The notes under the pieces were generated by a model. That model saw only the letters and a list, made by a program, of their open reading frames with translations. It ran no database searches and was not told the DNA's origin. Source: an uncultured Chitinophaga sp. (GTDB taxonomy: Bacteria > Bacteroidota > Bacteroidia > Chitinophagales > LD1). From it: a DNA stretch of 64,000 bases. Below, in pieces: positions 1-64,000 of this stretch. The stretch lies in contig CAZBPG010000007.1 of the NCBI GenBank assembly GCA_964493695.1, positions 329 to 64,328 of the forward strand, written 5' to 3'. The position numbers and the translations under genes were made by a program. Numbering within the stretch: position 1 is the stretch's first letter; each line of letters starts with the position of its first letter.

Positions 1-182
1 ATTTAAGTAATATGAGCATTAGAATAAGCTAATATTTATCTTCTTTAAATAAAATGAACAGTAGCACTTTGTGAAGGGCCGGTTTTTGATGGTTTTTCGG
101 CCTGCTCATTCATAAAACAAGGCAAAAAACGGTTAAGGTAAGCTAAGCAAGCTTAAATAACTGAAGTTGCCAGTACAAAATA

Positions 183-302
183 GCGGGCTTCAGCCCGCAT
201 AAAACAATTATTTTCCGCTTATCTTTTGCTTTGCAGTTGGTTTAAACCAACTGCAAATACAGGATAAAAGGAAATTTTCTGTTTAAGGCGACTAAAGTCG
301 CC
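183..302. ncRNA. Copy A of a ~120-nt three-hairpin structured element (family also at 20321-20441 and 20524-20644); strand undetermined
   Basis: Three hairpins: GCGGGC-TTCA-GCCCGC (183-198), TTTGCAGTTGG-TTTAAA-CCAACTGCAAA (230-257), GGCGAC-TAAA-GTCGCC (287-302). The linker blocks TTTTCCGCTTATCTT, AGGATAAAAGGAA and CTGTTTAA are shared with the other copies. The stems differ from the other copies but stay paired. Confidence 0.45.
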
Positions 303-320
303 AACAACAAGCAACTTGGG

Positions 321-1469
321 TTAAATAATAAAGTCCAAATCGTTGTATGAAGCTATTACCTTGTTGTAATACGCTTCGTACTGAGGCAGGATATTAGTAA
401 TATCGAAAGTTTTGGCTTGGGCGAGTGCATTTTTCTTAAACTCCGTTAAGCGCTTTTCATCTTCAAGAACGTAAATGGCATTTTTGGCCATCTCCTCAAA
501 CTCGCCCACATTGCTCATAAAACCGGTTTTGCCGTGGATGTTTATTTCCGGAATTCCACCGGCATTCGAAGAAATAACCGGCACCTCTACCGCCATGGCT
601 TCGAGAGCGGCAAGGCCAAAGCTTTCGGTTTCGGAAGGAAGAATAAATAAGTCGGAAACCGCGAGCAATTCTTCCACTGCATCCTGTTTGCCCAGAAAAC
701 GAACATCAACGCAAATACCCAGATTGCGGCAAAGAATTTCAATGCCCATTCGTTCCGGTCCATCGCCCACCAAAAAAAGTTTGGAAGGAACCTTTTTATG
801 CACCAGGTCAAACATCTTCACTACATCTTCCACACGTTTTACTTTTCTGAAATTGGAAACGTGTGTCAGAATTTTTTCTCCGTTAGGCGCAATGGCTTTT
901 TTAAAATGGTCTTTATCGGTTTTTTTAAAACGCGAAAAATCAATGAAGTTCGGAATCACTTCTATCTCACGCGTAATGTTGAAGTTTTGATACGTGTCAT
1001 CTTTTAAACTTTTCGAAACCGATGTGATTCCATCGCTGTGATTAATGGAATACTCCACCACCGGCTTATAGCCGGGGTCTTTGCCTATAAGCGTTATATC
1101 AGTACCGTGCAAGGTGGTAACGAAAGGAAGGCTGTATCCTTTTTCTTTTAAAATGCTTCGGGCAATTAAAGCGGAAGAAGCGTGAGGAATGGCATAATGC
1201 ACATGAAGAATATCGAGCTTTTCGAATTTTGCAACGTCTACAATTTTACTTGCCAGGGCGCTTTCATAAGGCTGATACTGAAACAACGGATAATCCAAAG
1301 CCGAAACTTCATGGTAAAAAATATTCTCGTGAAAAGAATCCAGCCGCACCGGTTCCTGATAAGTAATGAAATGAACCTGATGGCCTTTGTTGGCAAGTGC
1401 CTTCCCTAATTCAGTAGCCACAACACCGCTTCCGCCATAGGTTGGGTAACATACAATTCCGATTTTCAT
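321..1469 (-). CDS. bshA: GT4-family glycosyltransferase, N-acetyl-alpha-D-glucosaminyl L-malate synthase (bacillithiol biosynthesis BshA-like)
   Basis: 382-aa ORF. N-terminus KIGIVCYPTYGGSGVVATELGKALANKGHQVHFI and C-terminal ESFGLAALEAMA motif are typical of BshA/GT-B retaining transferases. Confidence 0.8.
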   Translation of the reverse strand: MKIGIVCYPTYGGSGVVATELGKALANKGHQVHFITYQEPVRLDSFHENIFYHEVSALDYPLFQYQPYESALASKIVDVAKFEKLDILHVHYAIPHASSALIARSILKEKGYSLPFVTTLHGTDITLIGKDPGYKPVVEYSINHSDGITSVSKSLKDDTYQNFNITREIEVIPNFIDFSRFKKTDKDHFKKAIAPNGEKILTHVSNFRKVKRVEDVVKMFDLVHKKVPSKLFLVGDGPERMGIEILCRNLGICVDVRFLGKQDAVEELLAVSDLFILPSETESFGLAALEAMAVEVPVISSNAGGIPEINIHGKTGFMSNVGEFEEMAKNAIYVLEDEKRLTEFKKNALAQAKTFDITNILPQYEAYYNKVIASYNDLDFII

Positions 1470-1840
1470 TTAGCTTGTTTTAAATCGGCAATTATTTTTT
1501 GAACAGTAGTTTTTAAAACAGTCAAGTCGAATTTACACGTAAGAAAAACAACTTCATAATCCAACAAGTCATAGTGATGCGAAATGATTTCCCGCATCTT
1601 GATTATTTCATTCCAGTTAACTGCCTTATAATTTGATAAAAGTGTTTTATCTATTTTATCCGATTGTTTAAGCAATTCGCCTATAATCTGAAACCGCATC
1701 ATTATCGCATCGAAGTTAGTTTCTCCGGACGCAGACGAGTTAAAATCACTTGCTTGTTGAATGCCTGAAAATCTTTCTTCAATCTTGCCGATACTCTCGG
1801 CAATGCGTTCAAAGATGTCGAGTAAAATTTCGTTAGGCAT
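1466..1840 (-). CDS. hepT: HepT-like (DUF86) toxin of a HepT/MNT toxin-antitoxin pair
   Basis: 124 aa. Contains the Rx4HxY motif (REIISHHY). Overlaps the upstream nucleotidyltransferase gene by 8 nt and bshA by 4 nt. Confidence 0.7.
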   Translation of the reverse strand: MPNEILLDIFERIAESIGKIEERFSGIQQASDFNSSASGETNFDAIMMRFQIIGELLKQSDKIDKTLLSNYKAVNWNEIIKMREIISHHYDLLDYEVVFLTCKFDLTVLKTTVQKIIADLKQAK

Positions 1841-2123
1841 AAATTATCTCTGGTTCAATATGAACAAGGAACTTTTTTCGCAAATGAGGTCCTTTTCTGG
1901 TTAAATCGATTTTACGATTAAATGTTTTTTCCAAAAATTCCAAGATTCCAACCAATGCAGAAAGCTTAGGCTCTTTTAATTTTACAATTAAATCTATATC
2001 TGAATCTTCCTTTTGCTCATTACGTGCATATGAACCAAATAAACCAATCTCTTCTACACCAAACTTTTCATAAAGCATGGTTTTATCTTTTCGCAGTTCA
2101 GCAAGTATTTCTTCGCGGTTCAT
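1833..2123 (-). CDS. mntA: MNT-type minimal nucleotidyltransferase (antitoxin partner of HepT)
   Basis: 96 aa. GSxxR...DSDIDL nucleotidyltransferase motif (GLFGSYARNEQKEDSDIDLIV). Translationally coupled to the DUF86 gene. Confidence 0.75.
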   Translation of the reverse strand: MNREEILAELRKDKTMLYEKFGVEEIGLFGSYARNEQKEDSDIDLIVKLKEPKLSALVGILEFLEKTFNRKIDLTRKGPHLRKKFLVHIEPEIIYA

Positions 2124-2161
2124 GTTTCAAAAATAGCAAACATGTGATGAGATTGTAAGGG

Positions 2162-5134
2162 CTACTTCCCTAACGCTTTATAAATCACCTCCTGCAAATC
2201 GGTGCGGATGTTCATTTTTACTAACTGATTGTTTTCGGCATTGGGGTAAACGCGGTTGCTGAGGAAAATATACGTCAGGTTATTTTCGGGATCGCCCCAA
2301 ACACAAGTACCGGTAAAGCCGGTGTGACCAAAAACCGAAAGCGGAACTCCATCATAACAAGGTGATGGCTTGCTCACATCCGGTTCGGGTTTATCAAACC
2401 CGAAACCTCTTCGTGAAATTTTTGACTGGCGCGAGGTGAAAAATTTAATAGTTGCTGAGTCGAGAAAGTGCTTGCCGTTGTAAGTTCCGTTGTTGAGCAA
2501 CATTTGAAAAAGTGCAGCCAGGTCAAACGCATTACTGAAAACTCCTGCATGTCCCGCCACTCCGCCATACATAGCCGCACCGGGGTCATGCACGTAACCA
2601 CGCACTACCTGTTTACGGAAAGCAGAATCATTTTCGGTAGGCAGAACTCTTTCGCGCACATACCTTTCTGTGGGGTTGAAACCAATTCGCGTTAAGCCCA
2701 TCGGGCGATAAAAATTCTGATTCACAAATTCCTCCAACCTCTTGCCCGAAATTTTTTCTGCAATTTTTTGAAGAATGTAAAAATCGTTATCACTGTAAAC
2801 ATACTTAGGATGTTCGTCTACCGATGAATGGTTGATAATGCTCCACATGGTATCGGGATAATCGTTGCGGATAAAAAGAGAATCAGCCACTCGAATTGAA
2901 AAAATGGAATCAGCAGTCTTGCGATAATAATTTCCGAAGTTGCTGTCAATGGTGTTTTTGTAAAACATAAAAAATGCTTTGAGTCCCGCCTGGTGCGTAA
3001 GCACATCCCTCAGCTTTAATTTTTTTATAGTTGCGCCCTTAGGCAGAGCGAGATAATCGCCAACAGTTTTATCGAGGTTAATTTTTTTCTGTTCGTAAAG
3101 TTTCATCACTGCGAGCGTGGTAGCGGCCACCTTGGTAATAGAAGCGAGGTCGTACAACTCGGCAGGCTTAACCACCTCAGCGCTCTCGTAAATTTTTGTT
3201 CCATAGCACTTGTTCCAAATTACCTTTCCGTCCTTTGCTATCAACAACTGGCAACCGGGAAATGCTTTACCGTCAATTCCCTTTTGAATGATGTCATCCA
3301 CTCGTCTCAACTCTGCTGTTTTTAAACCAACCTCCTCAGGTGCTGAAATTTTTAAACGATAAACATAGTCGGAAACAAAACCGGCACCTGCGGGAAAAAC
3401 CGGTGAAGCGGTAACCGGCAACTTTCCCGAAATTTTTTCAGCACCAAACAAAGCGTTAGCTGCTGCGAGATTAGTGGCATCGTTGTCTTCATATACTTCA
3501 AGAATCCATGGCGTGTATTCAAAAAACTTCAGCGAGTAAGGATTTCCGAAAACACAAAGCACTACCTTTGTTCTGCCGGTGAGCGAGTCTATAAACTTTC
3601 TGGTTTCTTCGGTTACGTTGTAATTTTTTGCAGCAGCCCGAACCATAGCGTGCAAATCAACTATCACCAAATCATAAGTAGCCAGCGTATCGAAAATACC
3701 GTTGAATGCTTTTTCGTTGTGCTCAAAACTCTGATTAAAAAAATCTATTTCCGCAAAATTATTGATGTGCCGTTGAAAGGGCGATGCACCGGAATTGCCA
3801 ATAGAAAGCGAAGCCACTTTTTTGTAATTCCAATCTTTGAAAGGCAGTAAATTCTCGTGATTCGCAGCAAGCGTTATAGCTTGCTCATACAATTTCTGCC
3901 GAAGCATTTTTCCTTTCGTGTTGTTTAAATCATCGCGCAAATTTTCGAGGGCTACATGCTGCGGTTTATTCAAACCCAGTTTGTATTTATACGCTAAAAC
4001 TTTTTTAACGCGGGCCTCCAACTCGCTTGCAGTAATCACCCCGCTATCCACTGCCATTTTGATTTTTTCAATTCCTTTCGAAGCATCTTCGCTGAACACC
4101 AGAATATCACAGCCCGCCATAAATGCCAAAGAGTCAACCGTGCCGGGTTTGTAATATTTGGCAACACCTTTCATGTTCAGCGCATCCGAAAAAACCAAAC
4201 CATCAAAACCCAGCGAATCTTTCAGCCAACCGGTGGCAATTTTTTTCGAAATGGAAGCCACGGAGCCGGAATCGCTGTCAAGAGAAGGAACGTTTAGGTG
4301 AGCCACCATCGCACTGCCCACATTGTTTTTGAAAAGAATTTTGAAGGGGTAAAATTCCAGCGAATCAAAACCGGCTGCACTCTTGGTTATTATTGGTAAA
4401 TCAAAATGCGAATCAGTATTCACATCCCCATGACCGGGGAAATGTTTCGCGCAGGCAAGTACGCCCTCATCCTGCATACCATCTGCGTATTCAATTCCTT
4501 TAAGCGCAACCTTGTATTTATCTTCACCAAAGCTCCGGTCGTTAATCACCGGATTATCGGGATTGTTGTTTACGTCTACATCGGGCGCAAAGTTGATGTT
4601 GATGCCGATGCGCCTGCATTCGCGACCAATCTCTCGGCCCATTTCATAAATCAAAGTATTGTCAGCCACAGCGCCCAGGGCAATCTGATGCGGAAAAGAG
4701 ATGGTAGAATCTAAGCGCATAGCTAAACCCCATTCGCCATCAATGGCAACAAAACTTTTCACTTTACAGGAGTCTTGAATTTTGTTTGTCCATTCGGCTT
4801 GCGGCTCCGGCAAGCCCTTAAAGAAAATTACACCACCGGCTTTGCCTTGTTTCATCGAACTCAAAACCGAGTCCATGTTATACAGCTTGCCATCGGTGTA
4901 GGCGGCAAGCATAAAAAACTGCCCGATCTGTTCCTCGACAGAGAGTTGATTGTAAACAGAATCAACCCATTTTATGCAAGCAGTATCTTTTTTCCAGTTT
5001 CTGAAATCGGGGTTCTGGGAGTAAGATGATAGACAATAGATGATAGACAATAGACAAACGCAAGCATGAAGCCCGAACTTTCTGATTTCTGATTTCTGAT
5101 TTCTGATTTCCACTTGTGCGAATAGACAAAACAT
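2162..5134 (-). CDS. Secreted fusion protein: glycoside hydrolase family 3 (NagZ-like beta-N-acetylhexosaminidase) N-terminal half plus serine beta-lactamase/PBP-like C-terminal half
   Basis: 990 aa. GH3 motifs (KHFPGHGD, INFAPDVDV). C-terminal ASITK (SxxK) and a class C beta-lactamase-like region. Signal peptide ...CLSSYS/QN. The heptamer repeat lies in the first 20 codons. Confidence 0.8.
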   Translation of the reverse strand: MFCLFAQVEIRNQKSEIRKFGLHACVCLLSIIYCLSSYSQNPDFRNWKKDTACIKWVDSVYNQLSVEEQIGQFFMLAAYTDGKLYNMDSVLSSMKQGKAGGVIFFKGLPEPQAEWTNKIQDSCKVKSFVAIDGEWGLAMRLDSTISFPHQIALGAVADNTLIYEMGREIGRECRRIGININFAPDVDVNNNPDNPVINDRSFGEDKYKVALKGIEYADGMQDEGVLACAKHFPGHGDVNTDSHFDLPIITKSAAGFDSLEFYPFKILFKNNVGSAMVAHLNVPSLDSDSGSVASISKKIATGWLKDSLGFDGLVFSDALNMKGVAKYYKPGTVDSLAFMAGCDILVFSEDASKGIEKIKMAVDSGVITASELEARVKKVLAYKYKLGLNKPQHVALENLRDDLNNTKGKMLRQKLYEQAITLAANHENLLPFKDWNYKKVASLSIGNSGASPFQRHINNFAEIDFFNQSFEHNEKAFNGIFDTLATYDLVIVDLHAMVRAAAKNYNVTEETRKFIDSLTGRTKVVLCVFGNPYSLKFFEYTPWILEVYEDNDATNLAAANALFGAEKISGKLPVTASPVFPAGAGFVSDYVYRLKISAPEEVGLKTAELRRVDDIIQKGIDGKAFPGCQLLIAKDGKVIWNKCYGTKIYESAEVVKPAELYDLASITKVAATTLAVMKLYEQKKINLDKTVGDYLALPKGATIKKLKLRDVLTHQAGLKAFFMFYKNTIDSNFGNYYRKTADSIFSIRVADSLFIRNDYPDTMWSIINHSSVDEHPKYVYSDNDFYILQKIAEKISGKRLEEFVNQNFYRPMGLTRIGFNPTERYVRERVLPTENDSAFRKQVVRGYVHDPGAAMYGGVAGHAGVFSNAFDLAALFQMLLNNGTYNGKHFLDSATIKFFTSRQSKISRRGFGFDKPEPDVSKPSPCYDGVPLSVFGHTGFTGTCVWGDPENNLTYIFLSNRVYPNAENNQLVKMNIRTDLQEVIYKALGK
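5034..5061. repeat. Direct 14-nt repeat GATGATAGACAATA x2 (ATAGACA-type heptamer family) in the signal-peptide coding region of the GH3 gene
   Basis: Read directly from the sequence. Encodes the hydrophobic core LLSIIYCLSS. Confidence 0.85.
5081..5112. repeat. Heptanucleotide tandem tract (TTTCTGA)x4.5, the reverse complement of (GAAATCA)n, in codons 9-18 of the GH3 gene
   Basis: Read directly. The reverse complement GGAAATCAGAAATCAGAAATCAGAAATCAGAA is identical to 6478-6509 in mutL. Confidence 0.95.
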
Positions 5135-5250
5135 TTATCGTGCCCTGCCTAATTCTATTAACGACTTTTCTACGGTTTTATGTTGATTGAATTACAGAAT
5201 TAAAATTTCCCAACAGAAAGCGAATTCTGCAAGGAAGAAATGCAAATAAT

Positions 5251-5258
5251 TAAGTTTG
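5251..5258 (+). promoter_or_regulatory. Candidate Bacteroidetes -7 promoter box TAAGTTTG upstream of mutL
   Basis: Matches TAnnTTTG. Ends 8 nt before the mutL ATG, so the leader would be very short. A single motif match only. Confidence 0.3.
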
Positions 5259-5265
5259 CGAACTC

Positions 5266-7104
5266 ATGGACATTATTCGTCTTCTGCCCGATAATATTGC
5301 CAATCAAATTGCTGCCGGTGAGGTTATTCAACGACCATCTTCAGCCGTAAAGGAGTTGTTGGAAAACTCAATTGATTCGGGTGCTACGCATGTTAAACTG
5401 ATTGTAAAACAGGCAGGAAAAAGTTTAGTTCAGGTGATAGACAATGGTTGCGGTATGAGTGAAACCGATGCCCGCATGTGTTTTGAAAAACATGCCACTT
5501 CAAAAATTCGGGCGGCAGAAGATTTGTTCAACATCCGCACCATGGGTTTTCGCGGAGAGGCCTTGGCTTCTATAGCAGCCATTGCACAAGTTGAATTGAA
5601 AACAAAACAGACCGGTGAGCAATTGGGCACTTTGATTGAAATTGAAGGAATGAAAGTGCTGAAGCAGGAGCCCTGTCAAACAGAAGAAGGAACTTCGATT
5701 GCCATGAAGAACCTCTTTTTCAATGTTCCGGCAAGAAGAAATTTTTTGAAAAGCGATACGGTGGAGTTGAAAAATATTATTGAAGAATTTCAGCGCATCG
5801 CTTTGGCGCATCCTAAAATCGGCTTTCAGCTTTTTAATAACGATTACGAGATGTATCATTTGAAGACAGGGAACCTGAAACAGAGAATTGTCGCCTTGTT
5901 CGGAGATAATTATGCTGAGAAGATTGTACCGGTGGAAGAAAAAAGCTACGCGCTTCATGTCTACGGCTTTACCGGCAAGCCGGAGTTTTCGAAGAAGACA
6001 AGAGGCGAGCAATTCATTTATGTAAACAACCGCTTTATCAAATCGCCTTATTTGAACCATGCGGTTTCGATGGCGTTTGAACAGATGATTCCGCAAGGCA
6101 GTCATCCGTTTTATGTTTTGTTCTTAGATATTGATCCTTCGAAAATTGACATCAACGTTCATCCTGCTAAATACGAAATCAAGTTTGAGGACGAGAAACT
6201 GGTTTACACATTTGTGAATCTTGGAATAAAACATGCATTGGGCGCTTACAGCGTTTCTCCCACTTTAGATTTTAATCAGGAGCACCATTTGAACAACAAC
6301 GATACGTTTACCCAACAGCCGCGCACCTGGCTGGAGATTACCCAACAGGCTACGTCAACAAGAGATGCAAAAAAGTATGCGCCACCCAGTAATTTTCAAT
6401 CGCTTAATAAACGGGAAGAAAATAATTTAAAGAATTGGGAACATGCGTTTGATACAGTAAGCAGTAGTAACCAGCCGGAAATCAGAAATCAGAAATCAGA
6501 AATCAGAAGTTCGGCAGAGCATGACGTTTATAAAGAAGCGGTGCCACCACACCAAATTCAAAACAGGTACATCGTTTCGCAAATTAAGAGCGGATTTATT
6601 TTGATTGACCAGCAAGCAGCACATGAGCGGATTATGTTCGAGCGGTTTTTAAAATTGCTCGATAGAAACCGAAATGAAAGCCAGCGGCAATTGTTTCCGC
6701 AGAACTTAGATTTGAATGCAATGGACACTCAGATTCTTTTGCAGATTCTTCCGGAGATAAACAATCTAGGTTTCGATATTCAGGAGTTTGGCAAGAACAG
6801 TTTTGTCATTCATGGGTTTCCTGCTGATATTTTACAGGGTGATGAAAAGAAAATGATTGAAGAGTTGATAGAACAGTTCAAGATGAATTCGCAGGTAACC
6901 AAACTTTCTAAACGCGAAACACTGGCGAAATCATTAGCACATAGCTCCAGCATTAAGGCGGGCAAAAAGCTGTCTGTAGAGGAAATGAAAACCTTGATAG
7001 ATGAATTGTTCGCCTGCGAAAATGCTTTTACTGCTCCCAATGGCAGATTTACTTTTATAACACTTAATAACGATGAATTAGAAAAGCGGTTCGAGAACAA
7101 ATAA
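5266..7104 (+). CDS. mutL: DNA mismatch repair protein MutL
   Basis: 612 aa. GHKL ATPase N-terminus (IANQIAAGEVIQRPSSAVKELLENSIDSGAT), C-terminal dimerisation/endonuclease region (QAAHERIMFE). Confidence 0.95.
   Translation: MDIIRLLPDNIANQIAAGEVIQRPSSAVKELLENSIDSGATHVKLIVKQAGKSLVQVIDNGCGMSETDARMCFEKHATSKIRAAEDLFNIRTMGFRGEALASIAAIAQVELKTKQTGEQLGTLIEIEGMKVLKQEPCQTEEGTSIAMKNLFFNVPARRNFLKSDTVELKNIIEEFQRIALAHPKIGFQLFNNDYEMYHLKTGNLKQRIVALFGDNYAEKIVPVEEKSYALHVYGFTGKPEFSKKTRGEQFIYVNNRFIKSPYLNHAVSMAFEQMIPQGSHPFYVLFLDIDPSKIDINVHPAKYEIKFEDEKLVYTFVNLGIKHALGAYSVSPTLDFNQEHHLNNNDTFTQQPRTWLEITQQATSTRDAKKYAPPSNFQSLNKREENNLKNWEHAFDTVSSSNQPEIRNQKSEIRSSAEHDVYKEAVPPHQIQNRYIVSQIKSGFILIDQQAAHERIMFERFLKLLDRNRNESQRQLFPQNLDLNAMDTQILLQILPEINNLGFDIQEFGKNSFVIHGFPADILQGDEKKMIEELIEQFKMNSQVTKLSKRETLAKSLAHSSSIKAGKKLSVEEMKTLIDELFACENAFTAPNGRFTFITLNNDELEKRFENK
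6479..6509. repeat. Heptanucleotide tandem tract (GAAATCA)x4.4 inside the MutL inter-domain linker
   Basis: Read directly. Encodes EIRNQKSEIR, the same peptide and reading phase as the inverted tract at 5081-5112. Confidence 0.95.
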
Positions 7105-7149
7105 TTCTTGCACTCATCCGTTTCATACCTCAAATACATTTATCTCCGC

Positions 7150-7821
7150 ATGTTCAATAATATAAATACAAGAAGCGTAACCTTCAATCTCATAGCCATT
7201 AATGTTTTGATGTTTATTATCACGTTGCTGGTTGGCGAAAAAATGTATGAATTGTTTGCGCTCTTTTATCCCGCCAGTCCGTTGTTTAAGCCGATGCAAC
7301 TTATCTCACACATGTTCATGCACGGAGGGTTGGCGCATCTTTTCTTCAACATGTTTGCGCTTTTTATGTTCGGCACTGTCTTAGAACAGGTGTGGGGAGC
7401 GAAACGTTTTTTGCTTTTTTACTTTATAACCGGATTGGGAGCAATGTTACTGCACACCTGTGTGCAGGCGTGGATACTTCACAACTACACCGGTTCGTTT
7501 GCGCCATCCATTGAGCTGTTGAACGAATTTCAGGAGGCAGCGGCCACGTATGTAACGCCTACGGTAGGAGCGTCCGGTGCCATCTTCGGCATTCTGATAG
7601 CCTTCGGAACATTGTTCCCGAACACAGAATTGTATTTGATGTTTATACCGGTGCCGGTAAAAGCAAAATACTTTGTAACCATATATGTGGTTATAGAATT
7701 GTATCAGGGAATGGCCATGAATCCGGGAGACAACGTAGCGCACTTTGCCCACTTAGGCGGTGCATTATTCGGATTTCTATTGGTAAAACTCTGGAACAAA
7801 AACCGAAATACTTTCTATTAA
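7150..7821 (+). CDS. Rhomboid family intramembrane serine protease
   Basis: Multi-TM protein with HMFMHGGLAHLFFNM and GASGAIFG (catalytic Ser) and AHLGG (catalytic His) motifs. ATG at 7150 preferred over the TTG at 7108. Confidence 0.85.
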   Translation: MFNNINTRSVTFNLIAINVLMFIITLLVGEKMYELFALFYPASPLFKPMQLISHMFMHGGLAHLFFNMFALFMFGTVLEQVWGAKRFLLFYFITGLGAMLLHTCVQAWILHNYTGSFAPSIELLNEFQEAAATYVTPTVGASGAIFGILIAFGTLFPNTELYLMFIPVPVKAKYFVTIYVVIELYQGMAMNPGDNVAHFAHLGGALFGFLLVKLWNKNRNTFY

Positions 7822-8705
7822 TACTCTTTGCTTTTATACGGAATCTTCTTCAGCGATTCGAAGAGTGTTTTGCATTTTTCCTCTCCGCTTGCATCGTTCA
7901 TGGCAAATAACCAGTAGATTTCGTAATCGCCACCGTTCATCGCAAGTTGCATAGTTCCCTGCGATTTGTGTTCCGCAATTTCCCAGTTCACAATTATCTT
8001 ATAGGTAAGTTTATTCTTATAGCCAAATCCAACAGTTTTGTCGAACAGATAAACTGCATCCTTACCGACTACTTTGGTTTCGGTATAATCTTTCAATTGC
8101 TGAAATTGAAAGGTGTCTTTCAAATTGGAAACAGAAACACCCAGCACAACCGGTCGCTGATTTTGTGGCAACGATTGAACGGTTCGCAAGGCAAGAAGTG
8201 TTGCGGCTTTATGATGCGCATGAGTTTCGGGAACCGGTAATAAGCAAAACAAAAAATCGTATTTCGTAGTTGTCATAACTTCCGTCAGACGCGTAGTTAC
8301 CCAAGGCACATTCCAGGTAGTGTCAAGTGGCTCGCGTTCGTCCAAACCATAGTGCGCATCCTTTTGGTCAAGAAAGAAGATGTTGTTCGTGCCGATAATC
8401 TTTCCGGCATTGATTAGTTCCTGTTTGCGAATGCGCGGCAAATTTTCTCTGCCAATTTTTTCATCGGTTAGCTCCAGGCCGTAATAAGCCTCTGCCAACG
8501 TGGAATATTTGTAGCCGCCTTCTCCATTAGTAATAACACACTGGTCAACCGTGCCGTTTAATTCGTGTGTAATTTTATAAATGGTGGCAGCCATAGCCGT
8601 TTCATCATCGGGGTGCGCGGTTACCACTAAAACTTTGGGACCCGTCTTCTGCGCTTCTGTTTGAATAGATAACGCAAGCAACGAAAGGAGAAAAACATTT
8701 TTCAT
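7818..8705 (-). CDS. PIG-L/LmbE family deacetylase, secreted
   Basis: 295 aa. Signal peptide, then the VVTAHPDDE motif of the PIG-L family. Confidence 0.75.
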   Translation of the reverse strand: MKNVFLLSLLALSIQTEAQKTGPKVLVVTAHPDDETAMAATIYKITHELNGTVDQCVITNGEGGYKYSTLAEAYYGLELTDEKIGRENLPRIRKQELINAGKIIGTNNIFFLDQKDAHYGLDEREPLDTTWNVPWVTTRLTEVMTTTKYDFLFCLLPVPETHAHHKAATLLALRTVQSLPQNQRPVVLGVSVSNLKDTFQFQQLKDYTETKVVGKDAVYLFDKTVGFGYKNKLTYKIIVNWEIAEHKSQGTMQLAMNGGDYEIYWLFAMNDASGEEKCKTLFESLKKIPYKSKEY

Positions 8706-8736
8706 ATCGTAAACTTAGCAATCATAAATTCACTTT

Positions 8737-10050
8737 GTGAACAGGCTCATACGCGGATTAAGTTTACGACAAGCCGTTGCTATAAACACTATTGACATGG
8801 TGGGCATTGGTCCGTTCATTACCATTCCATTTATCATTGGAGCCATGAATGGCCCGCAGTGTATTCTGGCATGGGTGCTGGGTGCGGTGCTTTCTTTTGC
8901 CGATGGCTCTGTTTGGGCAGAACTTGGCGCTAAATGGCCCGAAGCCGGAGGCAGCTACTCCTTTCTGCAAAACCTTTACGGCAAGAAAAAATGCGGAAGA
9001 CTACTTTCATTCCTTTACATCTGGCAAACAATTATTCAGGCACCATTGGTGGTAGCATCAGGTGCTATTGGTTTTTCGCAGTATCTCACTTTCTTAATTC
9101 CGCTTACAACCATTGAGCAAAAAATTGTTTCCGGTGCATTGGTTATTCTTATCACCATTCTACTCTACCGAAAGATTACCGACATCGGAAAAATTTCCGT
9201 GTTCATGGGGATGATAGTTGCCGGCACAATTCTATGGTTGATTTTAAGCGCTGTTCCGAATTTCAATTCATCGCTTGCATTTACTTATTCGAAAGATGCT
9301 TTTGACCTTACACCTGTTTTCTTTTTGGGATTGGGCCAGGCAAGTATTAAAACGGTTTATTCTTTTCTCGGCTACTATAACGTGTGTCATTTAGGCGGAG
9401 AGATTAAAGAACCGGAGCGCAATATTCCGCGCAGTATTTTTATTTCAATCGCCATCATTGCCGTACTGTATTTACTGATGCAGATTTCTGTGCTTGGAAT
9501 TATTCCCTGGCAGGAGGCAAAAGACTCTCCGTTTATTGTCAGTTTATATTTCGAAAAAATTTACGGACATACCATTGCGCTGGTGGCAACAGCTTTGGTT
9601 CTTTTCATAGCTATTACCTCTCTGTTTGCTGTCTTGCTTGGTTATTCGCGAGTGCCTTATGCTGCAGCAGTAGATGGAAATTTCTTTTCTGTGTTCGGTA
9701 AACTGCATCCAACCAAGCACTTTCCGCATGTTTCATTATTGATTCTTGCCGGAGTAGCTTTTGTTTTCAGTTTGCTGTTTAAAATGAAGGAGGTCATCAC
9801 TGCCATTATCGTGATGCGGATTATCGTTCAGTTTCTGGGGCAAAGCATAGGTATTCTTCTCTATCACAAAAAGCACAACAATGAAAAATTTCCTTTCCGC
9901 ATGTGGCTTTATCCCTTACCCGCATTTGTTGGAATTATAGTGTGGCTTTTCATTTTCTTTTCTGCCGATTGGTTTTACATAACTGGTGCAATAGGCGTAA
10001 TAGCATTGGGTTGTTTGGTTTATTGGCTGAAAGAAAAACGAACTGCTTAG
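8737..10050 (+). CDS. APC superfamily amino acid permease
   Basis: 437 aa, about 12 hydrophobic segments, N-terminal amino-acid permease signature region. GTG start. Confidence 0.8.
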   Translation: MNRLIRGLSLRQAVAINTIDMVGIGPFITIPFIIGAMNGPQCILAWVLGAVLSFADGSVWAELGAKWPEAGGSYSFLQNLYGKKKCGRLLSFLYIWQTIIQAPLVVASGAIGFSQYLTFLIPLTTIEQKIVSGALVILITILLYRKITDIGKISVFMGMIVAGTILWLILSAVPNFNSSLAFTYSKDAFDLTPVFFLGLGQASIKTVYSFLGYYNVCHLGGEIKEPERNIPRSIFISIAIIAVLYLLMQISVLGIIPWQEAKDSPFIVSLYFEKIYGHTIALVATALVLFIAITSLFAVLLGYSRVPYAAAVDGNFFSVFGKLHPTKHFPHVSLLILAGVAFVFSLLFKMKEVITAIIVMRIIVQFLGQSIGILLYHKKHNNEKFPFRMWLYPLPAFVGIIVWLFIFFSADWFYITGAIGVIALGCLVYWLKEKRTA

Positions 10051-10132
10051 TGTCCATTTTGGGTTTGTGTTGTTTAAAAACTCGCTCACATTCCATCTTA
10101 AAGCATTGGATATTCGCCCAAAAGAAAAGCAG

Positions 10133-12571
10133 ATGCAGGTTTTAAAGTTCGGAGGCACGTCCGTTGCCAATGCAGAAAATATTTCGAAGACCATCGCCAT
10201 AGTGCAGAAAGCCCTTACAAAAGGAAAAACTATGGTGGTTGTTTCCGCCTTGGGCGGAACAACCGATATGTTGATTGATGCGGGAAAATCAGCCGCTGGC
10301 GGAAATGAATCTTATAAAGAAAAGTTAAACGCAATTGAACAACGCCATCTGCAAACGGTAAAAGATTTAATACCGGTGGCGATTCAAAGCGCTATTCTGA
10401 GTGAAGTAAAAAAACAAGGCAACGAACTCGAAGCTATCTGTGAAGGAATTTTTCTGCTGCGCGAATTATCTAACCGTACCCTTGACCGGATTGTAAGCTT
10501 TGGCGAGCTGCTTTCGTCTATCATCATTTCGCACAAGTTGAAATCTCTCGATATTAAGCACGAGTGGAAAGATTCGCGCGAGTTGATTGAAACAAATTCC
10601 AATTACACTTTTGCCGCGGTGAACTTTGATGCCACCAATAAAAAGATTAAAGCGTTTGTAAAGGAAAAACCTTCTTCGCTTTATTTGTTTCCGGGTTTTA
10701 TTGCAAGCAATGCAGAAGGCATTACTACTACGCTCGGCCGTGGCGGTTCAGATTATACTGCTGCAATTTTAGCAGCAGCAGTTAAAGCCAATATGTTGGA
10801 AATTTGGACCGATGTGAGCGGCATGATGACGGCTGACCCGCGCCTGGTGCAAAATGTAAAAGTTATTCCGCGCATCTCATACCAGGAAGCAATGGAGCTT
10901 TCGCATTTTGGTGCAAAGGTTATTTATCCGCCAACCATTCAACCGGTGATGAGCTTGGGAATACCGCTGTGGATTAAAAACACATTTGCTCCGGATGACG
11001 AAGGAACACTGATTGAAAATAAGACAGAGGCAAACCAAAACGTGGTATGCGGTATTTCGAGCATCGGTAAAGTTTCAATGTTATTGCTGGAAGGCAGCGG
11101 CATGATTGGCATTCCGGGATTTTCGAAACGACTGTTCGGTGCTCTTTCGAAAGAAAAGATAAATGTGATTTTGATTACCCAGAGTTCATCGGAGCATTCT
11201 ATCTGTGTGGCTATTGATGAGGCGAACGCAGCCAAAGCAAAAGCAGCGGTTGATGGAGAATTCGAATTCGAAATCGAAACGGGAAAACTGGAGCCGTTAA
11301 ACGTTGAAAATTCGCTGGCTATTGTTGCGTTGGTTGGCGATAATATGAGAAATCATCCCGGCATAAGCGGGAGAATGTTTAGCGCCTTAGGAAAGAATGG
11401 AGTAAACATCCGCGCAATTGCGCAAGGCTCTTCTGAAAAAAATATTTCTGCCGTTATCACTTCACCGGATGTGAAGAAGGCGATCAACGTATTGCACGAA
11501 GAATTTTTTGAAACTGCTTACAAACAGATAAATCTTTTTATTGCCGGAGCAGGAAATGTAGGTAAGCGTTTAATTGAACAATTGAAACAACAACAGGAAT
11601 ATTTGCAAACACATTTGCGTCTGAACTTTCGCGTAGCGGCTATTGCCAATAGCAGACAGGTGGCACTAAACGAAGAAGGAATTGACTTGAGCAATTGGGA
11701 AACCGAACTGAAGAAGGCAGCGCCCATGAAATTAAATGAACTGGTGAAATTTATTAGGGAAAAGAATTTGCGCAATTCTGTTTTTGTAGATGTCACCGCC
11801 AATGAAGAGGTTTCAAAAACTTATGCCTCATTGTTACAAAGAAGTGTATCGGTGGTGGCGTGCAATAAAATTGCAGCATCTTCTTCTTTCAGCAATTATG
11901 AGCGGCTTAAAAGCACAGCGCGCGAATTCAACACTTCATTTCTCTTTGAAACCAATGTAGGTGCCGGACTGCCCGTTATAGGCACACTGAACGACTTAAT
12001 GAAAAGCGGTGATGAAGTACAAAAGATACAGGCAGTGCTTTCGGGCACCTTGAACTTTGTTTTTAATAACTACAACGGAACAAAAACGTTTGCCAGTGTG
12101 GTAAAGCAGGCGCAAGATGAAGGCTACACCGAACCGGACCCGCGACTGGATTTAGGCGGAACAGATGTCATGCGCAAGATTTTGATTCTTGCGCGCGAAG
12201 CAGGAAACAAAATGGAGATGGGCGATATAGCAAACGATGTTTTTCTACCGGAAGAATGTATGCAAGGCGATGTGACGTCTTTCTACAAAACATTGGAGAA
12301 ACACGAAGCGCATTTCAAAAAAATGTACGATGCTGCTGCGGCTAAGGATTGCAAGCTGAAGTTTGTTGCACAACTGGAAAACGGAAAAGCATCGGTGGGC
12401 TTGCAGCATATTGGCAAGGAACACGACCTGTATCATTTGTACGGCAAGGACAATGTAGTTTTGTTTTATACCCGCAGGTATTCACAACAACCACTGGTGA
12501 TAAAAGGTGCCGGAGCCGGTGCCGATGTAACTGCCTCAGGAGTGTTTGCCGATATTTTAAGAGCTGTTTGA
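10133..12571 (+). CDS. thrA: Bifunctional aspartokinase / homoserine dehydrogenase
   Basis: MQVLKFGGTSVA aspartokinase start, ACT region, C-terminal homoserine dehydrogenase (GAGNVG, LSGTLNF). ATG at 10133 preferred over the upstream extension. Confidence 0.9.
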   Translation: MQVLKFGGTSVANAENISKTIAIVQKALTKGKTMVVVSALGGTTDMLIDAGKSAAGGNESYKEKLNAIEQRHLQTVKDLIPVAIQSAILSEVKKQGNELEAICEGIFLLRELSNRTLDRIVSFGELLSSIIISHKLKSLDIKHEWKDSRELIETNSNYTFAAVNFDATNKKIKAFVKEKPSSLYLFPGFIASNAEGITTTLGRGGSDYTAAILAAAVKANMLEIWTDVSGMMTADPRLVQNVKVIPRISYQEAMELSHFGAKVIYPPTIQPVMSLGIPLWIKNTFAPDDEGTLIENKTEANQNVVCGISSIGKVSMLLLEGSGMIGIPGFSKRLFGALSKEKINVILITQSSSEHSICVAIDEANAAKAKAAVDGEFEFEIETGKLEPLNVENSLAIVALVGDNMRNHPGISGRMFSALGKNGVNIRAIAQGSSEKNISAVITSPDVKKAINVLHEEFFETAYKQINLFIAGAGNVGKRLIEQLKQQQEYLQTHLRLNFRVAAIANSRQVALNEEGIDLSNWETELKKAAPMKLNELVKFIREKNLRNSVFVDVTANEEVSKTYASLLQRSVSVVACNKIAASSSFSNYERLKSTAREFNTSFLFETNVGAGLPVIGTLNDLMKSGDEVQKIQAVLSGTLNFVFNNYNGTKTFASVVKQAQDEGYTEPDPRLDLGGTDVMRKILILAREAGNKMEMGDIANDVFLPEECMQGDVTSFYKTLEKHEAHFKKMYDAAAAKDCKLKFVAQLENGKASVGLQHIGKEHDLYHLYGKDNVVLFYTRRYSQQPLVIKGAGAGADVTASGVFADILRAV

Positions 12572-12573
12572 TT

Positions 12574-13497
12574 ATGACACAAGTAACCGTTTTATCGCCT
12601 GCTACTGTTGCCAACATTGTTTGCGGTTTTGATGTGCTGGGTTTAGCCCTTAACGCGCCCAGCGATAAACTGGTAATGCGGCTACTTGATAAAAGAGAAA
12701 TCCGCATTATAAATAAAGATAGCTACCATCTTCCGGTTGAACCGGAGAAAAATGTTTTTGGAGGAGCATTGCTGGCCATGATACGCGAGGTGAATGAAGA
12801 AATAGGTTTTGAAATTGAAAGCACAAAAGTGATAAAGCCGGGAAGCGGCATTGGCTCAAGCGCGGCAAGTGCAGCCGGTGCGGTGGTGGGCGCGAATCAT
12901 TTGCTCGGTAACCGGTTTGCCAAACAGGAACTTGTGCAGTTTGCTACTTATGGTGAACAGGTGGCATCCGGTTCGCGGCATGCCGATAATATTGCCCCCT
13001 GTATTTACGGAGGCGTTACGCTTATCCGAAGTAACGAGCCGCTCGATATTATCCCGTTGAATTTTCCTCCTCTTTATGTAACGGTTATTCATCCACAAAT
13101 TGAAGTGAAGACCAGTTACGCACGCGAAATTTTGCCTAAACAGGTTTCATTAAAAGATGCCGTTACGCAATGGGCCAATGTTGGCGGTTTGGTGGCGGGC
13201 TTTATGAAACAGGATTACGATTTAATTGGCCGCTCGCTGCAAGATGTTTTGATAGAACCCGTGCGCAGCAAACTCATTCCGGGTTTTGATGAGATAAAAA
13301 AGCTAAGCAAAGAAGCCGGTGCGCTGGGCGGAGGCATATCCGGTTCCGGTCCATCAGTGTTTATGTTGAGTAAAGACGAAGCAACAGCTAAAGCAGTTGA
13401 GCAGGCCATGCGCAGGGTTTATGAAAAAGTAGGAGTTGATTTTCATATTCATTTAACTACAGTGAATTCACGCGGGGTGGAAGTTGTAAATTCTTAA
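12574..13497 (+). CDS. thrB: Homoserine kinase
   Basis: GHMP kinase motif PGSGIGSSAAS. ATG at 12574 lies 3 nt after the thrA stop. The ORF-track extension back to 12349 overlaps thrA and is rejected. Confidence 0.9.
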   Translation: MTQVTVLSPATVANIVCGFDVLGLALNAPSDKLVMRLLDKREIRIINKDSYHLPVEPEKNVFGGALLAMIREVNEEIGFEIESTKVIKPGSGIGSSAASAAGAVVGANHLLGNRFAKQELVQFATYGEQVASGSRHADNIAPCIYGGVTLIRSNEPLDIIPLNFPPLYVTVIHPQIEVKTSYAREILPKQVSLKDAVTQWANVGGLVAGFMKQDYDLIGRSLQDVLIEPVRSKLIPGFDEIKKLSKEAGALGGGISGSGPSVFMLSKDEATAKAVEQAMRRVYEKVGVDFHIHLTTVNSRGVEVVNS

Positions 13498-13502
13498 CAC
13501 AG

Positions 13503-14795
13503 ATGCTTTACCATAGCACCAGTAACAATTCAGAGAAGGCAGATTTCAGGGAAGCCACCATTCGCGGGCAGGCACCGGATAAAGGTTTGTATTTTCCCGA
13601 CAGCATTCCGGTGTTATCGAAGGCGTTTCTTTCTTCTTTCAAACAAAAATCAAAAGCGCAGATTGCCTTTGAAGTTATTCGCCCTTATGTGGGCGATACA
13701 ATTAATGAGCCGGATTTGTTTCAAATCTGTGAGCATACCGTCAGCTTTGATTTTCCGCTCGTAAAAGTTACAGATAACATTTCTTCTCTCGAGTTGTTTC
13801 ACGGACCAACGCTGGCGTTTAAAGATGTGGGCGCCAGATTCATGAGCCGTTGCCTGGGTTATTTTTCTAAAACCAATCAACGCAGGGTAACGGTGTTAGT
13901 AGCTACCTCCGGTGATACAGGCAGCGCGGTGGCAAATGGTTTTCTCGGTGTAGAGGGGGTGGATGTGGTTATTCTTTATCCATCCCGGAAAGTGAGCAGG
14001 ATTCAGGAATTGCAATTAACTACACTCGGGCGAAATATTACAGCACTTGAAGTGCAGGGCACTTTTGATGACTGTCAGCAGATGGTGAAGCAGGCGTTTA
14101 TGGATGCCGAACTGAACGAAAAGCATTTTCTCACTTCGGCTAACTCTATAAATGTAGCGCGCTGGCTGCCACAGCAGTTTTATTATTTCTACGCATTGCA
14201 GCAATGGGAACACGATGAACCATCGGTAGTGTGTGTGCCCAGCGGAAACTTCGGGAATATTTGTGCCGGTCTGCTGGCTGCGGCTTCCGGTTTACCGGTA
14301 AAGCATTTTGTGGCGGCCTGTAACAGCAACGATGTGTTTACCAAGTATCTTTCATCCGGTGAGTTGCATTCACAACAGGCTATTGCTACTATTTCAAACG
14401 CAATGGATGTAGGAAACCCCAGCAATCTGGTTCGGTTGCTTGAGTTATTCGGTCACGATTATTCGCGCATCAAAAATTTTATCAGCAGTTATTCTGTCAG
14501 CGATAAAGAAACGGCTGAAACTATTTCCCGCGTTTACAAAGAGTATAACTACACGCTTGACCCGCATGGTGCGGTAGCTTATGCAGCGATTGAAAGGTAC
14601 CTTTCCGAAAACCAGCCTTCAAAAGGATTGTTTTTAGAAACTGCCCATCCGGTTAAGTTCAGCGAAGTGGTGGAAAGGGCAACCGGTTCGGTTGTTGAAG
14701 TTCCGGATTCTATGAAGCACCTTCTGCATCTGAAAAAGAAAAGCATACCGATAGAAGCAAAATATGAAGCGCTGAAGAGTTTTCTTTCGGCTTAG
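13503..14795 (+). CDS. thrC: Threonine synthase
   Basis: 430 aa. PLP-lysine region GPTLAFKDVG. Third gene of the thrABC arrangement. Confidence 0.9.
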   Translation: MLYHSTSNNSEKADFREATIRGQAPDKGLYFPDSIPVLSKAFLSSFKQKSKAQIAFEVIRPYVGDTINEPDLFQICEHTVSFDFPLVKVTDNISSLELFHGPTLAFKDVGARFMSRCLGYFSKTNQRRVTVLVATSGDTGSAVANGFLGVEGVDVVILYPSRKVSRIQELQLTTLGRNITALEVQGTFDDCQQMVKQAFMDAELNEKHFLTSANSINVARWLPQQFYYFYALQQWEHDEPSVVCVPSGNFGNICAGLLAAASGLPVKHFVAACNSNDVFTKYLSSGELHSQQAIATISNAMDVGNPSNLVRLLELFGHDYSRIKNFISSYSVSDKETAETISRVYKEYNYTLDPHGAVAYAAIERYLSENQPSKGLFLETAHPVKFSEVVERATGSVVEVPDSMKHLLHLKKKSIPIEAKYEALKSFLSA

Positions 14796-14799
14796 CTAT

Positions 14800-14834
14800 T
14801 AAGTGTGCCACGGTTTTAAACCGTGGCACACTTA
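14800..14834. terminator. Hairpin between convergent thrC and the AI-2E gene (likely bidirectional terminator)
   Basis: 14-bp perfect stem TAAGTGTGCCACGG / CCGTGGCACACTTA with loop TTTTAAA. Confidence 0.55.
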
Positions 14835-14835
14835 C

Positions 14836-15855
14836 TTAATGTTCTTCACCGAGATATTCGTTGCGGTAGATTTTCAGCAACAGAATAAAGTAGGAGATGA
14901 GCAGGGGCCCGAAAATAATTCCTACAAAACCGAATACCGGAAGGCCAATGATTACCCCGAAGAAAGTAATGAGCGGATGAGTATCACCCAGCTTTTTCTG
15001 CACCACAAACCGGAACACATTATCCACGTTGGTAATAATAGCGCCCCCGTATATGAAGAGCCCGACTCCCTGCCAGTGGTGTCCACCGGCATAAAGAAAA
15101 ACAGCCAGTGGAATCCAGACAATAGTGGTGCCCACTACCGGAAGCACACTCATAATGCCGGTAAGCACTGCCCAGAAAAAAGCCTCGTCCACACCAAAAA
15201 TTAAATAACCGATAAAGGCCGTAACTGACTGGAGAGTGGCAAGCACCGGAATACCGATGGCGTTTGAAAAGGTTTGTGTCTTTAACTCGCTCAGCAGCAA
15301 CCGGTCGTTGGTTTCGTTAAACGGCAAATTGTCGCGCACATAATTTTCAAATTGTCTGGCATTAGCCAGCATAAAATACAGGAGAAAGTAGAGCACAAAC
15401 ACATCGGCTACAGCACTAAGTGTGGCAGAAAGAAACCCCGGCACCACATCAGCCGCCAGCGAAGTAAGTTTGCTGACCGCATCCTGCGAAAGTAAGTCAA
15501 CGCCTAAGAAGTCTTTTGCTACGTTGCTTTGTTCCTGCACCAAACGAAGAATGTCCTCATAATGATTTATCAGGTAACTCACCTTGCCCGATAGCATAAG
15601 CGAAACCAACAGCACCGGTAACACCAGCACTAAAAACGAAGCCATCATCATGACCGAAACGGCCAGTGTTTTATTCCATTTACGCCTGGCGCTTTCGGTG
15701 AGATAAAAAACCGGTTTACGCAGCAACACATAGAAAACAACAGCACCGAGAACGGCACTCAAAAACCCTTTGAGCAACCAGAATAAGAAGCCGCCCAGCA
15801 GGAAAAGGGCGATAAGAAACAGCGATTGTTTGAGCTTGTCGTTATTCAAGTGCAT
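14836..15855 (-). CDS. AI-2E family transporter (PerM/UPF0118)
   Basis: 339 aa, 7-8 TM segments, family-typical C-terminal half (GIPVLATLQSVTAFIGYLIFGV...). Confidence 0.8.
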   Translation of the reverse strand: MHLNNDKLKQSLFLIALFLLGGFLFWLLKGFLSAVLGAVVFYVLLRKPVFYLTESARRKWNKTLAVSVMMMASFLVLVLPVLLVSLMLSGKVSYLINHYEDILRLVQEQSNVAKDFLGVDLLSQDAVSKLTSLAADVVPGFLSATLSAVADVFVLYFLLYFMLANARQFENYVRDNLPFNETNDRLLLSELKTQTFSNAIGIPVLATLQSVTAFIGYLIFGVDEAFFWAVLTGIMSVLPVVGTTIVWIPLAVFLYAGGHHWQGVGLFIYGGAIITNVDNVFRFVVQKKLGDTHPLITFFGVIIGLPVFGFVGIIFGPLLISYFILLLKIYRNEYLGEEH

Positions 15856-15946
15856 ACAATAAAAATAGAAGTTAATAGTTATTATATAAGCAAGTCTTAA
15901 ACAATTCTATGTATTACAGCCGTTACGCCACCAATTTCTTTTTTTT

Positions 15947-16558
15947 ATGAACCGGCTATATTTTTCTATGCTTTGCATCAGTTCAGTATTGGTAATGACC
16001 GGTTGTAGCCTGGTCAACCGCCTTGCCACTAACACACACGACAGCTTTCTGCTTACTGCGCCTTACGATGTAGTCATTGTTCCCGGTGTGCCGTTTGATA
16101 CCGGTAAGGTAAATCAGATTTATAAAGCGCGGATGCTTTGGGCCAAGTGGCTTTTCGACAGAAAGATTGCGAAGAATATCATCTTTTCCGGTGGGGCGGT
16201 TCATACTCCGTTTGTGGAAGGTCAGGCTATGAAGATAATGGCCGACTCGATGGGGATTCCTTCTGAAAAAACTTTTGCGGAGAGCCGAGCCGAACACAGC
16301 ACCGAGAATGTAGATTTCGGAATTCAGTTAGCCCGGCAATTGGGTTTCAAAAAAATTGCCGTGGCCACCGACCCGTTTCAATCGCATTTTATAAGGCGGT
16401 TTATACAGGCGTGTAAAATCAACATTGCGCTGGTGCCGTTTCCGTTGCAGATGATGCCGCTGTACTATAAGCGCACCGTGCCGCGCATTGATGCCAGAGA
16501 GGCATACGTAAAAAATTTTGTGCCGCCCGATAAACGCGAGGTGGCACAGCGCGATTAA
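15947..16558 (+). CDS. YdcF/ElyC-like DUF218 domain protein, lipoprotein-type signal
   Basis: 203 aa. Signal VLVMTGCS. DUF218-like core (VVIVPGVP..., IIFSGGAVHTP..EG). Confidence 0.65.
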   Translation: MNRLYFSMLCISSVLVMTGCSLVNRLATNTHDSFLLTAPYDVVIVPGVPFDTGKVNQIYKARMLWAKWLFDRKIAKNIIFSGGAVHTPFVEGQAMKIMADSMGIPSEKTFAESRAEHSTENVDFGIQLARQLGFKKIAVATDPFQSHFIRRFIQACKINIALVPFPLQMMPLYYKRTVPRIDAREAYVKNFVPPDKREVAQRD

Positions 16559-16602
16559 TTCTGAACTTTTTCAGTTATAGTTTGTCTACTATTGAAAGAC
16601 GT

Positions 16603-17070
16603 ATGAGCCAACTATATTCTTTTCAAACCATTCAAAAAATTCCGGCACCGGCAGATAAGGTGTGGGAATTTATTTCATCTCCTGATAATTTGAAAGTAAT
16701 AACGCCACCGGGTATGGCGTTTGAAGTAATTTCCGATACGCCCAGCGATAAAATGTATGCCGGTTTAATTATTGCCTATAAGGTGAGTCCGCTGTTGGGT
16801 ATTAAACTGAATTGGGTGACTGAGATTACGCATGTGAAGGAAGGCGAATACTTTGTGGATGAACAACGTTTTGGTCCTTACGCCTTATGGCACCATAAAC
16901 ATTTTATTAAACCGATTGAGCGCGGAGTGGAGATGACCGACATTGTTCACTATAAAATTCCTTTCGGAATTTTAGGTGATGTGGCCAATGCATTGTTTGT
17001 TCGGAGTAAACTGAAAGAAATTTTCGACTACCGGTTTAAGAAGGTGGAAGAGATATTCGGGAAGTATTAA
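16603..17070 (+). CDS. SRPBCC (START/polyketide-cyclase-like) superfamily protein
   Basis: About 155 aa with a pattern typical of the SRPBCC/CoxG-like fold. The assignment is fold-level only. Confidence 0.55.
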   Translation: MSQLYSFQTIQKIPAPADKVWEFISSPDNLKVITPPGMAFEVISDTPSDKMYAGLIIAYKVSPLLGIKLNWVTEITHVKEGEYFVDEQRFGPYALWHHKHFIKPIERGVEMTDIVHYKIPFGILGDVANALFVRSKLKEIFDYRFKKVEEIFGKY

Positions 17071-17072
17071 AA

Positions 17073-17105
17073 AGCGATGCCATCTCTTTGAGAGATGGCA
17101 TCGCT
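17073..17105. terminator. Perfect 15-bp stem hairpin downstream of the SRPBCC gene
   Basis: AGCGATGCCATCTCT-TTG-AGAGATGGCATCGCT. Confidence 0.55.
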
Positions 17106-17113
17106 GCGATAGA

Positions 17114-17146
17114 AACCCCGAAAGGGTTCTAAACCCTTTCGGGGTT
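17114..17146. repeat. REP-like palindromic element AACCCCGAAAGGGTT-CTA-AACCCTTTCGGGGTT (family copy 1)
   Basis: The same palindrome recurs at 37091-37120, 41596-41615 (half) and 60926-60957. Confidence 0.85.
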
Positions 17147-17153
17147 GGAAATT

Positions 17154-20100
17154 TTATTCCACCACCAATCTTCCAAACGCCTTTTGTTTTTCGGAAGTTG
17201 TAATGCTGTAGAAATAAATTCCGGCACTCATGCCCTCGCGGTTAATGGTAAACCGGTTGTCGCTCAGCGCATTTATTTTCTTCAACAGCTTTCCGCTTAC
17301 ATCAAATAATTCGAAATGATAGGCACCGGTAATGCCCTCTACCGTTATTTGTGTTTGTTGTGTAAACGGATTGGGTGCGGCAATCACGGTTATACCCGCA
17401 TCGCTGGTGGTGTTGTGAATAGCATTCGGTTCGGTAAGGCGGCTGCTGACAGTGTTGGTTTTTATCGGCTCGTTGTAATCGAAATAGATGCTGGCACTGT
17501 TTTTAATTTCGGTGTTCAGCGGTAAGCCGTTTTTCTTCTTTATGCGAAAGGTTACAAAGCCCTTGCTTGCCGGTTCGTTGGTGGCGCTGTCTACTAAGAA
17601 AATTGGATTAAACACCCAGGTGAGTATTCCATTTCCCGATACATCGAACGAAGTATACTCATGGCTGCTCGCCAGGTTTTCTATTGTGGCAGGATTGAGA
17701 TAGGAGCTCAGCGTATCTTTCAGAATTATAAATGAGGTGGTATCGTTACCGGTGTTCTGGAAATGAATAGTATAGGTAAGTATACTGTCTTCTTCAAAAA
17801 TATCACCGGCAGGCGAAACTTCTTTTTCGTTAGGGTCCATGGAACCGGTTACCGGTTGCGTATAAATCTGATGATTATCCAAAGTATCGCAATCTCCGCT
17901 GTAAGGCAGTACCCAGAACTCCTGCGTTAGCTGATAGCCGATAGGTGTATTGGCAGGCACGGTTAAAAACACCTGCGGACGGTTAGCCCACGAAACAGAC
18001 GCAGAGGCATCGGCCACCTGCCAGGTAACGGTGCGGTTGCCCGCATTATGCACGCCACCGTTGTTGCTGCTCTGGTAAACCAGAATAGGGTCGTATTTAA
18101 AAATGATAGTGGCCGGACCGCTGTACTGCGGATTGCTTTGCTGCCAAACCAAAATCCAGTACTGTTTGGTAAAACCGGGGTTGGCACTCGTCCAGCCGGG
18201 GTGCAGCGCCAAATCGAAACCGCTTACGCCACCCATGCCCATGTTCACCACAGCGGTATCGCTTACACCGGCAAAAGTAACCGGACCGGTGCTGCACAAC
18301 ACTACGTTGGAGCAGCCCCCCCAGTTGTTATAGGCCTGAAGGGTAAAACTGCCCGCTGCGGGAATTTGAATAGTATATAAACCGGTGTTGTTGGTGTAGC
18401 CGTAATAACTGCCTCCACTACCGGTGGCATATATGCTCATGCCGGTAATAGGTACTTCGCCCGAATCTTTTACGCAATTGCCGTTGGCATCGTTAAAAGC
18501 GTATCCCTGTATCACGTTATGGCACGAAGTATAAATGTAAACATAGCCAATGCGGATACAGCCATCGGCACCTGTTACGGTAACGCTGTAACTGCCGCTT
18601 GACAGACCGGTAAGGGTTTGCGAAGTATCGCTGTTGCTCCACAAAAAGGTGAAAGGAGCAGTGCCGCCATATACGCTTACGGTTGCTGTGCCGTTGTTGC
18701 TGCAATTGGCGGAGGTGCCGGTGGCATATACATAATATCCGTAGTTGGTACTGCTTTGACTGACGAAGTAAGAAAAGGTAGCCTCACATAAAGCAGCATC
18801 GGTAACGGTAAGCGTGTAAGTGCCCGCTACAATACCGGTAATACTATCAGCGGTAGTGCCAGTGTTCCACAAATAGGTATAAGGCGGGCTGCCACCGGTT
18901 ACGGTTACCGAAAGCGAACCATCGGGTATGCCGTTGCAGCTTACCGGATGCGAACTTTGCAGGGCAACGACTACACCGGTGTTCAGCAAAGTATCAGCCG
19001 CTATTTGCACACAGCCCGAATCATCGGTTACCCAAACCAGATAAATACCGGCCTGGTCAACAGTAATTTCAGAGGTATTGGCACCGTTGTTCCATTGAAA
19101 GCTGTAAGGTGGTGTGCCACCGGTTACGTTGGCAGTAAGGGTATCGGTGGTATGGGTGCAGCTTAAATCCTGCGAGGTAATGGAAACCACTAAAGTATTG
19201 TTGGCGCACGAACCGGTAACCACAGCGGTGGTGCTAACGGTGCAGCCGTTGGCATCGGTAATGATAGCGGAGTAAGTTCCCGAACACAATCCGGAAACAT
19301 CTTCGGTAAACATAGCATTCGACCACAGGAAACTGTAAGGCGGAGTTCCACCGCCTACTGTTACATCAATAGCGCCATCGAAGGTACCGGTAGTAGATTC
19401 ATTGATTACAACATGCGTAGCCGTTAACGGTGTGGGCTCGAAAACAGTACCGGTAACAGTAGTACTACAGCCCCACGAATCGGTAACGGTAGCAGCGTAA
19501 TTACCTGCCATAAGGTTATTCATCATTTGCACCGTGCTGCCGTTGCTCCAGCTATAGGTATAAGGCGGGTGCCCACCGGTGGCTATAACCTGCAGGCCTC
19601 CATCATTTCCGCCAGCGCAGGATACACCGTTGGGAATAACCGTGGCCACTATCTGCGAAACCGAAATGCCAACACCCCCGGAGCTGTTGCAGCCGTTGGC
19701 ATCGGTAACGGTTAAAGTGGTATTGTAATAACCCTGGCTGGCATACACATGTACCGGTGTTATAAGGTTAGAGGTGGAGCCATCGCCAAAGTCCCAGATA
19801 TAGGTAAAGGGCGGTGTACCCGATTGTATTTGCGCAACAAAGCTAACCGGCTGCCCCGCACAGGTTATAGTATCGTTTACAAGCAGGGTAACATTTGCGT
19901 AAGGGAAAGCGGTGATAGTTACAAAGTCGGTATCCATGGCGCCTATGTTATCGGTAACTATTACCCGGTAGGTATAAGTGCCGTAAACCACTACCGTGGG
20001 GTTAGCCACCGTAGCACTGTTAAGTCCTATGGTAGGCGACCAGGCATAAGTATACGGACCGGTGCCACCGGCAGCGGTGGGGGAACCTCCAAGGTTTAAA

Positions 20101-20210
20101 GAAGTAAAGACACAAACGGTTTGGTCGGCACCCGCATTGGCGGTTAGCTGTGCGCTGGTTTCGGTTGCCAGTAAAAAAAGAAACAGCAGGGGGAGTAAAA
20201 AATTCTTCAT
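17154..20210 (-). CDS. Large T9SS-secreted surface protein with a PKD domain, about 8 SprB-type repeats and a T9SS type A C-terminal sorting domain
   Basis: 1018 aa. Signal peptide ...TSA/QL. Reiterated GGxPPYxYxWSNG...TVTDxxGC units. C-terminal PNPF...GIYFY...V sorting domain. Confidence 0.85.
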   Translation of the reverse strand: MKNFLLPLLFLFLLATETSAQLTANAGADQTVCVFTSLNLGGSPTAAGGTGPYTYAWSPTIGLNSATVANPTVVVYGTYTYRVIVTDNIGAMDTDFVTITAFPYANVTLLVNDTITCAGQPVSFVAQIQSGTPPFTYIWDFGDGSTSNLITPVHVYASQGYYNTTLTVTDANGCNSSGGVGISVSQIVATVIPNGVSCAGGNDGGLQVIATGGHPPYTYSWSNGSTVQMMNNLMAGNYAATVTDSWGCSTTVTGTVFEPTPLTATHVVINESTTGTFDGAIDVTVGGGTPPYSFLWSNAMFTEDVSGLCSGTYSAIITDANGCTVSTTAVVTGSCANNTLVVSITSQDLSCTHTTDTLTANVTGGTPPYSFQWNNGANTSEITVDQAGIYLVWVTDDSGCVQIAADTLLNTGVVVALQSSHPVSCNGIPDGSLSVTVTGGSPPYTYLWNTGTTADSITGIVAGTYTLTVTDAALCEATFSYFVSQSSTNYGYYVYATGTSANCSNNGTATVSVYGGTAPFTFLWSNSDTSQTLTGLSSGSYSVTVTGADGCIRIGYVYIYTSCHNVIQGYAFNDANGNCVKDSGEVPITGMSIYATGSGGSYYGYTNNTGLYTIQIPAAGSFTLQAYNNWGGCSNVVLCSTGPVTFAGVSDTAVVNMGMGGVSGFDLALHPGWTSANPGFTKQYWILVWQQSNPQYSGPATIIFKYDPILVYQSSNNGGVHNAGNRTVTWQVADASASVSWANRPQVFLTVPANTPIGYQLTQEFWVLPYSGDCDTLDNHQIYTQPVTGSMDPNEKEVSPAGDIFEEDSILTYTIHFQNTGNDTTSFIILKDTLSSYLNPATIENLASSHEYTSFDVSGNGILTWVFNPIFLVDSATNEPASKGFVTFRIKKKNGLPLNTEIKNSASIYFDYNEPIKTNTVSSRLTEPNAIHNTTSDAGITVIAAPNPFTQQTQITVEGITGAYHFELFDVSGKLLKKINALSDNRFTINREGMSAGIYFYSITTSEKQKAFGRLVVE

Positions 20211-20320
20211 AGTGGTTGGTTTAATATGTAATGAACAGGTTAAAGAGCGGAACAGTAAAAGAAAGGTTGTGTGTGCAACTATATTTCTGATAGAAGCGTC
20301 AGGCGGGGAATTTTTTTGGG

Positions 20321-20441
20321 GCGGACTTTAGTCCGCCCTATAAAAAAGATTTTTCCGCTTATCTTGTTTGCGGTCTGATTAATCAGACCGCAAGGCAAGG
20401 ATAAAAGGAATATCCTCTGTTTAAACCGGACTAAAGTCCGG
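20321..20441. ncRNA. Copy B of the three-hairpin structured element
   Basis: GCGGAC-TTTA-GTCCGC, TTGCGGTCTGA-TTAA-TCAGACCGCAA, CCGGAC-TAAA-GTCCGG, plus the conserved linker blocks. 2 mismatches in ~121 nt against copy C. Confidence 0.45.
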
Positions 20442-20523
20442 GATATACGTTTGGGTCTGTTGCAGACGACCCTGCGCGAGTTGAATAGCCGCAGGGTTCT
20501 GAAGCGGAAACCCGGGGAAAGAA

Positions 20524-20644
20524 GCGGACTTTAGTCCGCCCTATAAAAAAGATTTTTCCGCTTATCTTGTTTGCGGTCTGATTAATCAGACCGCAAGGCA
20601 AGGATAAAAGGAATATCCTCTGTTTAAACCGGACTGAAGTCCTG
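20524..20644. ncRNA. Copy C of the three-hairpin structured element (tandem to copy B, 203-bp offset)
   Basis: Near-identical to copy B, while the inter-copy sequence has diverged strongly. Confidence 0.45.
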
Positions 20645-20770
20645 GATTCACATTTTTGGGGAGGCACACAGAACAAAAGAATAGCGGCAAAAGATTGTTA
20701 TGCGGCAGTAAGCCCGCCACCGCAAGGCCGTCTGTAAGCAGATAACAGTAAGATATGCGTTATTACATAC

Positions 20771-21022
20771 TTCCGAAAATTCAGAACTAAATAAAAATAT
20801 AAAATTTAGCATTTCTGAATTTACAGAAATTATACTTAGCTAATTAGATAATAATTCCGCATTTTCAGAACTATTAAAATATAATTTATACCTCAATTCA
20901 GAATATACCGAAAAATTAGTAAATATAGTATTAAATATTTCGGAATTTACCGAATCATAACAATTGAAATTTTAATTCAATTCGGAATATTCTGAATTTA
21001 TAAAAAATCTTTCTACCTTGCA
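20771..21022. repeat. Phased array: six 42-bp units, each a conserved 17-mer TTCNGAAWWTWCNGAAN followed by 25 bp of variable AT-rich DNA
   Basis: 17-mers start at 20771, 20813, 20855, 20897, 20939 and 20981 (every interval exactly 42 bp). The region is strikingly AT-rich by eye. Confidence 0.9.
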
Positions 21023-21065
21023 TATTCAATACCCTAAATGCCATAAACCGTCAAACTTATAGCCT

Positions 21066-21758
21066 ATGTTAGACCCTATTCGCTTAGTTACTGATCTTTT
21101 TAAAGAAAAGAACTTGTCTGATGCTAACCTCCGAACGTTTGCCGAAGTCTTCCTGATTCGCCTTTCGCAACCCGACAACAACCCGGGCGGCATCTACAAC
21201 CAGCTACTGCTTAACACTACCACTTTATATCAAAACTATTACGGCACCATTACCAACCAGCTTACCAAAGAAGCTATAGGGCAGGGCACCACCATTGCCA
21301 TGAACAATGCGCGGGCAAAGGTAATTGCCAAGCTGAGTTCGCTGCAAGGGTTGGTGCAGTTTAAGTTTGGCGAAAGCAGCGCCATATATCAGGAGTTTTA
21401 CCCGCGGGGTATGAAGGAATACCACCACGCTACTATTGACGGCCTTACTACTCCGCTCATGCGCTACCGCACTACCGCTGCCCTGCGCCTTAATGCCGAC
21501 TATCCGGGCGAGGTAACGGAGGTAACCGGCCTTATCAATAGTTTTTTAGACGCGCGCAAAACACAGGAACTGGTGTATGCAGAGGTAGATGCCATAGCCA
21601 CCGGCCGGCACACACACCGCAAGAAACTTACGCTGCAACTTACTAAATGCTTTCTGGTAATAGCCAGCGACCATCTCGAAAACCCCGACCAGTTTGATAA
21701 TTATTACGAACCGCGGTATTTGCCAATAAGAAAAGGGAAGAAGAAAGAGAAGGGTTGA
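21066..21758 (+). CDS. Hypothetical protein (orphan, no family recognised), basic C-terminal tail
   Basis: 230-aa ORF, visibly GC-richer than the upstream array. Ends RKGKKKEKG. Its stop codon abuts the kbl stop with zero spacer. Confidence 0.55.
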   Translation: MLDPIRLVTDLFKEKNLSDANLRTFAEVFLIRLSQPDNNPGGIYNQLLLNTTTLYQNYYGTITNQLTKEAIGQGTTIAMNNARAKVIAKLSSLQGLVQFKFGESSAIYQEFYPRGMKEYHHATIDGLTTPLMRYRTTAALRLNADYPGEVTEVTGLINSFLDARKTQELVYAEVDAIATGRHTHRKKLTLQLTKCFLVIASDHLENPDQFDNYYEPRYLPIRKGKKKEKG

Positions 21759-22943
21759 TTACTTAATCACACCCAGCTCCTTACCCACCTTGGTAAACGC
21801 AGCAATACATTTATCTAAATGTTCGCGTTCGTGAGCGGCACTTACCTGCACCCTTATGCGCGCCTTGCCCTTCGCCACCACCGGAAAGAAGAACCCTATT
21901 ACATAAATGCCTTCGTCTAAAAGCTTGGCGGCAAAGTTTTGTGCCAGCACGGCATCGTAAAGCATCACCGGTGTAATAGGATGCACACCGGGCTTAATGT
22001 CGAAACCGGCACCGGTCATCTTTTCGCGAAAATAACGGGTGTTAGTTTCCAGCTTATCGCGCAGGGCAGTGGTTTCGCTCAGCATATCCAGCACGGCAAT
22101 ACTCGCCCCCACAATAGCGGGCATTAACGTATTGCTGAACAAATACGGCCGCGAACGCTGACGAAGCAGCTCAATAATTTCTTTTTTACCCGAAGTAAAA
22201 CCACCGCTTGCTCCGCCCAGTGCTTTGCCCAGCGTACCGGTGATGATATCTATTTTGCCATGTACCCCGCAATACTCCGGTGTACCGCGACCGGTCTTGC
22301 CAATAAAGCCCGAAGCGTGACATTCATCTACCATTATCATCGCATTATACTTATTGGCCAATGCTACAATTTTATCCAGTTGTGCAATCGTTCCATCCAT
22401 GCTGAACACGCCATCGGTAACAATAATGCGCGACCGGTTCTTTTGCGTGGCAATCAGTTGCGTTTCCAAATCTTCCATGTCGTTATTCTTATAACGCAAA
22501 CGCTCAGCTTTACACAAGCGCACACCGTCAATGATGGAAGCATGATTCAATTCATCTGAAATAATTGCATCTTCTTCGTTGAACAAAGGTTCAAACACAC
22601 CACCGTTGGCATCGAAAGCCGCGGCATAAAGTATAGTATCTTCTGTCCACAAAAACTCCGAAATTTTTTGCTCCAGTTCTTTATGAATATCCTGTGTGCC
22701 GCAAATAAAACGCACACTGCTCATGCCATAGCCGTGGGTGTCAATTGTTTTTTTGGCAGCTTCAATAACCTTAGGATGAGAGCTTAACCCCAAATAATTA
22801 TTGGCGCAGAAATTAAGGACGGTCTTTCCGCCAACACTAATTTCGGCCGCTTGCGGAGAGGCGATAATGCGTTCGGTTTTATAAAGCCCGCTGGCTTTAA
22901 TTTCTTCTACATCTTTTTGTAATCGCTGCTGAATGGAATACAT
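21759..22943 (-). CDS. kbl: Glycine C-acetyltransferase (2-amino-3-ketobutyrate CoA ligase)
   Basis: 394 aa. Class II aminotransferase with the PLP-lysine region ([17 protein letters not shown]) typical of Kbl. Confidence 0.9.
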
Positions 22944-22945
22944 GG

Positions 22946-23281
22946 TTAAGGTTTTACTCTTCGTAATTTTTTAAGTTGAACGGGACTTCGTTTGCCATGA
23001 AAAATATCAAGTACCCAAACTTCAGTCTTCACAATCTTGTAAATTATTTTGTAAGTAGAAGCATAAACTGCTTTGCGGTAAACGTGATTTTTGGTGGGAA
23101 GTTCCGGACATTCGGGATAAGCATATGGATGTTGCCAAAGAGAATTTCCTAAATCCTGAATTTCTGAATCTACTCTGTCCGCTTGCCGCACGGAATCTAA
23201 AGCGATAAATTCATACACCGACTGAAGAGATAATTTGGCATGGTTTGTCCAAACTATTTGTAGCCTCTTTGTTTCTTCCAT
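22946..23281 (-). CDS. Type II toxin-antitoxin system RelE/ParE family toxin
   Basis: 111 aa. ParE-like pattern ([11 protein letters not shown]..., YRKAVY..YKIIYKI....[11 protein letters not shown]). Confidence 0.7.
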
Positions 23282-23535
23282 GTTTCCATTTCCTTTTTCA
23301 GTTGCGCGGGCGTATAAACTCTGCCGGCCTTTATATCAGCTTCGGCAGAAGCAATTCGATTTTTAAACTCTTTTACCGAAAGTTGTTTACCATTAGCATA
23401 GTAGTCGGTCATCTTTTCTTTTGTCTTTTGCTTTGGCTTCGAAATCTTTACATCTACTACTTCTTTTTGCTTAAGAAGCTTAGCGGCAAATAATTCTTCG
23501 TTGGTTCCCTTTCTTATTTCAACGCGTAAAAACAT
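23254..23535 (-). CDS. Putative cognate antitoxin (small protein overlapping the ParE-like gene by 28 nt)
   Basis: Position and overlap only, no family recognised. The true start may be the internal ATG at 23412. Confidence 0.35.
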   Translation of the reverse strand: MFLRVEIRKGTNEELFAAKLLKQKEVVDVKISKPKQKTKEKMTDYYANGKQLSVKEFKNRIASAEADIKAGRVYTPAQLKKEMETWKKQRGYK

Positions 23536-23620
23536 AGCTTCAAATTTTCATCGAAGATAAAACAAAACACAAAGTACACGGAATCGTTTTTCTTAAACGA
23601 CTATTTTCGCCTACAAATAA

Positions 23621-23645
23621 AAATCATCCCTGTAAGGGATGATTT
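23621..23645. promoter_or_regulatory. Perfect 10-bp-arm palindrome AAATCATCCC-TGTAA-GGGATGATTT in the divergent region between the TA operon and trhO
   Basis: Read directly. It sits 11 nt upstream of the trhO ATG, adjacent to an AGGAG. Operator or leader-hairpin role is speculative. Confidence 0.3.
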
Positions 23646-23656
23646 AGGAGAGGCTT

Positions 23657-24589
23657 ATGAAACCATATCAAACCTTACTTTATTACAAGTACACCCGCAT
23701 ACCGGATGCCGAAGAGTTTGCACAACACCATCTGGAGTTTTGCGAGCGCCTGGGCATTGTGGGCAGAATAATTATTGCCGGTGAAGGACTGAACGGAACT
23801 ATCAGCGGCACGGTGGTGCAGTGCAAAAAATATATGGATACGGTAAAATCGAATCCGCTGTTTGAAGGAATTGAATTTAAAATAGATGAAGTAGATGCAC
23901 CCACTTTCGAAAGATTGTATGTGCGTGTAAAACCTGAAATAGTACACAGCAGCCTGCGCGGTTTGAAGAACGTTGACCCGAACGAAACCACCGGTATACA
24001 TTTAAAGCCGCATGAAGTAGATGAAATGATAGAACAGGAGGATGTGGTGTTTGTAGACGTGCGCAGTAACTACGAAAGCGGAGTAGGTCATTTTAAAAAC
24101 GCACTGAAACTTGACATTGACAACTTCCGCGATTTTCCCGAACAGCTCAAACAACTCGAACATTTAAAAAATAAAAAAGTAGTAACCTACTGCACCGGTG
24201 GCATTAAATGCGAAAAGGCCAGCGGTTATCTGTTGCAGAATGGTTTTAAAAATGTTTATCAGGTGGACGGAGGTGTGGTGAAGTATGCCAAGGAAACCGG
24301 TGGCAAAAACTTTGAGGGTAAACTGTATGTGTTCGATAACCGGGTGGTGGTGGATGTAAATTCGGTAGCTCCATCTATTGTGTCTACCTGCAAAATCTGC
24401 GGAACAAAATCGGCCCACATGGTCAACTGCGCCAATGCCGAATGCAACGAACATTTTGTGTTGTGCGAAGATTGCGGCTGGAAAATGCAAGGCTGTTGCA
24501 GCGAAGCCTGCATGAAAGCACCGGCCAAACGCGCGTATGACGGCACCGGTTATTATCAAAGAGAAGCAAATACAATAGAACGCAGATGA
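23657..24589 (+). CDS. trhO: Rhodanese-domain tRNA uridine(34) hydroxylase (UPF0176/YceA family)
   Basis: 310 aa. Start typical of the family (LLYYKYT.I.D), rhodanese active-site loop CTGGIKCEKA, C-terminal Cys-rich tail. Confidence 0.85.
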   Translation: MKPYQTLLYYKYTRIPDAEEFAQHHLEFCERLGIVGRIIIAGEGLNGTISGTVVQCKKYMDTVKSNPLFEGIEFKIDEVDAPTFERLYVRVKPEIVHSSLRGLKNVDPNETTGIHLKPHEVDEMIEQEDVVFVDVRSNYESGVGHFKNALKLDIDNFRDFPEQLKQLEHLKNKKVVTYCTGGIKCEKASGYLLQNGFKNVYQVDGGVVKYAKETGGKNFEGKLYVFDNRVVVDVNSVAPSIVSTCKICGTKSAHMVNCANAECNEHFVLCEDCGWKMQGCCSEACMKAPAKRAYDGTGYYQREANTIERR

Positions 24590-24607
24590 CACTGAAAAAT
24601 ATGATTA

Positions 24608-24664
24608 ACGCAGATTTTAAAATCCGTTTTAATCCGTCCCAATCTGCGTCATCCGCGTGCCAAT
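24608..24664. repeat. ATCCGT-type repeat/hairpin (ACGCAGATT...AATCTGCGT, then CATCCGCGTGCCAAT)
   Basis: Shares AATCCGTTTTAATCCGTCC(C)AATC-GCGT-ATCCG-GTGCCAAT with both arms of the element at 61855-61935. Confidence 0.7.
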
Positions 24665-24668
24665 GTAT

Positions 24669-25691
24669 TTATGGATTTGTTCTTTCTGCTTCATACTGGT
24701 AAATAGTATAAAGCAAAGTTTTGCCCACAGCATTCAAAGTAGTTTTATCAATCACCTCCATATTGTCGGCATGGGTATGCCAGTAACTTCCGAAAGTTCC
24801 TGATGGAGAGCCGGGGTCGTATTGAATAATATCAATGGTGGGAATTTTTGCCACCCGATTGATGTAAATGTGGTCGTCAGTAATTCCTGCAATAGTCTGA
24901 TTGCTGAAAAAGTTGGAGTAGCCAAGTGTATTCGCATTTGCCCAAACTTTATCCTGCACCCAACCGGCATTGAAAGAAGAATTTCCTTCGCGCGCAAATA
25001 CAGCACCTTTGGCAGCAGCCATATCTAACAGAATTCCGAAATCGGCTTTGTAACCGGGCACATGCGGATTGGCGCTCCAGTGCTGCGACCCCAGGCACCA
25101 GGAACCTTCATTATCATAACTACCGGGCTTCACAATATCATCCAGCGAAGAAGAATAACCCCGGTCTTCGGCATCATTAAAAAAGAAATCAATGCCAATA
25201 TTTTTTAGCGGAGAAGATTGAATGGCGCGTGCAATTTCCAGTAATGTTCCTACTCCACTCGCTCCATCGCAGGCAGAGAGAATCGGTTTGTCTCTGTCTT
25301 TCGTATCCTGGTCGGCCCAGGGGCGGCTGTCCCAATGCGAGGAGAGTAGAATTCGGTTTGTTGCTGCAGGATTAATAGAGCCGATGATGTTGGTGCATTT
25401 CAGATTCACTCCGTCAAAGCCTTTCACCTCAAACTTCTGCACGTAAACGGTGTCGGTATATTTTTTTATTTCTTCTATCAAATACTTCGCACAGGCTTCA
25501 TGCCCTTTGGAGTTCATTTCGCGAGTACCAAAATTTAACTGCGCTTGTATGTAGTTATATGCAGAATCGCTGCTGAATGCCGGTGCATTTACTACAATTT
25601 GTTTGGGCGGGTCTACAACCGGTTGTATGGATTGATTACACTTATCACAAGAAGCAAGGAAGAGCAGAAATATTGGAAAGAGTTTTTTCAT
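24669..25691 (-). CDS. M28-fold lipoprotein, glutaminyl-peptide cyclotransferase-like / aminopeptidase
   Basis: About 340 aa. Lipobox FLASC. M28 metal-site regions (SSHWDS, NDAEDRG). Size and lipoprotein nature resemble Bacteroidetes type II glutaminyl cyclases. Confidence 0.65.
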   Translation of the reverse strand: MKKLFPIFLLFLASCDKCNQSIQPVVDPPKQIVVNAPAFSSDSAYNYIQAQLNFGTREMNSKGHEACAKYLIEEIKKYTDTVYVQKFEVKGFDGVNLKCTNIIGSINPAATNRILLSSHWDSRPWADQDTKDRDKPILSACDGASGVGTLLEIARAIQSSPLKNIGIDFFFNDAEDRGYSSSLDDIVKPGSYDNEGSWCLGSQHWSANPHVPGYKADFGILLDMAAAKGAVFAREGNSSFNAGWVQDKVWANANTLGYSNFFSNQTIAGITDDHIYINRVAKIPTIDIIQYDPGSPSGTFGSYWHTHADNMEVIDKTTLNAVGKTLLYTIYQYEAERTNP

Positions 25692-25693
25692 CA

Positions 25694-25720
25694 CAGCAGA
25701 TTATACAGATAAAACAGATT
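25694..25720. repeat. Left 27-bp inverted repeat flanking the GxxExxY gene
   Basis: CAGCAGATTATACAGATAAAACAGATT. 26/27 match to the reverse complement of 26121-26147. Confidence 0.95.
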
Positions 25721-26117
25721 AAGATAGTTCGTTAATGTATTCTTTGAGGGCAATCCGGTTAATGCCTTTCTTCATATCTACCACATTAAAATTTAAAAGC
25801 AAACCAAGTTTCTTGCCAGCCAATTTTAAATAAGTCATTACTTGTGCTTCGTGAATGGGAGCAATTGCATCCACAGATTTTAGTTCAATTATCAATTCAT
25901 CTTCCACTAATAAATCAATTCGGTAACCGGCCTCTAACTTTATTTCTCTGTAAATTACAGGCAGCACTTTTTCGCGTTCTACTTTCAACCCTTCGCTCAA
26001 AAGCTCATACTCTAAACAGGTTTGATAGGTTGATTCTAACAAACCTGGACCAAGTGTAGAATGAACTTTAAATGCACAACCAATTATCTTGTAGGAAAGC
26101 TCGTTTAGCGGATGCAT
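25719..26117 (-). CDS. GxxExxY family protein (PD-(D/E)xK-like fold predicted for the family)
   Basis: 132 aa. Contains GLLESTY (the GxxExxY signature) and the typical IDLLVEDELIIELK core. Confidence 0.85.
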   Translation of the reverse strand: MHPLNELSYKIIGCAFKVHSTLGPGLLESTYQTCLEYELLSEGLKVEREKVLPVIYREIKLEAGYRIDLLVEDELIIELKSVDAIAPIHEAQVMTYLKLAGKKLGLLLNFNVVDMKKGINRIALKEYINELS

Positions 26118-26120
26118 TTC

Positions 26121-26147
26121 AATCTGTTTTATCTGTATAATCTGTTG
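26121..26147. repeat. Right 27-bp inverted repeat flanking the GxxExxY gene
   Basis: AATCTGTTTTATCTGTATAATCTGTTG. Starts 4 nt beyond the gene's start codon. Confidence 0.95.
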
Positions 26148-26153
26148 TGGGTT

Positions 26154-27620
26154 TTAACTCGAACTCCAGGTTACCCCTTCTTTCCCATCTTTCACCTGTA
26201 TGCCCACTTTCAAAAGCTCATCGCGTATTTTATCGGATGCCGCAAAATCTTTTTTAGCGCGTACATCTTTACGCAATTCAAGAATCAGATTCATTAAGCC
26301 TTCCACCTTGTCAGAACCGGCTCCGCTCTCTTCTTTCAGTCCAAGCACTTCAAGAATAATATCACTGAAAAGTTCTTGCAGCTGTTCTTTGTCAGCAGCG
26401 GTAATTGAATCTTTTCCATCGTTGATAGAATTGATTATTCCTGCTCCTTCAAACAGGCTGGCGATTGCCACCGGTGTATTGAAATCATCATTCAGCGCAT
26501 TGTAAATATCCGCTTTCAGGTTTTCGGGCTTGAAAGATGATTTCTCACCGGTCTTTAAACCACTAATCAATTTCATGGCATTCATCAAACGCTGATACCC
26601 CTTTTCAGAAGCCTGCAATGCCGTATTCGAAAAATCGAGTGTGCTCCGGTAGTGTGCCTGCAGCATAAAAAAGCGAACCACCATAGGCGAATAACCGCGT
26701 TCGAGCAAAGGATGGTTACCGGTGAAAAGCTGTTCCGGTAAAAATGAATTACCCAGACTCTTGCTCATCTTCTGTCCGTTCACCGTAAGCATGTTGGTGT
26801 GCATCCATGTTTTTGCCGGAGATTTTTTGCAGCAGGCTACATTCTGCGCAACCTCATTGGTATGATGCGTAGGAATCAAATCCATACCCCCTCCGTGAAT
26901 GTCGAATTGCTCACCCAGATACTTTGAACTCATGGCGCTGCACTCAATATGCCAACCGGGAAAACCCTCACCCCACGGACTCGGCCAGCGCATGATGTGC
27001 TCCGGTTTGGCTTTTTTCCAAAGCGCAAAATCCAATCGTCCTCGCTTTTCTTCCTGTCCTTCCAGATTATCGCGGGTGCCTTCCAATAGTTCATCTAACT
27101 TTCTTCCGCTTAGCTCGGTGTATGGATAGGTCTTCGCAAATTTTTCTACATCAAACCAAATGGTTCCTTCTACTTCGTAAGCGAGCCCATTCTCAATAAT
27201 CTTCTTCGTCATTTCAATCTGTTCGATGATATGTCCGCTCGCTGTAGGCTCAATGCTTGGCGGCAATAAATTAAAATCATCCAGCACCTTGTGAAAATCT
27301 ACAGCGTACAACTGTACAATTTCCATCGGCTCTAATTTTTCTAGACGGGCGCGTTTTGCAATTTTATCTTCTCCTTCATCGCCATCGCTTTCCAGGTGCC
27401 CCACGTCAGTAATATTACGCACGTAACGCACTTTGTATCCAAGATGTTTCAGATAGCGGAAGACTACATCGAACGAAAGAAAGGTTCTGCAATTACCAAG
27501 GTGAGCATAACTATATAATGTAGGGCCGCACACATACATGCCCACATGAGGAGCGTTGATTGGTTTGAAAATTTCTTTTTCGCGCGAAAGGGTGTTATAA
27601 ATTTTTAATTCTGCATTCAT
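26154..27620 (-). CDS. cysS: Cysteine--tRNA ligase
   Basis: 488 aa. HIGH-type motif (HLGN) and KMSKS motif present. Confidence 0.95.
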   Translation of the reverse strand: MNAELKIYNTLSREKEIFKPINAPHVGMYVCGPTLYSYAHLGNCRTFLSFDVVFRYLKHLGYKVRYVRNITDVGHLESDGDEGEDKIAKRARLEKLEPMEIVQLYAVDFHKVLDDFNLLPPSIEPTASGHIIEQIEMTKKIIENGLAYEVEGTIWFDVEKFAKTYPYTELSGRKLDELLEGTRDNLEGQEEKRGRLDFALWKKAKPEHIMRWPSPWGEGFPGWHIECSAMSSKYLGEQFDIHGGGMDLIPTHHTNEVAQNVACCKKSPAKTWMHTNMLTVNGQKMSKSLGNSFLPEQLFTGNHPLLERGYSPMVVRFFMLQAHYRSTLDFSNTALQASEKGYQRLMNAMKLISGLKTGEKSSFKPENLKADIYNALNDDFNTPVAIASLFEGAGIINSINDGKDSITAADKEQLQELFSDIILEVLGLKEESGAGSDKVEGLMNLILELRKDVRAKKDFAASDKIRDELLKVGIQVKDGKEGVTWSSS

Positions 27621-27702
27621 GCGTGCAATATAAATATTGTGTTTTAGTGCGTAAGTGTTTACATGGCGGCAATCTTGAACTTACCTAAACACCGAAATAC
27701 AA

Positions 27703-28818
27703 TTACAAAGAAAAAGTAGCTACCACCGGATAATGATCAGAGAGTTCTTTGCGGATGGTTTTATACGAATTGATTTTTATTCGCGAATCGAAAAGAGTGT
27801 AATCAATTCTGAAAATGGAAAATTTGTTGGCAAAAGTAGCTCCGAAGCCCTTGCTTGTTTCTACAAAAGCGTCCTGTAAATTTCCTTTTGCTGTAGTGTA
27901 AGTGTATGAAACCGGAACATCATTAAAATCTCCGCAAAGAATTTTTTGTCCCGAAAATCCGTCCATGCTTTCCGCCACCGCGTTCGCCTGTTGCGAGCGC
28001 TTACTATAAGCGCGCCTCATTTTGCGCATAATATTCTTCAGCGGAGTCCATCCGGTAGTTTGATTTTCCTCAAGGGAGTCAAGCGCGGCATAATCGTCCC
28101 GTCCGAGATGAATGGATTCAAAATGCACGTTATAAACTCTGGCTGTATTACCCTTGAAATCAATGTCGGTATAAATACAATCGTTGGCGAAGGAATTTTT
28201 GAAATCAATCTTACCGGTGTCAACAATCGGAAATTTTGAAAATGTTGCCACTCCCCATTGTTGGTGCAGTTCTCCCTTTTTCCATAATGTTTGCTGCAAT
28301 TTACTCTTGGGCAGTTTCTTCAAATCAACAGAGGGGAAAAAATAAACATACCGGAACCCTAACGAATCGCGCAGATATTCAAGGTTGTGGAACAACTGAT
28401 TGTTGGTGTAAAATTCCTGCAAGCACAAGACATCGGCCTTTTCTTTTTTGATGAGTGCCAGCATCTGCTCACGGGTTTCGGCATTCTTGTTCCAGTTGTA
28501 CAAATCGAAATTTTTTACGTTCCATGTCATCACTTTTATTCCGGCTTCTTTGTACGCTTCATTAAAGTTTACCGCAAACGTAGAGTGAATAAACTTCCAG
28601 GTCAGCACAATGGCCACCAGCGAAATTAAACCGAAGGCATCGCGCTTAAGAATCCATAGCAGCAGAAAAAAAACATTTACTACCAGCACTACCGGAAAAG
28701 CAAAGCCGATAAACGTGAGTTGCCAGTATTTTGTCGGCTCAATGTAAGTGGCCATGCACGAGCAGAGCAATACAATAAGCGCGAGTATGTTTAAAAATTT
28801 GAAAAGCCCCCGCAGCAT
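27703..28818 (-). CDS. Membrane-anchored endonuclease/exonuclease/phosphatase (EEP) family protein
   Basis: 371 aa. N-terminal TM segments, then an EEP core (VMTWNV..., LCLQEF, GDFN, SDHYPV). Confidence 0.8.
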   Translation of the reverse strand: MLRGLFKFLNILALIVLLCSCMATYIEPTKYWQLTFIGFAFPVVLVVNVFFLLLWILKRDAFGLISLVAIVLTWKFIHSTFAVNFNEAYKEAGIKVMTWNVKNFDLYNWNKNAETREQMLALIKKEKADVLCLQEFYTNNQLFHNLEYLRDSLGFRYVYFFPSVDLKKLPKSKLQQTLWKKGELHQQWGVATFSKFPIVDTGKIDFKNSFANDCIYTDIDFKGNTARVYNVHFESIHLGRDDYAALDSLEENQTTGWTPLKNIMRKMRRAYSKRSQQANAVAESMDGFSGQKILCGDFNDVPVSYTYTTAKGNLQDAFVETSKGFGATFANKFSIFRIDYTLFDSRIKINSYKTIRKELSDHYPVVATFSL

Positions 28819-29708
28819 TATTTCTTTGAATAGTTAAACAGAAAATCTTTTTCCTCTTTCGTCAGGCTGTCGTAACCGGAACGCGCAATCTTGTCCAATA
28901 TTTCATCTACGCGTTGTTGTTCGTTTTTACTTCGCGAACCGGTTTCACTTTTTCGTGATTCGCTTTTGTAAGTAACCTTTATGTTCGATTTTGGTTTAAA
29001 GAGATTTGCAACGCCATCGAAAAGTTTATTGAGCGGAGAAGTTAAATCGAATCCGCCCCGCAATGATTTAATATACAAGTATCCACTTAATGCGCCCCCC
29101 GCATGTGCAATGTAACCCCCCGCATTTCCGTATGGAATATTGATGACATCAAGCAGAAGAGAAATAACAGCGATGTATTTTATCCGGACTACACCTATAA
29201 ACATCAAACGCACTTCGAAATCAGGATTAAGAGTTGCCGCAGCAAAAACAACAGCAAAAATACTAGCCGATGCTCCGAGCATCATGGATGCATCAACTTG
29301 TGGTTTAAAGACAGGAATTAAATTAAAGGCAAGTAAATAAGTTACTGCACCTGTAAGCCCGCCAAGAATATAGAGGGGAAGAATTTTTTTATCGCCCAGA
29401 TACAACACAAAAATTTCACCAAACCAATAAAACCACAGAAGGTTGAACAACACATGGAAAAAACCGGTGTGCAGAAACATGTAAGTAAAAACCGACCAGG
29501 GCTGATAGAGGAGTGTAGTAAGCGATGCGGGCATTTCTACTTTGCTAAGAAGTAAATGGTAGAATGAATTGTTTTGAAGCAAAAAGCCGAGGAGATGAAG
29601 CACACCGAAAAACAGAAACACACCAACATTTACAAAAATCAATTTCATCACCATGTTACCATGGCGAAATTGATGTTTGATGTCGTTAGTGATGGAACCG
29701 GTGAGCAT
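28818..29708 (-). CDS. Rhomboid family intramembrane serine protease (second copy in the window)
   Basis: 296 aa. YMFLHTGFFHVLFN, GASASIF and AHAGG motifs. C-terminal soluble tail. Confidence 0.85.
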   Translation of the reverse strand: MLTGSITNDIKHQFRHGNMVMKLIFVNVGVFLFFGVLHLLGFLLQNNSFYHLLLSKVEMPASLTTLLYQPWSVFTYMFLHTGFFHVLFNLLWFYWFGEIFVLYLGDKKILPLYILGGLTGAVTYLLAFNLIPVFKPQVDASMMLGASASIFAVVFAAATLNPDFEVRLMFIGVVRIKYIAVISLLLDVINIPYGNAGGYIAHAGGALSGYLYIKSLRGGFDLTSPLNKLFDGVANLFKPKSNIKVTYKSESRKSETGSRSKNEQQRVDEILDKIARSGYDSLTKEEKDFLFNYSKK

Positions 29709-29711
29709 TTG

Positions 29712-31313
29712 CTAGTTTATTTTTTCAATGGTGTAACTCAAAAAATATCTGTCTTTCAACTCATATTTACTGAAAGGACACGGGTCATCATTCTTGCCTT
29801 CATGTGGTGAATTGGTAAAATGGTCCAGCCTGCCAAGTTTATCGTAGGCGTGCAGGTTGCTAATTTCCCCGTAATTATCATCTAAACAACCCTTCATCAG
29901 CATATTCTGAATAGAGAAAATCCGGTTCTTGAAAAAGCGTTTTGTTTTTTTATCGCAGGGCGAACCGCTGTCAAGAATATCACCCGCCAGCAAATCAATG
30001 CCATCTACTTCCCAACCGCTCATATACACTCTGAAATTTTTCCCGCGGGGAACAGAAACGATGAATTCGTTATCCAGAGGCCATTTGTGGTAATATGTTT
30101 TGCCCAGGCCTTTTGTCAGTATTCTTCCCTTCTTTCCGTGAAAGTCATTCAGAAAAATCCAGTCGCTTCCTACATTCACAAACAGACGAACTTCTGCTTT
30201 TGAGAGTTTATCGTTGATGTAGCGGAACTTCAGGTTGGTCAATTTCACCTTGTAAATATCCACCGGTGTTTCACCGGCTACACCGCGTCCTTCGTCCCAA
30301 TAAAAATAAAGAGTGCGGGCATAAACTTCCAGGTCATTCGCATTCTTTGTTTTCCATGGAATGAGAATGCGTGCGGTACCTGAATCACTATCGGTTTCAA
30401 TTGTTTCGTATTGCGAAAAGTTATCGCCTTTTCTTCTCTGCAGGGTATACAGCAGTTGCGCATTGGCGGAAGGACGGGGCAGGTCAATCTTTACTGTAAA
30501 TTCATAATCCTTACTGCTCATGTTTACCCGCCTCACAAAGCTCGAAGAGTTAAACCGGTTGTTCTGAAGCGCCCCTCCGTCACCACTTGCGAAAATATCA
30601 ACGCGCGTAGCAAACTTTATAGAGCTGTCACCAATAGTTACCTGTTCGGGCAGGAAACGTTTTACTGCCACAAATCGTGGAGGATGAATCTCCGCTTCGC
30701 TGGGCGGATGTCCCCGGTCCCATACATAATGCCCTTCCACATGCACCCAGTCTCCAATGCCCGGCCAGTTCCAGATTACATCTTTTAATTCATGACCGGC
30801 ACTGAAAAAACCCCCGCTTCTTCCGAAATCATTATCAGCACTCAACACATTTACCCGGTTACACATTCCCAGGCCACACTCCCACTCGCAGCGAATTATG
30901 CCATGCAACACTGTGTCATTTCCTTCCGCTGTTTTGTAAACCAGATAAGGCAGATAATTTGTGTACCGGTTGTCTTCTGTCTTGTCAGGGATGACATCAA
31001 AATTTACATCGTGCGAGTAATGATAGAAAGGCAAATCTTCATGGCTTACATGAGGCCCGTGAGACCCGTTTACCAGGTTAGAGCCGACTCTGCCTTCCAG
31101 CACAGCAATGTAATTTTTGTCTACTACCGGCAGCCACGAAGGAAGAATGACACCGATATCGTAAAACTCAAGGCGTTTTAAAATTGCAATAGTATCACGA
31201 CAGGGAGAAAACCCATCTTCGCTTTGGGTAGAATACGGATGAGATGTCAGCGGTTGCGCAAACACCGGTGAAGAAAAAACTACGAATAATAAAGGGAAGA
31301 AATATTTTTTCAT
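29712..31313 (-). CDS. Secreted hypothetical protein, no family recognised
   Basis: 533 aa. Signal peptide ...PVFA/QP. Stop lies 3 nt upstream of the rhomboid start, so probably the same operon. Confidence 0.65.
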   Translation of the reverse strand: MKKYFFPLLFVVFSSPVFAQPLTSHPYSTQSEDGFSPCRDTIAILKRLEFYDIGVILPSWLPVVDKNYIAVLEGRVGSNLVNGSHGPHVSHEDLPFYHYSHDVNFDVIPDKTEDNRYTNYLPYLVYKTAEGNDTVLHGIIRCEWECGLGMCNRVNVLSADNDFGRSGGFFSAGHELKDVIWNWPGIGDWVHVEGHYVWDRGHPPSEAEIHPPRFVAVKRFLPEQVTIGDSSIKFATRVDIFASGDGGALQNNRFNSSSFVRRVNMSSKDYEFTVKIDLPRPSANAQLLYTLQRRKGDNFSQYETIETDSDSGTARILIPWKTKNANDLEVYARTLYFYWDEGRGVAGETPVDIYKVKLTNLKFRYINDKLSKAEVRLFVNVGSDWIFLNDFHGKKGRILTKGLGKTYYHKWPLDNEFIVSVPRGKNFRVYMSGWEVDGIDLLAGDILDSGSPCDKKTKRFFKNRIFSIQNMLMKGCLDDNYGEISNLHAYDKLGRLDHFTNSPHEGKNDDPCPFSKYELKDRYFLSYTIEKIN

Positions 31314-31528
31314 GACTAAACGCTGTCAAAGATAAACTTGCACCTGAAAAATTTTGAAACCTTTTGTATGAGTGGTCGTAGACGTAGAAACCTAAACGCG
31401 CAGCTTATGATACAACTTGACACTAAAATGCCTCATTGGCCAATTGACGATAACACAAAGTAACCAATAGCTAAAGAGCTATAACGAAAAATCTTCTGGG
31501 AGCCGTAACTCTCAGGGGATTTTTTGTT

Positions 31529-32803
31529 TTATGCCACAACCGGTTCTTTTGCAAGTTGTTTGTAATTGATAAAAAGAATTGCCGCTCCGGCAAAGCAGAT
31601 AAAGGCCATTACCACCACCGCATACAATACATTAATGCCCTGGTGAAAAAACGGGAATGTGAACGCTCCGATTAAACACAGCCTGAGAAATACATTTATT
31701 ACAAAGAATATACTACTGGTCCGTCCGATTACATGATTGGGTATGTGATGAAACAAATAGGTAACGCGCTGTATTCTTATGGCGGCATTGCACGCACCTA
31801 TTACAAAGTTGGCGGCAAAAAACAGAAACAAAACATTGTTGAACGACATCACGAGGTACATAACACCGGTAACAAGCGAGAGAAGTATAATGCCAAGTAC
31901 CGCACTTTTCTCTGCAAAAAATTTAGTTGTTAAGAACCCCGCCAAAACCGCACCCAGCGAAAAAGCCATATCGCCAAAGGCATATACATCACCGCCTTTA
32001 TGCAGGAACGAATCCACATACACCGGTTGTATGTATGTCCCGAAAACAAGAATGGTCAAAAACACCAGCAACGAGGCATTGCCGAAGTGAAAGAGCAAGG
32101 GATGCTTTTTCAGAAAACCGAAACCGATTTTTACACGTTCGCGCAAATCGCTGATATCAATTTTCTTTTCCACCACCGGTAACGATTTTATCCGATAGAT
32201 GATGATAAAGGCAATCAGATAAGTGATTGCATCGATGGCAAATATTTCATGAATCTTCCAGGCACGAAAGTCAAACGGCAGCGGAACATCAAACCCGAAA
32301 AAATTCATGTGATGATTTACTCCGTTCAAGAGCATGGCGGCAAGTCCGCCAGCAATGGTGAACGTAATTTGCCCCTGAATCTCGAGCAACGAAGTAACGC
32401 GACCGTAATCTTCTTTGGAGGTTATCTCCTGCGCAAATGCATACAGGTTCGGGAAGTGGATGTTGTAGATGAAAGCAGTAGTGGCAAAAACACCCGCTAC
32501 CAAAAACCAGGACAGCGAATCATTTTTAAATCCGATAAGCGTAACAGCAGAGAGCACAAACAAACCCGCCAGGTTCATCACCAGAAAAATTTTTCTGCGG
32601 CTGTAACGGTCAATCAATGTGCCCGCATACAGGCCCCAGAAAAGAGAGACTGCAGTAATCAGGAAATACGCTTTGCCGAATAATTCTTCGCGGTGAATAA
32701 TACCGGTAAAATACCAGGGAATGGCAAGCATGGAAATTCCCTGTGCCACTCCGCTGATAGAGTTGGCGAGCAAGAGAAGAAATATGGCACGTGAGTTTTT
32801 CAA
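31529..32803 (-). CDS. MFS transporter
   Basis: 424 aa, about 12 TM segments, with the DRYSRRK loop motif between TM2 and TM3. Confidence 0.8.
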   Translation of the reverse strand: MKNSRAIFLLLLANSISGVAQGISMLAIPWYFTGIIHREELFGKAYFLITAVSLFWGLYAGTLIDRYSRRKIFLVMNLAGLFVLSAVTLIGFKNDSLSWFLVAGVFATTAFIYNIHFPNLYAFAQEITSKEDYGRVTSLLEIQGQITFTIAGGLAAMLLNGVNHHMNFFGFDVPLPFDFRAWKIHEIFAIDAITYLIAFIIIYRIKSLPVVEKKIDISDLRERVKIGFGFLKKHPLLFHFGNASLLVFLTILVFGTYIQPVYVDSFLHKGGDVYAFGDMAFSLGAVLAGFLTTKFFAEKSAVLGIILLSLVTGVMYLVMSFNNVLFLFFAANFVIGACNAAIRIQRVTYLFHHIPNHVIGRTSSIFFVINVFLRLCLIGAFTFPFFHQGINVLYAVVVMAFICFAGAAILFINYKQLAKEPVVA

Positions 32804-32849
32804 TTGCTATTTTCGAAAGCAACGAAACTAAAAGTTTGCTACAGATTAA

Positions 32850-33302
32850 ATGCCGATAGACAAAACCACATACGACAAGCTTTCGAATTTTTGTGCCTAT
32901 CAGGAAAGGTGTGTGAGTGATGTGAAAGAGAAAATGAGGAAACTGAAAGTGGAGAAAGAAGAGTATGAAGCTTACATCGAAAGGCTGAAGGAAAGTAATT
33001 TTTTGAATGAAGAACGGTTTGTGAAATATTTTGTAAGCGCTCACGCCAAAAAGAAATGGGGAAAAACAAAAATGAAATCTGCACTGGGCGCAAAGCGGAT
33101 TGACTCCTCGCTTATAAAATTATACTTAGATGATATGGATGAAGGCGATTATGAGGAGCAGATTAAAACTATTGCCGAAAAAAAGTGGCACACCATTAAA
33201 GCAAAGTCGCCACGCGATAAAAAAACGAAGATGCTCCGGTTTTTGCTGAGTAAAGGATATGAAATGAGCAAAGCCCTGAGTGCAATAAAAGGTTTTAAGT
33301 AG
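32850..33302 (+). CDS. recX: Regulatory protein RecX
   Basis: 150 aa. RecX-like helical repeat pattern (CAYQERC..DV..K......YIERLKESNFLNEERF...F). Confidence 0.7.
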   Translation: MPIDKTTYDKLSNFCAYQERCVSDVKEKMRKLKVEKEEYEAYIERLKESNFLNEERFVKYFVSAHAKKKWGKTKMKSALGAKRIDSSLIKLYLDDMDEGDYEEQIKTIAEKKWHTIKAKSPRDKKTKMLRFLLSKGYEMSKALSAIKGFK

Positions 33303-33558
33303 GCAGCTTACTGTTGATATAGCTTTCCTCTGCCTCAATCTCCAGCGTTTTGAATGAATTGGTATCGCCTTTCAACAACACGATTTTCGATTTGGGCAGA
33401 TTTAAAACCTCACTTAAGTACTCCAGCAGATATTTGTTCGCCTTGCCCTCTACCGGTTGCGCTTTAATTTTCACTTTTAGTGAGCCGTCTGCTTCGCGCA
33501 GTATTTCATCTTTTTTTGAGCCGGGCTTTACCCTGATTCGCAATTTCATCGCAAACAT
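33295..33558 (-). CDS. DUF167 (YggU) family protein
   Basis: 87 aa. V.V.PG.KKDEI......LKVKI.A.PVEGKAN..L..YLS motif set. Confidence 0.75.
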   Translation of the reverse strand: MFAMKLRIRVKPGSKKDEILREADGSLKVKIKAQPVEGKANKYLLEYLSEVLNLPKSKIVLLKGDTNSFKTLEIEAEESYINSKLPT

Positions 33559-33618
33559 GTGTTAAGCCCGCAAGTTACCGCAATTGATTTGATTACATTT
33601 GTGCCTCAATAAGAAAAA

Positions 33619-34206
33619 ATGAACGCAACCGACATCATAGAAATTTATACCGAGTACACACCTAATCCGGAGAGCCAGAAGTTTGTCACCAACCGGCAGA
33701 TTTTGCCGAACTTTCAATTAGATTTTAAAACAAAAGAATTAGCAGCCGGTTCGGAGCTGGCAAAAACGCTTTTCGAAATTCCTTTTGTAAGTGGCGTTTT
33801 TATAGCCAATAATTTTGTGACCATTACCAAGAAACAGGAATACGACTGGTTTGAAATTACACCGGAGCTGAAAGATGCCGTTATTAAGTTTCTGCAAAGC
33901 GGAAAGAAACCTGTAGAAGATGCGTTGTTGCCAAAAGATATTTTACAGGAACAAAAATCGGAAGCAGCGAACGAAGACCCCGAAACAAAAATTAAAGACC
34001 TGCTCGAAAAATATGTAAAGCCCGCTGTGCAAATGGACGGTGGACATATTGAATTCAAATCGTTTGAGAACGGAACGGTTACGCTTTCGCTGCAGGGCTC
34101 CTGCAGCAGTTGTCCTTCTTCTACACTTACCCTTAAATCGGGCATTGAAGGCTTGCTCAAACGCATGGTGCCGGAAGTGGAAGAAGTGATTGCAGATGCA
34201 GATTAA
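33619..34206 (+). CDS. NifU/Nfu-type Fe-S cluster assembly protein
   Basis: 195 aa. C-terminal NifU domain with DGGHIEF...G.C..C (CSSCPSS). Confidence 0.8.
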   Translation: MNATDIIEIYTEYTPNPESQKFVTNRQILPNFQLDFKTKELAAGSELAKTLFEIPFVSGVFIANNFVTITKKQEYDWFEITPELKDAVIKFLQSGKKPVEDALLPKDILQEQKSEAANEDPETKIKDLLEKYVKPAVQMDGGHIEFKSFENGTVTLSLQGSCSSCPSSTLTLKSGIEGLLKRMVPEVEEVIADAD

Positions 34207-34225
34207 GCACCCGTTAAATTTCTCT

Positions 34226-34627
34226 TTATTGCAGAGCGGGTAGCAATACTGGCGGATAAATTCTTTCTACACCATCTTTGGTAACGGTTTTAATACGGTA
34301 GTAAACATCTTTATTAGAGGCATAAGGGTACCGGTCATATTGAAGCAGGTAGCCGTTCACCGGTTTTACTTCTGCACTCGAAATATACCGGCACTTGCCA
34401 AAATATTTGGGTGTTTCGGCACTGCGCTCTACAAGCAGATGGTCGTATTGCGTAATGTCTTTGATAAACAGGCGCAATTTAACTTCTGCTCCGTTTCGCT
34501 CTACCTGTAACGTAACCTCATCTTCAAGCGACTGGAAACTGTACGTTTTTTCCTGTGCGGCCTGAGAGAACACCACCGGTGAGCAGGCAAACAGCCAAAC
34601 GCGGACGAGGAATAATGTTTTTTTCAT
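34226..34627 (-). CDS. Small secreted hypothetical protein
   Basis: ATG at 34627 gives MKKTLFLV... with a signal peptide. The upstream extension to 34735 is unlikely. Confidence 0.45.
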   Translation of the reverse strand: MKKTLFLVRVWLFACSPVVFSQAAQEKTYSFQSLEDEVTLQVERNGAEVKLRLFIKDITQYDHLLVERSAETPKYFGKCRYISSAEVKPVNGYLLQYDRYPYASNKDVYYRIKTVTKDGVERIYPPVLLPALQ

Positions 34628-34738
34628 AATGCTGTCGGTTAAGTTTCCGGATTGATGTTTCAGACAACAAGTTTGCATGGTAACAAAATTCTCCCCGTAA
34701 AAGTAACAATAAATGATGTAGGTATATAAAACCAAAAA

Positions 34739-34762
34739 GACCGCACTGTGGCGGTCCGTTTT
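34739..34762. terminator. Orphan hairpin GACCGC-ACTGTG-GCGGTC flanked by an A5 run and a T4 run
   Basis: Read directly. Terminator-like on both strands, but no upstream gene on either strand ends here. Confidence 0.3.
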
Positions 34763-34939
34763 GGTTAAGCATTCAATTTGTTTTATCCCGCTGTACTGCT
34801 TAAGCCAGCGGTGCGGCAGGATAAGCTCTTTATATAACGTGTTAAGTTATGGTCTTGTTTTTTCAACGGTTAGAACCGGTATATGATTTTACGTTCCTGT
34901 GTAAAAATTGGTTGCACCGGTTGATTTGAAAGTTACATC

Positions 34940-35473
34940 TTGCGCATTGTGATACAGGTTACCGATAACATTTTTCTTACAAGCCTGAAGTTGAGCGATG
35001 CCGAAACCATTGTGGCGCACATGCGCGATAAAGAAATTTCGGACAATACCCTTGTGATTCCTTTTCCTTACACCATAGCGGATGCCAATACATTTTTAGA
35101 AGATACTGCTATCAGAGAGGACGAACTGGCTGTGCAGAAAAATTTTGCCATACGCGATGGCGATGGAGTTTTGATGGGCATTATAGGGCTTCATTTTAAT
35201 TACGGATTGGCGGCTGATAAAAGCGAATTTGGCTACTGGCTGGGCAAGCAACACTGGAACAAGGGTGTAATGACAGCCGTGATAAACCGGTTTTGCGAGC
35301 TGGCGAAAGAGAAGCACCAAATGAAAATGCTGGAGGCCTATGTGTTTTACTTTAACGATACATCGATGCGCGTTTTAGAAAAATGCGGCTTTGAGCGCAC
35401 CGGTGGCACTATTACCCACACCAAGCGCGATGGAACTAAGGTGATGGGGATTGGATTCAGAAAAGAAATATAA
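34940..35473 (+). CDS. GNAT family N-acetyltransferase (RimJ/RimL-like)
   Basis: 177 aa. Acetyl-CoA binding region (W.GK..WNKG..T.A). TTG start as given by the ORF track. Confidence 0.75.
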   Translation: MRIVIQVTDNIFLTSLKLSDAETIVAHMRDKEISDNTLVIPFPYTIADANTFLEDTAIREDELAVQKNFAIRDGDGVLMGIIGLHFNYGLAADKSEFGYWLGKQHWNKGVMTAVINRFCELAKEKHQMKMLEAYVFYFNDTSMRVLEKCGFERTGGTITHTKRDGTKVMGIGFRKEI

Positions 35474-35671
35474 ACCCACCCCTAAATCCCCTAAAGGGGA
35501 CTTGAAAGACAACCCCAAACCCCTAAAGGGTTTTGTCACAGTTCTGTCATTTTTTTACGGGCACCCGTTTTTTTACAATTCTGTGACACTTCTCATTTTC
35601 CTTCAGCGTATCTTCGAATTATAATCGTTCGTTTTAGTTAACCGGCTTTGAGCCTATGAAAATGCCGGTGG

Positions 35672-35703
35672 CCCCCGGTGAAGAAATTCACCGGGGGTTT
35701 TTT
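35672..35703 (+). terminator. Strong intrinsic terminator on the + strand, 200 nt beyond the GNAT stop
   Basis: CCCCCGGTGAA-GAAA-TTCACCGGGGG followed by TTTTTT. Confidence 0.65.
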
Positions 35704-35786
35704 GCCAGCAACTTAAGACCGGCACCTAAATAGATGCAGAAAATCCGAAGGCTAAAACTATGGAGTGGTGTGGAATTAGAGCTGTG

Positions 35787-37079
35787 TTACGGATACTGCT
35801 CGGTATAATCCAAATCCTTGGCAAAAGTTTCTTTAGCCCTTGAGATAGCCCAAAGCGAAAGTCCCAGACACAGCAAGCCAACGATAAATGCGCTGAGAAT
35901 GTTGTTCGACAATTGAGCAGTAAGAAACTGAAACAACATGGTGATGAGCGGCACGGACCCGCGAACAAAATTGGGGGTGGTATTGGTTACCGTTGAACGG
36001 ATATTCGTGCCGAATTGCTCGGCAGCAATGGTTACAAAGATGGCCCAGTAACCGGTAGCGCAGCCCACTAAAAAACTAAGTATGTAAAACCCCTGTAACG
36101 AAATTCCGTTGGCGAAAAACAAATAGTAAGTCATCAGCAGCATACTGAAACCGAGATAAAGAAAAACCACTTTTCGCCTGCTGCGCAAAACCTGACTGAT
36201 TAGCCCGCTGAACACATCGCCCACGCTTAGCCCTATGTAAGCATACATCAGTGCCGTGCCGTTTACCACTTTGCCCTGCACGTTTAAATCTTTCGCCCAA
36301 ATCAATTCGCTGTTGGCTACAATTAAACCAATGAAATACCAGATGGGCAGACCGATTAAAATGCAGTTGAGGTATTTGAAGAACCGTTCTTTGTTGTTGA
36401 ACAACATTCGGATATCACCCTTGCTCACTTCGCTCTGCTGAACACTCTTAAACATGCCCGACTCAATTGTTCCTACGCGCAGGAGAAGAAGAAAGAGCCC
36501 CATCACTCCCCCCAGTATATAAGCCACCTGCCAGTTAGCAAATGTGGCGTTGAAAATTCCACCCAAGAAATTTCCGAGCGCCTGCCCGTTGGCGCCCACC
36601 AGCGCAGCAGCTACCGCGCCCAACGCACCGAACGAAACTATAATCATTGTTCCATAGCCGCGCTTCTCTTTGCTCATGGTTTCACTTACCAAAGTTATTC
36701 CCGCGCCCAATTCTCCGGCTAAACCAATACCCGCAATCACGCGCACTATGGCATACATGGGAACAGTAGTAACAAAGGCATTGATAATGTTTGCCGCAGA
36801 ATAGAGAAGAATTGAACCGAACAATACCGAGAGCCTTCCTTTTTTATCGCCCCATATTCCCCAGAGCAAACCACCCAGTAACATCCCCACCATCTGCATG
36901 TTAAAAAGAAAAATACCCGTGCTTTTTAAAACCTCCGGAGCGGCTCCCGGCAAAATCATTTCTAAACTTTCTTTCTTAACTACATTGAAAAGAATGAGGT
37001 CGTAGATATCGACAAAGTAACCCAGCGCGGCAACAACAATTATAAAGTAGGTGATGAAAGGACTTTTCTTCTCGCTCAT
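35787..37079 (-). CDS. MFS transporter
   Basis: 430 aa, 12 TM segments, with GDKKGR loop motif. Confidence 0.8.
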   Translation of the reverse strand: MSEKKSPFITYFIIVVAALGYFVDIYDLILFNVVKKESLEMILPGAAPEVLKSTGIFLFNMQMVGMLLGGLLWGIWGDKKGRLSVLFGSILLYSAANIINAFVTTVPMYAIVRVIAGIGLAGELGAGITLVSETMSKEKRGYGTMIIVSFGALGAVAAALVGANGQALGNFLGGIFNATFANWQVAYILGGVMGLFLLLLRVGTIESGMFKSVQQSEVSKGDIRMLFNNKERFFKYLNCILIGLPIWYFIGLIVANSELIWAKDLNVQGKVVNGTALMYAYIGLSVGDVFSGLISQVLRSRRKVVFLYLGFSMLLMTYYLFFANGISLQGFYILSFLVGCATGYWAIFVTIAAEQFGTNIRSTVTNTTPNFVRGSVPLITMLFQFLTAQLSNNILSAFIVGLLCLGLSLWAISRAKETFAKDLDYTEQYP

Positions 37080-37090
37080 GAATTTGTTTT

Positions 37091-37120
37091 AACCAAAGGG
37101 TTCAAAACCCTTTCGGGGTT
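37091..37120. repeat. REP-like palindromic element (family copy 2, left arm degenerate), overlapping the ctaA 3' end
   Basis: AACC-AAAGGGTTCAAAACCCTTTCGGGGTT. The last ctaA codons (...TPKGF) and the stop lie inside it. Confidence 0.8.
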
Positions 37121-38163
37121 TTTGTAAGGTGGAAAATAACAAAAACCGTTACTGCAATCAGCAACATGGCCCCCGCCTGATGAAGCACTCCGTAGAACAC
37201 CGGAATTTTCCCCACGCAATTCAGCACGGTAAAAATTCCGATAACCGCCTGCAGCAATACAACCACCGGAAACAAATTCAGGCCGAGTTTGAAATATTTA
37301 TCGGTAGTAATGTTTCTGGTTTTGAAAAAGAAAACAGCCACCAGCGCCACCAGCGCGTATGCGGTGAACCGGTGGGCAAACTGAATGAATGTTCTTCCCC
37401 AAAAATCCTGCGCGTTGTAGTTTACAAAACCAACGCTGGTTGCCTTTTCAGTAAACAATGCCGAGGGAATTATCTCTCCGTTCATATCGGGCCAGGTAGG
37501 ATAGGCCAAGCCTGCTTTCATTCCGGAGACAATTCCTCCGAGGAAAATTTGGAGAAAGAGAATGACGAGAATTGCGTAAGCAAGATTGACCATTGACCGG
37601 TGACCGATGTCCATTGAATAGTTAGGCCGGTAAACAGAGAGTGTCATGTAAACCAAATACGTAAACAGGCCCAGCGCAAGAATTAAATGGATGGACAGAT
37701 GAACCGGTGGCACAAACATACCGGTGAGGCCGCTTTTGACCATTATCCAGCCGTATACACCAATCAATCCGCCCCAGATAAACAGCACGCCTATTTTGCG
37801 GAAGAACCCTTTATCGAGCCAGCCCTTGAAAACAAAAAATGTGAAAGGAATGATGAACACAAAACCCATAAAGCGCGCCCAGAACCGGTGGAAGTATTCC
37901 CAGAAGAAAATCCATTTAAACTCGCTCAATTCCATTCCCTCGTTAATGGTTTTGTATTGCACTTTCTGTTTGTAGAGTTCAAACTCCGCATTCCATTCTG
38001 TTTTGTTGAGCGGAGGAACAACTCCTTTCAAAGGTTTCCACTGAGTGATGGATAAACCCGATTCGGTTAAGCGTGTAACCCCGCCCACAATCACCTGAAA
38101 AAAAACCATGGCGCAGCCAATCAATAACCAGGAGCAGACAACTTTACGTGCGAGAGGAGACAT
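37102..38163 (-). CDS. ctaA: COX15/CtaA family heme A synthase
   Basis: About 350 aa, 8 TM segments, with conserved His-containing helices (EYFHR, QFAHR, HQ). ATG at 38163 preferred. Confidence 0.8.
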   Translation of the reverse strand: MSPLARKVVCSWLLIGCAMVFFQVIVGGVTRLTESGLSITQWKPLKGVVPPLNKTEWNAEFELYKQKVQYKTINEGMELSEFKWIFFWEYFHRFWARFMGFVFIIPFTFFVFKGWLDKGFFRKIGVLFIWGGLIGVYGWIMVKSGLTGMFVPPVHLSIHLILALGLFTYLVYMTLSVYRPNYSMDIGHRSMVNLAYAILVILFLQIFLGGIVSGMKAGLAYPTWPDMNGEIIPSALFTEKATSVGFVNYNAQDFWGRTFIQFAHRFTAYALVALVAVFFFKTRNITTDKYFKLGLNLFPVVVLLQAVIGIFTVLNCVGKIPVFYGVLHQAGAMLLIAVTVFVIFHLTKTPKGF

Positions 38164-38277
38164 ATTTCGAACACGAGAATAGAAAACAAAGCCCAAAGCC
38201 CAAAAGGCAAAAAATAAAACAGCCGCTCCATGAATTATGAAGCGGCTGTTAAAGTCCCCTTTAGGGGATTTAGAGGT

Positions 38278-39915
38278 TTAATCTTTATACACTCTTTGCG
38301 AAGCCTTTCCGTTTTTAGTGGTAATGTTCAGCATATACATGCCGGTAGCCAGTGAAGAAATGTCGATAGCATCATGCTGTATTTGCGGTTGCAGAACAAT
38401 TTCGCCAAGCAGGTTAGTCACTTCTATATGGGTGATAACTTCTGCGCCTCTTTCAATAGTCAGCTTACCGGTGGTTGGGTTAGGGTAGATATTAAAAGCA
38501 AGGGCGTTGCTTGCTTCATTAATGGCTGACGGAGTTTCTCCGTAAGCTAAATTGAGCACCGGTGCAAAATCAGGGTTCATGGCATCGTAGTATTCAACTC
38601 TGCCACCGGATGCGTTGGGTGCAGTAATCATAAACTGAGTGATGCTGTTATGATTGATATGCGTAAGTAGTGAAACCGGTAAATCTATACGTACCCAATC
38701 GCCATTGGCACCAAACGAGCCAAAATTGCAACCGGTGCCGTTGGCATCGTCAGCAGCAGTAAAGTCAGTTGCTTCTATACTTGCACTGGCTCCGAAATTT
38801 CCATTCTTCATTTTTACCACGAAACTGTTCGCACTAACCGGATTGGTTCCGGTGAGCGCCTTTCTTCTTAAAAAGATACTTGCTCTTTTTAAAGTGGTAT
38901 CTGCCATACCGGTGGTGTTGAAAGAGAGAATGGTAGCAAATTGCTCACCGCCTGTTTCGCCAACATACGGTATATGGGTGGTATTTCCGGTTGAAGAAAC
39001 CGAACCGGTTTGGTCAGTATCTGAAAGCAGATACATATCGTCCATTAAAAGCTTGTGGTAAAATTTCTGTGTCTGGTAGCTGAACATTTGCTTGTAACCA
39101 TCGGCTGAAAGGTGGTAGCAATCTTTAGTGATGCCGTAGTCGCGCATAGAAACTTTAGGCGAAGGCAAGGTGGGGTCACCGTGCGGAAGAGGAACCGAGA
39201 AAGGCGGATAGCTTACCCCCGGTGGCACGGCCAGTGCGGGATTTTGCCCGTACACATATTGCATGAGGCCCGAAGCATCGATAAAGTGCACATTGGGAGT
39301 AGTGTCGCAATAGGCTTGTACCTGTGCCGAAATAGAATTTTGCAGGTTGTTGATTTGCGCAAAACTTGGGTCTTGCATACTATGCCAGGTGCTGTAGAAA
39401 GGATGCGAAGTAGGCGCAATGAAAGTGGTAATTACCTCTTCGAAGTTGGTGTAGCAATAGCCGCTCCACAAAACTTTGATGCCTGGTTTGCAGGTTTTAA
39501 TAAACCGGATGATAGAATCAAGCCGCTCAAAAACCGCTGAGGTTAAAGTATCTGTTTGACCCTGTGTCATGTTCTTGTTCCAGTCGCCCAGAAAGTCGTT
39601 GCCGCCAATGCTCAGGTGCACCACTTCAATAGAAGGGTTCAGCGTAAGCTGGTTTAAAATTTCAGCTTGTTCAGCCGGTTTCTGAAAATCGTCTGTCTGC
39701 GCACCGTTTACTGCGAGCGTAGAGTTGCTGATAGCTTTGTAATTAGAAAAACCCCAGGTTTTTAAAACGCTGTTGATGGTTCCATCGGTGTTCATGAACC
39801 ATGCCCAGCTATCGCCTACCAAAAGCACTTTGGGTTCGTTGACTTCCGCGCACTGCGCAAGCGTTTTTCCAACCGAAACGGCAAGAAATAAAAAGAGTAA
39901 AATTATTCTGTTCAT
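38278..39915 (-). CDS. SGNH/GDSL-like hydrolase with T9SS C-terminal sorting domain
   Basis: 545 aa. Signal ...TLA/QC. GDSW block near the N-terminus. C-terminal YPNPTTGKL...GMYML...V sorting domain. Confidence 0.75.
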   Translation of the reverse strand: MNRIILLFLFLAVSVGKTLAQCAEVNEPKVLLVGDSWAWFMNTDGTINSVLKTWGFSNYKAISNSTLAVNGAQTDDFQKPAEQAEILNQLTLNPSIEVVHLSIGGNDFLGDWNKNMTQGQTDTLTSAVFERLDSIIRFIKTCKPGIKVLWSGYCYTNFEEVITTFIAPTSHPFYSTWHSMQDPSFAQINNLQNSISAQVQAYCDTTPNVHFIDASGLMQYVYGQNPALAVPPGVSYPPFSVPLPHGDPTLPSPKVSMRDYGITKDCYHLSADGYKQMFSYQTQKFYHKLLMDDMYLLSDTDQTGSVSSTGNTTHIPYVGETGGEQFATILSFNTTGMADTTLKRASIFLRRKALTGTNPVSANSFVVKMKNGNFGASASIEATDFTAADDANGTGCNFGSFGANGDWVRIDLPVSLLTHINHNSITQFMITAPNASGGRVEYYDAMNPDFAPVLNLAYGETPSAINEASNALAFNIYPNPTTGKLTIERGAEVITHIEVTNLLGEIVLQPQIQHDAIDISSLATGMYMLNITTKNGKASQRVYKD

Positions 39916-40004
39916 ACTGTTGAGCTTTGTTTTATGATAATGAAAGTAACGATTTCAATTAAGGTTTACCCTTCGACTACGCTCAGGGTGACATGTCTTC
40001 TTGT

Positions 40005-41504
40005 TTATTTTTCAATCACCACTTTGCGGGTGGCCGTTGTTCCGTCAGTAAGGGTAATGTAAAGAAGGTAGATGCCGCTGTTCATGCTGCTAACATCCAG
40101 TGTTTTGATAAACGCATTTACCGCATTTATGTCTTTCACTATTCTTCCGGTGGCATCGAACAGGCGAACAGTTGAAATTGGTTTTTGTTCAGGATTGATA
40201 TAAATGTTCAACTCGTTTGCTGCCGGGTTCGGAAACAATTTCATCTCTACCGTTTCGCGCACTTCGTTTATTCCGCTCCAGGTCCAGTTGGTGAAGTTAG
40301 GGTCTATAAACAATTTGTAAAGGCGCGGAAGCGTGTAACCCATAATGGTGTCCATGTACCGGTCGGCTTTGCTTGGCGTTGCCCAGTTGTTCGAATTGCC
40401 GGGGTCGGCCAGGTTTTGCATTTGCTGCGAGTTGGTAAAGCAGTTAGGGTCATACCAGTTCCACGGTTCAAAATACTGGCCGTAGAAAGGATACAGCCCT
40501 TCGATAGATGTAGTAGTGGCTCCGTTGCCGTCTTTGTTAGGCGGGCCCTGCATAAAGCTGTTCGGCATAAACACGTTGTTGTTTCCCTTGGCATCTACAT
40601 ACGGCATAAAATCGCCCGAGCCGCTTACTTCAATAACCGGCTGACCGGTGGTAGTGGTAACAATAGCTGTGTTATACGGAGTGCCGGTTTCGTTTAATCC
40701 CTGAAAAGCAATAACCGGTGGTTCACCGGGCTGAATCCAGGAGGTATCGCCTACCGCTCCGCCCAGTGCCAGTACACATTGAAAGCGCGAGGAGATGCCC
40801 GGATAGTTATCGTAGTTCTGCACCCCGCCAAAGCCTTCGAAATCGCCCAGCGTATCCTGCTTTATAAACGGACCGTTGCTGCCCCAGAATTTAAGGTTGG
40901 AAAGTTCGGCCGTGTCGTTCATTGAGCCGCAAGCCAATGCCACATAAGCACCGGAGTTGCTTCCGCCAATAACAATTTTACCGGTATCAATGCCATACGA
41001 GTTGGCGTTGTTGGCAAAATCGTTTTTAAAATAACGCACCAGCACTTTTGAATCCTGCATGGCGCGGTAAACGGCACGTATAATGGTAGCGGTGCGCACT
41101 TCCTGCACGCTGGAAGAGGCACTCCAGCCCAGGCGGTAATCGTACGAAACGGCTACATAGCCCCTGCGCGCAAAACGCTTGCAGAGTTCAACAATCGAAG
41201 AATCTTTGCGCTCGGCAAAGCATAAGCCTACTAAGTTATTAGTAATGTAAGCAGGCAGAAAAGAGCCGTTGTGCGAAAGTAAGATGACAGGGCGATTGGT
41301 GGCAGTATCGCCCAACGGCCGATACACCGTCATCACCAGCGGCTGCGGAATGGTGTAACCGGTATAGTGTTCGTAGTTCTGCCCGTATACTACACTGTCG
41401 GTTACCTGCACGTTGCTGAACACTTCATTGAGGTAACGGGTTTGTGCCTGTGTGGCGAAAACTGCGGTAAGTAAGGCAATAGCGAGTAAAAGTTTTTTAT
41501 TCAT
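40005..41504 (-). CDS. Alpha/beta-hydrolase (esterase/lipase-like) with T9SS C-terminal sorting domain
   Basis: 499 aa. Signal ...TQA/QT. GGSNSGA nucleophile elbow (GxSxG). C-terminal FPNPA...GIYLL sorting domain. Confidence 0.8.
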   Translation of the reverse strand: MNKKLLLAIALLTAVFATQAQTRYLNEVFSNVQVTDSVVYGQNYEHYTGYTIPQPLVMTVYRPLGDTATNRPVILLSHNGSFLPAYITNNLVGLCFAERKDSSIVELCKRFARRGYVAVSYDYRLGWSASSSVQEVRTATIIRAVYRAMQDSKVLVRYFKNDFANNANSYGIDTGKIVIGGSNSGAYVALACGSMNDTAELSNLKFWGSNGPFIKQDTLGDFEGFGGVQNYDNYPGISSRFQCVLALGGAVGDTSWIQPGEPPVIAFQGLNETGTPYNTAIVTTTTGQPVIEVSGSGDFMPYVDAKGNNNVFMPNSFMQGPPNKDGNGATTTSIEGLYPFYGQYFEPWNWYDPNCFTNSQQMQNLADPGNSNNWATPSKADRYMDTIMGYTLPRLYKLFIDPNFTNWTWSGINEVRETVEMKLFPNPAANELNIYINPEQKPISTVRLFDATGRIVKDINAVNAFIKTLDVSSMNSGIYLLYITLTDGTTATRKVVIEK

Positions 41505-41595
41505 ACTTCGTTAATTTTAAAATGAATTCATGAATCTTCGATTTCATGAGCGTATCTGTATTTTTAAGCGACTGTGAAATAAACATTATTTGCGT

Positions 41596-41615
41596 AACCC
41601 CGAAAGGGTTCTAAA
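41596..41615. repeat. Half copy of the REP-like palindrome (left arm only)
   Basis: AACCCCGAAAGGGTTCTAAA, followed by unrelated sequence. Confidence 0.7.
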
Positions 41616-41787
41616 TCATAAATCACTTCCCATCCATTCTACTCTCGCAGAATCCCGAAGCGGAAATGCTGCGGGTGTAGATAAACTAAAGGCAGTTTGT
41701 GAGGGGCAGGGAAATTTTAGCGATGAAGCAACTGCTTAACAACTTTGCAAACCGGAGCCTAACGGACACCCCCGCTTTAAAGAAAGG

Positions 41788-41978
41788 TTAACGACAGATA
41801 TGACGACAGCTTAACGATAAACCACGACAACTGAACGACAATGCACGAAAGGTTAACGATAAACCACGACAGCTTAACGACAATGCACGAAAGGCTAACG
41901 ACAAACCGCGACAGTTTAACGACAATTCACGCAAGGCTAACGATAAACCACGACAGCTTAACGACAATCCAAAGCAAG
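41788..41978. repeat. Tandem array of nine 21-bp units (YTAACGAYAA-N-CACGA...), alternating two subtypes to give a 42-bp higher-order repeat
   Basis: Unit starts at 41788, 41811, 41832, 41853, 41874, 41895, 41916, 41937 and 41958. Two degenerate units lie upstream at ~41736 and ~41759. Confidence 0.9.
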
Positions 41979-42098
41979 ATAATGGAGCCGGAAGAATAAA
42001 AACCGGTTAAAAACAAATGAAAAAGATAACTAAATTGCAGATGCCCGATAAATTACCGATTCGCGAAGGCCGTCTTCGCTGCTGCGCGTGTCTTTAAC

Positions 42099-45092
42099 TT
42101 ACGGATTCTTCTTCTTCCGCTTCATCAGCGTTTCGGCATCAATATCAACTAAGATAGAAGCGTAAATCATCCGCCCTATACCCGGCCCGCCATACGCTTG
42201 GTAATTCCGTTTCGAAACCAAATTGCTGCCGCCTAATTTAAAGGTGGTGTAAATCTTTTTCACCTCCCAGTTCACCTGCGCATCCAGCAGCGAGTAGGTA
42301 GGTATAGAACCGGTAAACTGCGGAGAGCCCTCGAAGGTAAAACCCTGAATCCATTTATAAGTGAGGTTAAAGCCAAAGCCCTTGGCCTTGCCCAGTTGTA
42401 TGTTGCTGCCGCTTATGCCCACATTAAATTTATGCTCCGGTGTGTTAAAGGCGGGTATGATAGGGTCGCTGCTGCCCAGTTTGTTCAACCGGTTCCAGCT
42501 GTAGTTTCCGTTCAGCGAGTAATTGCGGATGAAATAATAATTGAACCCGATAGATGCCCCGTAAGTCATTATCCGGTCGGGCGAGTTGGCGGCCACGCGG
42601 TAAACCTGCTTGGGTTGTTTGGTAAAACCTATCTGCTGCAGCGTAAGCCCTATTTGGTAGCCGAGGAAATACCGGTAGAAACTTACATACGCACTGGCAT
42701 CAATAAAAAGTTTTTTGGCAATAATGCCTTTATAGCCCAACTCTAAGCTCTGCACTTTCTCGGGGCGAACCTTGGGCACGTTTACATACTTTAGCATAGA
42801 ATCAAGGGGCGTGGCACTGTTGTTATATTCCCGGTACGATTCTATGGTAACCAGCGAATCGAACCCGTTCAGGTTGCCCACCAGTATGGCGCGCCCGACA
42901 TTGTAATACAGATACTGGTCTTGCAGCGTGGGGTTTCTGATAGCCGAAGTAAACGACAAACGAAGGGTGTGGTTGTTCTTATAAGAATAAACCAGCGAGG
43001 CAGCCGGTGTGGCTATCACCGGAAAGTTTTGGTTTTTATCTATCCGGCACGAAGCGGTGATAATGAAAGAATGGTTTTTCTCTTTTCCGAAATCAAATTT
43101 TCTAGAGGCACTTATATATGCCCCGACCTCCCAGTTTAAAATTTTCCTATACCGGTAGTTGTTTTTAAAGGTCGTATCAACAAATGTATATTCAATGCCA
43201 CCAATAACCTCTTTCCTCTCGGTTACAATTGTATCTACTGACGCAATTCCAATTGCTGTATCGCTGAAAATAGTTCCGCGCGAATCGGGTAAAAATATTC
43301 TGAAACTTGCACCGGCAGTAATATCCATAAAAGGCTTCTCTGCTCCTTTTAACTTCGGTGTAAAATGATACTCCCCCTGCACATGCACTAATTTCGACCG
43401 GTCGTAAAACAAAGTGCCGTGCTGGTCAAACGCGGTGCGCGAAACAATATCGTTGAAAACAGAATCGTAAAGTGCTGTACCGGGAACTAGTCTTGCTTTG
43501 CCACCGAACTGTGTAAAAGTATCGGCAAAGTTGCGCGCCATTTCATGCCACAGGTTAAGCGAATCCTGATAAGCTGCCATAATAGAATTGGCAACCGCAT
43601 TAGTAGAATCGTAATTGATATACCACGGATTTTGTGCAAACGGCAGATTCGGATTCGGAAACCCCGGCAGGTTCCGCACGCGCGATGCCGGTGACGGAAT
43701 ACCCACAGCGCCATTGCTCCAAAATTTTTGATAATCCTGCGCCCACTTGTTATCGGTCTTCGAATACTCCTGCATTTTCAGTGCAGTAAAAACAGCATCA
43801 TACGAATTGCCCGAATTTTCTAAAGTGGTATAAGCGCGGATAAAAAATTTATCGGGCTGAGAAAATTCCAGCTTCGCCTGCTGAAACATAAGCCCTTTTA
43901 AACTGTACCGGTTATCGCCCTGGTAAACCGTAGTACCGGTGCCGAAGTTGTAAGAGGCTTTCACTTCAATTTTATCAGTAATCTTATACGCCAGCAACGC
44001 GTTAGCTTTAATGTTACGCGCATTGTAGTTCACCAAGTTTTTTTCCAGGTATCCTGTTCTGAAAAATTGCTTCAGCCCCACATACGGTGCCTGCCGGTTA
44101 AAGTATGAGTTATCAAAATTGTTGACTTCTTGCGTCAGCAACTCATCCCCATACCGGTTCACCGCATCATACCCACCTGCATTGCCTGCCGGTTGCCACG
44201 ATTTGGTAGAAGCCGACATGTTATCGGCTACCCAGTCATCTGCCCGCAGGTAACTGAAGTTCAGTTTGTAGGCAAACTTATCGGTGCCGGCTTTGTTCTT
44301 TATCACCTGCGCCCAGCGGGCAGCCCCTTCAAACAAATTGCGCTCCGCTCCTTTTACAAAAACCGTAAGCCCCGGATAGTAAAACGGATTCTTCGTTTGC
44401 ATATTAATGACACCGTTGAAAGCATTCGGCCCGTACATCGAAGACGAAGCCCCCACAATCAAATCCACTTTCTGAATATCAATTTCGGTAGCCCCGGCAA
44501 AATTGCCCACACTGAAATTTAAACCCGGTGCCTGATTATCGGCACCGTCCAGCAACTGCAGCGAGCGTACCGGTGAGGTGGAATTAAAGCCGCGCGTGTT
44601 GATGATAACAAAGCCGAGCGAAGCGGCAGTCATGTCTACCCCTTTCAATCCGCCCAGGCCTTCATAAAAAGTTGAAGAAGCAGTCTGCTTAATGGCTTGC
44701 AAACCCATGCTCTCTATAGTAAGCGGAGATTCTTTTTGTTTTTGTGTAATGCGCGTGTCTACAATCTCTACATCCTTCAGAATTTTTTCTTCGGCACCCA
44801 GTTTAATATTGAACGAACGCTTTAAATCGGCAGCGGTTTTAATTTCAAATTCCTGAGGGGCATAGCCGATGTAAGAAAACAAAAGCGTAAACGGAGGTTG
44901 CTGGGTTATCTTCAAGAGAAATTTTCCGTCAAGGTCAGTAGCCGTACCGGTAGCAGTTCCCTTCACCGAAACGGTGGCACCAATCAGGGCTTCACCGGTT
45001 TGTTTGTCCAGCAAAATTCCCGAAACCTCCTGCGAAAAAATAAAGGAGATGAAAAGCAAACTGTGAAAAAGAAGGAGTAAAGATTTTTTCAT
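42099..45092 (-). CDS. TonB-dependent receptor with N-terminal carboxypeptidase-regulatory-like domain
   Basis: 997 aa. Signal ...IFS/QE. CarbopepD_reg-like start (VSGILLDKQTGEALIGATV), plug domain and a large beta-barrel. Confidence 0.9.
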   Translation of the reverse strand: MKKSLLLLFHSLLFISFIFSQEVSGILLDKQTGEALIGATVSVKGTATGTATDLDGKFLLKITQQPPFTLLFSYIGYAPQEFEIKTAADLKRSFNIKLGAEEKILKDVEIVDTRITQKQKESPLTIESMGLQAIKQTASSTFYEGLGGLKGVDMTAASLGFVIINTRGFNSTSPVRSLQLLDGADNQAPGLNFSVGNFAGATEIDIQKVDLIVGASSSMYGPNAFNGVINMQTKNPFYYPGLTVFVKGAERNLFEGAARWAQVIKNKAGTDKFAYKLNFSYLRADDWVADNMSASTKSWQPAGNAGGYDAVNRYGDELLTQEVNNFDNSYFNRQAPYVGLKQFFRTGYLEKNLVNYNARNIKANALLAYKITDKIEVKASYNFGTGTTVYQGDNRYSLKGLMFQQAKLEFSQPDKFFIRAYTTLENSGNSYDAVFTALKMQEYSKTDNKWAQDYQKFWSNGAVGIPSPASRVRNLPGFPNPNLPFAQNPWYINYDSTNAVANSIMAAYQDSLNLWHEMARNFADTFTQFGGKARLVPGTALYDSVFNDIVSRTAFDQHGTLFYDRSKLVHVQGEYHFTPKLKGAEKPFMDITAGASFRIFLPDSRGTIFSDTAIGIASVDTIVTERKEVIGGIEYTFVDTTFKNNYRYRKILNWEVGAYISASRKFDFGKEKNHSFIITASCRIDKNQNFPVIATPAASLVYSYKNNHTLRLSFTSAIRNPTLQDQYLYYNVGRAILVGNLNGFDSLVTIESYREYNNSATPLDSMLKYVNVPKVRPEKVQSLELGYKGIIAKKLFIDASAYVSFYRYFLGYQIGLTLQQIGFTKQPKQVYRVAANSPDRIMTYGASIGFNYYFIRNYSLNGNYSWNRLNKLGSSDPIIPAFNTPEHKFNVGISGSNIQLGKAKGFGFNLTYKWIQGFTFEGSPQFTGSIPTYSLLDAQVNWEVKKIYTTFKLGGSNLVSKRNYQAYGGPGIGRMIYASILVDIDAETLMKRKKKNP

Positions 45093-45138
45093 TCTTAGTC
45101 AGCGATGATAAGAAATGAAAAGTAAATCGAAAAAATCA

Positions 45139-46398
45139 TCAGTAGAAAACTATCCGCTCCACTTTGCCAGAAGCGCTTTTCGAATCAGAAACATGGATCA
45201 GAAAAACACCGGCACCTAATTGCTGTTTCGAAACAGTTTGCGAAGACTGAGCAGGTAAAATTTTCCGGTGCAACAATTTTCCCTCAACCGAAAAAATTTC
45301 AACCGTCAAATCCTTATCAGAATTAGAATAGATGGTTGTCACATCCCCGCTCGGATTCGGAAACACCGAAACCGGAATTTCAGTATCAATATCTTCAACA
45401 CCTGAAATAGTGGTAGGGTCGCAGGTCGTATTCTGGAAAAGAAAATCGCGCACTATCCAAACGGTTGAATCCATATAAGTGGAAGCCGGAGGAAGAAACG
45501 GAATAGGCAAAATATACGGCACATGGTCTGCTCCTTCAAATAGATAAAGCGAGTGGTTCAGCCCGATGTGCTCCAAGCGGTTTTTAATATCGCCACCGCC
45601 AAACAATAAGCTTTCGGGATGTGTGGAAGCATAAACGCTATCGAAGTAACATGAAACAGTAGCATCAGCTGTTCCGTGTACGCCAACCAAAATAGGGTCA
45701 CCGGGCATCGCCCAAACCGTATCAGCTATACCACCGCACAAATCAATCACTCCTTTTACTTTTGATGAATAGCCGGGGTTTCCGCTGTTGCCTTCCGGTC
45801 CTCCCAGCGAGTCAAGGGCCGGCCGCGCCCAGTCCGGCTCTGTGCGCGAAAGTGTATCCTCTTTACCGTAAGCATAATTCAAACCGATAAAGGCACCGGC
45901 AGAACTTCCTCCAATCCATATCTGATTAGTGTCAATCCGGAAAGTTTTGGTGGTCTGTGCATCTTTATAAAAATACCGCACCGCTGCTTTCATATCCTGC
46001 ACCCCGCGCATCAATGCTTTAAATTGGTTGGTGTCGCAGTCGCTTCCGTCTTCAAAACCCAACCGGTAATCAATAGAAGCACACACATAACCCCTCTTTG
46101 AAAAGTTATCGCAAAGCTGAATGATGTCTGGGCTTAAACGGGTGCCCGCTGTAAAGCTTCCGGGAAAAGCAAACACCAAAAGCGGCCGGTAAGCTAAATT
46201 GTCACCGGTTGGCTGATAGACATCCATCTTTAAATCAACAAACGAACTGTCAAACTGCATAGCGTTGCCAAACGTAACAGTGGATGTGGTTTGCGAAAAA
46301 ATCTTGTCGTAATAACGACCGTTGCCGCATTGCGCAGTAACATCAGAGAAAAGGAAAACAAAAACCGAGAGACAGAGAATAGAGTAGATGTTTCTCAT
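45139..46398 (-). CDS. Alpha/beta-hydrolase (esterase) with T9SS C-terminal sorting domain
   Basis: ATG at 46398 gives a signal peptide ...VTA/QC. GGSSAGA nucleophile elbow. C-terminal FPNPS...GVFLI sorting domain. Confidence 0.8.
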   Translation of the reverse strand: MRNIYSILCLSVFVFLFSDVTAQCGNGRYYDKIFSQTTSTVTFGNAMQFDSSFVDLKMDVYQPTGDNLAYRPLLVFAFPGSFTAGTRLSPDIIQLCDNFSKRGYVCASIDYRLGFEDGSDCDTNQFKALMRGVQDMKAAVRYFYKDAQTTKTFRIDTNQIWIGGSSAGAFIGLNYAYGKEDTLSRTEPDWARPALDSLGGPEGNSGNPGYSSKVKGVIDLCGGIADTVWAMPGDPILVGVHGTADATVSCYFDSVYASTHPESLLFGGGDIKNRLEHIGLNHSLYLFEGADHVPYILPIPFLPPASTYMDSTVWIVRDFLFQNTTCDPTTISGVEDIDTEIPVSVFPNPSGDVTTIYSNSDKDLTVEIFSVEGKLLHRKILPAQSSQTVSKQQLGAGVFLIHVSDSKSASGKVERIVFY

Positions 46399-46482
46399 AC
46401 CGTTATGATTTTGTAAAGCGAAAAGTAGAGAAAAGAAACTGAACGAAGGAATTGGATATAAGCAGTTAAGGATCGGCAAACA

Positions 46483-47457
46483 TTATCCGGTTTTCATAAC
46501 CTGTTCAACAACCCATTGATAGGTTTTTTCAATTCCTTTGCGAAGAGGATAATCAGGTTGCCATCCGAGTTTTTCAGCAATAAGCCAGTTGTCAGAATTT
46601 CTGCCTCTTACTCCGGTTGGTCCCGGAATATTTTTGATAGAAATTTTTTTGCCTGAAATTTCAATAATCATTTTCGCCAAGTCGTTAATCGAAATCATTT
46701 CTTCCGAACCGATGTTCACCGGTCCCTCAAAATTGCTTTCCATCAACCGGCTCACGCCTTCCAAGCACTCATCAATGTATAAAAACGACCGCGTCTGATT
46801 TCCATCGCCCCAGATTTCTATTTCATCACCGTCCTTAGCCAAAGCAACTTTACGGCATAAGGCAGCAGGCGCTTTTTCCTTTCCACCCCGCCATTCATTT
46901 TCCGGTCCGAAAACATTATGAAAGCGGGCAATCCTTACCGGGACACCATGATTGCGCGCAAACGACAAATAGAGGCGTTCGCCAAAAAGTTTTTCCCAGC
47001 CGTACTCGCTGTCCGGGTTTGCCGGATAAGCAGACTCTTCGCTGCATAAAGGGTTGCTCGGGTCCAATTGGTTGTGTGTAGGGTAAATGCAGGCTGAAGA
47101 GGAGTAGAATACACGCTCAACTTTCGTTTGCTTACAGAGGTTCAACACATTAAGATTGATAAGAGCCGAGTTATACATCACATCGGCATCGTTGTCACCG
47201 GTGAAAATGTATCCGGCTCCGCCCATATCTGCCGCCAGCTGATAAACATGATGAAATTCTGGTTTAAAAATTTCAGCACAAAATTTCTGATCTCTTAAAT
47301 CGCCTTTTATGAAACTGTCGGCTGATGTAGGAGAGTACTCCGGTAACTGTAAATCAACCCCGGTTACATAAAAGCCCTTGCCCTTTAGTTCTCTCACCAG
47401 GTGATTACCTATAAATCCGCCTGCTCCGCAGACTAATATTTTCTTCACATCCGCCAT
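46483..47457 (-). CDS. NAD-dependent epimerase/dehydratase (extended SDR, GDP-mannose 3,5-epimerase-like)
   Basis: GAGGFIG Rossmann motif and YxxxK-type catalytic region. ATG at 47457 preferred. Confidence 0.8.
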   Translation of the reverse strand: MADVKKILVCGAGGFIGNHLVRELKGKGFYVTGVDLQLPEYSPTSADSFIKGDLRDQKFCAEIFKPEFHHVYQLAADMGGAGYIFTGDNDADVMYNSALINLNVLNLCKQTKVERVFYSSSACIYPTHNQLDPSNPLCSEESAYPANPDSEYGWEKLFGERLYLSFARNHGVPVRIARFHNVFGPENEWRGGKEKAPAALCRKVALAKDGDEIEIWGDGNQTRSFLYIDECLEGVSRLMESNFEGPVNIGSEEMISINDLAKMIIEISGKKISIKNIPGPTGVRGRNSDNWLIAEKLGWQPDYPLRKGIEKTYQWVVEQVMKTG

Positions 47458-47692
47458 TTTTCTCAAATCAAGTAATTTATTTTTAAACCAGTCTGTATTG
47501 TACTGTAGAGTTGTTGCCTATTGACACTATGACTGACCAATCTCACCTTCTTTTATAAGGTTAGTCAGTCATTTATACAACCCATTGTTCATTCTTCGCA
47601 GCAATATTATCAGCCGGTATTACTGTAACACAAGGATAGAATCGCTTCTCGGATAATATAAGTACGGATTTCTAATCATTAAATAAATAAAC

Positions 47693-48070
47693 ATGAAAGC
47701 ATCATTGAATTTCTTACATCACCAAATTACAGATTGGTTACGCGAAACAGATTTTTACAAACAGGAAATTTCCATTCTTGAAAAACGCCTTCAGGAAGTA
47801 GCAGCCAAAAATACCGCCCAGGAAGTATTGGCGCAGGTAGAACATTTTCAGAACAAGTTTATACTTAACAAAGAGCAGTTGGACATTCTTTCACATGATT
47901 TGAGAAAGGAAGAATCTGCAGTGGAAGAAAAAGCCAAACAAACTCCGGAACACACACACGAAAAATTTGTGCCAACACAAGACAAAATGCAGGAGCGAAT
48001 GAAGATGTTTGCATCCGGGTTTGCCGATCTTCGTTTTGAGTTCAATAGTTTCCTTAGTAAGGCCCTGTAA
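47693..48070 (+). CDS. Hypothetical helical protein
   Basis: 125-aa ORF, predicted helical/coiled coil, followed by a hairpin. No family recognised. Confidence 0.5.
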   Translation: MKASLNFLHHQITDWLRETDFYKQEISILEKRLQEVAAKNTAQEVLAQVEHFQNKFILNKEQLDILSHDLRKEESAVEEKAKQTPEHTHEKFVPTQDKMQERMKMFASGFADLRFEFNSFLSKAL

Positions 48071-48083
48071 AGCTTAACCTCAC

Positions 48084-48122
48084 CAACGGAAAAGGGAGCA
48101 CAATGCGCTCCCTTTTCCGTTG
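48084..48122 (+). terminator. Hairpin downstream of the 125-aa ORF
   Basis: CAACGGAAAAGGGAGC...GCTCCCTTTTCCGTTG, a 16-bp stem. No clear T-run follows it. Confidence 0.4.
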
Positions 48123-48226
48123 GCACCTGACTAAAATCATCGCTCTTTTTGAGCGAGGTCATTCATCTGTAGTATACCTTAAATCACATTTGATCGCAAA
48201 TATTAATAACACAAAGCATCAAGATT

Positions 48227-48424
48227 ATGAAAGCAAATGTTTGCGCCTTTGATGGCTGGTTCAGAACACTTCTCTTTATTGTTTTGCTCTGTTATGCCAT
48301 TTGGGTTGGCGGCAGCAGTTGGCTTTGGGTTATTCCTGCTGCCATTTTATTCAGTACCGCTTTTTTAATGTGGTGTTCGCTTTACGAAATGTTTGGAATC
48401 AACACTAACAAGGACAGGGCTTAA
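48227..48424 (+). CDS. DUF2892 (YgaP-like) small membrane protein
   Basis: 65 aa, two TM segments, N-terminal NVxxxDxxxR-like and C-terminal W-C-x-LY..FGINT pattern. Confidence 0.55.
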   Translation: MKANVCAFDGWFRTLLFIVLLCYAIWVGGSSWLWVIPAAILFSTAFLMWCSLYEMFGINTNKDRA

Positions 48425-48495
48425 ACTCATTAATAACTTATCCCCTTCCCGGCACGGTACTTCTGAAACTTGCTGAAACGTAAAACCATTCCGGT

Positions 48496-50960
48496 ATGAA
48501 TATAGTAAAGGGAGAGGAATCTTTAGCATGCTACCATTGCGGTGAAAACTGCGATGGCAGCATTGTTTCGCATCAGCACAACTTCTGCTGCAACGGCTGC
48601 AAAACTGTTTACGAAATTCTTGATGAGAATAATTTGTGTGGGTATTATGACATGAATACCGCTCCCGGCAGTTCGTTCGCCAAGGAAGTAAACACAAATA
48701 AATTCGCTTATCTGGAAGATGAGCAGATTGCCCAACAGCTGATTCAGTTTAAGGATGGAAGTATTTCAACAGTTACATTTTACATGCCGCAGATTCATTG
48801 CAGTTCCTGTATATTTCTTTTAGAAAATCTTTTCAAAATAAAAGACGGAATAAAAAGAAGCGCTGTCAATTTTCTAAAGCGGGAGGTGCATATCACTTTT
48901 GATAATTCTAAATTAAATCTGAGTCAGGTTGTAGAAACTCTTGCTTCGCTTGGTTATGAACCGCATATTAACCTTAACGACTTAACCCGAAAAGAAAAAC
49001 AACATCACTTGCGCAGATACTATCTAAAGATAGGCGTTGCGTTTTTCTGTTTTGGAAATATCATGTTGCTTTCTTTTCCTGAATATCTGGGAATAGATGC
49101 GCTGACCGAATCACCTTTCCGTAAGTTTTTCGGATACCTGAATTTCATCCTCTCTCTCCCCGTTCTTTTTTACTGTTCTCAGGAGTTTTTCATTTCCGCC
49201 TGGAGCGCATTAAAACAGAAAGCCTTGAATATGGATTTCCCGATTGTGCTCGGCATACTCGCTATGTTTATCCGCAGCAGTTACGAAGTATTTTCCAACA
49301 CCGGTGCCGGATATTTTGACACTATGGCAAGCTTGCTGCTGCTGATGTTAATCGGAAGGCTGTTTCAAAACAAAACGTACGATACGCTCTCTTTCGAGCG
49401 TGATTACAAATCATACTTCCCGGTGGCGGTTACTACCGTTAACAACGGAAATGAAACCACCATCCCGCTTACAAATCTACGCTTAGGCGACAGGATGTTA
49501 GTGCGCAACATGGAACTTATTCCTGCTGATGCTGTCCTGATAAAAGGGAAAGGAAACATTGATTACAGTTTTGTAACCGGTGAGTCAACTCCCATTTCTA
49601 AAAGCAGTGGCGATTTAATTTATGCCGGAGGCAAGCAGTTGGGCGGAGCTATTGAAGTAGATGTAATGAAAGATGTTTCTCATAGTTACCTCACACAACT
49701 CTGGAACGACTCGGCTTTTAGTAAAGAAGAAAAGCAAAGTGTTACATCACTTGCAACAAAAATGAGCAATTGGTTTACACCCGTAGTAATTGCCATTGCG
49801 TTTCTTGCTTCTGCTTATTGGTGGAACAAGGATTTTCATAAGGCGCTGAACGCGTTCACCTCCGTTCTTATTATTACCTGCCCTTGTGCGCTTGCGCTTT
49901 CATCACCATTTACGCTTGGCAATATTTTGCGGATACTCGGGCTGAATAAAATTTATCTGAAGAATGCTCTTGCCATCGAGAAACTTGCTCAAATCAATTC
50001 GATTGTATTTGACAAAACCGGAACGCTTACTAATACGAAGATTGCGAAGATTGAGTACCAGTCAACTGATACTACGGGTCTTTCTGTTTACGAAACTCAA
50101 TTAGTAAAATCATTAGTCTACCATTCCTCACACCCACTCAGCAAAAAAGTTTACGGGTATTTAAAAGGAGTAAAAGTAATTCCGACAGAAGATTTCAGGG
50201 AAGATGAAGGAAAAGGTATTGAGGGTTGGGTTGATGAAAATTGTGTGCGTATAGGCTCTAAGAAATTTTTATTCGGAGAAGTAAATACAGATGGTTCTCC
50301 GGTTTCGGATTTCCGTCATGCCTCAAAGGTTTACGTTGGAATAAACGGGAAAGTGCGCGGTTTTTTTTAGTGAAAAATGAATACCGGAAAGGCTTTGGGG
50401 ATTTAATGAATAAACTTCGCCAACGCTATGAAACGTATATAGTAAGCGGAGACAATGACGCAGAGAAAAATTTTCTAAAACAGCATGTGAATGAAAAGAC
50501 CTTGGTGTTTCATCAACAGCCGGCTGATAAGTTGAACGTGATTAAAGAAATTCAAACCACTGGTAAAAAGGTAATGATGATTGGCGATGGGCTAAACGAT
50601 GCCGGTGCATTAAAACAGGCAGAAGTTGGCATTGCTATAAGCGATGATGTGAACAACTTTTCGCCAGCATGCGATGGTATTATTGACTCCTCGCAGTTTG
50701 ACAAAATTGATTCCTTGTTGGGCTATTCTAAAACAGGCGTAAGTATTATCAAAGCAAGTTTTGTGATTTCACTTTTGTATAACCTTGTTGGAATTTCATT
50801 TGCGGTAAAAGGAACTATGAGTCCGCTTATTGCCGCAGTTCTTATGCCGGTCAGTTCTGTTACTATTATTCTGTTTACTACCTTGGCTTCAACTTTCATC
50901 GGCAGAAAATATTTTTCTGAAGAAACGGAAGTTCAAAACAGTATAATCATAAACAAATAG
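48496..50960 (+). pseudogene. ccoI: CcoI/FixI-like heavy-metal (copper) P1B-type ATPase, interrupted by a frameshift in a T8 run (two ORFs: 48496-50370 and 50370-50960)
   Basis: N-terminal CYHCGENC...CCNGCKTVYEIL metal-binding domain, CPC motif (ITCPCAL), DKTGT phosphorylation site, and the GDGLNDAGAL hinge in the second ORF. Inserting one T at 50361-50368 fuses ...VRGFF to LVKNEYRKGF... in frame. Confidence 0.75.
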
Positions 50961-50965
50961 ACTTA

Positions 50966-52369
50966 ATGAAAATCTCCTTTCATGGTGCTGCCCGGATGGT
51001 CACCGGCAGCAAACACTTACTCGAACTGAATGACGGAACAAAAATCCTACTTGACTGCGGCATGTTTCAGGGCAATCCGAAAGAAGCAGATGCACTCAAT
51101 CGCGATTGGGGATTTGACCCTCGCGAAATCGATTTCCTTATACTATCACATGCACATATTGACCATTGCGGCTTAATTCCCAAGCTTATTGCGGATGGCT
51201 ACAAAGGGAAGGTATTTTGTACTCCTGCCACCTTTGATTTGGTAAAAATTCTTTTGCTTGATTCAGCGCATATACAAAAGCAGGATATCTTTTATCATAA
51301 CAAAAAGCGGGCAAAGCGCGGTGAAACACCGGTGGAAGCATTGTATACCGAAAACGATGTAAACACCGCGTTCAATCGGTTTGAATTAGTGAAGTATAAC
51401 GAAGAAAAAATTTTAAAGGAAGGAGTCTCATTCTCTTACACCGATGTCGGCCACATTATAGGTAGTGCAGCAGTGCATCTGAAAATCAATGATGGGAAAA
51501 GGGATATCAAGCTTACTTTCAGCGGAGACGTAGGCAGATACAATGATGAATTACTACGGTCTCCCGATACTTTTCCCCAGGCAGATTTTCTGATTCTTGA
51601 GTCAACATACGGAGATAGTTTACATGAAGATGCGCAGGTAAAAGACAATAAACTGTTAGAAGCGATTGTAAATACATGCTTGAAAAAAAGGGGAAAACTG
51701 GTAATTCCGGCATTTAGCGTGGGCAGAACTCAGGAAATTGTTTACGCCCTGAACCGGTTGGAAATTTCAAAGGCATTGCCGGACATTGATTTTTTTGTAG
51801 ACTCTCCCCTTTCTGTAGAAGCTACGCAGGTGATGAAGAACCATCAGGGAGAACTGAATAAAAAGTTTCAGGAGTTTCTGAAACGCGATAAAGAACCGTT
51901 TGATTTTAAAAGATTACACTACATACAAAATGTGGAAGAGTCGAAAGCGCTGAATATGCGCAAAGAACCTTGTGTAATCATTTCAGCGTCCGGCATGGCC
52001 GATGCAGGTCGCGTAAAGCATCACATCAAAAATGTAATCAGCGATAGCAGAAATACGATTTTGATTGTGGGGTATTGCGAACCACGTTCGTTAGGCGGTA
52101 AACTTATGCGTAACTACAAAGATGTAACTCTCTTTGGCGAGCCGTATGAAGTGCGGGCAGAAATCCAGGTGATGCGAAGCATGAGTGCGCATGGCGATTA
52201 CGAAGATTTGTGTCAGTTCATTGCCTGTCAGAATCCGCAAGCGGTAAAGAAGTTGTTCCTCGTTCACGGAGAATACGATGTGCAGCAAACTTTCAGAAGT
52301 AAATTGCTCCGCAAAGGATTTTCATTTGTAGAAATTCCCGAGTTGCATCAACAGATGGAGCTTAGTTAA
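50966..52369 (+). CDS. MBL-fold metallo-hydrolase with beta-CASP / RNA-metabolising domain
   Basis: 467 aa. HAHIDH motif and the beta-CASP and C-terminal RMMBL-like region (MSAHGD). Confidence 0.85.
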   Translation: MKISFHGAARMVTGSKHLLELNDGTKILLDCGMFQGNPKEADALNRDWGFDPREIDFLILSHAHIDHCGLIPKLIADGYKGKVFCTPATFDLVKILLLDSAHIQKQDIFYHNKKRAKRGETPVEALYTENDVNTAFNRFELVKYNEEKILKEGVSFSYTDVGHIIGSAAVHLKINDGKRDIKLTFSGDVGRYNDELLRSPDTFPQADFLILESTYGDSLHEDAQVKDNKLLEAIVNTCLKKRGKLVIPAFSVGRTQEIVYALNRLEISKALPDIDFFVDSPLSVEATQVMKNHQGELNKKFQEFLKRDKEPFDFKRLHYIQNVEESKALNMRKEPCVIISASGMADAGRVKHHIKNVISDSRNTILIVGYCEPRSLGGKLMRNYKDVTLFGEPYEVRAEIQVMRSMSAHGDYEDLCQFIACQNPQAVKKLFLVHGEYDVQQTFRSKLLRKGFSFVEIPELHQQMELS

Positions 52370-52385
52370 CCAGTATAGTATCAGT

Positions 52386-53660
52386 ATGAAGTTAGTTTCA
52401 GCAGAAACAGCAGTTGCGCTTGTAAAAAGTAATGATCGTGTTTTCATTCATGGCGGCTGTGCTACTCCACAACGTTTGGTAGATGCGTTGACTAACCGTC
52501 ACAGCGAATTAAAATCCGTTGAAATTACTCACTTGCATACTGAAGGAAGCGCACCTTATGCCAACCCTGCGTATGCCGGTGCGTTTCGAGTCAACTCTTT
52601 TTTCATCGGCAAAAACGTACGTGCGCATGTGAACGAAATCGGTGTGCAGTACATTCCCATGTTTCTGAGTGAGATTCCCTTGTTCATCCGTAAAGGAGGT
52701 TTTACTATAGATGTGGCGATTATTCAGTTAAGTCCGCCAGATGCACACGGGTTTTGTTCGCTTGGTATTTCTGTGGATATCGCCCGGGCTGCTTGCGAGG
52801 TGGCGGGTAAAATTATTGCGTTGATCAATCCAAACATGCCTAGGTCATTGGGCGATAGTTTTATTCATCATTCAAAAATTACTGCCGCTGTTTATGCCGA
52901 AGATGCAATTCACGAATGCGGAAATTCCGGAATGAGCGAAACGGAAACTGCTATTGGTAAAAATGTAGCAGCATTGATTGAAGACGGAGCTACTCTGCAA
53001 ATGGGTATTGGAGGAATTCCGAATGCAGTATTGCAGTTTCTTAGTAATCACAAAAATTTGGGTGTACATACCGAAATGTTTTCGGATGGTATTTTGCCTT
53101 TGGTAAAAAGCGGAGTAGTTAACGGAAAGCTAAAAACCAAACATCCAGGCAAAGTTGTTTCCTCTTTTGCAATGGGCACGCGCGCGTTATATGATTTCGT
53201 TCACGATAATCCGGAAGTAGCTATGCTGGATGTGGCGTACGTGAACGATACCTCTGTAATACGGAAAAACAAAAAGGTTACCGCTATCAACAGCGCTATT
53301 GAAATTGATTTAACCGGTCAGGTTTGTGCTGACTCTATTGGCACAGAAATTTTCAGTGGTGTTGGCGGGCAGATGGATTTTATTCGCGGGGCTGCTTTGA
53401 GCGAAGGCGGCAAGCCAATTATTGCGCTTGGTTCTGTTACTGCCAAAGGGATTTCTAAAATTGTACCGGTGCTCAAAAACGGTGCCGGTGTGGTTACTAC
53501 CCGAGCTCATGTTCAGTATGTAGTAACTGAATACGGCACGGTTGATTTATATGGGAAGAATATTGCACAACGCGCTAAAGCACTCATTAGCATTGCTCAT
53601 CCCGGTCACCGGAATGAATTAGAAAAAGAGGCGTTTAGATTGTACGGAAAGAGCTGGTAA
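52386..53660 (+). CDS. Acetyl-CoA hydrolase/transferase family protein (4-hydroxybutyrate CoA-transferase-like)
   Basis: 424 aa. Family-typical GIGGIPNAV and EMFSDG segments. Confidence 0.85.
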   Translation: MKLVSAETAVALVKSNDRVFIHGGCATPQRLVDALTNRHSELKSVEITHLHTEGSAPYANPAYAGAFRVNSFFIGKNVRAHVNEIGVQYIPMFLSEIPLFIRKGGFTIDVAIIQLSPPDAHGFCSLGISVDIARAACEVAGKIIALINPNMPRSLGDSFIHHSKITAAVYAEDAIHECGNSGMSETETAIGKNVAALIEDGATLQMGIGGIPNAVLQFLSNHKNLGVHTEMFSDGILPLVKSGVVNGKLKTKHPGKVVSSFAMGTRALYDFVHDNPEVAMLDVAYVNDTSVIRKNKKVTAINSAIEIDLTGQVCADSIGTEIFSGVGGQMDFIRGAALSEGGKPIIALGSVTAKGISKIVPVLKNGAGVVTTRAHVQYVVTEYGTVDLYGKNIAQRAKALISIAHPGHRNELEKEAFRLYGKSW

Positions 53661-53667
53661 CCCCTGA

Positions 53668-54435
53668 CTATAAATTCTTCCTTTTAAAAATTCTTTCGGA
53701 AACAAGAAGTGGGATAATTGTCCAAACTACCATTACGGCAATGGTGTAACCCAACCCAAAGCCGCTGCCGAAAAACTGTTTATAAACAGCCCCGGTAAAG
53801 CCCATGAGTGCGCTGATATCAAGTTTCATCAGCACCATAATGCGGGCCATATCTATAGGATTAAGCGAGGCCAGTACAATCACAGCTTTATCTAACGGAT
53901 AATCACTGAACGAAAAAAGAATGCCCAGGACAATAGCATCGTAAATTACGGCAAAGTAAAACCACAGCAACAGTGACATGCCAATGCCCTTGGCTTTATC
54001 GCGCATGGCTACCGATGCAAAAAACGCAATGGAGATAAATGAAATAGTAAGAGAAACTCCCGATAACAGGAGGACAAATCCTGTTGCATTTGGAGAATAA
54101 ATCAGCACCGGAGTTCCGATACCAATGAGGAAAGCGGCCGTCATAGACACAGCAACACCCAAAAACTCTCCGAGCAAAATAGTGTTACGACTCAAGGGCT
54201 GAGCTACGAGCAATTCTATAAACTCGTATGCATTGTAGAAATAAGTGGTAGTAAAAACCACACTAATCAGCGGAACAATAATGAGAACTATGCTGAGCAG
54301 ACTAACTACACTTTTTGCCCCATCTGTTTCGAGCGCGAAAAGAGCAAAAGATCCAACCAGCAAAAACAAGGTATAGGCAATAAGCACCTTGCTTCGAAGA
54401 ATATCGTAGATGACGTATTTGCTTATCTTAAACAT
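53668..54435 (-). CDS. nosY: ABC-2 type permease of the nitrous-oxide reductase maturation transporter
   Basis: 255 aa, 6 TM segments. Overlaps nosF by 8 nt. Last gene of the nos cluster. Confidence 0.75.
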   Translation of the reverse strand: MFKISKYVIYDILRSKVLIAYTLFLLVGSFALFALETDGAKSVVSLLSIVLIIVPLISVVFTTTYFYNAYEFIELLVAQPLSRNTILLGEFLGVAVSMTAAFLIGIGTPVLIYSPNATGFVLLLSGVSLTISFISIAFFASVAMRDKAKGIGMSLLLWFYFAVIYDAIVLGILFSFSDYPLDKAVIVLASLNPIDMARIMVLMKLDISALMGFTGAVYKQFFGSGFGLGYTIAVMVVWTIIPLLVSERIFKRKNL

Positions 54436-55141
54436 TGGCTTCGCGCTTCATAATTCTTGCAATTGCTTTCCCTAGTTTTTCTTCACCGGTTTCGGCCTTC
54501 AATTCGCCTATGGTTTTATAAAAATTGATTTTGCCTTCAAACAGGTACATAATTTTATCAGCCATTTCCTCCACCTCGCTCATAATGTGTGAAGTGACAA
54601 TTACCAATTTCCCCTCGCTTTTTGCTTTCAGAATTTTTGTTTTCAAAATTTCAGAAGCCAAAGGGTCGAGCCCTGCAGTAGGTTCATCAAGTACTAAAAC
54701 CTTAGGATTGAAAAGAAAGGCTAAGGCGGCACTTACTTTCTGCGTTGTCCCTCCCGAAAGAGTGCGCATGGGCTTGTCGTGCATAGAACTGAGCTGAAAT
54801 TCATCAAGCAACTCCTCATCCAAAGCACACGAAGATTTGCGCAGGTCTTTCATCATTGCAAACAGCTGTCCCATCTTCATATTCTCCGGATACCGTCCAA
54901 TCTGTGGCATGTAACCAACGTGGTGACGGTAAGTGAAATCTTTCGCCACATCTTTATTGTCGAAATAAATTTTGCCCTTATCTGCCACCACCATTCCCAA
55001 AATACTTTTGATGAGTGTAGTTTTGCCGGACCCGTTCGGACCGATAACGCTTACCACTTCGCCTCCTATAAAAGAAGCATTCACTCCCTTCAGCACATGA
55101 AGTTTGCCGAAATGTTTTTCTAAATTTTCTGTGCGTATCAT
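54428..55141 (-). CDS. nosF: ABC transporter ATP-binding protein NosF
   Basis: Walker A GPNGSGKTT, signature LSGGTTQK, Walker B LVLDEP. Overlaps nosD by 4 nt. Confidence 0.85.
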   Translation of the reverse strand: MIRTENLEKHFGKLHVLKGVNASFIGGEVVSVIGPNGSGKTTLIKSILGMVVADKGKIYFDNKDVAKDFTYRHHVGYMPQIGRYPENMKMGQLFAMMKDLRKSSCALDEELLDEFQLSSMHDKPMRTLSGGTTQKVSAALAFLFNPKVLVLDEPTAGLDPLASEILKTKILKAKSEGKLVIVTSHIMSEVEEMADKIMYLFEGKINFYKTIGELKAETGEEKLGKAIARIMKREANV

Positions 55142-56373
55142 CTTTTAGAAATCATTTTCATCAGTGGCTTATCATCTACAAAAGTTTCAGGCACAATACT
55201 CGGTATATTTTTTTCAGCACGGTTCAATATATCAATTGTAAAACTTCGCATCAGCATTACCGCATAAGGCATTTGCTCTACCAATACCGAATACAGATTT
55301 ACCGGGCGATAAGGAATGTCACCAATCGCATCACGGTTTAGGTCGTAGCCCTCGTATTTATCCCAATAATTATTTTCGAAAAGATTTTCTTTCAACTCTC
55401 CATTGGTAGAAGCATCAAAGGTATTGCCTGAAAAATTATTGCGCACAAAAGTATCGAGCCTGCAATTTGCCATCACCTTCATGGCATAACCGTTTTTCAG
55501 AAAATTGTTTCCCTCAAAACGCATGTTGGTTCCGCCTTCCATTGTAACACCAACAGTGTTGTTCTGAAAAATGTTTCCCTTGATAATTCCATTGCTCATG
55601 TCCTTAAGCAAAAGACCGTAAGATGCATCGCCCCAGTTGTTTTCAAACTTATTGTTGAACATGTAAACGCCCTTGCTGTACATGACCGCCACGCCGGTTC
55701 CGTTGTTGGTAAAAACGTTTTTCTCGTAGGTGTCGTTATCGGAAAACATAAAATGCAAACCATAGCGATAATTCTTCTCGCATAAGTTACTCCGGATAAA
55801 ACAATTCTTGGCAAACTCCAGATAAACTCCATCCCGGTGACCTTCCAGATGATTTCCCTCCATCTTTATACTGTCACATTTCCAAAGATGAATACCATTA
55901 CCCGTATCGCTCTTGCCATAGTTAGCACCTTTGCTTTTGCAATTTTTAATCACAATGAATTTTGAATCGCTGAGGTAAATACCGAAGAAAGTATTGTTGA
56001 GCACACAGTTTTCAATCTTTACATCTCTTGACCTGAATACCCGAAGCCCCGAATAATCCTTCATGCTCCCGCATTTGCTGTTGCGTAGTTCAATACCGGT
56101 AATGCTTACGTTATCGCTCATCACCACTAGTACTTCATCTTTCATCTGTCCGTCAAGAGCAGGCAAATTTTCACCGATGATAGTGAGAGGCTTGTTGATG
56201 GTCTCGTTTATACAGGTGTATGTGCCCGACTTAATCAGTAAGGTATCGAACGCATTGGAAAGGGAAATCGCCTGTTTCAATTCCCTGATATCACATTGAG
56301 GGCAAAGCGTAATTACTGTTGCTTCACAAAAATGTATAGATGAAAAAAGAAGGAGAAAAAAAATATATGGCAT
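55138..56373 (-). CDS. nosD: NosD, periplasmic parallel beta-helix protein for NosZ maturation
   Basis: 411 aa. Repeated beta-helix units (NN.F..N..GI.L). Position between nosL and nosF. Confidence 0.85.
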   Translation of the reverse strand: MPYIFFLLLFSSIHFCEATVITLCPQCDIRELKQAISLSNAFDTLLIKSGTYTCINETINKPLTIIGENLPALDGQMKDEVLVVMSDNVSITGIELRNSKCGSMKDYSGLRVFRSRDVKIENCVLNNTFFGIYLSDSKFIVIKNCKSKGANYGKSDTGNGIHLWKCDSIKMEGNHLEGHRDGVYLEFAKNCFIRSNLCEKNYRYGLHFMFSDNDTYEKNVFTNNGTGVAVMYSKGVYMFNNKFENNWGDASYGLLLKDMSNGIIKGNIFQNNTVGVTMEGGTNMRFEGNNFLKNGYAMKVMANCRLDTFVRNNFSGNTFDASTNGELKENLFENNYWDKYEGYDLNRDAIGDIPYRPVNLYSVLVEQMPYAVMLMRSFTIDILNRAEKNIPSIVPETFVDDKPLMKMISKR

Positions 56374-56376
56374 GAA

Positions 56377-56853
56377 CTAAAAGCTGATGGCTACCACCTT
56401 ATCCCACAATAATAACTCGCCTTGTAATTCCTGCTGAGTTTTTTCTGCGTCTGCCCTTGTCTTGAATGCAGCTAGTTGCCCGCCCATAGGGCTGTTGACA
56501 TTTCCTCCTTTAAGAAAGAATGCCTTATCTGCTTCTATTAATTCTTCAGGATTGGAATAATTGATGATGAGAAACTTGTTAGCTTCAAAGTTCTTGTCCG
56601 AGTTGAGGTAATTGACCATACATTCACCGGAATCAAATTTTATAGCTTTACCTTTCTTATTCACCATTTCGGCTCCGAATTTTTTATCCATAATCGTCAT
56701 CCTGCAAAATTCGCAATGATCTTTTCCGAAATGTATGGGCTGGGGCTCAGTATTGCATGAACAGACAACAGACAACAGACAACAGACAATAGACCATGCA
56801 AGAACCCTTCGGTAATTTCTGTTTTTTACTTTCTGTTTACAAATAGCTGTCAT
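56377..56853 (-). CDS. nosL: NosL copper chaperone-like lipoprotein
   Basis: 158 aa. Cys-rich signal/lipobox region. CEFCRM...FDS..C motif typical of NosL. Confidence 0.8.
   Translation of the reverse strand: MTAICKQKVKNRNYRRVLAWSIVCCLLSVVCSCNTEPQPIHFGKDHCEFCRMTIMDKKFGAEMVNKKGKAIKFDSGECMVNYLNSDKNFEANKFLIINYSNPEELIEADKAFFLKGGNVNSPMGGQLAAFKTRADAEKTQQELQGELLLWDKVVAISF
56762..56795. repeat. Heptanucleotide tandem tract (ACAGACA)x4 plus one degenerate unit, in the nosL signal-peptide coding region
   Basis: Read directly. Encodes CCLLSVVCSC on the minus strand. Confidence 0.95.
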
Positions 56854-57422
56854 TTCCTTCTAAGCATTTCGTACAGCAATAAAGCTACTACAATTGTTGC
56901 CGGAGCAATGATGAGCCAGCCGCCAACATCAGGGAAAGAGCCTGCTACAAAATTCAACAATTCTTTCCAGCCAAAAAGTGGCGGCTGATAACTCATGCCC
57001 GGTAATTTAATGGCTGCATGAGGGTCGAGATTGTGACCGTACTCATATTCCCAATGCCAAAAATCATACATGCCCCAAGCGCCACTTGCTATCAGTAAAG
57101 AAGAATAAATCCACAGCATAAATCTTCGTCCAACTATGCCTGTTAGCAATCCCATTACCGCAAAACCCCAAATCATCCAGGGCATTATTTTAAACTCCGG
57201 AAAATTCTCTTCTTTAATCTGAGACATTCCTATGTAATGATTCAGGTTATTTATTTTATCAATGTCGCCACCAATTTTATGGCTCCAAATTTCCATTTTC
57301 AGTCCTTCGGGGTATTGCGGAGCTTCTAACTGAATCTGCCAAACCGAAATAAAGTTGGATGGAATCATTGCCAAGCCGCAAACGGCAACAATAATTCGGG
57401 TAAATAATTTTAACTGCTTCAT
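56850..57422 (-). CDS. nos-cluster integral membrane protein (function unknown)
   Basis: ATG at 57422 gives about 190 aa with 4 TM segments. ATGA overlap with nosL. Lies between nosZ and nosL. Confidence 0.6.
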   Translation of the reverse strand: MKQLKLFTRIIVAVCGLAMIPSNFISVWQIQLEAPQYPEGLKMEIWSHKIGGDIDKINNLNHYIGMSQIKEENFPEFKIMPWMIWGFAVMGLLTGIVGRRFMLWIYSSLLIASGAWGMYDFWHWEYEYGHNLDPHAAIKLPGMSYQPPLFGWKELLNFVAGSFPDVGGWLIIAPATIVVALLLYEMLRRK

Positions 57423-57520
57423 TTTTCTTGCTTGAAACACCACTACACAGAACTGACCGGGAAATCCTACCGGGAAAAAGAAGGGAGCCACTTGCGGCTC
57501 CCTTCCTGTCAATTATAAAC

Positions 57521-59485
57521 CTATTCGCCTGTAGAGAACTTAAGCGCAGTGTTAGTACCCGCAGGCGACACGCGCACATAACCCTGCATTTCCTGGTGCA
57601 GTGCGGAGCAGAAATCAGTACAATACATAGGGAACACACCAACTCGGTCCGGAACCCATTTTAAAGTAGATGTTTCACCGGGAAGTATCAACAATTCTGA
57701 ATTGTTTGCTCCCTTAACTGCAAAACCGTGAGGAACATCCCAATCCTGTTCAAGGTTGGTAACATGGAAGTAAACATTGTCGCCCACTTTCACTCCTTCA
57801 ATATTATCCGGAGTAAAGTGCGAACGTATAGAGGTCATGTATACATGGACATCGTTTCCGTTGCGGGTTACTTTTGCGTCCTTCTCATTTTTAGCAACGT
57901 ATTTATGTTCGTTGTTCTCGAGTTTGAAAAACTTCACTTCATGTTTGGTTATTAAATCAGCCGGACAAGCCTGCGCGTAGTGTGGCTCACCAATAGTAGG
58001 GAAGTCAAGCAACAATTGCATTTTTGGTCCGTCAATGGAATACAACTGCGCTGATTGAGTCAACTCCGGTCCGGTTGGCAGGTAACGGTCTTTGGTAATT
58101 TTGTTCAAAGCAATAACGTACTTGCCGTAAGGTTTAATGTTATCGCCCATAGGCACACATAAGTGACCGATGGAATAGTAGGTAGGCACACGATCAAGAA
58201 TTTGTTTTGTTTTTACATCCCACTTTACAATTTCAGACGAAACGAAGAAGGAAGTGTATCCGTGTCCTTCATTGTCGAACTCTGTATGTAATGGTCCGAG
58301 ACCCGGTTTTTCTACTTCGCCATCTAAAGCCGCTTCGTATTTAATTACCGGAACACCATCAAAATCGCCATCGAAGTTTTTGGCTTCAATGGCTTTTACC
58401 ATTTTACTGAAAGAGTACACCGGAATTACAGCGGCAAGTTTACCTGATGCACAGATGTATTCACCTGTTGGATCAACATCACAGCCATGCGGTGATTTTG
58501 GACAAGGAATGAAATAGCACACTCCCGGAAGATCTTTAACATCTAACACCGTAACTTCTTTCTCCATAGTTGTGGTAGCGGTGTGTGTTTTTTCATCCAT
58601 TACATTATGTGCATAATTAGCAGCCCACTTTTTTCCTTTGCCTTGTGCTAAATACTCTTCTGCTTTTTTCCAGTTCACTGCCATGATAAAGTCTTTATCG
58701 CGCTGCGAAGCATTTACCTCTAAAAGCGTGTGTGCTTTTTCACTGTTATAGCAACTGAAGAAAACCCAACCGTGAGAGGCCGCCTTACCGGCACGCGATA
58801 AATCGTAGTCAACACCGGGAACCAGCAACTGAAAATTGATGTTCATTCTTCCGGTTTCTTTATCAACCTTTATAAACGATATGGTGCCTTTAAACTTGTC
58901 TTTGTAATCAGCTATTGCTGCGTCACCATCTTTATCGTAAGGAACGGAAAAACGTGACGCGCCCACCACATACTCTGTATTTTGAGTAGTAAAAGGCGAT
59001 GCGTGATTACCCCCGCAATTCGGTAATTCAATAATTTCTGCTGTTTTGAAAATGCCTAAATCCATCCGCGCAATACGAGGAGTGTTGTTGGCGTTAATGA
59101 ACAGCCAACGGCCATCATCCTGACCATCGGTGCGCGAAAGCTGCGGGTGGTGGCTGTCGTCCCACGGAGTGTAACCGTGCGAAGTCATCAGCATCGGTTT
59201 TGTTTCTTCACTGTAACCGTAACCGGTTTCTGCATCCTGACTGAACACCGGAACCTGTTTCAGCATTCTGCCCGAAGGAAGTCCGTAAACCCCTACCTGC
59301 CCGCTAAAACCACCGGAGGTGAAAAGATAAATTTCGTCTTTCTTGCCCGGAGCTACATAAACTTTACTGGCCGCATCGCCTGCAAGAGCAGAGTCGACTT
59401 TGGGAGGTTTGCAACTGCTGAAAAAGCCGGTTGCTAAAAAGCCAATTGCCGCGAACAGAAGATTTTTTATTGAAACGTTTTTCAT
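57521..59485 (-). CDS. nosZ: Nitrous-oxide reductase, Sec-type (clade II) NosZ
   Basis: 654 aa. Sec/lipoprotein-type signal without a twin-arginine. Seven-bladed propeller His ligands. C-terminal CuA motif CTDFCSALHQEM. Confidence 0.95.
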   Translation of the reverse strand: MKNVSIKNLLFAAIGFLATGFFSSCKPPKVDSALAGDAASKVYVAPGKKDEIYLFTSGGFSGQVGVYGLPSGRMLKQVPVFSQDAETGYGYSEETKPMLMTSHGYTPWDDSHHPQLSRTDGQDDGRWLFINANNTPRIARMDLGIFKTAEIIELPNCGGNHASPFTTQNTEYVVGASRFSVPYDKDGDAAIADYKDKFKGTISFIKVDKETGRMNINFQLLVPGVDYDLSRAGKAASHGWVFFSCYNSEKAHTLLEVNASQRDKDFIMAVNWKKAEEYLAQGKGKKWAANYAHNVMDEKTHTATTTMEKEVTVLDVKDLPGVCYFIPCPKSPHGCDVDPTGEYICASGKLAAVIPVYSFSKMVKAIEAKNFDGDFDGVPVIKYEAALDGEVEKPGLGPLHTEFDNEGHGYTSFFVSSEIVKWDVKTKQILDRVPTYYSIGHLCVPMGDNIKPYGKYVIALNKITKDRYLPTGPELTQSAQLYSIDGPKMQLLLDFPTIGEPHYAQACPADLITKHEVKFFKLENNEHKYVAKNEKDAKVTRNGNDVHVYMTSIRSHFTPDNIEGVKVGDNVYFHVTNLEQDWDVPHGFAVKGANNSELLILPGETSTLKWVPDRVGVFPMYCTDFCSALHQEMQGYVRVSPAGTNTALKFSTGE

Positions 59486-59518
59486 TGTTTATTGATTTTT
59501 ATGGTGAATAACTACGTA

Positions 59519-60016
59519 CTATTTTTTTGCTTCTTCTTTACCTTCTTTTGCCTCATGGTCGTTTTGGCGCAGGTATTCCAACAACTGTTTTGCCTGGTCA
59601 TCGCTCACATCCTGAAAGGTCATTTGGGTTAAGTGTTCGGCCAGCAACTCTTTAGCTGCAGGGTCTTTTTGTGTCATCTCTACCGGATTTGTAATCATAT
59701 TCATTATCCAGGCGGGTTGTCTTTTTTCGGTAACCCCCAACAAACCGGGACCAACTACTTTTTGACTGGTGGTTTTGTGGCAAGCGGAGCACTTGGCTTC
59801 GAAAATTACCTTGCCCTGCCCGGCCAGATTTTCATCAATATCTGCCAGCGATATGTTTTTGAATTTGCCTATACCCTGACCGTCATCGGCAGGTTCTTCC
59901 GATACCGCACTTTGAGAGGTTTCGGTGCTTCCATCAGATTGTTTTTCGTTGCTGCCGCAGCTACTAATAAAGAACAGCGCTGCTACTGTTGCGAGAGAGA
60001 GGAGTTTGCTTTTCAT
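59519..60016 (-). CDS. Mono-haem c-type cytochrome lipoprotein (probable electron donor to NosZ)
   Basis: 165 aa. Lipobox ISSC, a single CSACH haem-binding motif, and a distal Met region. Confidence 0.8.
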   Translation of the reverse strand: MKSKLLSLATVAALFFISSCGSNEKQSDGSTETSQSAVSEEPADDGQGIGKFKNISLADIDENLAGQGKVIFEAKCSACHKTTSQKVVGPGLLGVTEKRQPAWIMNMITNPVEMTQKDPAAKELLAEHLTQMTFQDVSDDQAKQLLEYLRQNDHEAKEGKEEAKK

Positions 60017-60044
60017 ACTTTTTTTTAAGTTTTAAATTCGGTTG

Positions 60045-60052
60045 CAAATGTA
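60045..60052 (-). promoter_or_regulatory. Candidate -7 box TACATTTG for the nos operon
   Basis: Matches TAnnTTTG about 30 nt upstream of the cytochrome c ATG on the minus strand. Confidence 0.35.
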
Positions 60053-60096
60053 TTTTGGGCGAGTGCCCTCGTTCATGAGAGCAGTCAAGCTAATAT

Positions 60097-60110
60097 ATGA
60101 TTAAAGTCAA
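60097..60110 (-). promoter_or_regulatory. Crp/Fnr-like box TTGACTTTAATCAT upstream of the nos operon
   Basis: 8/10 match to TTGAT-N4-ATCAA, centred about 50 bp upstream of the -7 box. Confidence 0.3.
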
Positions 60111-60515
60111 TAAAAAAAGACCTGTTAGTCTTTCTCAGGGTAAATCCTTCAGGGCAATGGCATTAGGTTAAGGGGCAAAGTAAAAAATAAAAAGCTATGA
60201 TTATTACTTTTTGAGTGTCCGCACCCCAAAAAAATTCCGATTCCCTTGTTTTGGCAACATACACTCGTATTAAACGAATTGCTTTTGTTCCCCCCAAAAA
60301 CAACTACACCGCTAAAATTGACCACAAACAAAGCTAACCTCAAACCATCCCTAAAATTTCTTCGGGCTTCCCAGCCACCAACACCAAGGGCGGAATTACT
60401 TTCCGCTTCTCGCTGGCAGATTAAAAGAACCTCTTAGAAAGACAAAAAGCATTCGAAAAACAACAAAATCGTCTGTTTTTCGGGTTTCACGAAGCGGAGG
60501 GGAGGTCTCACCAAT

Positions 60516-60870
60516 CATTGCGGAAGACTCCTGAATGGTTCGGGAAGGCTCACCAGCCATTGCGGAAGACTCCCGAATGGTTCAGGAAGACTCACCAGCC
60601 ATTGCGGAAGGCTCCCGAATGGTTCAGGAAGACTCACCAGCCATTGCGGAAGGCTCCCGAATGGCTCAGGAAGACTCACCAGCCATTGCGGAAGGCTCCC
60701 GAATGGTTCAGGAAGACTCACCAGCCATTGCGGAAGGCTCCCGAATGGCTCAGGAAGACCCACCAGCCATTGCGGAAGGCTCCCGAATGGCTCAGGAAGA
60801 CTCACCGACCATTGCGGAAGACTCCTGAATGGTTCGGGAAGGCTCAACAACCATTGCGGGAGGCCCCGTA
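60516..60870. repeat. Tandem array of about 8.5 copies of a 42-bp unit (CATTGCGGAAGGCTCCCGAATGGTTCAGGAAGACTCACCAGC)
   Basis: CATTGCGG starts at 60516, 60558, 60600, 60642, 60684, 60726, 60768, 60810 and 60852 (all 42 bp apart). There is an internal 21-bp half-periodicity (GGAAGRCTC twice per unit). Confidence 0.95.
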
Positions 60871-60925
60871 GTTATTTTGAAAACCTGTAAGGTTTCATAT
60901 TTTCACGCCCTCAAACCAAACCAGA

Positions 60926-60957
60926 TACCCCGAAAGGGTTTTAAACCCTTTCGGGGT
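60926..60957. repeat. REP-like palindromic element (family copy 4), just downstream of the T9SS protein gene
   Basis: ACCCCGAAAGGGTT-TT-AAACCCTTTCGGGGTT. Confidence 0.85.
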
Positions 60958-60961
60958 TTGT

Positions 60962-61828
60962 CTACCGTGCAATAATAAAACCCTTAGAAGACGAAAGCCC
61001 CTGCCTGTCGGTGAGTTTTAGCAGATAATAGCCGGGCGGAATGAGGTGGACATTTATGTCTACCTGGTTATGCGAAAAGTTTTTATGGGTCAGCACACAA
61101 TTACCCAGCATGTCATATATCAATACATCTACCGGTGCATCGGTTTCGGTAGTAATGCTTAGCCGGTCGGTGACGGGGTTGGGGGAGAGGTGGAAGGTGG
61201 GGGTGGGGGTGGGTGAGGAAATGCCGGTATAGTATAGCGTGGAATCCAACCATGAGAAAGAACCGGATGAATAATACGCCAACGATATTCCAGTTCCTAC
61301 AGGAGGTGCTGGTGTTCCCCACATAGGATTATATTTCCACCAAACACCTATCTGCTCTTTATATACCGCACTGAAAGTTGCATCAAAACTACTAGTTTGA
61401 TAATTTACCGTTAGGAAACTATGTACGGAATCTATATGTGATGATTGATGGCACCAATTAAAAAGGGTATCGCAAAAAGGCATAAAACCGAAAAAGACAA
61501 CATGATAACCTCCCCCCAGTGTCGTAACTGATGAGTCTGGGTTTTTAAAAGTCATAAAACCCGTAGTACTTGGATTAAAATATTCAACCTGATACACGAT
61601 ACTATCAGTATAGTTTGTTCTGCTTAAAACCGTAAAGCCTTCTAATTGATTGTAAACAGTTTGCGGGTACGTAATAAAGTAAGCGGTGAAATGGCGATAC
61701 ATAAAAGTATCTCCTACCTGCCAATCAAACGCCTGCCCGATAGTAAGCGTATCATTCACCGCCTTTGCATTAAAACCCAAAAACAAAAACAGCAAGGCAG
61801 TAAGCAGTTTGCGGTGCAAAAACTTCAT
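60962..61828 (-). CDS. Hypothetical secreted protein with T9SS C-terminal sorting domain
   Basis: 288 aa. Signal peptide. C-terminal SPNPVTDRL...GYYLLKL...IIAR sorting domain. Confidence 0.7.
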   Translation of the reverse strand: MKFLHRKLLTALLFLFLGFNAKAVNDTLTIGQAFDWQVGDTFMYRHFTAYFITYPQTVYNQLEGFTVLSRTNYTDSIVYQVEYFNPSTTGFMTFKNPDSSVTTLGGGYHVVFFGFMPFCDTLFNWCHQSSHIDSVHSFLTVNYQTSSFDATFSAVYKEQIGVWWKYNPMWGTPAPPVGTGISLAYYSSGSFSWLDSTLYYTGISSPTPTPTFHLSPNPVTDRLSITTETDAPVDVLIYDMLGNCVLTHKNFSHNQVDINVHLIPPGYYLLKLTDRQGLSSSKGFIIAR

Positions 61829-61854
61829 GCACTAAAGGTAGAAATTAAATACGA

Positions 61855-61935
61855 GCACACAGATAACACGGATTGGACGGATTAAAACGGATTCAATCCT
61901 GTATTTATCCGTTGCATCTGCGTTATCCGTGTGCC
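61855..61935. repeat. ATCCGT-type inverted-repeat element (two arms of the same family as 24608-24664)
   Basis: Left arm GCACACAGATAACACGGATTGGACGGATTAAAACGGATT. Right arm ATCCGTTGCATCTGCGTTATCCGTGTGCC. The arms are imperfectly complementary. Confidence 0.7.
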
Positions 61936-61942
61936 AATTGTA

Positions 61943-62275
61943 TTAAAGGAGTTTTTGCTCTATTGTGTAAACCCCGTGTTCGGGGTTTTTATCCAGCAGG
62001 GTTTCTATTTCTGCTACCAAGGGTTTAAGAAAAGGATATTCGGTTTTGGCGGCATGAATAACAATTACTACCACCGGATAGTTTTTAAAGTTTTGCTGAT
62101 GCTGTAAGTTTTTGTCGAGTGTAACCAGCACCTGAAATTCTTCCTGCAACATGGCGCGGATTAACTCGCCATTTTCCTTGCCCTTCCATTTTTTAAATGC
62201 AACGGTTGCTACCAGGTGCTTTCTAAAGTCGCGGTGTAAGCGCTCGGGAAGGTTTTCATCTATCAGCACTTTCAT
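61943..62275 (-). CDS. DUF5615 (PIN-like) protein, putative toxin
   Basis: 110 aa. Starts MKVLIDENLP. Paired with and overlapped by a DUF433 gene. Confidence 0.7.
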   Translation of the reverse strand: MKVLIDENLPERLHRDFRKHLVATVAFKKWKGKENGELIRAMLQEEFQVLVTLDKNLQHQQNFKNYPVVVIVIHAAKTEYPFLKPLVAEIETLLDKNPEHGVYTIEQKLL

Positions 62276-62492
62276 ACAAATGCTTCAGATTAGATGAGGT
62301 TAAAAGATGCCCGGCAATCTCCAGCACCTGCACACACTGCTCTTTGGTAACAGTCGGAAAATCCTGCACAAACTCCTCAATAGTAACTCCGGCCTCTATA
62401 TGGTCGAAGAAAACTTCTACCGGTACACGGGTGCCTTTAAAAACAGGAGTGCCTCCTAAAATGTTTGGGTTAACCTGAATTACATCAATCAT
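62256..62492 (-). CDS. DUF433 protein, putative antitoxin
   Basis: 78 aa. GGTPVFKGTRVPV motif. Confidence 0.7.
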   Translation of the reverse strand: MIDVIQVNPNILGGTPVFKGTRVPVEVFFDHIEAGVTIEEFVQDFPTVTKEQCVQVLEIAGHLLTSSNLKHLYESADR

Positions 62493-62507
62493 GGTTTCAA
62501 AGATAAA

Positions 62508-63497
62508 TTAAAGCAACCCCTTTTCCAAAAGGTATTCCGCAATCTGCACCGCATTGGTAGCCGCGCCTTTGCGCAGGTTGTCGGAAACAATCCAGCAGTT
62601 TAAAGTATTGGCTTGCGATTCATCTCTGCGTATGCGGCCTACAAACGTATCGTCCTTATCGTGCGCATCAATAGGCATAGGGTATTTCAGGTTCTTTACA
62701 TCGTCCACCACCACCACCCCCGGTGATGCCGCCAGCAAAGTGCGCACTTCATCTACATCAAAATCCTTTTCAAACTCAATGTTCACGCTCTCGCTGTGTC
62801 CGCCAATAGTCGGTATGCGCACCGTGGTAGCGGTCACACGGATGCTGTCATCACCCATTATCTTTTTGGTTTCGTGCACCATTTTCATTTCCTCTTTGGT
62901 GTAGCCGTTATCGAGGAACACATCAATATGCGGAAGCGCGTTCATATCAATCTGGTAAGCGTAAGCCATTTCGCCCTTAATACCGGCACGCTCGTTCATC
63001 ATCTGGTCAACGGCTTTTTTACCGGTACCGGTTACACTCTGGTAAGTAGAAACCACCACGCGCTTTATTTTGTATTTATCGTGCAGCGGTTTAAGCACCA
63101 CCACCATTTGTATAGTGCTGCAATTGGGGTTGGCAATTATTTTATCAGTGGCTTTCAGCACATGTGCATTCACCTCCGGCACCACCAGCGGAACACCCGG
63201 TTCCATTCTCCAGGCGCTGGAGTTGTCAATTACCGTGCAGCCAATTTCCGCAAACTTTGGTGCCAGCTCTTTTGAAGTAGAACCACCGGCACTGAAGATA
63301 GCCACCTGCGGCTTTTTGCTTATTGCCGTTTGCCAATTGCATATTTCGTATTCCTTTCCTTTAAACGACACCTTCTTGCCCACACTTCTCTCACTCGCTA
63401 CCGGAATCAACTCGGTTACGGGGAAATTTCTTTCCGCTAGCACCTGCAACATTTTTGTCCCCACCAAACCGGTGGCACCTACTACGGCTACTTTCAT
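62508..63497 (-). CDS. asd: Aspartate-semialdehyde dehydrogenase
   Basis: 329 aa. MKVAVVGATGLVG Rossmann start, active-site NPNCSTI. Confidence 0.95.
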   Translation of the reverse strand: MKVAVVGATGLVGTKMLQVLAERNFPVTELIPVASERSVGKKVSFKGKEYEICNWQTAISKKPQVAIFSAGGSTSKELAPKFAEIGCTVIDNSSAWRMEPGVPLVVPEVNAHVLKATDKIIANPNCSTIQMVVVLKPLHDKYKIKRVVVSTYQSVTGTGKKAVDQMMNERAGIKGEMAYAYQIDMNALPHIDVFLDNGYTKEEMKMVHETKKIMGDDSIRVTATTVRIPTIGGHSESVNIEFEKDFDVDEVRTLLAASPGVVVVDDVKNLKYPMPIDAHDKDDTFVGRIRRDESQANTLNCWIVSDNLRKGAATNAVQIAEYLLEKGLL

Positions 63498-63525
63498 TGG
63501 ATTTAATTTTGAGAGTGCGAAAATA

Positions 63526-63936
63526 TTATTTGTCCAAAATCTTTTTGAACTCTTTCAAGCGCACCGCTTTTACTTTTGGAAACTTTATGGACTTCAGGAT
63601 GTTAAAGTCTTTATCTTCACTTAGCAGATATTCTGCATTGCAGGCTATAGCGCAATCAGCAAATTTATTGTCATCCGGGTCGCTGGCAATTAAATTCCAG
63701 TGGTAATGAATACTCACAAACTCTTTGTTTTCCAGATTAAGCAGCGTCTTAATCACGTTTCGGGCTAAAGTTTCCGAACCGTAGAACTGCTGAATCTTCT
63801 CTTCATATTCTTCAATCATCTCGTTCGATAAAGCGAGAATAAATTTCTTTTGAAGAAGCGCATCAAACAGCCAGCGATAATCGCTTTCTTTAGGAATAGA
63901 AACAATGAGGCAATTGGTGTCAATGAGAATTTTCAC
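63526..63936 (-). CDS. PIN-domain toxin (TIGR00305-like)
   Basis: 136 aa. ILIDTN start and DPDDNKF / SEDKDF acidic motifs. GTG start. Confidence 0.75.
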   Translation of the reverse strand: MKILIDTNCLIVSIPKESDYRWLFDALLQKKFILALSNEMIEEYEEKIQQFYGSETLARNVIKTLLNLENKEFVSIHYHWNLIASDPDDNKFADCAIACNAEYLLSEDKDFNILKSIKFPKVKAVRLKEFKKILDK

Positions 63937-63945
63937 AACAGCATA

Positions 63946-64000
63946 CTAAGAGGCTTTCAAAAATTCATTCAGCTTCCGGTTGCTTAACTTCTTCTCTTTC
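63946..64000 (-). CDS. 3' end of a small ORF upstream of the PIN gene (possible antitoxin), truncated by the window edge
   Basis: Open frame ...KEKKLSNRKLNEFLKAS ending 9 nt before the PIN start. Position only. Confidence 0.25.
   Translation of the reverse strand, partial: KEKKLSNRKLNEFLKAS

Follow-up and report, generated by a model that had tools for sequence, protein, structure and literature searches.

Classical contingency loci, such as Neisseria opa with its CTCTT repeats and the Haemophilus loci with tetranucleotide repeats, carry the repeats near the 5' end of the coding sequence or in the part that encodes the signal peptide. Invertible DNA switches, including the Bacteroides invertible promoters, fimS and hin, rely on dedicated site-specific recombinases and conserved inverted repeats. 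The simple sequence repeats (SSRs) of H. influenzae have been the subject of a survey (PMC2651432). In Salmonella and E. coli, mutL was found to switch between the (GCTGGC)3 and (GCTGGC)2 alleles (Chen et al. 2010, PMC2955026), and a case of mutL repeat switching in E. coli B is cited in the same report. The LSSR5-11 class of Mrazek et al. (2007), as summarised in PMC4679880, is the closest described repeat class; heptamers are the most abundant LSSRs, and polymerase slippage has been proposed for them (PMC4679880). One member, the TAACTGA repeat, is known from Beggiatoaceae, Cyanobacteria and Bacteroidetes (MacGregor 2015, PMC4679880). Here, we describe two identical heptamer tracts in a 64-kb window (the whole stretch of DNA that was analysed), and we found that both are copies of a common dispersed 7-base microsatellite in sequence-tolerant coding DNA.

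The tract pair and its host genes

The sequence GGAAATCAGAAATCAGAAATCAGAAATCAGAA was found at 6477-6508 on the plus strand, and its exact reverse complement was found at 5080-5111. The two copies form a perfect 32-nt inverted identity, with arms that are 100% complementary and 1365 nt apart, and TRF assigned both a period of 7 with 4.4 and 4.6 copies and 100% matches. The features of the locus, together with a further heptamer array in the window, are as follows.

2162-5113, minus strand: gene for a fusion of a GH3 N-terminal domain and a class-C beta-lactamase-like serine hydrolase (Pfam)
5024-5057, minus strand: second repeat, a 14-nt unit in 2.2 copies (TTGTCTA/TCATCTA heptamers), encoding LLSIIYCLSS in the hydrophobic core of the GH3 signal peptide (TRF)
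5080-5111, minus strand: reverse-complement array, codons 2-11 from the likely GTG start of the GH3/beta-lactamase gene, in the signal-peptide n-region (orthologous arrays with other units)
5114-5265: divergent intergenic region between mutL and the GH3 gene (alignment of eight relatives by eye)
5119-5136: conserved element AAATGTTTTGTCTATTCG in the GH3 sense, kept across relatives (same alignment)
5160-5187: conserved element ATCAACATAAAACCGTAGAAAAGTCGTT in the GH3 sense, kept across relatives (same alignment)
5266-7104, plus strand: mutL, 612 aa, with HATPase_c_3, DNA_mis_repair and MutL_C (Pfam; NCBI-named relatives 'DNA mismatch repair endonuclease MutL')
6477-6508, plus strand: array G(GAAATCA)x4 GAA in the MutL interdomain linker, residues 405-414 (TRF, Pfam, orthologous arrays)
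56760-56794, minus strand: third heptamer array, (AACAGAC)x5, its last unit imperfect, which encodes the NosL signal-peptide core SIVCCLLSVVCSC (TRF)

The original prediction of two identical inverted 32-nt tracts was thus confirmed by exact matching and TRF; the sites were correct, and the coordinates had been given 1-2 nt too high. Its statement that the tract is absent elsewhere in the window also held, as a search for the 21-nt core with up to two mismatches returned only these two sites, with 0 expected from 100 dinucleotide shuffles. As evident from the codons (GAA ATC AGA AAT CAG AAA TCA GAA ATC AGA), both tracts are read as EIRNQKSEIR in identical phase, in agreement with the earlier reading. 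The independently assembled, 99.1%-identical strain L198 carried both tracts unchanged, and an assembly artefact was therefore ruled out. The tract strand contained 57% A and folded with an MFE of 0, that is, unstructured. An Rfam scan of the whole 64-kb window gave zero matches.

The special meaning that had been attached to a pair that is inverted and in the same phase was not borne out. Each frame of (GAAATCA)n encodes the same cyclic peptide, EIRNQKS, and the antisense strand contains TGA in all three frames, so that divergent genes must carry inverted copies. The shared peptide and the inverted orientation of the pair are forced by the repeat itself, and coding properties of this kind, with one peptide in any frame and antisense stops, can mimic design.

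In MutL, the tract was located between the Pfam domains DNA_mis_repair (209-325) and MutL_C (430-569). The GH3/beta-lactamase ORF remained open up to an ATG at 5134 (long ORF 2162-5134, minus strand), and the tract occupies codons 9-18 if this long ORF is counted. The ATG at 5134 was rejected as the start, as it lies within a conserved DNA element and is conserved even out of the GH3 frame (L125, L133). The likely start, judged from sequence comparison, is the GTG at 5113-5111; in most relatives with a predicted ORF from the upstream ATG, position 8 was ATG or GTG. The distance from the GTG to QNPDF was the same, 32 codons, in each of the five lineages compared. The intergenic elements at 5119-5136 and 5160-5187 are probably promoter or leader elements. 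At the site of the second repeat, in the GH3 signal-peptide core, relative L199 contained (TTGTCTG)n instead.

Dispersal of the heptamer and turnover of the arrays

Among perfect SSRs with periods of 4-12 (at least 3 copies and at least 20 nt), period 7 was the sole class present. The window contained three such heptamer arrays; 80 kb of sequence from close relatives contained seven and 477 kb of other MutL loci five, while shuffled windows gave an expectation of 0.005. GTDB representative genomes from many phyla contained the (GAAATCA)3 core at more than 119 places, mostly as arrays of 26-33 nt, and approximately half of the copies lay in sense ORFs with a length of 100 aa or more. The tract was often in frame in housekeeping proteins; its hosts, identified by reading the sequences, were IleRS-, HisRS-, Mfd- and E2-like, among others, and the tract reads KSEIRNQKSEI in them. 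The flanks of these GTDB copies were unrelated, and they gave no sign that a segment had been copied or mobilised. An extra tract locus, L080, was present in the genome of relative L199. In Logan data (22 runs that contain the sequence; k=31 contigs, broken inside the 32-nt tracts), depth was 75-204 at the tracts and approximately 5-20 beside them, and many other contigs of the same sludge metagenomes contained the tract with other flanks. The AACAGAC array was dispersed in like manner, and its unit family also makes up the MutL-linker array in relative L206. Head-to-tail units within the 5-11-nt range beyond chance, recurring at many unrelated loci, place these arrays among the LSSRs. The original prediction had itself named many scattered copies of a generic dispersed microsatellite as evidence against its reading, and such copies are what GTDB and the Logan contigs contain.

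We compared the arrays at the two sites among relatives. At the MutL site, the array was perfect in L203 and L204, contained one mismatch in L199-202 and L123, retained 3.6 perfect units in L121 and was decayed in L120 and L197; in L206, the linker contained (CAGACAA)4.6, and different heptamer arrays were present at the GH3 5' end. In four lineages, the mutL tract was thus perfect or near-perfect at a third-position divergence of 31-39%, against decay in L120 and L197 and another unit family in L206. Between the window and L203 in particular, the tract showed 0 differences in 31 positions, the flanks showed 18 in 111, and third codon positions differed by 39% (P ~0.004-0.007). At the GH3 site, L205 contained (GAAATCA)3.4, L199-201 contained a perfect (GAAATAC)4.6 and L203 the same array with one mismatch, and the arrays of L120 and L197 were degenerate. 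L199 and L203 therefore combine GAAATAC in GH3 with GAAATCA in MutL, and in L121 and L123 the MutL tract was present next to a different upstream gene, with GH3 not the neighbour. The pair is consequently not conserved as a unit in these relatives, and the arrays at the MutL and GH3 sites are shown by these sequence comparisons to evolve independently. Copy numbers were approximately 3.4-4.6 at both sites in many relatives, with lineage-specific units. Among the linker peptides of 128 MutL relatives, 21 were EIRNQKS-like and 19 NRQQTTD-like, and none of either kind occurred in the rest of the protein. Whole-array replacement of one unit by another (GAAATCA vs GAAATAC) requires concerted evolution.

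Explanations for the arrays

We consider it fairly probable that these are heptamer SSRs residing in the frame-tolerant MutL linker and GH3 n-region, that they turn over by slippage, and that no programmed switch is involved. Both sites, a disordered linker and a signal-peptide n-region, would tolerate nearly any sequence as long as the frame is kept. Replication slippage or conversion within an array may create and homogenise the arrays, with selection for the reading frame. Slippage-type turnover is indicated because the MutL array is perfect at 39% third-position divergence and the GH3 arrays have changed their unit, and rare reversible frameshifts are therefore plausible. The 32-nt identity of the pair may have arisen because unit and copy number happen to coincide in this lineage, or possibly through one ectopic conversion, and would not represent a designed inverted repeat. 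The expected consequence would be a hotspot for reversible frameshifts at a low rate, which would yield either a mutator that is null for MutL or a state that is null for GH3. Such a hotspot would resemble the enterobacterial mutL (GCTGGC)3 in kind and would not be a high-frequency programmed switch.

Two counter-points deserve mention. A perfect MutL array at approximately 16% nucleotide divergence could instead reflect selection for the repeat itself, for example through mutability or a function at the DNA or RNA level. Slippage homogenisation in coding DNA also implies frameshifted intermediates, as a switch hypothesis predicts.

With one or two units gained or lost in silico, MutL ended upstream of its C-terminal domain (414-450 aa) and the GH3 protein at 44-52 aa; three units more or fewer kept both frames. 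The arithmetic of the original prediction, in which a unit change truncates MutL before its C-terminal domain or switches off GH3, was thus correct. This frame effect would suit a selected contingency or mutator switch, in which the arrays are kept perfect since a 7-nt gain or loss reversibly toggles MutL and GH3 and lineages benefit. The same reading is favoured by the upkeep of the MutL array despite the third-position divergence of the four lineages, by the repeated presence in the linker of frameshift-prone heptamer arrays of different unit families, by the position of the GH3 and NosL arrays in signal-peptide coding regions, a classical location of phase-variable repeats, and by the precedent of repeat-mediated mutL switching in Salmonella and E. 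coli (PMC2955026). The length polymorphism that a unit-number switch calls for did not appear, however, in comparisons of low power: copy number was the same in L198 (consensus assemblies only), tract length was identical in the window, L203, L199, L123, L121 and L120, which include at least five species-level lineages, and the Logan contigs examined, which are k=31 unitigs, contained no indels at the tracts. The 41-aa tail of the -1/+2 frame shared words with 0 of 5.8 billion protein sequences. Neither the 120 listed relatives and the cluster members nor the frameshift-tail search yielded a mutL allele made defective by its repeat number. Additionally, the tract is in frame in IleRS- and HisRS-like essential enzymes elsewhere, where switching would be senseless, and the repeat is dispensable because it has decayed in L120 and L197. 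The slippage rate of SSRs depends on repeat length, and low rates are expected from only 4.4 copies. We therefore regard a selected switch as unlikely and not supported by these comparisons; a rare reversible mutL frameshift is possible. If mutL alleles with 7 nt more or fewer occur in reads, the mutator-switch idea would extend from enterobacteria to uncultured Bacteroidota, by way of frameshift.

A broader proposal holds that, in a clade of environmental Chitinophagales, the recurrent MutL-linker arrays of approximately 4.6 copies (GAAATCA, CAGACAA and others) stay perfect over large sequence divergence because slippage by 7 nt in either direction makes them a heritable, self-reverting mutator switch, with possible exchange with the inverted GH3 array in this species in addition; we consider it improbable.

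In a reading by ectopic gene conversion, the MutL array, at a distance of 1.4 kb, would have been the template that overwrote a GH3 array of the GAAATAC type, as in L199, L203 and L197. Mapped onto the MutL tree, the GAAATAC unit is present in both subclades, while in the window the GH3 and MutL arrays are identical up to and including their boundaries. Both tracts are also succeeded by GTTCGG, offset by 1 nt, and this hexamer is missing beside the GH3 arrays of L205 and L120. Against this, GAAATCA units are already present in L205, which is the closest of the GH3 relatives found, and similar units in L120, so that GAAATCA may be ancestral in GH3; shuffle tests gave no significance to the similarity of the tract flanks (P = 0.12-0.48 when anchored, 0.24 when local), and GAAATAC and GAAATCA arrays are poorly homologous. 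Conversion is thus quite improbable as the source of the identity.

Alternatively, the GH3 array may be kept as an A-rich, unstructured stretch after the start and a basic n-region, which would favour translation initiation in a Bacteroidota gene with a very short leader. The tract begins at codon 2 and has the base composition and MFE given above, the units of close relatives (GAAATCA, GAAATAC, GAAATTA) are all A-rich and place R/K every 7 residues, and the 32 codons from the GTG to the mature N-terminus are constant. We nevertheless hold this reading to be very doubtful, as distant relatives have ordinary, non-repeat signal peptides, the L206 units at the GH3 site are GC-rich, and the MutL array is left unexplained.

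A recombinational inversion switch, in which the tracts recombine and flip the 1365-bp segment with both promoters and both 5' ends, is extremely improbable: sisters lack the inverted identity (different units in L199 and L203, unrelated arrays in L206, no GH3 neighbour in L121 and L123), the orientation of the tracts is forced by stop codons, both assemblies that span them (the window and L198) have the reference orientation, and the chimeras would inactivate both genes. Its favourable points are the perfect 32-nt inverted identity in equal codon phase, the simulated inversion, which produced two open, in-frame chimeric ORFs as the original prediction had anticipated, and the breaks of the Logan k=31 unitigs within the tracts, which are compatible with a minority inverted form. 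No invertase or recombinase was detected by Pfam within approximately 5-10 kb in the window or the syntenic loci, where the neighbouring genes were GT4, HepT/MNT, rhomboid, PIG-L, permease and ThrA. Furthermore, RecA-dependent exchange requires a minimal length of homology, and 32 bp is close to that minimum. The inversion switch of the original prediction is not supported.

Comparison with known repeat systems

As in the Bacteroides invertible promoters, fimS and hin, inverted repeats flank a promoter-bearing segment at this locus. In contrast to those systems, the repeats are coding microsatellites, the pair is not conserved in relatives, and no recombinase was found nearby. Like the contingency loci, the GH3 and NosL genes, which encode exported proteins, contain within their first codons a repeat with a unit that is not a multiple of 3, so that a unit change would turn translation off. 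Contingency loci, however, have many more copies and are polymorphic in length between and within strains, whereas the present arrays have 4-5 copies and no polymorphism was found in the assemblies and contigs compared.

The similarity to the enterobacterial mutL repeat is that of a short tandem repeat in mutL, in which a slipped-strand change in copy number would inactivate mismatch repair and could revert. There are several differences. The (GCTGGC)3 unit is 6 nt long, changes in frame and alters the ATP-lid, while the 7-nt unit described here would cause a frameshift before the C-terminal domain. Members of the enterobacterial complex share the (GCTGGC)3 repeat, and its conversion was observed experimentally; here, the repeat is in the linker, it has decayed in some relatives, and no variant allele was found among those listed.

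The arrays share several properties with the LSSRs, of which the cyanobacterial STRR heptamers are another heptanucleotide example, and with the TAACTGA repeats. In each case, 7-nt tandem units in few copies are scattered among many loci in many phyla, stops in all frames keep one orientation out of ORFs, coding copies are located at protein termini or in variable regions, and polymerase slippage has been proposed as the origin. The locus is a clear example of heptanucleotide microsatellites settling in permissive coding segments, namely disordered linkers and signal peptides, and its comparative value lies in whole-array unit replacement at constant length and in perfect upkeep in some lineages. 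Some differences were present: the unit is GAAATCA and the hosts are others than those of the TAACTGA repeats, and the arrays lie inside coding sequence (the MutL linker and signal peptides), whereas LSSR and TAACTGA repeats are mostly intergenic, just upstream of start codons. As a further difference, orthologous arrays could be traced here across species, with the unit replaced while the length of the array stayed constant.

The inverted heptamer pair in mutL and the GH3 gene

A 32-nt heptamer tract was found in mutL, and its exact reverse complement was found in the divergent GH3 plus beta-lactamase-like gene. The inverted pair of the original prediction was thus present at both sites, although the positions given for it were 1-2 nt too high.

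Features of the region and the third array (window positions)
2162-5134, minus strand: GH3 plus beta-lactamase-like ORF; tract at codons 9-18 of the long ORF
5024-5057, minus strand: second repeat, following the heptamer array and encoding the GH3 hydrophobic core LLSIIYCLSS
5080-5111, minus strand: exact reverse complement of GGAAATCAGAAATCAGAAATCAGAAATCAGAA
5119-5136: upstream DNA element 1, AAATGTTTTGTCTATTCG in GH3 sense, common to relatives
5160-5187: upstream DNA element 2, ATCAACATAAAACCGTAGAAAAGTCGTT in GH3 sense, common to relatives
5266-7104, plus strand: mutL ORF, 612 aa; tract at residues 405-414
6477-6508, plus strand: 32-nt heptamer tract GGAAATCAGAAATCAGAAATCAGAAATCAGAA in mutL
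56760-56794, minus strand: third heptamer array, (AACAGAC)5, in the NosL signal peptide (ORF 56377-56853)

The arms are 1365 nt apart, and both tracts showed a period of 7, with 4.4 and 4.6 copies and 100% matches (TRF). As predicted, both encode EIRNQKSEIR, and a search with a 21-nt core at up to 2 mismatches revealed no third site in the window, where shuffles expect none. The MutL tract sits in the interdomain linker between DNA_mis_repair (209-325) and MutL_C (430-569; Pfam). The window derives from an organism of activated sludge. The pair is real, because the assembly of a closely related strain from another sample (L198; 99.1% identity across 5377 nt, zero gaps) contained the two tracts, unchanged in length and orientation.

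We found that (GAAATCA)n encodes the cyclic peptide EIRNQKS from every reading frame, because 7 and 3 are coprime, and that a TGA stop interrupts each of the three frames of the complementary strand, (TGATTTC)n. The repeat is therefore allowed inside genes in the sense orientation only, so two divergent genes with it must hold an inverted pair encoding the same peptide; MacGregor applied an equivalent argument to TAACTGA repeats (PMC4679880). The special meaning attached to an identical phase in inverted orientation was thereby lost.

GH3 leader and arrays in relatives

Relatives with MutL identities as low as about 80% keep both non-coding elements of the divergent region, which probably serve as promoter or leader elements. 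Element 1 includes the long-ORF ATG, from which gene callers begin GH3 ('MFCSFA...'). We rejected this ATG, since it lies within conserved DNA and is out of frame with GH3 in two relatives' loci (L125 and L133); where relatives have a predicted ORF starting there, position 8 is mostly ATG, and GTG in the window's subclade. Taken together, these comparisons place the putative GH3 start at the GTG at 5113-5111, from which the array would begin at codon 2 and form the basic n-region of the predicted signal peptide. The whole signal peptide in this clade consists of two adjacent repeats, with the n-region built from GAAATCA/GAAATAC units and the hydrophobic core from TTGTCTA/TTGTCTG units, such as (TTGTCTG)n at 9757-9779 of the relative L199. 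More distant relatives have ordinary GH3 signal peptides, e.g. MKKRPRYVFKCLMIGVV...

The MutL relatives are named as Bacteroidetes or Chitinophagales bacteria, and the divergent GH3-mutL arrangement is common throughout the clade.

Heptamer arrays at the two sites in relatives' loci
L203/L204 (mutL 84% nt identity): MutL, perfect (GAAATCA)4.4; GH3, (GAAATAC)4.6 with one mismatch
L199-L202 (mutL 88% nt identity): MutL, one mismatch; GH3 (L199-L201), perfect (GAAATAC)4.6
L123: MutL, one mismatch
L121: MutL, 3.6 perfect units
L120 and L197: MutL, decayed; GH3, degenerate
L205: GH3, (GAAATCA)3.4
L206 (MutL 80% aa identity): MutL linker, perfect 32-nt (CAGACAA)4.6; GH3 5' region, (AGTTGGC)3.4 and (AACCGGC)3.4

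The MutL tract length was constant across the lineages compared (L203/L204, L199-L202, L123, L121, L120 and L197), and the distance from the GH3 GTG to QNPDF was 32 codons in 5/5 lineages checked. Among 128 relatives, the MutL linker held EIRNQKS-like peptides in 21 and NRQQTTD-like peptides (AACAGAC-encoded) in 19, and neither type occurred in the rest of MutL. These lineage-specific arrays make both sites recurrent homes of heptamer arrays. The MutL array is present in L121 and L123 with an upstream neighbor other than GH3, which in L121 is a thioredoxin-like gene. Judged from these loci, the two arrays evolve independently of each other, and their 32-nt identity is restricted to the window's lineage.

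Additionally, the region upstream of mutL in L123 (1-352) resembles RNase P RNA by its GAGGAAAGTCCGGGC motif. The (AGTTGGC)3.4 array of L206 (1881-1904) lies immediately downstream of the conserved element that precedes GH3, and its unit encodes SWQLAVG, a peptide typical of the STRR heptamers of cyanobacteria. In the window, the gene for the GT4 glycosyltransferase and that for GH3 are separated by a toxin-antitoxin-like pair (1466-2123, minus strand) coding for a HepT-like RNase and an MNT-type nucleotidyltransferase. The pair is missing there in syntenic relatives; GT4 and GH3 are adjacent in L120, and a GldM-like gene takes its place in L199.

Dispersal and probable turnover of heptamer arrays

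Between the window and L203, mutL diverges at 15.8% of sites and 39% of third positions; the tracts differ at 0/31 sites, versus 18/111 in the flanks (P about 0.004-0.007). In contrast, 8/31 tract sites differ between L203 and L197, its sister in the MutL tree. Between the GAAATCA and GAAATAC arrays of GH3, the same two bases are changed in every unit, which independent substitutions cannot explain and which indicates concerted evolution by slippage or conversion. Slippage thus probably acts on these arrays over evolutionary time. Inside coding sequence, it would have to pass through short-lived frameshifted states or be offset by compensating events. The hexamer GTTCGG, shared directly 3' of both tracts with a one-base offset, hints at conversion and is not significant in shuffle tests.

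The 21-nt core occurred at least 120 times (a lower bound from the matches listed) in GTDB representative genomes of many phyla. Among the matches listed, run lengths clustered at 26-27 and 32-33 nt, and about half of the tracts fell within ORFs of 100 aa or more, in the sense direction. Reading of ten such ORFs placed IleRS-, HisRS-, Mfd- and E2-like proteins and glycosyltransferases among the hosts, unrelated proteins in which the tract encodes KSEIRNQKSEI in frame. In-frame KSEIRNQKSEI loci (L118, L071, L009, L016, L051 and L083) belong to Chitinophagaceae, Niabella and Verrucomicrobia. One or more additional copies, among them L080, are present in the L199 genome (CANJLD01). In sludge runs containing the window, the depth of Logan contigs was 75-204 at both tracts versus about 5-20 beside them, and many contigs matched the tract alone with different flanks. 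The dispersal thus favors a generic microsatellite, an outcome that the original prediction had named as refuting it, over the pair-specific reading.

The (AACAGAC)5 array was likewise dispersed, being found in many other contigs of the same metagenomes at a depth of up to 894 versus 3-10. It supplies the hydrophobic core, SIVCCLLSVVCSC, of the signal peptide of NosL, which adjoins NosD. The unit family of this array recurs in the L206 MutL linker and, as (TTGTCTG)n, in the L199 GH3 core. When periods 4-12 were scanned in the window, close relatives and other MutL loci, perfect arrays (at least 3 copies and 20 nt) came from period 7 alone, which agrees with the report that, of the long SSRs in bacteria, heptanucleotides form the most abundant class (Mrazek et al. 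2007, as summarized in PMC4679880). Two longer tandem arrays, at 60507-60868 (42-nt unit x8.6, 92% matches) and 41803-41971 (21/42-nt unit x8/3.7), overlap no ORF except repeat-generated reading frames.

Slippage, inversion and the nature of the tracts

We consider it reasonably likely that both tracts are heptanucleotide SSRs of the ordinary kind, each located in a permissive stretch of coding sequence. Their inverted pairing would then follow from coding constraints, together with a coincidence in unit and copy number that is specific to this lineage.

A selected switch, by which slippage would turn off MutL or GH3, is unproven. Its truncation logic held in silico: gain or loss of one or two units cut MutL to 414-450 aa and GH3 to 44-52 aa, and a change of three units kept the frame in both. 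However, the assemblies and proteins yielded no variant. Copy number did not differ in any assembly compared, where consensus can hide minority alleles; eight runs gave no indel or joint at the tracts, at low power because k=31 contigs break inside them; and no protein in a 5.8-billion-sequence collection shared words with the -1/+2 frameshift tail. In other genomes the same tract is borne by IleRS- and HisRS-like proteins, which are essential enzymes; this argues that an array of 4-5 copies slips so seldom that it can be tolerated. We regard an inversion device as unlikely: recombination between the tracts gave two open chimeras in silico, but no recombinase gene was found near them, and the inverted identity is not kept in the relatives' loci.

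With the tracts read as ordinary heptanucleotide SSRs, the puzzle becomes general to the class: identical heptamers recur across many phyla, arrays in coding sequence center on about 4.6 copies (32-33 nt), and the unit of a whole array changes while its length stays constant. The figure of about 4.6 copies may result from a seed of about 1.6 copies by a gain of 21 nt, the smallest that preserves the frame. It is plausible that the tracts are low-rate, reversible frameshift hotspots, to which the repeat-mediated mutL switching of Salmonella and E. coli (PMC2955026) is nearest in kind.

Follow-up and report, generated by a model that had tools for sequence, protein, structure and literature searches.

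The ~130-nt hairpin-forming units located between a T9SS adhesin gene and a divergent orphan open reading frame (ORF) most likely belong to a low-copy family of palindromic repeats in intergenic DNA, and are not a gene-specific regulatory RNA. Because the anatomy of the unit matches that of published REP dimers and clusters, the units probably represent a REP-dimer (REPIN/BIME-like) repeat whose spacer is unusually long, conserved, and structured and whose GTAG tags are degenerate. The window, i.e., the whole stretch of 64,000 nucleotides (64 kb) that was analyzed, contains three extragenic copies of the unit at two sites (Table 1).

The adhesin gene and the orphan ORF are separated by 855 nt, which fall into three parts. 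Copies 1 and 2 form a tandem pair in the middle part and abut the conserved ~110-nt promoter-proximal block of the adhesin gene. A direct-repeat search delimited two units of 132 nt each, with 96% identity and a spacing of 203. The first 116 nt of these units are identical, and the five mismatches are all located within the last 16 nt. Within the 121-nt cores only two differences were found, an A/G exchange in the hairpin-3 loop and a G/T exchange in the hairpin-3 stem. The tandem pair with two core differences, and the focusing of conservation on a discrete core, had both been proposed in a first-pass annotation of this DNA and were borne out. The same annotation had described barely alignable remnants in the flanks. 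However, local alignment of the flanks and spacer gave p = 0.09 and 0.43 against shuffles, and the identity block therefore has sharp edges, because the similarity of the flanks is not above chance. A decayed old 203-nt tandem duplication is thus unsupported by these values. A replication origin or iteron array was also considered for this intergenic region and was rejected, as DnaA boxes are absent there.

Table 1. Positions of the repeat units, their parts, and neighboring features in the window
Feature	Position	Strand	Basis or remark
Adhesin gene, SprB/PKD/T9SS	17154-20210	-	Pfam
Orphan ORF, 230 aa	21066-21758	+	Divergent partner of T9SS adhesin gene
Intergenic part 1, ~110 nt			Adjoins adhesin start
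Intergenic part 2, hairpin-rich segment	20306-20760
Intergenic part 3, AT-rich segment			27% G+C
9-nt direct repeat TTTTTGGGG	20313-20321 and 20653-20661		Brackets the whole tandem pair
Copy 1 of ~130-nt palindromic unit	20321-20452		Direct-repeat search; covariance model, 166.8 bits
Copy 1, H1	20319-20338
Copy 1, closing helix	20353-20410
Copy 1, H2	20368-20393
Copy 1, H3	20426-20441
71-nt spacer between copies 1 and 2	20453-20523		Own weak hairpin CCCTGCG/CGCAGGG
Copy 2	20524-20655		Covariance model, 165 bits
Copy 2, H1	20524-20539
Copy 2, closing helix	20556-20613
Copy 2, H2	20571-20596
Copy 2, H3	20629-20644
Copy 3, diverged, full length	178-306		Covariance model of copies 1 and 2
Copy 3, H1′	183-198		GCGGGC-TTCA-GCCCGC
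Copy 3, closing helix	213-273
Copy 3, H2′	230-257		TTTGCAGTTGGT-TTAA-ACCAACTGCAAA
Copy 3, H3′	287-302		GGCGAC-TAAA-GTCGCC
Invariant linker TTTTCCGCTTATCTT	20351-20365, 20554-20568, 211-225
Invariant partner block AGGATAAAAGGAA	20398-20410, 20601-20613, 261-273
Invariant block TCTGTTTAA	20416-20424, 20619-20627, 278-286

Each unit begins with hairpin H1, GGGCGGAC-TTTA-GTCCGCCC (core GCGGAC-TTTA-GTCCGC, extended arm GTCCGCC C). A closing helix, TTCC..TTATC..TTG / CAA.GGATAA..GGAA (paired as TTCC/GGAA, TTATC/GATAA, and TTGT/GCAA), then encloses the central hairpin H2, which is the perfect palindrome TTGCGGTCTGA-TTAA-TCAGACCGCAA, and the unit ends with H3, CCGGAC-TAAA-GTCCGG. The 91-nt spacer between H1 and H3 is itself a long palindrome, with the arms TTCCGCTTATC / GATAAAAGGAA placed around the perfect central hairpin. 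The folding energy of the unit is -68 kcal/mol, compared to -35 ± 3 kcal/mol in shuffles (z = -10.0 on the plus strand and -8.8 on the minus strand), which agrees with the three hairpins and closing helix described previously. The fold that had been noted in the spacer between copies 1 and 2 (CCCTGCG...CGCAGGG) is present as a hairpin, but it is only mildly unusual (z = -2.7).

The whole unit is an imperfect palindrome, with 98 of 144 columns self-complementary and a score of 44 against a shuffled null of -12 ± 8. H1 and H3 are mutually inverted copies, both variants of GGCGGAC-TTTA-GTCCGCC with the loop TTTA in H1 and TAAA in H3, and the closing helix likewise consists of two mutually inverted halves. 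The minus strand folds as well as the plus strand because the unit is palindromic over its whole length. For copy 2 on either strand and for copy 1 on the minus strand, H1 is predicted to pair with H3, so that a single long hairpin forms. All stem pairs are of Watson-Crick type, except for a single C:T mismatch in the H3 stem of copy 2, and the hairpins contain no G-U pairs. Owing to the dyad symmetry and the Watson-Crick stems (apart from this C:T), the two strands are equivalent. The single T:G juxtaposition in the closing helix, previously taken as a clue to orientation, therefore gives no usable strand information. The argument also founders on copy 3, in which that segment of the helix is not retained, and on the folding of both strands.

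Copy 3 was detected with the covariance model of copies 1 and 2. The three-hairpin model gave a score of 82 bits (E ~1e-16), and the long-hairpin consensus gave 58 bits, i.e., the three-hairpin model was 24 bits better. The same three hairpins were predicted on both strands of copy 3, with nearly equal values for the two strands (-55.1 vs -55.0 kcal/mol; 82 vs 78 bits). A covariance-model search with the filters off revealed no fourth copy in the 64-kb window. In a segment-by-segment comparison of the stems of copy 3 with those of copies 1 and 2, eight compensated pairs and no broken pairs were found. One compensated pair is located in H1 (GCGGAC/GTCCGC to GCGGGC/GCCCGC), four in H2 (TTGCGGTCTGA to TTGCAGTTGGT, with the matching 3′ arm), and three in H3 (CCGGAC/GTCCGG to GGCGAC/GTCGCC). 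Some of these changes are C-G to G-C transversions, for which no wobble intermediate is possible. The linker and its partner blocks are invariant in all three copies (Table 1), and the loops TTAA and TAAA are also unaltered in copy 3. Within this family, the blocks of the spacer are conserved better than the terminal hairpins. H1′ and H3′ of copy 3 show poor mutual complementarity, and the single long hairpin of REPIN type is therefore not kept in this copy. The covariation is based on three sequences, two of which are nearly identical.

Compensatory stem substitutions had been set as a test of a structured RNA, and copy 3 shows them. A new family of structured noncoding RNA, either a ~130-nt sRNA or a modular cis-acting RNA with the linkers UUCCGCUUAUC, GGAUAAAAGGAA, and UCUGUUUAA as interaction surfaces, would account for the compensated stems next to invariant linkers and loops, for the very low folding energies of the units, and for the better fit of copy 3 to the three-hairpin model. 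No known Rfam family matches the unit, which also agrees with it, and the first-pass annotation had not recognized a known family either. In the Rfam search, the whole window gave no match at the gathering threshold, with the best sub-threshold score of 21.8 bits against thresholds of 47-100 bits, and the search in E-value mode on positions 20100-21100 returned nothing meaningful. In view of three covarying hairpins and invariant linkers, the RNA reading keeps some probability, but we consider it unlikely. There is no strand asymmetry, and the hairpins are devoid of G-U pairs. The element is missing at the orthologous site of two relatives (see below), and its end hairpins equal a transposase-linked DNA repeat. 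A scan for terminators and for promoters of sigma-70 type, a type that does not cover Bacteroidota promoters, found no signal bracketing copies 1 and 2. The three copies also lack a consistent position or orientation relative to genes, and the covariation evidence is limited to the three sequences described above. The leader or sRNA implied by the first-pass annotation, and equally a cis-regulatory leader or riboswitch, is hard to reconcile with equivalent strands, absence from both syntenic relatives, and REP-type ends.

The gene contexts of the three copies are unrelated. Copies 1 and 2 occupy the divergent intergenic region, whereas copy 3 is located at a gene 3′ end; the gene (321-1469, minus strand) encodes a GT4 glycosyltransferase, and copy 3 follows its stop codon at a distance of 15 nt. 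The copies at the two sites thus share no relation to a gene. On the minus strand, downstream of the glycosyltransferase gene, H1′ of copy 3 reads GCGGGC-UGAA-GCCCGC-UAUUUUG, which has the form of an intrinsic terminator. This last hairpin on the strand of the gene may act as a terminator or 3′ stabilizer. The combination of a GC-rich hairpin and a U run at a gene 3′ end is not seen in copies 1 and 2, where no T runs follow the hairpins on either strand.

Two relatives share the order adhesin, intergenic region, orphan ORF, and kbl with the window. One is a JGI metagenome locus (L083), whose Kbl has ~93% amino acid identity to that of the window, and the other is GCA_020051655.1 (L204), whose orphan ORF is 80% identical at the amino acid level. 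The window itself derives from an uncultured bacterium that is Chitinophagales-like: the best match of its glycine C-acetyltransferase is 93% identical, and the named relatives are labeled "Chitinophagales bacterium". In both loci, alignment to the window is possible over the 110 adhesin-proximal nt and across the AT-rich box array. The middle segment consists of 170-260 nt of unrelated sequence, and the element is absent. In the metagenome locus, the homology to the window ends at ..TTATTTTTGG, and the locus reads ..TTATTTTTGG|CAAC.. at this point, with the element missing. A covariance-model search of L079-L083 and L204 also gave no match. The element is therefore polymorphic between related genomes, as it is absent from the orthologous site in both of them.

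Bacteroidota surface-protein genes are often phase variable. A device specific to this locus, such as a phase-variable invertible or deletable segment, an insulator or terminator between divergent promoters, or a set of protein-binding palindromes, would be in keeping with this background. It would also fit the position of the pair directly upstream of the conserved promoter-proximal block of the adhesin gene, the two perfect palindromes of 26 nt, identical in sequence, that lie 177 nt apart in copies 1 and 2, and the U-rich tail of H1′ of copy 3 on the strand of its gene. We nevertheless regard such a device as highly improbable, given that the relatives have the same gene arrangement without the element, that no recombinase gene occurs in the annotated neighborhood, and that the third copy lies at the 3′ end of an unrelated gene. 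Moreover, the hairpins of copies 1 and 2 have no T runs on either strand. The pair was also considered as an inverton, which was rejected for lack of a nearby recombinase and because the element is absent in relatives.

The H1 18-mer GGCGGACTTTAGTCCGCC was found in at least 120 metagenome loci. It was directly preceded by GTAG on its 5′ side in at least 70 of the 130 instances listed, in contigs with 34-69% G+C. Among the matches listed, 28 of the 120 loci have two or more such hairpins close together, and none of the 120 contains the full unit. Several loci of low G+C carry head-to-head dimers of the form TTGTAG-GGCGGAC-TTTA-GTCCGCC-ATAAA...(22-30 nt)...GCGGAC-TAAA-GTCCGC-YCTACAA. These dimers agree with the unit of the window in the hairpin, in the loop polarity (TTTA on the left, TAAA on the right), and in the ATAAA that follows the left hairpin. 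The terminal hairpin core of the unit, GGCGGAC-TTTA-GTCCGCC, is identical to the metagenome REP hairpin at 18 of 18 positions.

This hairpin is linked to RAYT genes at two loci, both from other organisms. The first (L095) encodes a 136-aa IS200-like ORF with a Y1_Tnp domain (PF01797, E = 3e-27). Tandem units of ~200 nt lie on either side of the ORF. They contain the hairpin in alternating orientation, each unit comprising GGGCAGAC-TTTA-GTCTGCCC and the inverted GGCGGAC-TAAA-GTCCGCC. Flavobacteriia, Cytophagia, and Chitinophagales have homologues of this ORF, which carry the label "REP element-mobilizing transposase RayT". At the second locus (L212), a RAYT homologue with 60% identity has CGTAG-GGCAGAC-TCAA-GCCTGCC-CTACG and another hairpin of this kind at its flanks. 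These hairpins (GTAG-GGCAGAC-..-GYCTGCC-CTAC) are one compensated pair away from H1. Among the 120 REP-bearing loci listed, iterative phmmer found no RAYT other than that of L095. The NCBIfam hits at the REP-dimer loci were all to housekeeping genes and gave no guide to the taxa. Two Chitinophagales RAYT loci (L205 and L206) are flanked by a different palindrome and show no direct link to the unit, and tblastn found no RAYT in the 64-kb window.

Judged by their sequence, the end hairpins of the unit are variants of a REP hairpin with which RAYT genes of Bacteroidota are associated. H1, H3, H1′, and H3′ are all short GC-rich palindromic stem-loops as expected of REPs (20-40 bp), and the inverted orientation and loop polarity of the end hairpins are present in all three copies. 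Read on the opposite strand, H3′ of copy 3 equals the canonical REP hairpin shortened by one base pair. None of the units of the window carries the GTAG tag. The outer flank is TTGG in copy 1 and AGAA in copy 2, and ATAG is found in these two copies on the inner side of H1 only. The tag positions of copy 3 read ATAG on the left and GTTG on the right (opposite strand). According to published work, REP dimers have a spacing of 20-100 bp, the spacer of a head-to-head dimer is conserved, with complementary ends or small stem-loops in the spacers, and REP clusters are dimers reiterated in tandem together with flanking DNA (PMC3733652). REPINs do not move autonomously and depend for their copying on a RAYT that is present in single copy (PMC3116915, PMC5581495). 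For Bacteroidetes, a 2013 survey of tagged palindromes reported CGTC-type repeats alone (PMC3733652).

The first-pass annotation had held that a match to the ends of a known IS or MITE would speak against its RNA reading. For the terminal hairpins such a match was essentially obtained, because they match the widespread RAYT-associated REP hairpin. A MITE-like element of other origin was also weighed, i.e., an IS200/IS605-type deletion derivative (PATE) or a derivative of an unrelated IS, moved by the transposase of that element and not by a RAYT, with a convergent resemblance to REPs. Such an element would be consistent with the size of ~130 nt, the inverted ends, the presence/absence polymorphism, and the missing GTAG tag, and the conserved internal blocks could be transposase-binding sequences. 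The 9-nt direct repeat around the tandem pair is placed as a target-site duplication would be, and it could be one; it is compatible with an insertion without proving it. On the other hand, this repeat encloses the two units jointly, and no direct repeat of target-site type was found around the individual units of the pair or at copy 3. No parent IS or transposase with the ends of the unit was found in the window or in the collections searched. Furthermore, the terminal repeats are hairpins that are identical in 18 of 18 positions to the GTAG-tagged, RAYT-flanking REP. A non-RAYT origin is thus doubtful, in our view.

No full-length relative of the unit was found in the GTDB representative genomes, in the JGI metagenomes (searched with the central palindrome), or in the viral, plasmid, and phage collections. 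The 26-nt central palindrome had no matches in the JGI metagenomes, three patterns had none in viral contigs, and blastn against the plasmid and phage collections gave none. The central hairpin pattern GCGGTCTGA-N4-TCAGACCGC occurred at 78 loci of the GTDB representative genomes; these share the hairpin only and were rejected as unrelated.

According to the REP-dimer interpretation, the units would be non-autonomous. A RAYT-type HUH/Y1 transposase, presumably encoded elsewhere in this genome, would act on them as single-stranded DNA hairpins and place copies at further extragenic sites. The units could also be reiterated in tandem. The stems would stay pairable through recognition of the hairpin by the enzyme or by a DNA-level process. 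Compensated changes without strand bias would be expected because a hairpin in single-stranded DNA is the recognized form. Any effects on neighboring genes, including a possible effect on their expression, would be by-products. We hold this interpretation to be probable and not firmer than that, because the units lack GTAG or carry a degenerate form of it, because the spacer exceeds the ends in length and in conservation, because the ends of copy 3 do not pair with each other, and because the 64 kb contain only three copies and no RAYT. REP-rich genomes would show more than three copies in 64 kb, and conservation of the spacer over the ends is the reverse of that in typical REPIN populations. 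The lack of a full-length relative in the collections searched and the different palindrome at the two Chitinophagales RAYT loci also count against the interpretation. A spacer kept better than the REP ends together with a lost GTAG is unusual; the population may be in decay or may have been exapted, or another enzyme may be responsible for its movement. A bolder proposal is that the unit is not, or has ceased to be, a selfish repeat and serves uncultured Chitinophagales as a functional module of three hairpins (RNA or single-stranded DNA), exapted from REP hairpins and forming a new class of structured nucleic acid. In such a module, the linkers TTCCGCTTATC / GATAAAAGGAA / TCTGTTTAA would provide the active surface, the stems could drift provided that they still paired, and the module might act, for example, on the expression of adhesin or cell-surface genes. 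This proposal is speculative and, on balance, quite unlikely.

If the REP-dimer interpretation is true, the units are an ordinary class of object in Chitinophagales-like Bacteroidota (freshwater, uncultured), a lineage for which there are hardly any descriptions of such repeats. The occurrence of GTAG-GGCGGAC-TTTA-GTCCGCC in contigs of such different G+C content (34-69%) hints at a very widely distributed REP/RAYT lineage. Annotation pipelines and RNA-motif screens will continue to flag units of this kind as "novel structured RNAs" because of their compensatory changes. Dyad symmetry and strand-neutral pairing are cheap discriminators from a structured RNA.

The unit can be compared with several known systems. 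ERIC/IRU, Correia (CREE), RUP, and RPE elements, which are imperfect palindromes of 100-150 nt, resemble it in size, dyad symmetry, intergenic location near promoters or gene ends, and the ability to fold if transcribed. However, they show no sequence similarity to the unit and have plain terminal inverted repeats (with a TA duplication in Correia elements), whereas the ends of the unit are self-folding hairpins of REP type. By analogy, the unit would share with IS200/IS605 ends and PATEs the subterminal hairpins recognized as single-stranded DNA by a HUH Y1 transposase, and the lack of classical inverted terminal repeats. In IS200/IS605 elements, the end hairpins have the same orientation on one strand and flank a tnpA/tnpB cargo; those of the unit are inverted and enclose no cargo. 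The resemblance to BIMEs and REP clusters lies in the head-to-tail reiteration of a dimer unit at 20321-20655, with 71 nt of unrelated DNA in between. The pair differs from such clusters in comprising just two units, and it resembles the ~200-nt units around the L095 RAYT gene. The comparison with REPINs and head-to-head REP dimers (Bertels and Rainey 2011, PMC3116915; Di Nocera et al. 2013, PMC3733652) reveals differences in the absent or degenerate GTAG, in the highly structured 91-nt spacer that is more conserved than the hairpins, in the long single hairpin that is not kept in copy 3, in the apparently low copy number in the 64-kb window, and in the cognate RAYT, which was not seen there. 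In common with them, the unit has two GC-rich inverted hairpins around a spacer, an extragenic location, a predicted ability to fold as a whole, compensated stem variation, and presence/absence between relatives. Its hairpin core is identical to that of the GTAG-tagged dimers and RAYT-flanking repeats of other metagenomic organisms.

The orphan ORF lying divergently from the SprB/PKD/T9SS adhesin gene is a real, conserved gene: it has 29 homologues, with identity as low as 46%, and a Pfam domain was found in 0 of these 29. A SprB/PKD/T9SS adhesin gene again adjoins the orphan ORF in the relatives L083 (a JGI metagenome locus) and L204 (GCA_020051655.1), and the DNA between them carries the same array of 16-nt boxes, which is kept in both syntenic relatives (2/2). 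The adhesin–orphan pair behaves like an accessory cassette because it is not present at the loci of two further relatives (L079 and L081).

In the window, this array consists of six palindromic 16-nt boxes that precede the orphan ORF, in a segment with 27% G+C. No such boxes were found elsewhere in the window, outside the array (5 matches at ≤3 mismatches vs 0.4 expected). The array looks like an ordered set of sites to which a transcription factor or a nucleoid protein would bind.

Coordinates and properties of the features described (window positions unless a locus is named)
Feature	Position	Details
Orphan ORF	21066-21758 (+)	230 aa
16-nt box array	20771-20996	consensus TTCTGAATATTCAGAA
16-nt box starts	20771, 20813, 20855, 20897, 20939, 20981	exact 42-nt period
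ParE-family toxin gene	22946-23281 (-)	between kbl and rhodanese gene
Small ORF	23254-23535	upstream of ParE-family toxin gene
Tandem array, 42-nt period	60507-60868	8.6 copies, 92% matches, unit CTCACCAGCCATTGCGGAAGGCTCCCGAATGGTTCAGGAAGA
Tandem array, 42-nt period	41803-41971	~4 copies, 90%
Perfect palindrome	17114-17146 and 60927-60957	ACCCCGAAAGGGTT-(C/T)TA-AACCCTTTCGGGGT; gene 3' end at both sites
Further palindrome	17073-17105	adjoins the 17114-17146 occurrence
Perfect 35-nt palindrome	14800-14834	TAAGTGTGCCACGGTTTTAAACCGTGGCACACTTA
Palindrome flanking Y1/RAYT-like gene	L205	ATAGCCCACGGTTTAAACCGTGGGCTAT
Array of 33-34-nt units	L206 3400-4220	~25 copies, unit GTGGGTTATGAGCAGTAGCCTTTACATCCAGCG

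The inserted ParE-family toxin gene separates kbl from the rhodanese gene, and it is missing from this position in L079, L081, and L083. The two tandem arrays of 42-nt period are non-coding and have no evident function; their several open frames result only from the repeated sequence. The palindromes at 17073-17105, 17114-17146 and 60927-60957 are terminator-like, yet their sequences are repeated.

The short palindromic hairpin repeat (REP) GTAG-GGCGGAC-TTTA-GTCCGCC occurred in identical form across contigs of 34% to 69% G+C among the metagenome loci listed (L084–L203), with CGTCG in place of GTAG at a few instances. This identity over such a range of G+C implies one lineage of REP and REP-associated Y1 transposase (RAYT) that has spread across very different bacteria.

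In L206, the RAYT locus of a Ferruginibacter MAG, an array of 33-34-nt units lies directly downstream of the Y1_Tnp gene, and the GTGGGTTATGAGCAG portion of this unit forms one of the arms in the palindrome located at this gene's end.

In the window, thrC and the AI-2E transporter gene are convergent, and the perfect 35-nt palindrome fills the space that separates them; it is not present in L081, where these two genes abut. At the core of the window palindrome is CCACGGTTT(T)AAACCGTGG, a match to the palindrome flanking the Y1/RAYT-like genes of L205 and L206, which are both from Chitinophagales genomes. The window palindrome may belong to a second family of REP type in this genome; it may instead be a mobile terminator.

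Follow-up and report, generated by a model that had tools for sequence, protein, structure and literature searches.

Phased arrays of dimer sites are already known in bacteria, from sopC, iterons, Lrp and CodY. Lrp at pap and ilvIH, and likewise NarL, occupy several helically registered sites upstream of a promoter in a cooperative manner and bend the DNA, and high-affinity NarL sites are inverted heptamers in a 7-2-7 layout. To our knowledge, no strictly 42-bp array that is conserved together with a target gene family across phyla has been described for regulators of the Lrp or NarL kind. Iterons are direct repeats at ~22 bp, which are bound by winged-helix Rep proteins and adjoin DnaA boxes on a replicon. 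In the sopC locus of the F plasmid, a 43-bp unit is repeated twelve times, and the 16-bp inverted repeat within each unit binds a dimer (PMC3177203). The overlapping CodY operator is 24 nt long, AATTTTCWGAAAATTCWGAAAATT, and consists of two 15-nt sites offset by 9 bp, on which two dimers cooperate (PMC10415144). In Bacteroidota, an intergenic tandem repeat that influences neighbouring transcription has been described as BrickBuilt, a minisatellite or MITE of Porphyromonas gingivalis (PMC4596501).

The window analyzed here, i.e., the whole 64-kb stretch of DNA, is chromosomal Bacteroidota DNA. Reading of the sequence between positions 20300 and 21500 revealed an array of six 16-bp boxes of the form TTCNGAAWWTNCNGAA, starting at 20771, 20813, 20855, 20897, 20939, and 20981, with a start-to-start distance of exactly 42 bp in 5/5 intervals. 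We interpret this array as a candidate cis-acting, helically phased protein-binding platform that would control the gene at 21066–21758, and we assign this reading a probability of roughly 55%. The array as a whole (20771–20996, no strand assigned) comprises the six boxes and five 26-bp spacers, the latter not conserved. Box 1 (TTCCGAAAATTCAGAA, 20771–20786) is a 7-2-7 imperfect palindrome, as is the general layout of the boxes (two TTCNGAA-like heptamers with 2 bp between them), and it has an orthologous box in the related loci L001, L002, L003, and L066. Box 2 (TTCTGAATTTACAGAA, 20813–20828), box 3 (TTCCGCATTTTCAGAA, 20855–20870, with one mismatch in the left half), box 4 (TTCAGAATATACCGAA, 20897–20912), and box 5 (TTCGGAATTTACCGAA, 20939–20954) were delineated by pattern search and ortholog comparison. 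Box 6 (TTCGGAATATTCTGAA, 20981–20996), whose start lies 85 bp before the ATG, is the best conserved among relatives. A degenerate search for TTCNGAAWWTWCNGAA with at most one mismatch found only six places in the 64-kb window, all within the array. Since the box is a palindrome, these six places count as 12 strand-matches, compared with 0.40 expected and a maximum of 4 over 100 shuffles.

The coordinates, sequences, and spacing of the six units agreed with the original prediction; the proposed 17-bp unit did not, as 16 bp are conserved and the 17th base varies. Likewise, the two 7-bp half-sites of a box are indeed 9 bp apart, but the claim that all 12 half-sites face the same side of the helix failed. 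At this distance the two half-sites are ~51 degrees off, and the twelve half-sites are therefore two phased sets of six. The tract is very AT-rich, as had been noted, with a G+C content of 21–31% versus ~44% for the window. The spacers are ~84% A+T, with A prevailing behind each box and T ahead of the following one, and these flanks extend the symmetry of the box. Identity among the spacers within the array was 0.40, near the random value of 0.37. Tandem Repeats Finder missed the array, since the repetition is confined to the boxes, and flanking or MITE-type terminal inverted repeats were not above shuffles. As regards the suggested intrinsic curvature, AA/TT periodicity at 10.5 bp was present in the array (z of 3–6) but is confounded by the box structure, and once the boxes were masked, only a weak A-then-T trend was left in the spacers.

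Between the end of the last box, at 20996, and the start codon there are 69 bp; the 44 bp given earlier for this distance counted a trailing spacer. The 69-bp gap (20997–21065, plus strand) is conserved in length and not in sequence, and we presume that it is the site of the promoter and 5' UTR of the downstream gene. A sigma-70 scan, a search for TANNTTTG matches, and a check by eye for sigma-54 elements gave nothing convincing or conserved, and no recognizable Bacteroidota (TTTG / TAnnTTTG), sigma-70, or sigma-54 promoter was found in the gap. The -7-like box TAAGTTTG on the minus strand (21052–21059), which had been put forward as a promoter firing through the array, is present, but it is conserved in no ortholog and is no commoner than chance, with 46 TANNTTTG matches in the window versus 68 expected. 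It was not counted as part of the element.

Upstream of the array lies a gene for an SprB/PKD adhesin of 1018 aa with a T9SS sorting domain (17154–20210, minus strand). Two copies of a 132-nt hairpin-rich repeat (20321–20452 and 20524–20655) are located between the start of the adhesin gene and the array. These copies are 96% identical and 203 bp apart, have three strong hairpins each, and include a perfect 26-nt palindrome, TTGCGGTCTGATTAATCAGACCGCAA. With an RNA fold z of -8.2 and no Rfam match, the 132-nt repeat looks like a REP/MITE-type element. Downstream, the gene at 21066–21758 is followed by genes for an aminotransferase, a ParE toxin, a rhodanese, an M28 peptidase, a PD-(D/E)XK protein, and CysRS. 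The ParE-family toxin gene (22946–23281), between the aminotransferase and rhodanese genes, is missing from the syntenic loci L002 and L006, and an adjoining ORF of 84–93 aa could be an antitoxin. Two more 42-bp tandem arrays are found in the window. The first, at 60507–60868, consists of 8.6 copies of another 42-bp unit with 92% matches; it is intergenic, ~490 bp upstream of a minus-strand cytochrome c gene and a nosZ-like gene, and two spurious ORFs (111 and 117 aa) extend across the repeat. On the minus strand, each of its units contains three TTCNNGA/TTCCGCA words, spaced 11, 10, and 21 bp. The second, at 41803–41971, is a 21/42-bp tandem repeat (TAACGAYAAACCACGACAGCT...), which is not palindromic and lies between the genes for a TonB-dependent receptor and a T9SS-sorted esterase.

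The gene downstream of the array (21066–21758, plus strand) encodes a 230-aa all-helical protein with a basic C-terminal tail, and it is the array's only constant neighbour. We denote its family FAM1. The window protein, a short-form member, had no match in Pfam, NCBIfam, PHROG, or PADLOC; the long-form member P0027 gave nothing above chance in the same four collections, and a PDB profile search with the long-form alignment yielded weak, uninformative matches only. The gene had been called an orphan ORF, which it is not. Word-indexed searching gave 29 relatives (46–100% identity). With an exhaustive profile search, the family grew to 736 clusters (50% identity level) at E ≤ 1e-3, of which 436 remained at E ≤ 1e-10. 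The members occur in a short form of ~230 aa and a long form of ~320 aa. Confident AlphaFold models of the family (pLDDT of 87 and 96) are predicted helical bundles with two helices of ~57 residues, to which the long form adds a C-terminal jelly-roll domain. The short-form model had no Foldseek match, while for the jelly-roll Foldseek gave a generic PirA / TcdA1-like similarity only. Neither a helix-turn-helix, a ribbon-helix-helix, nor any other known DNA-binding fold was seen in the models.

Next, we compared the array with the described systems. In layout it is nearly that of sopC, with many tandem units of about four helical turns (43 bp there, 42 bp here) and one 16-bp inverted repeat per unit (PMC3177203). 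However, sopC units are conserved over their whole length, while here only the boxes are; and sopC follows sopAB on a plasmid and serves segregation, while the array is chromosomal and promoter-proximal. The resemblance to iterons (RK2, pPS10, R6K) lies in repeats of ~16–17 bp in AT-rich DNA, an adjoining gene of ~230 codons, and a spacing in whole turns. The array could therefore be suspected to be a replication origin of the iteron type, or a partition centromere, of a plasmid-like or integrated element, and the ParE toxin gene 2 kb away would suit such an element. We consider this extremely unlikely. The locus is chromosomal and its housekeeping synteny is kept across genera; the array consists of palindromes at 42 bp, whereas iterons are direct repeats at about half that distance; and the gene beside it has no match to Rep proteins (Rep_3, RepA, Pi type) in Pfam/NCBIfam or Foldseek. 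No Rep, ParA, or ParB gene was annotated by Pfam among the 10 neighbouring genes, and neither parA (Walker ATPase) nor parB (HTH, CTP-binding) was found among these or in the loci of relatives. No DnaA box was found within 19640–21762, and there is no GC-skew switch beyond gene-strand effects. The replication sense of the original iteron proposal was not supported.

Among transcription regulators, CodY and NarL offer likenesses. The box TTCNGAAWWTTCNGAA is the core of the overlapping CodY operator, and T-rich and A-rich flanks are found in both (PMC10415144). The CodY motif is AATTTTCWGAAAATT, often as two sites overlapping by 6 nt, and the core of the 24-nt overlapping consensus matches that of the box exactly; thus, a sequence such as the box can be a two-dimer site. 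However, CodY (GAF + wHTH) is a regulator of Firmicutes (and Synergistetes), and no CodY gene was seen in the window. Moreover, CodY sites are not known to come in sixes with a 42-bp spacing, and distant relatives of the window array use quite different palindromes. We know of no CodY in Bacteroidota. The 7-2-7 layout is shared with the high-affinity NarL sites; however, the sites of Lrp and NarL are ~30 bp apart or irregular, and their consensus sequences differ from the box.

To follow the array through evolution, FAM1 loci were fetched through the protein alone, so that the DNA pattern could not bias their choice. In 9/9 of the loci thus retrieved that had enough upstream DNA (L001, L002, L003, L006, L008, L009, L199, L200, and L204), an array is located directly upstream of the gene. 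At about 58–80% protein identity, relatives still have six boxes in 42-bp phase, the last of which starts 85 bp before the ATG. L001 (80% protein identity), L002 (63%), and L003 (64%) have six boxes each, whose starts precede the ATG by ~295, 253, 211, 169, 127, and 85 bp, just like those of the window. L066 also has six boxes, at a distance to the ATG of 127 bp, i.e., 85 + 42, and hence in phase. The array of L006 is reduced to three boxes, in register, and that of L008 comprises seven boxes of TTCGGTATTTACCGAA. In L009 and L010, which encode the long form, ten 42-bp repeats with the box TTCCGAAAAGTCGGAA are conserved as whole units. In distant members the period is kept and the palindrome is changed, to GTCAGAAWWTTCTGAC in L204, to TCCTGAAGCTTCAGGA in L200, and to the all-AT box AAAATAATATTTT in L199. 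Overall, 42 was the strongest autocorrelation lag in 15 out of 17 FAM1 upstream regions. The short-read contigs of L197 and L198 end 100–150 bp upstream of the FAM1 gene. Gene callers placed spurious ORFs or extended starts over some of the arrays (L009, 4551–4964, a 137-aa ORF; L196, 3839–3998).

Within the five orthologous six-box arrays, seven box positions (T2, C3, G5, A7, T10, G14, and A15) were invariant in 30/30 boxes, and the identity of orthologous spacers was 0.42, compared with 0.37 expected from composition. The combination of invariant box positions and spacers at random identity indicates purifying selection on the boxes and their spacing only. The gene-distal half of each box is better conserved than the gene-proximal half. 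The array could have turned out absent or unconserved in relatives; instead, its phase, number of boxes, and distance to the ATG are kept, and only box positions are conserved, which supports the earlier notion of a platform for a cooperatively binding or wrapping regulator. The neighbourhood points to the gene concerned. The upstream neighbour varies among FAM1 loci (adhesin, AI-2E transporter, T9SS proteins, and others), while the downstream synteny (aminotransferase, rhodanese, M28 peptidase, CysRS) is stable across genera; therefore, the array belongs to the FAM1 gene. The link to the T9SS adhesin gene that had been suggested dissolves, as the upstream neighbour is different in every relative. 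A CRISPR array was considered and rejected: the repeat is 16 bp (versus 23–47 nt), the number of units is the same in orthologs, and there are no cas genes.

The same data bear on whether the array is instead a neutral or selfish minisatellite, which arose by slippage, unequal exchange, or a MITE-like or REP/BIME-like route and has no function for the host gene; its palindromes would then reflect the mechanism of spreading. Many genomes do hold tandem repeats conserved as whole units, in several copies per genome and often at assembly breaks, and arrays are found in varied intergenic places. Relatives richer in G+C have 42-bp units that are homogenised throughout, as in a minisatellite. The window itself has its two further 42-bp arrays, terminal boxes often end in GAC instead of GAA (see below), and an IS200-type Y1 transposase gene adjoins one FAM1 gene, that of L199. 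Nevertheless, we consider a neutral or selfish origin unlikely. Spacers of the window clade are saturated with substitutions, yet seven box positions show no variation, and box number and phase stay fixed from genus to genus; an array was carried by every protein-retrieved locus with enough upstream DNA; and no flanking inverted repeats were found beyond chance. Box positions 4 and 13 do not co-vary, so that a hairpin structure is not what is kept. BrickBuilt shares with the array that it is an intergenic tandem repeat in Bacteroidota, but its unit is 23 nt without spacers, it is species-restricted, and it has leader and tail inverted ends (PMC4596501). The array has a design of palindromic box and free spacer and a link to a gene family, and BrickBuilt has neither. 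The whole-unit conservation of a slippage minisatellite of the BrickBuilt type is absent in the window array and present in L009, L101, and L200. Accordingly, the original contrast with slippage satellites holds in the window clade and is not absolute. As for REP/BIME elements with RAYT, the Y1_Tnp gene beside the FAM1 gene of L199 has no counterpart in the window neighbourhood, and positions 4 and 13 are complementary in 46% of FAM1 boxes. In L199, the transposase gene (1510–1908) is directly downstream of the FAM1 gene that has the all-AT-box array.

The array could also act at the RNA level, with repeated hairpins in a long 5' leader, or in a divergent or antisense transcript, that affect stability or translation or serve as the binding site of a protein. 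A short hairpin can form from each box, GC-richer arrays have a second small inverted repeat in the spacer, and folding of both strands gave energies below those of shuffled sequences (z = -3.7 and -5.1). However, any array of palindromes will fold with low energy as a matter of course, and the stems in the window would be 3–7 bp, mostly of A-U pairs. No Rfam 15 family matched at E ≤ 1 in 19500–22000, nor at E ≤ 0.1 at the arrays of 8 other loci. Mismatches in the boxes are symmetric relative to the gene strand (43 of the G.U type versus 30 of the A.C type), i.e., without the strand asymmetry between G.U and A.C that RNA pairing would leave. Further, RNA offers no reason for a period to be fixed at 42 (or 21) bp, which is a multiple of the DNA helical repeat. 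An RNA element is thus very unlikely. The absence of co-variation between the N positions of the box, 4 and 13, together with the symmetric mismatches, fits recognition of duplex DNA and not an RNA hairpin, as expected if the array is a protein-binding platform.

A scan for pairs of boxes at a distance of 42 bp, in a single genome of each species, gave at least 120 loci. Among the matches listed, ~75 have 4–11 in-phase boxes and are nearly all intergenic, and the taxa represented are Bacteroidales, Chitinophagaceae, Treponema, Planctomycetes, Verrucomicrobia, Brocadia, Acidobacteria, and Calditrichaceae. A second scan, of metagenomes, used the exact box TTCCGAANNTTCGGAA and allowed any spacing from 21 to 51 bp. 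The spacing was 42 bp in 26 out of 56 loci and in 65 out of 115 adjacent pairs, by far the commonest value; minor classes were 41, 40, 27, and 20 bp. More than one array occurs in several genomes, and these arrays sometimes share a box. Box sequences vary between lineages and even between arrays of one genome, and thus one conserved global regulator cannot explain the arrays. Some arrays in other genomes adjoin unrelated (housekeeping) genes or lie between convergent genes, so that not every array need be a promoter element. No account of 42-bp palindromic repeat arrays was found in the literature searched.

Several variants were observed in these scans. L021, L063, and L082 contain arrays of the same kind of box with a period of 21 bp, i.e., two helical turns, so that the boxes are almost contiguous. 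In the arrays of L011–L130, the last box ends in GAC, not GAA, in 11 out of 60, and the first sometimes begins with GTC, which hints at defined array ends. On four rumen metagenome contigs (L143, L170, L175, and L177), the perfect palindrome TTCCGAACGTTCGGAA occurs 8–16 times per 5–13 kb, within ORFs as well as between them; this is a different, dispersed use of the same 16-mer, possibly in a phage-like genome.

The genes next to the arrays fell into two recurrent families. Among the matches listed, at least 7 arrays are just upstream of FAM1 genes (28–68% identity) and at least 9 are just upstream of genes of the Pfam family DUF6261, with a DUF6261 gene farther from the array in at least 2 further loci; metagenome contigs added further DUF6261 cases. 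Two DUF6261 genes that were found without the pattern also have arrays: in Prevotella nigrescens, 41-bp units with TGCCGAAGTTCGGCA, and on a faecal contig, ~41–42-bp units with TTGATTGTAATCAA. The annotated start of the P. nigrescens DUF6261 gene falls inside its array. In the census among the matches listed, the 79 other array-flanking genes showed no enriched family and no shared regulator or recombinase. A homology of FAM1 and DUF6261 was rejected: profile–profile comparison gave a probability of 1–3%, and a weak HMM match to L127 was not trusted. In the literature, a study of daptomycin resistance in Streptococcus oralis contains the term DUF6261; it is not about such arrays.

The FAM1 protein, and in parallel the DUF6261 protein, may be the binder of its own upstream palindromes and thereby regulate itself; further arrays with the same box in a genome would then also be bound, in an extended nucleoprotein structure. 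This would be a special case of the platform model, and we regard it as possible, though somewhat doubtful. Consistent with it, FAM1 and DUF6261 are the only recurrent neighbours of the arrays. Also, adjacent proteins of different lineages have different boxes at an unchanged 41–42-bp period, a coupling that is expected if site and binder are inherited together. In one Chitinophagaceae MAG, two arrays on a separate contig (L085) have the box of the FAM1-adjacent array (L029). A basic C-terminal tail, RKGKKKxK, is found in the window-clade proteins, and the L199 member, whose array has the all-AT box, has a net charge of +32. On the other hand, many FAM1 members are acidic, the confident models contain no known DNA-binding fold and lead in Foldseek to the PirA/TcdA-like jelly-roll only, and the two families adjoining the arrays have no detectable homology.

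Herein, we describe how a phased protein-binding platform might work at this locus, whichever protein is the binder, a separate regulator or the FAM1 protein itself. Each 16-bp box would be the site for one dimer or for two adjacent dimers. A 42-bp repeat corresponds to four turns of B-DNA, so that proteins bound every four turns would line up on one side of ~230 bp of AT-rich, bendable DNA. So aligned, the proteins may touch each other, or may wrap or loop the DNA, and occupancy would then be cooperative and switch-like. The centre of the last box is ~77 bp from the ATG, immediately upstream of the stretch that has to contain the promoter; thus, the assembly would most likely act on transcription initiation. 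From this position, we infer that activation or anti-silencing is somewhat more likely than simple occlusion.

While phased dimer sites are not new, the combination found here differs from the known cases in a strict period of 42 bp, in palindromes that alone are constrained, and in a link to two large uncharacterised families in several phyla. There is a real chance that the arrays mark a new class of DNA-binding protein. Tentatively, the arrays with FAM1 and DUF6261 might be a so far undescribed, cross-phylum class of gene-linked DNA elements, with lineage-specific palindromes of 14–16 bp set at four helical turns (41–42 bp) before genes of two helical-protein families, FAM1 and DUF6261, in which the adjacent protein is the binder, with a fold that is not among the known DNA-binding ones; we hold this possible, though somewhat doubtful. 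If true, the nucleoprotein structure formed by the adjacent protein would serve autoregulation and perhaps, at further arrays, chromosome organisation or silencing. Since the arrays break short-read assemblies and attract spurious ORF calls, recognising them improves annotation. Maps of transcription control in Bacteroidota are poor, with very few operator architectures described. This element, palindromes at exactly 42 bp, is sharply defined and easily scored. The array can serve as bait for affinity capture of a DNA-binding protein. It may help to give a first property to FAM1 and DUF6261, and it provides a handle on the use of helical phasing over ~250 bp in bacterial gene control.
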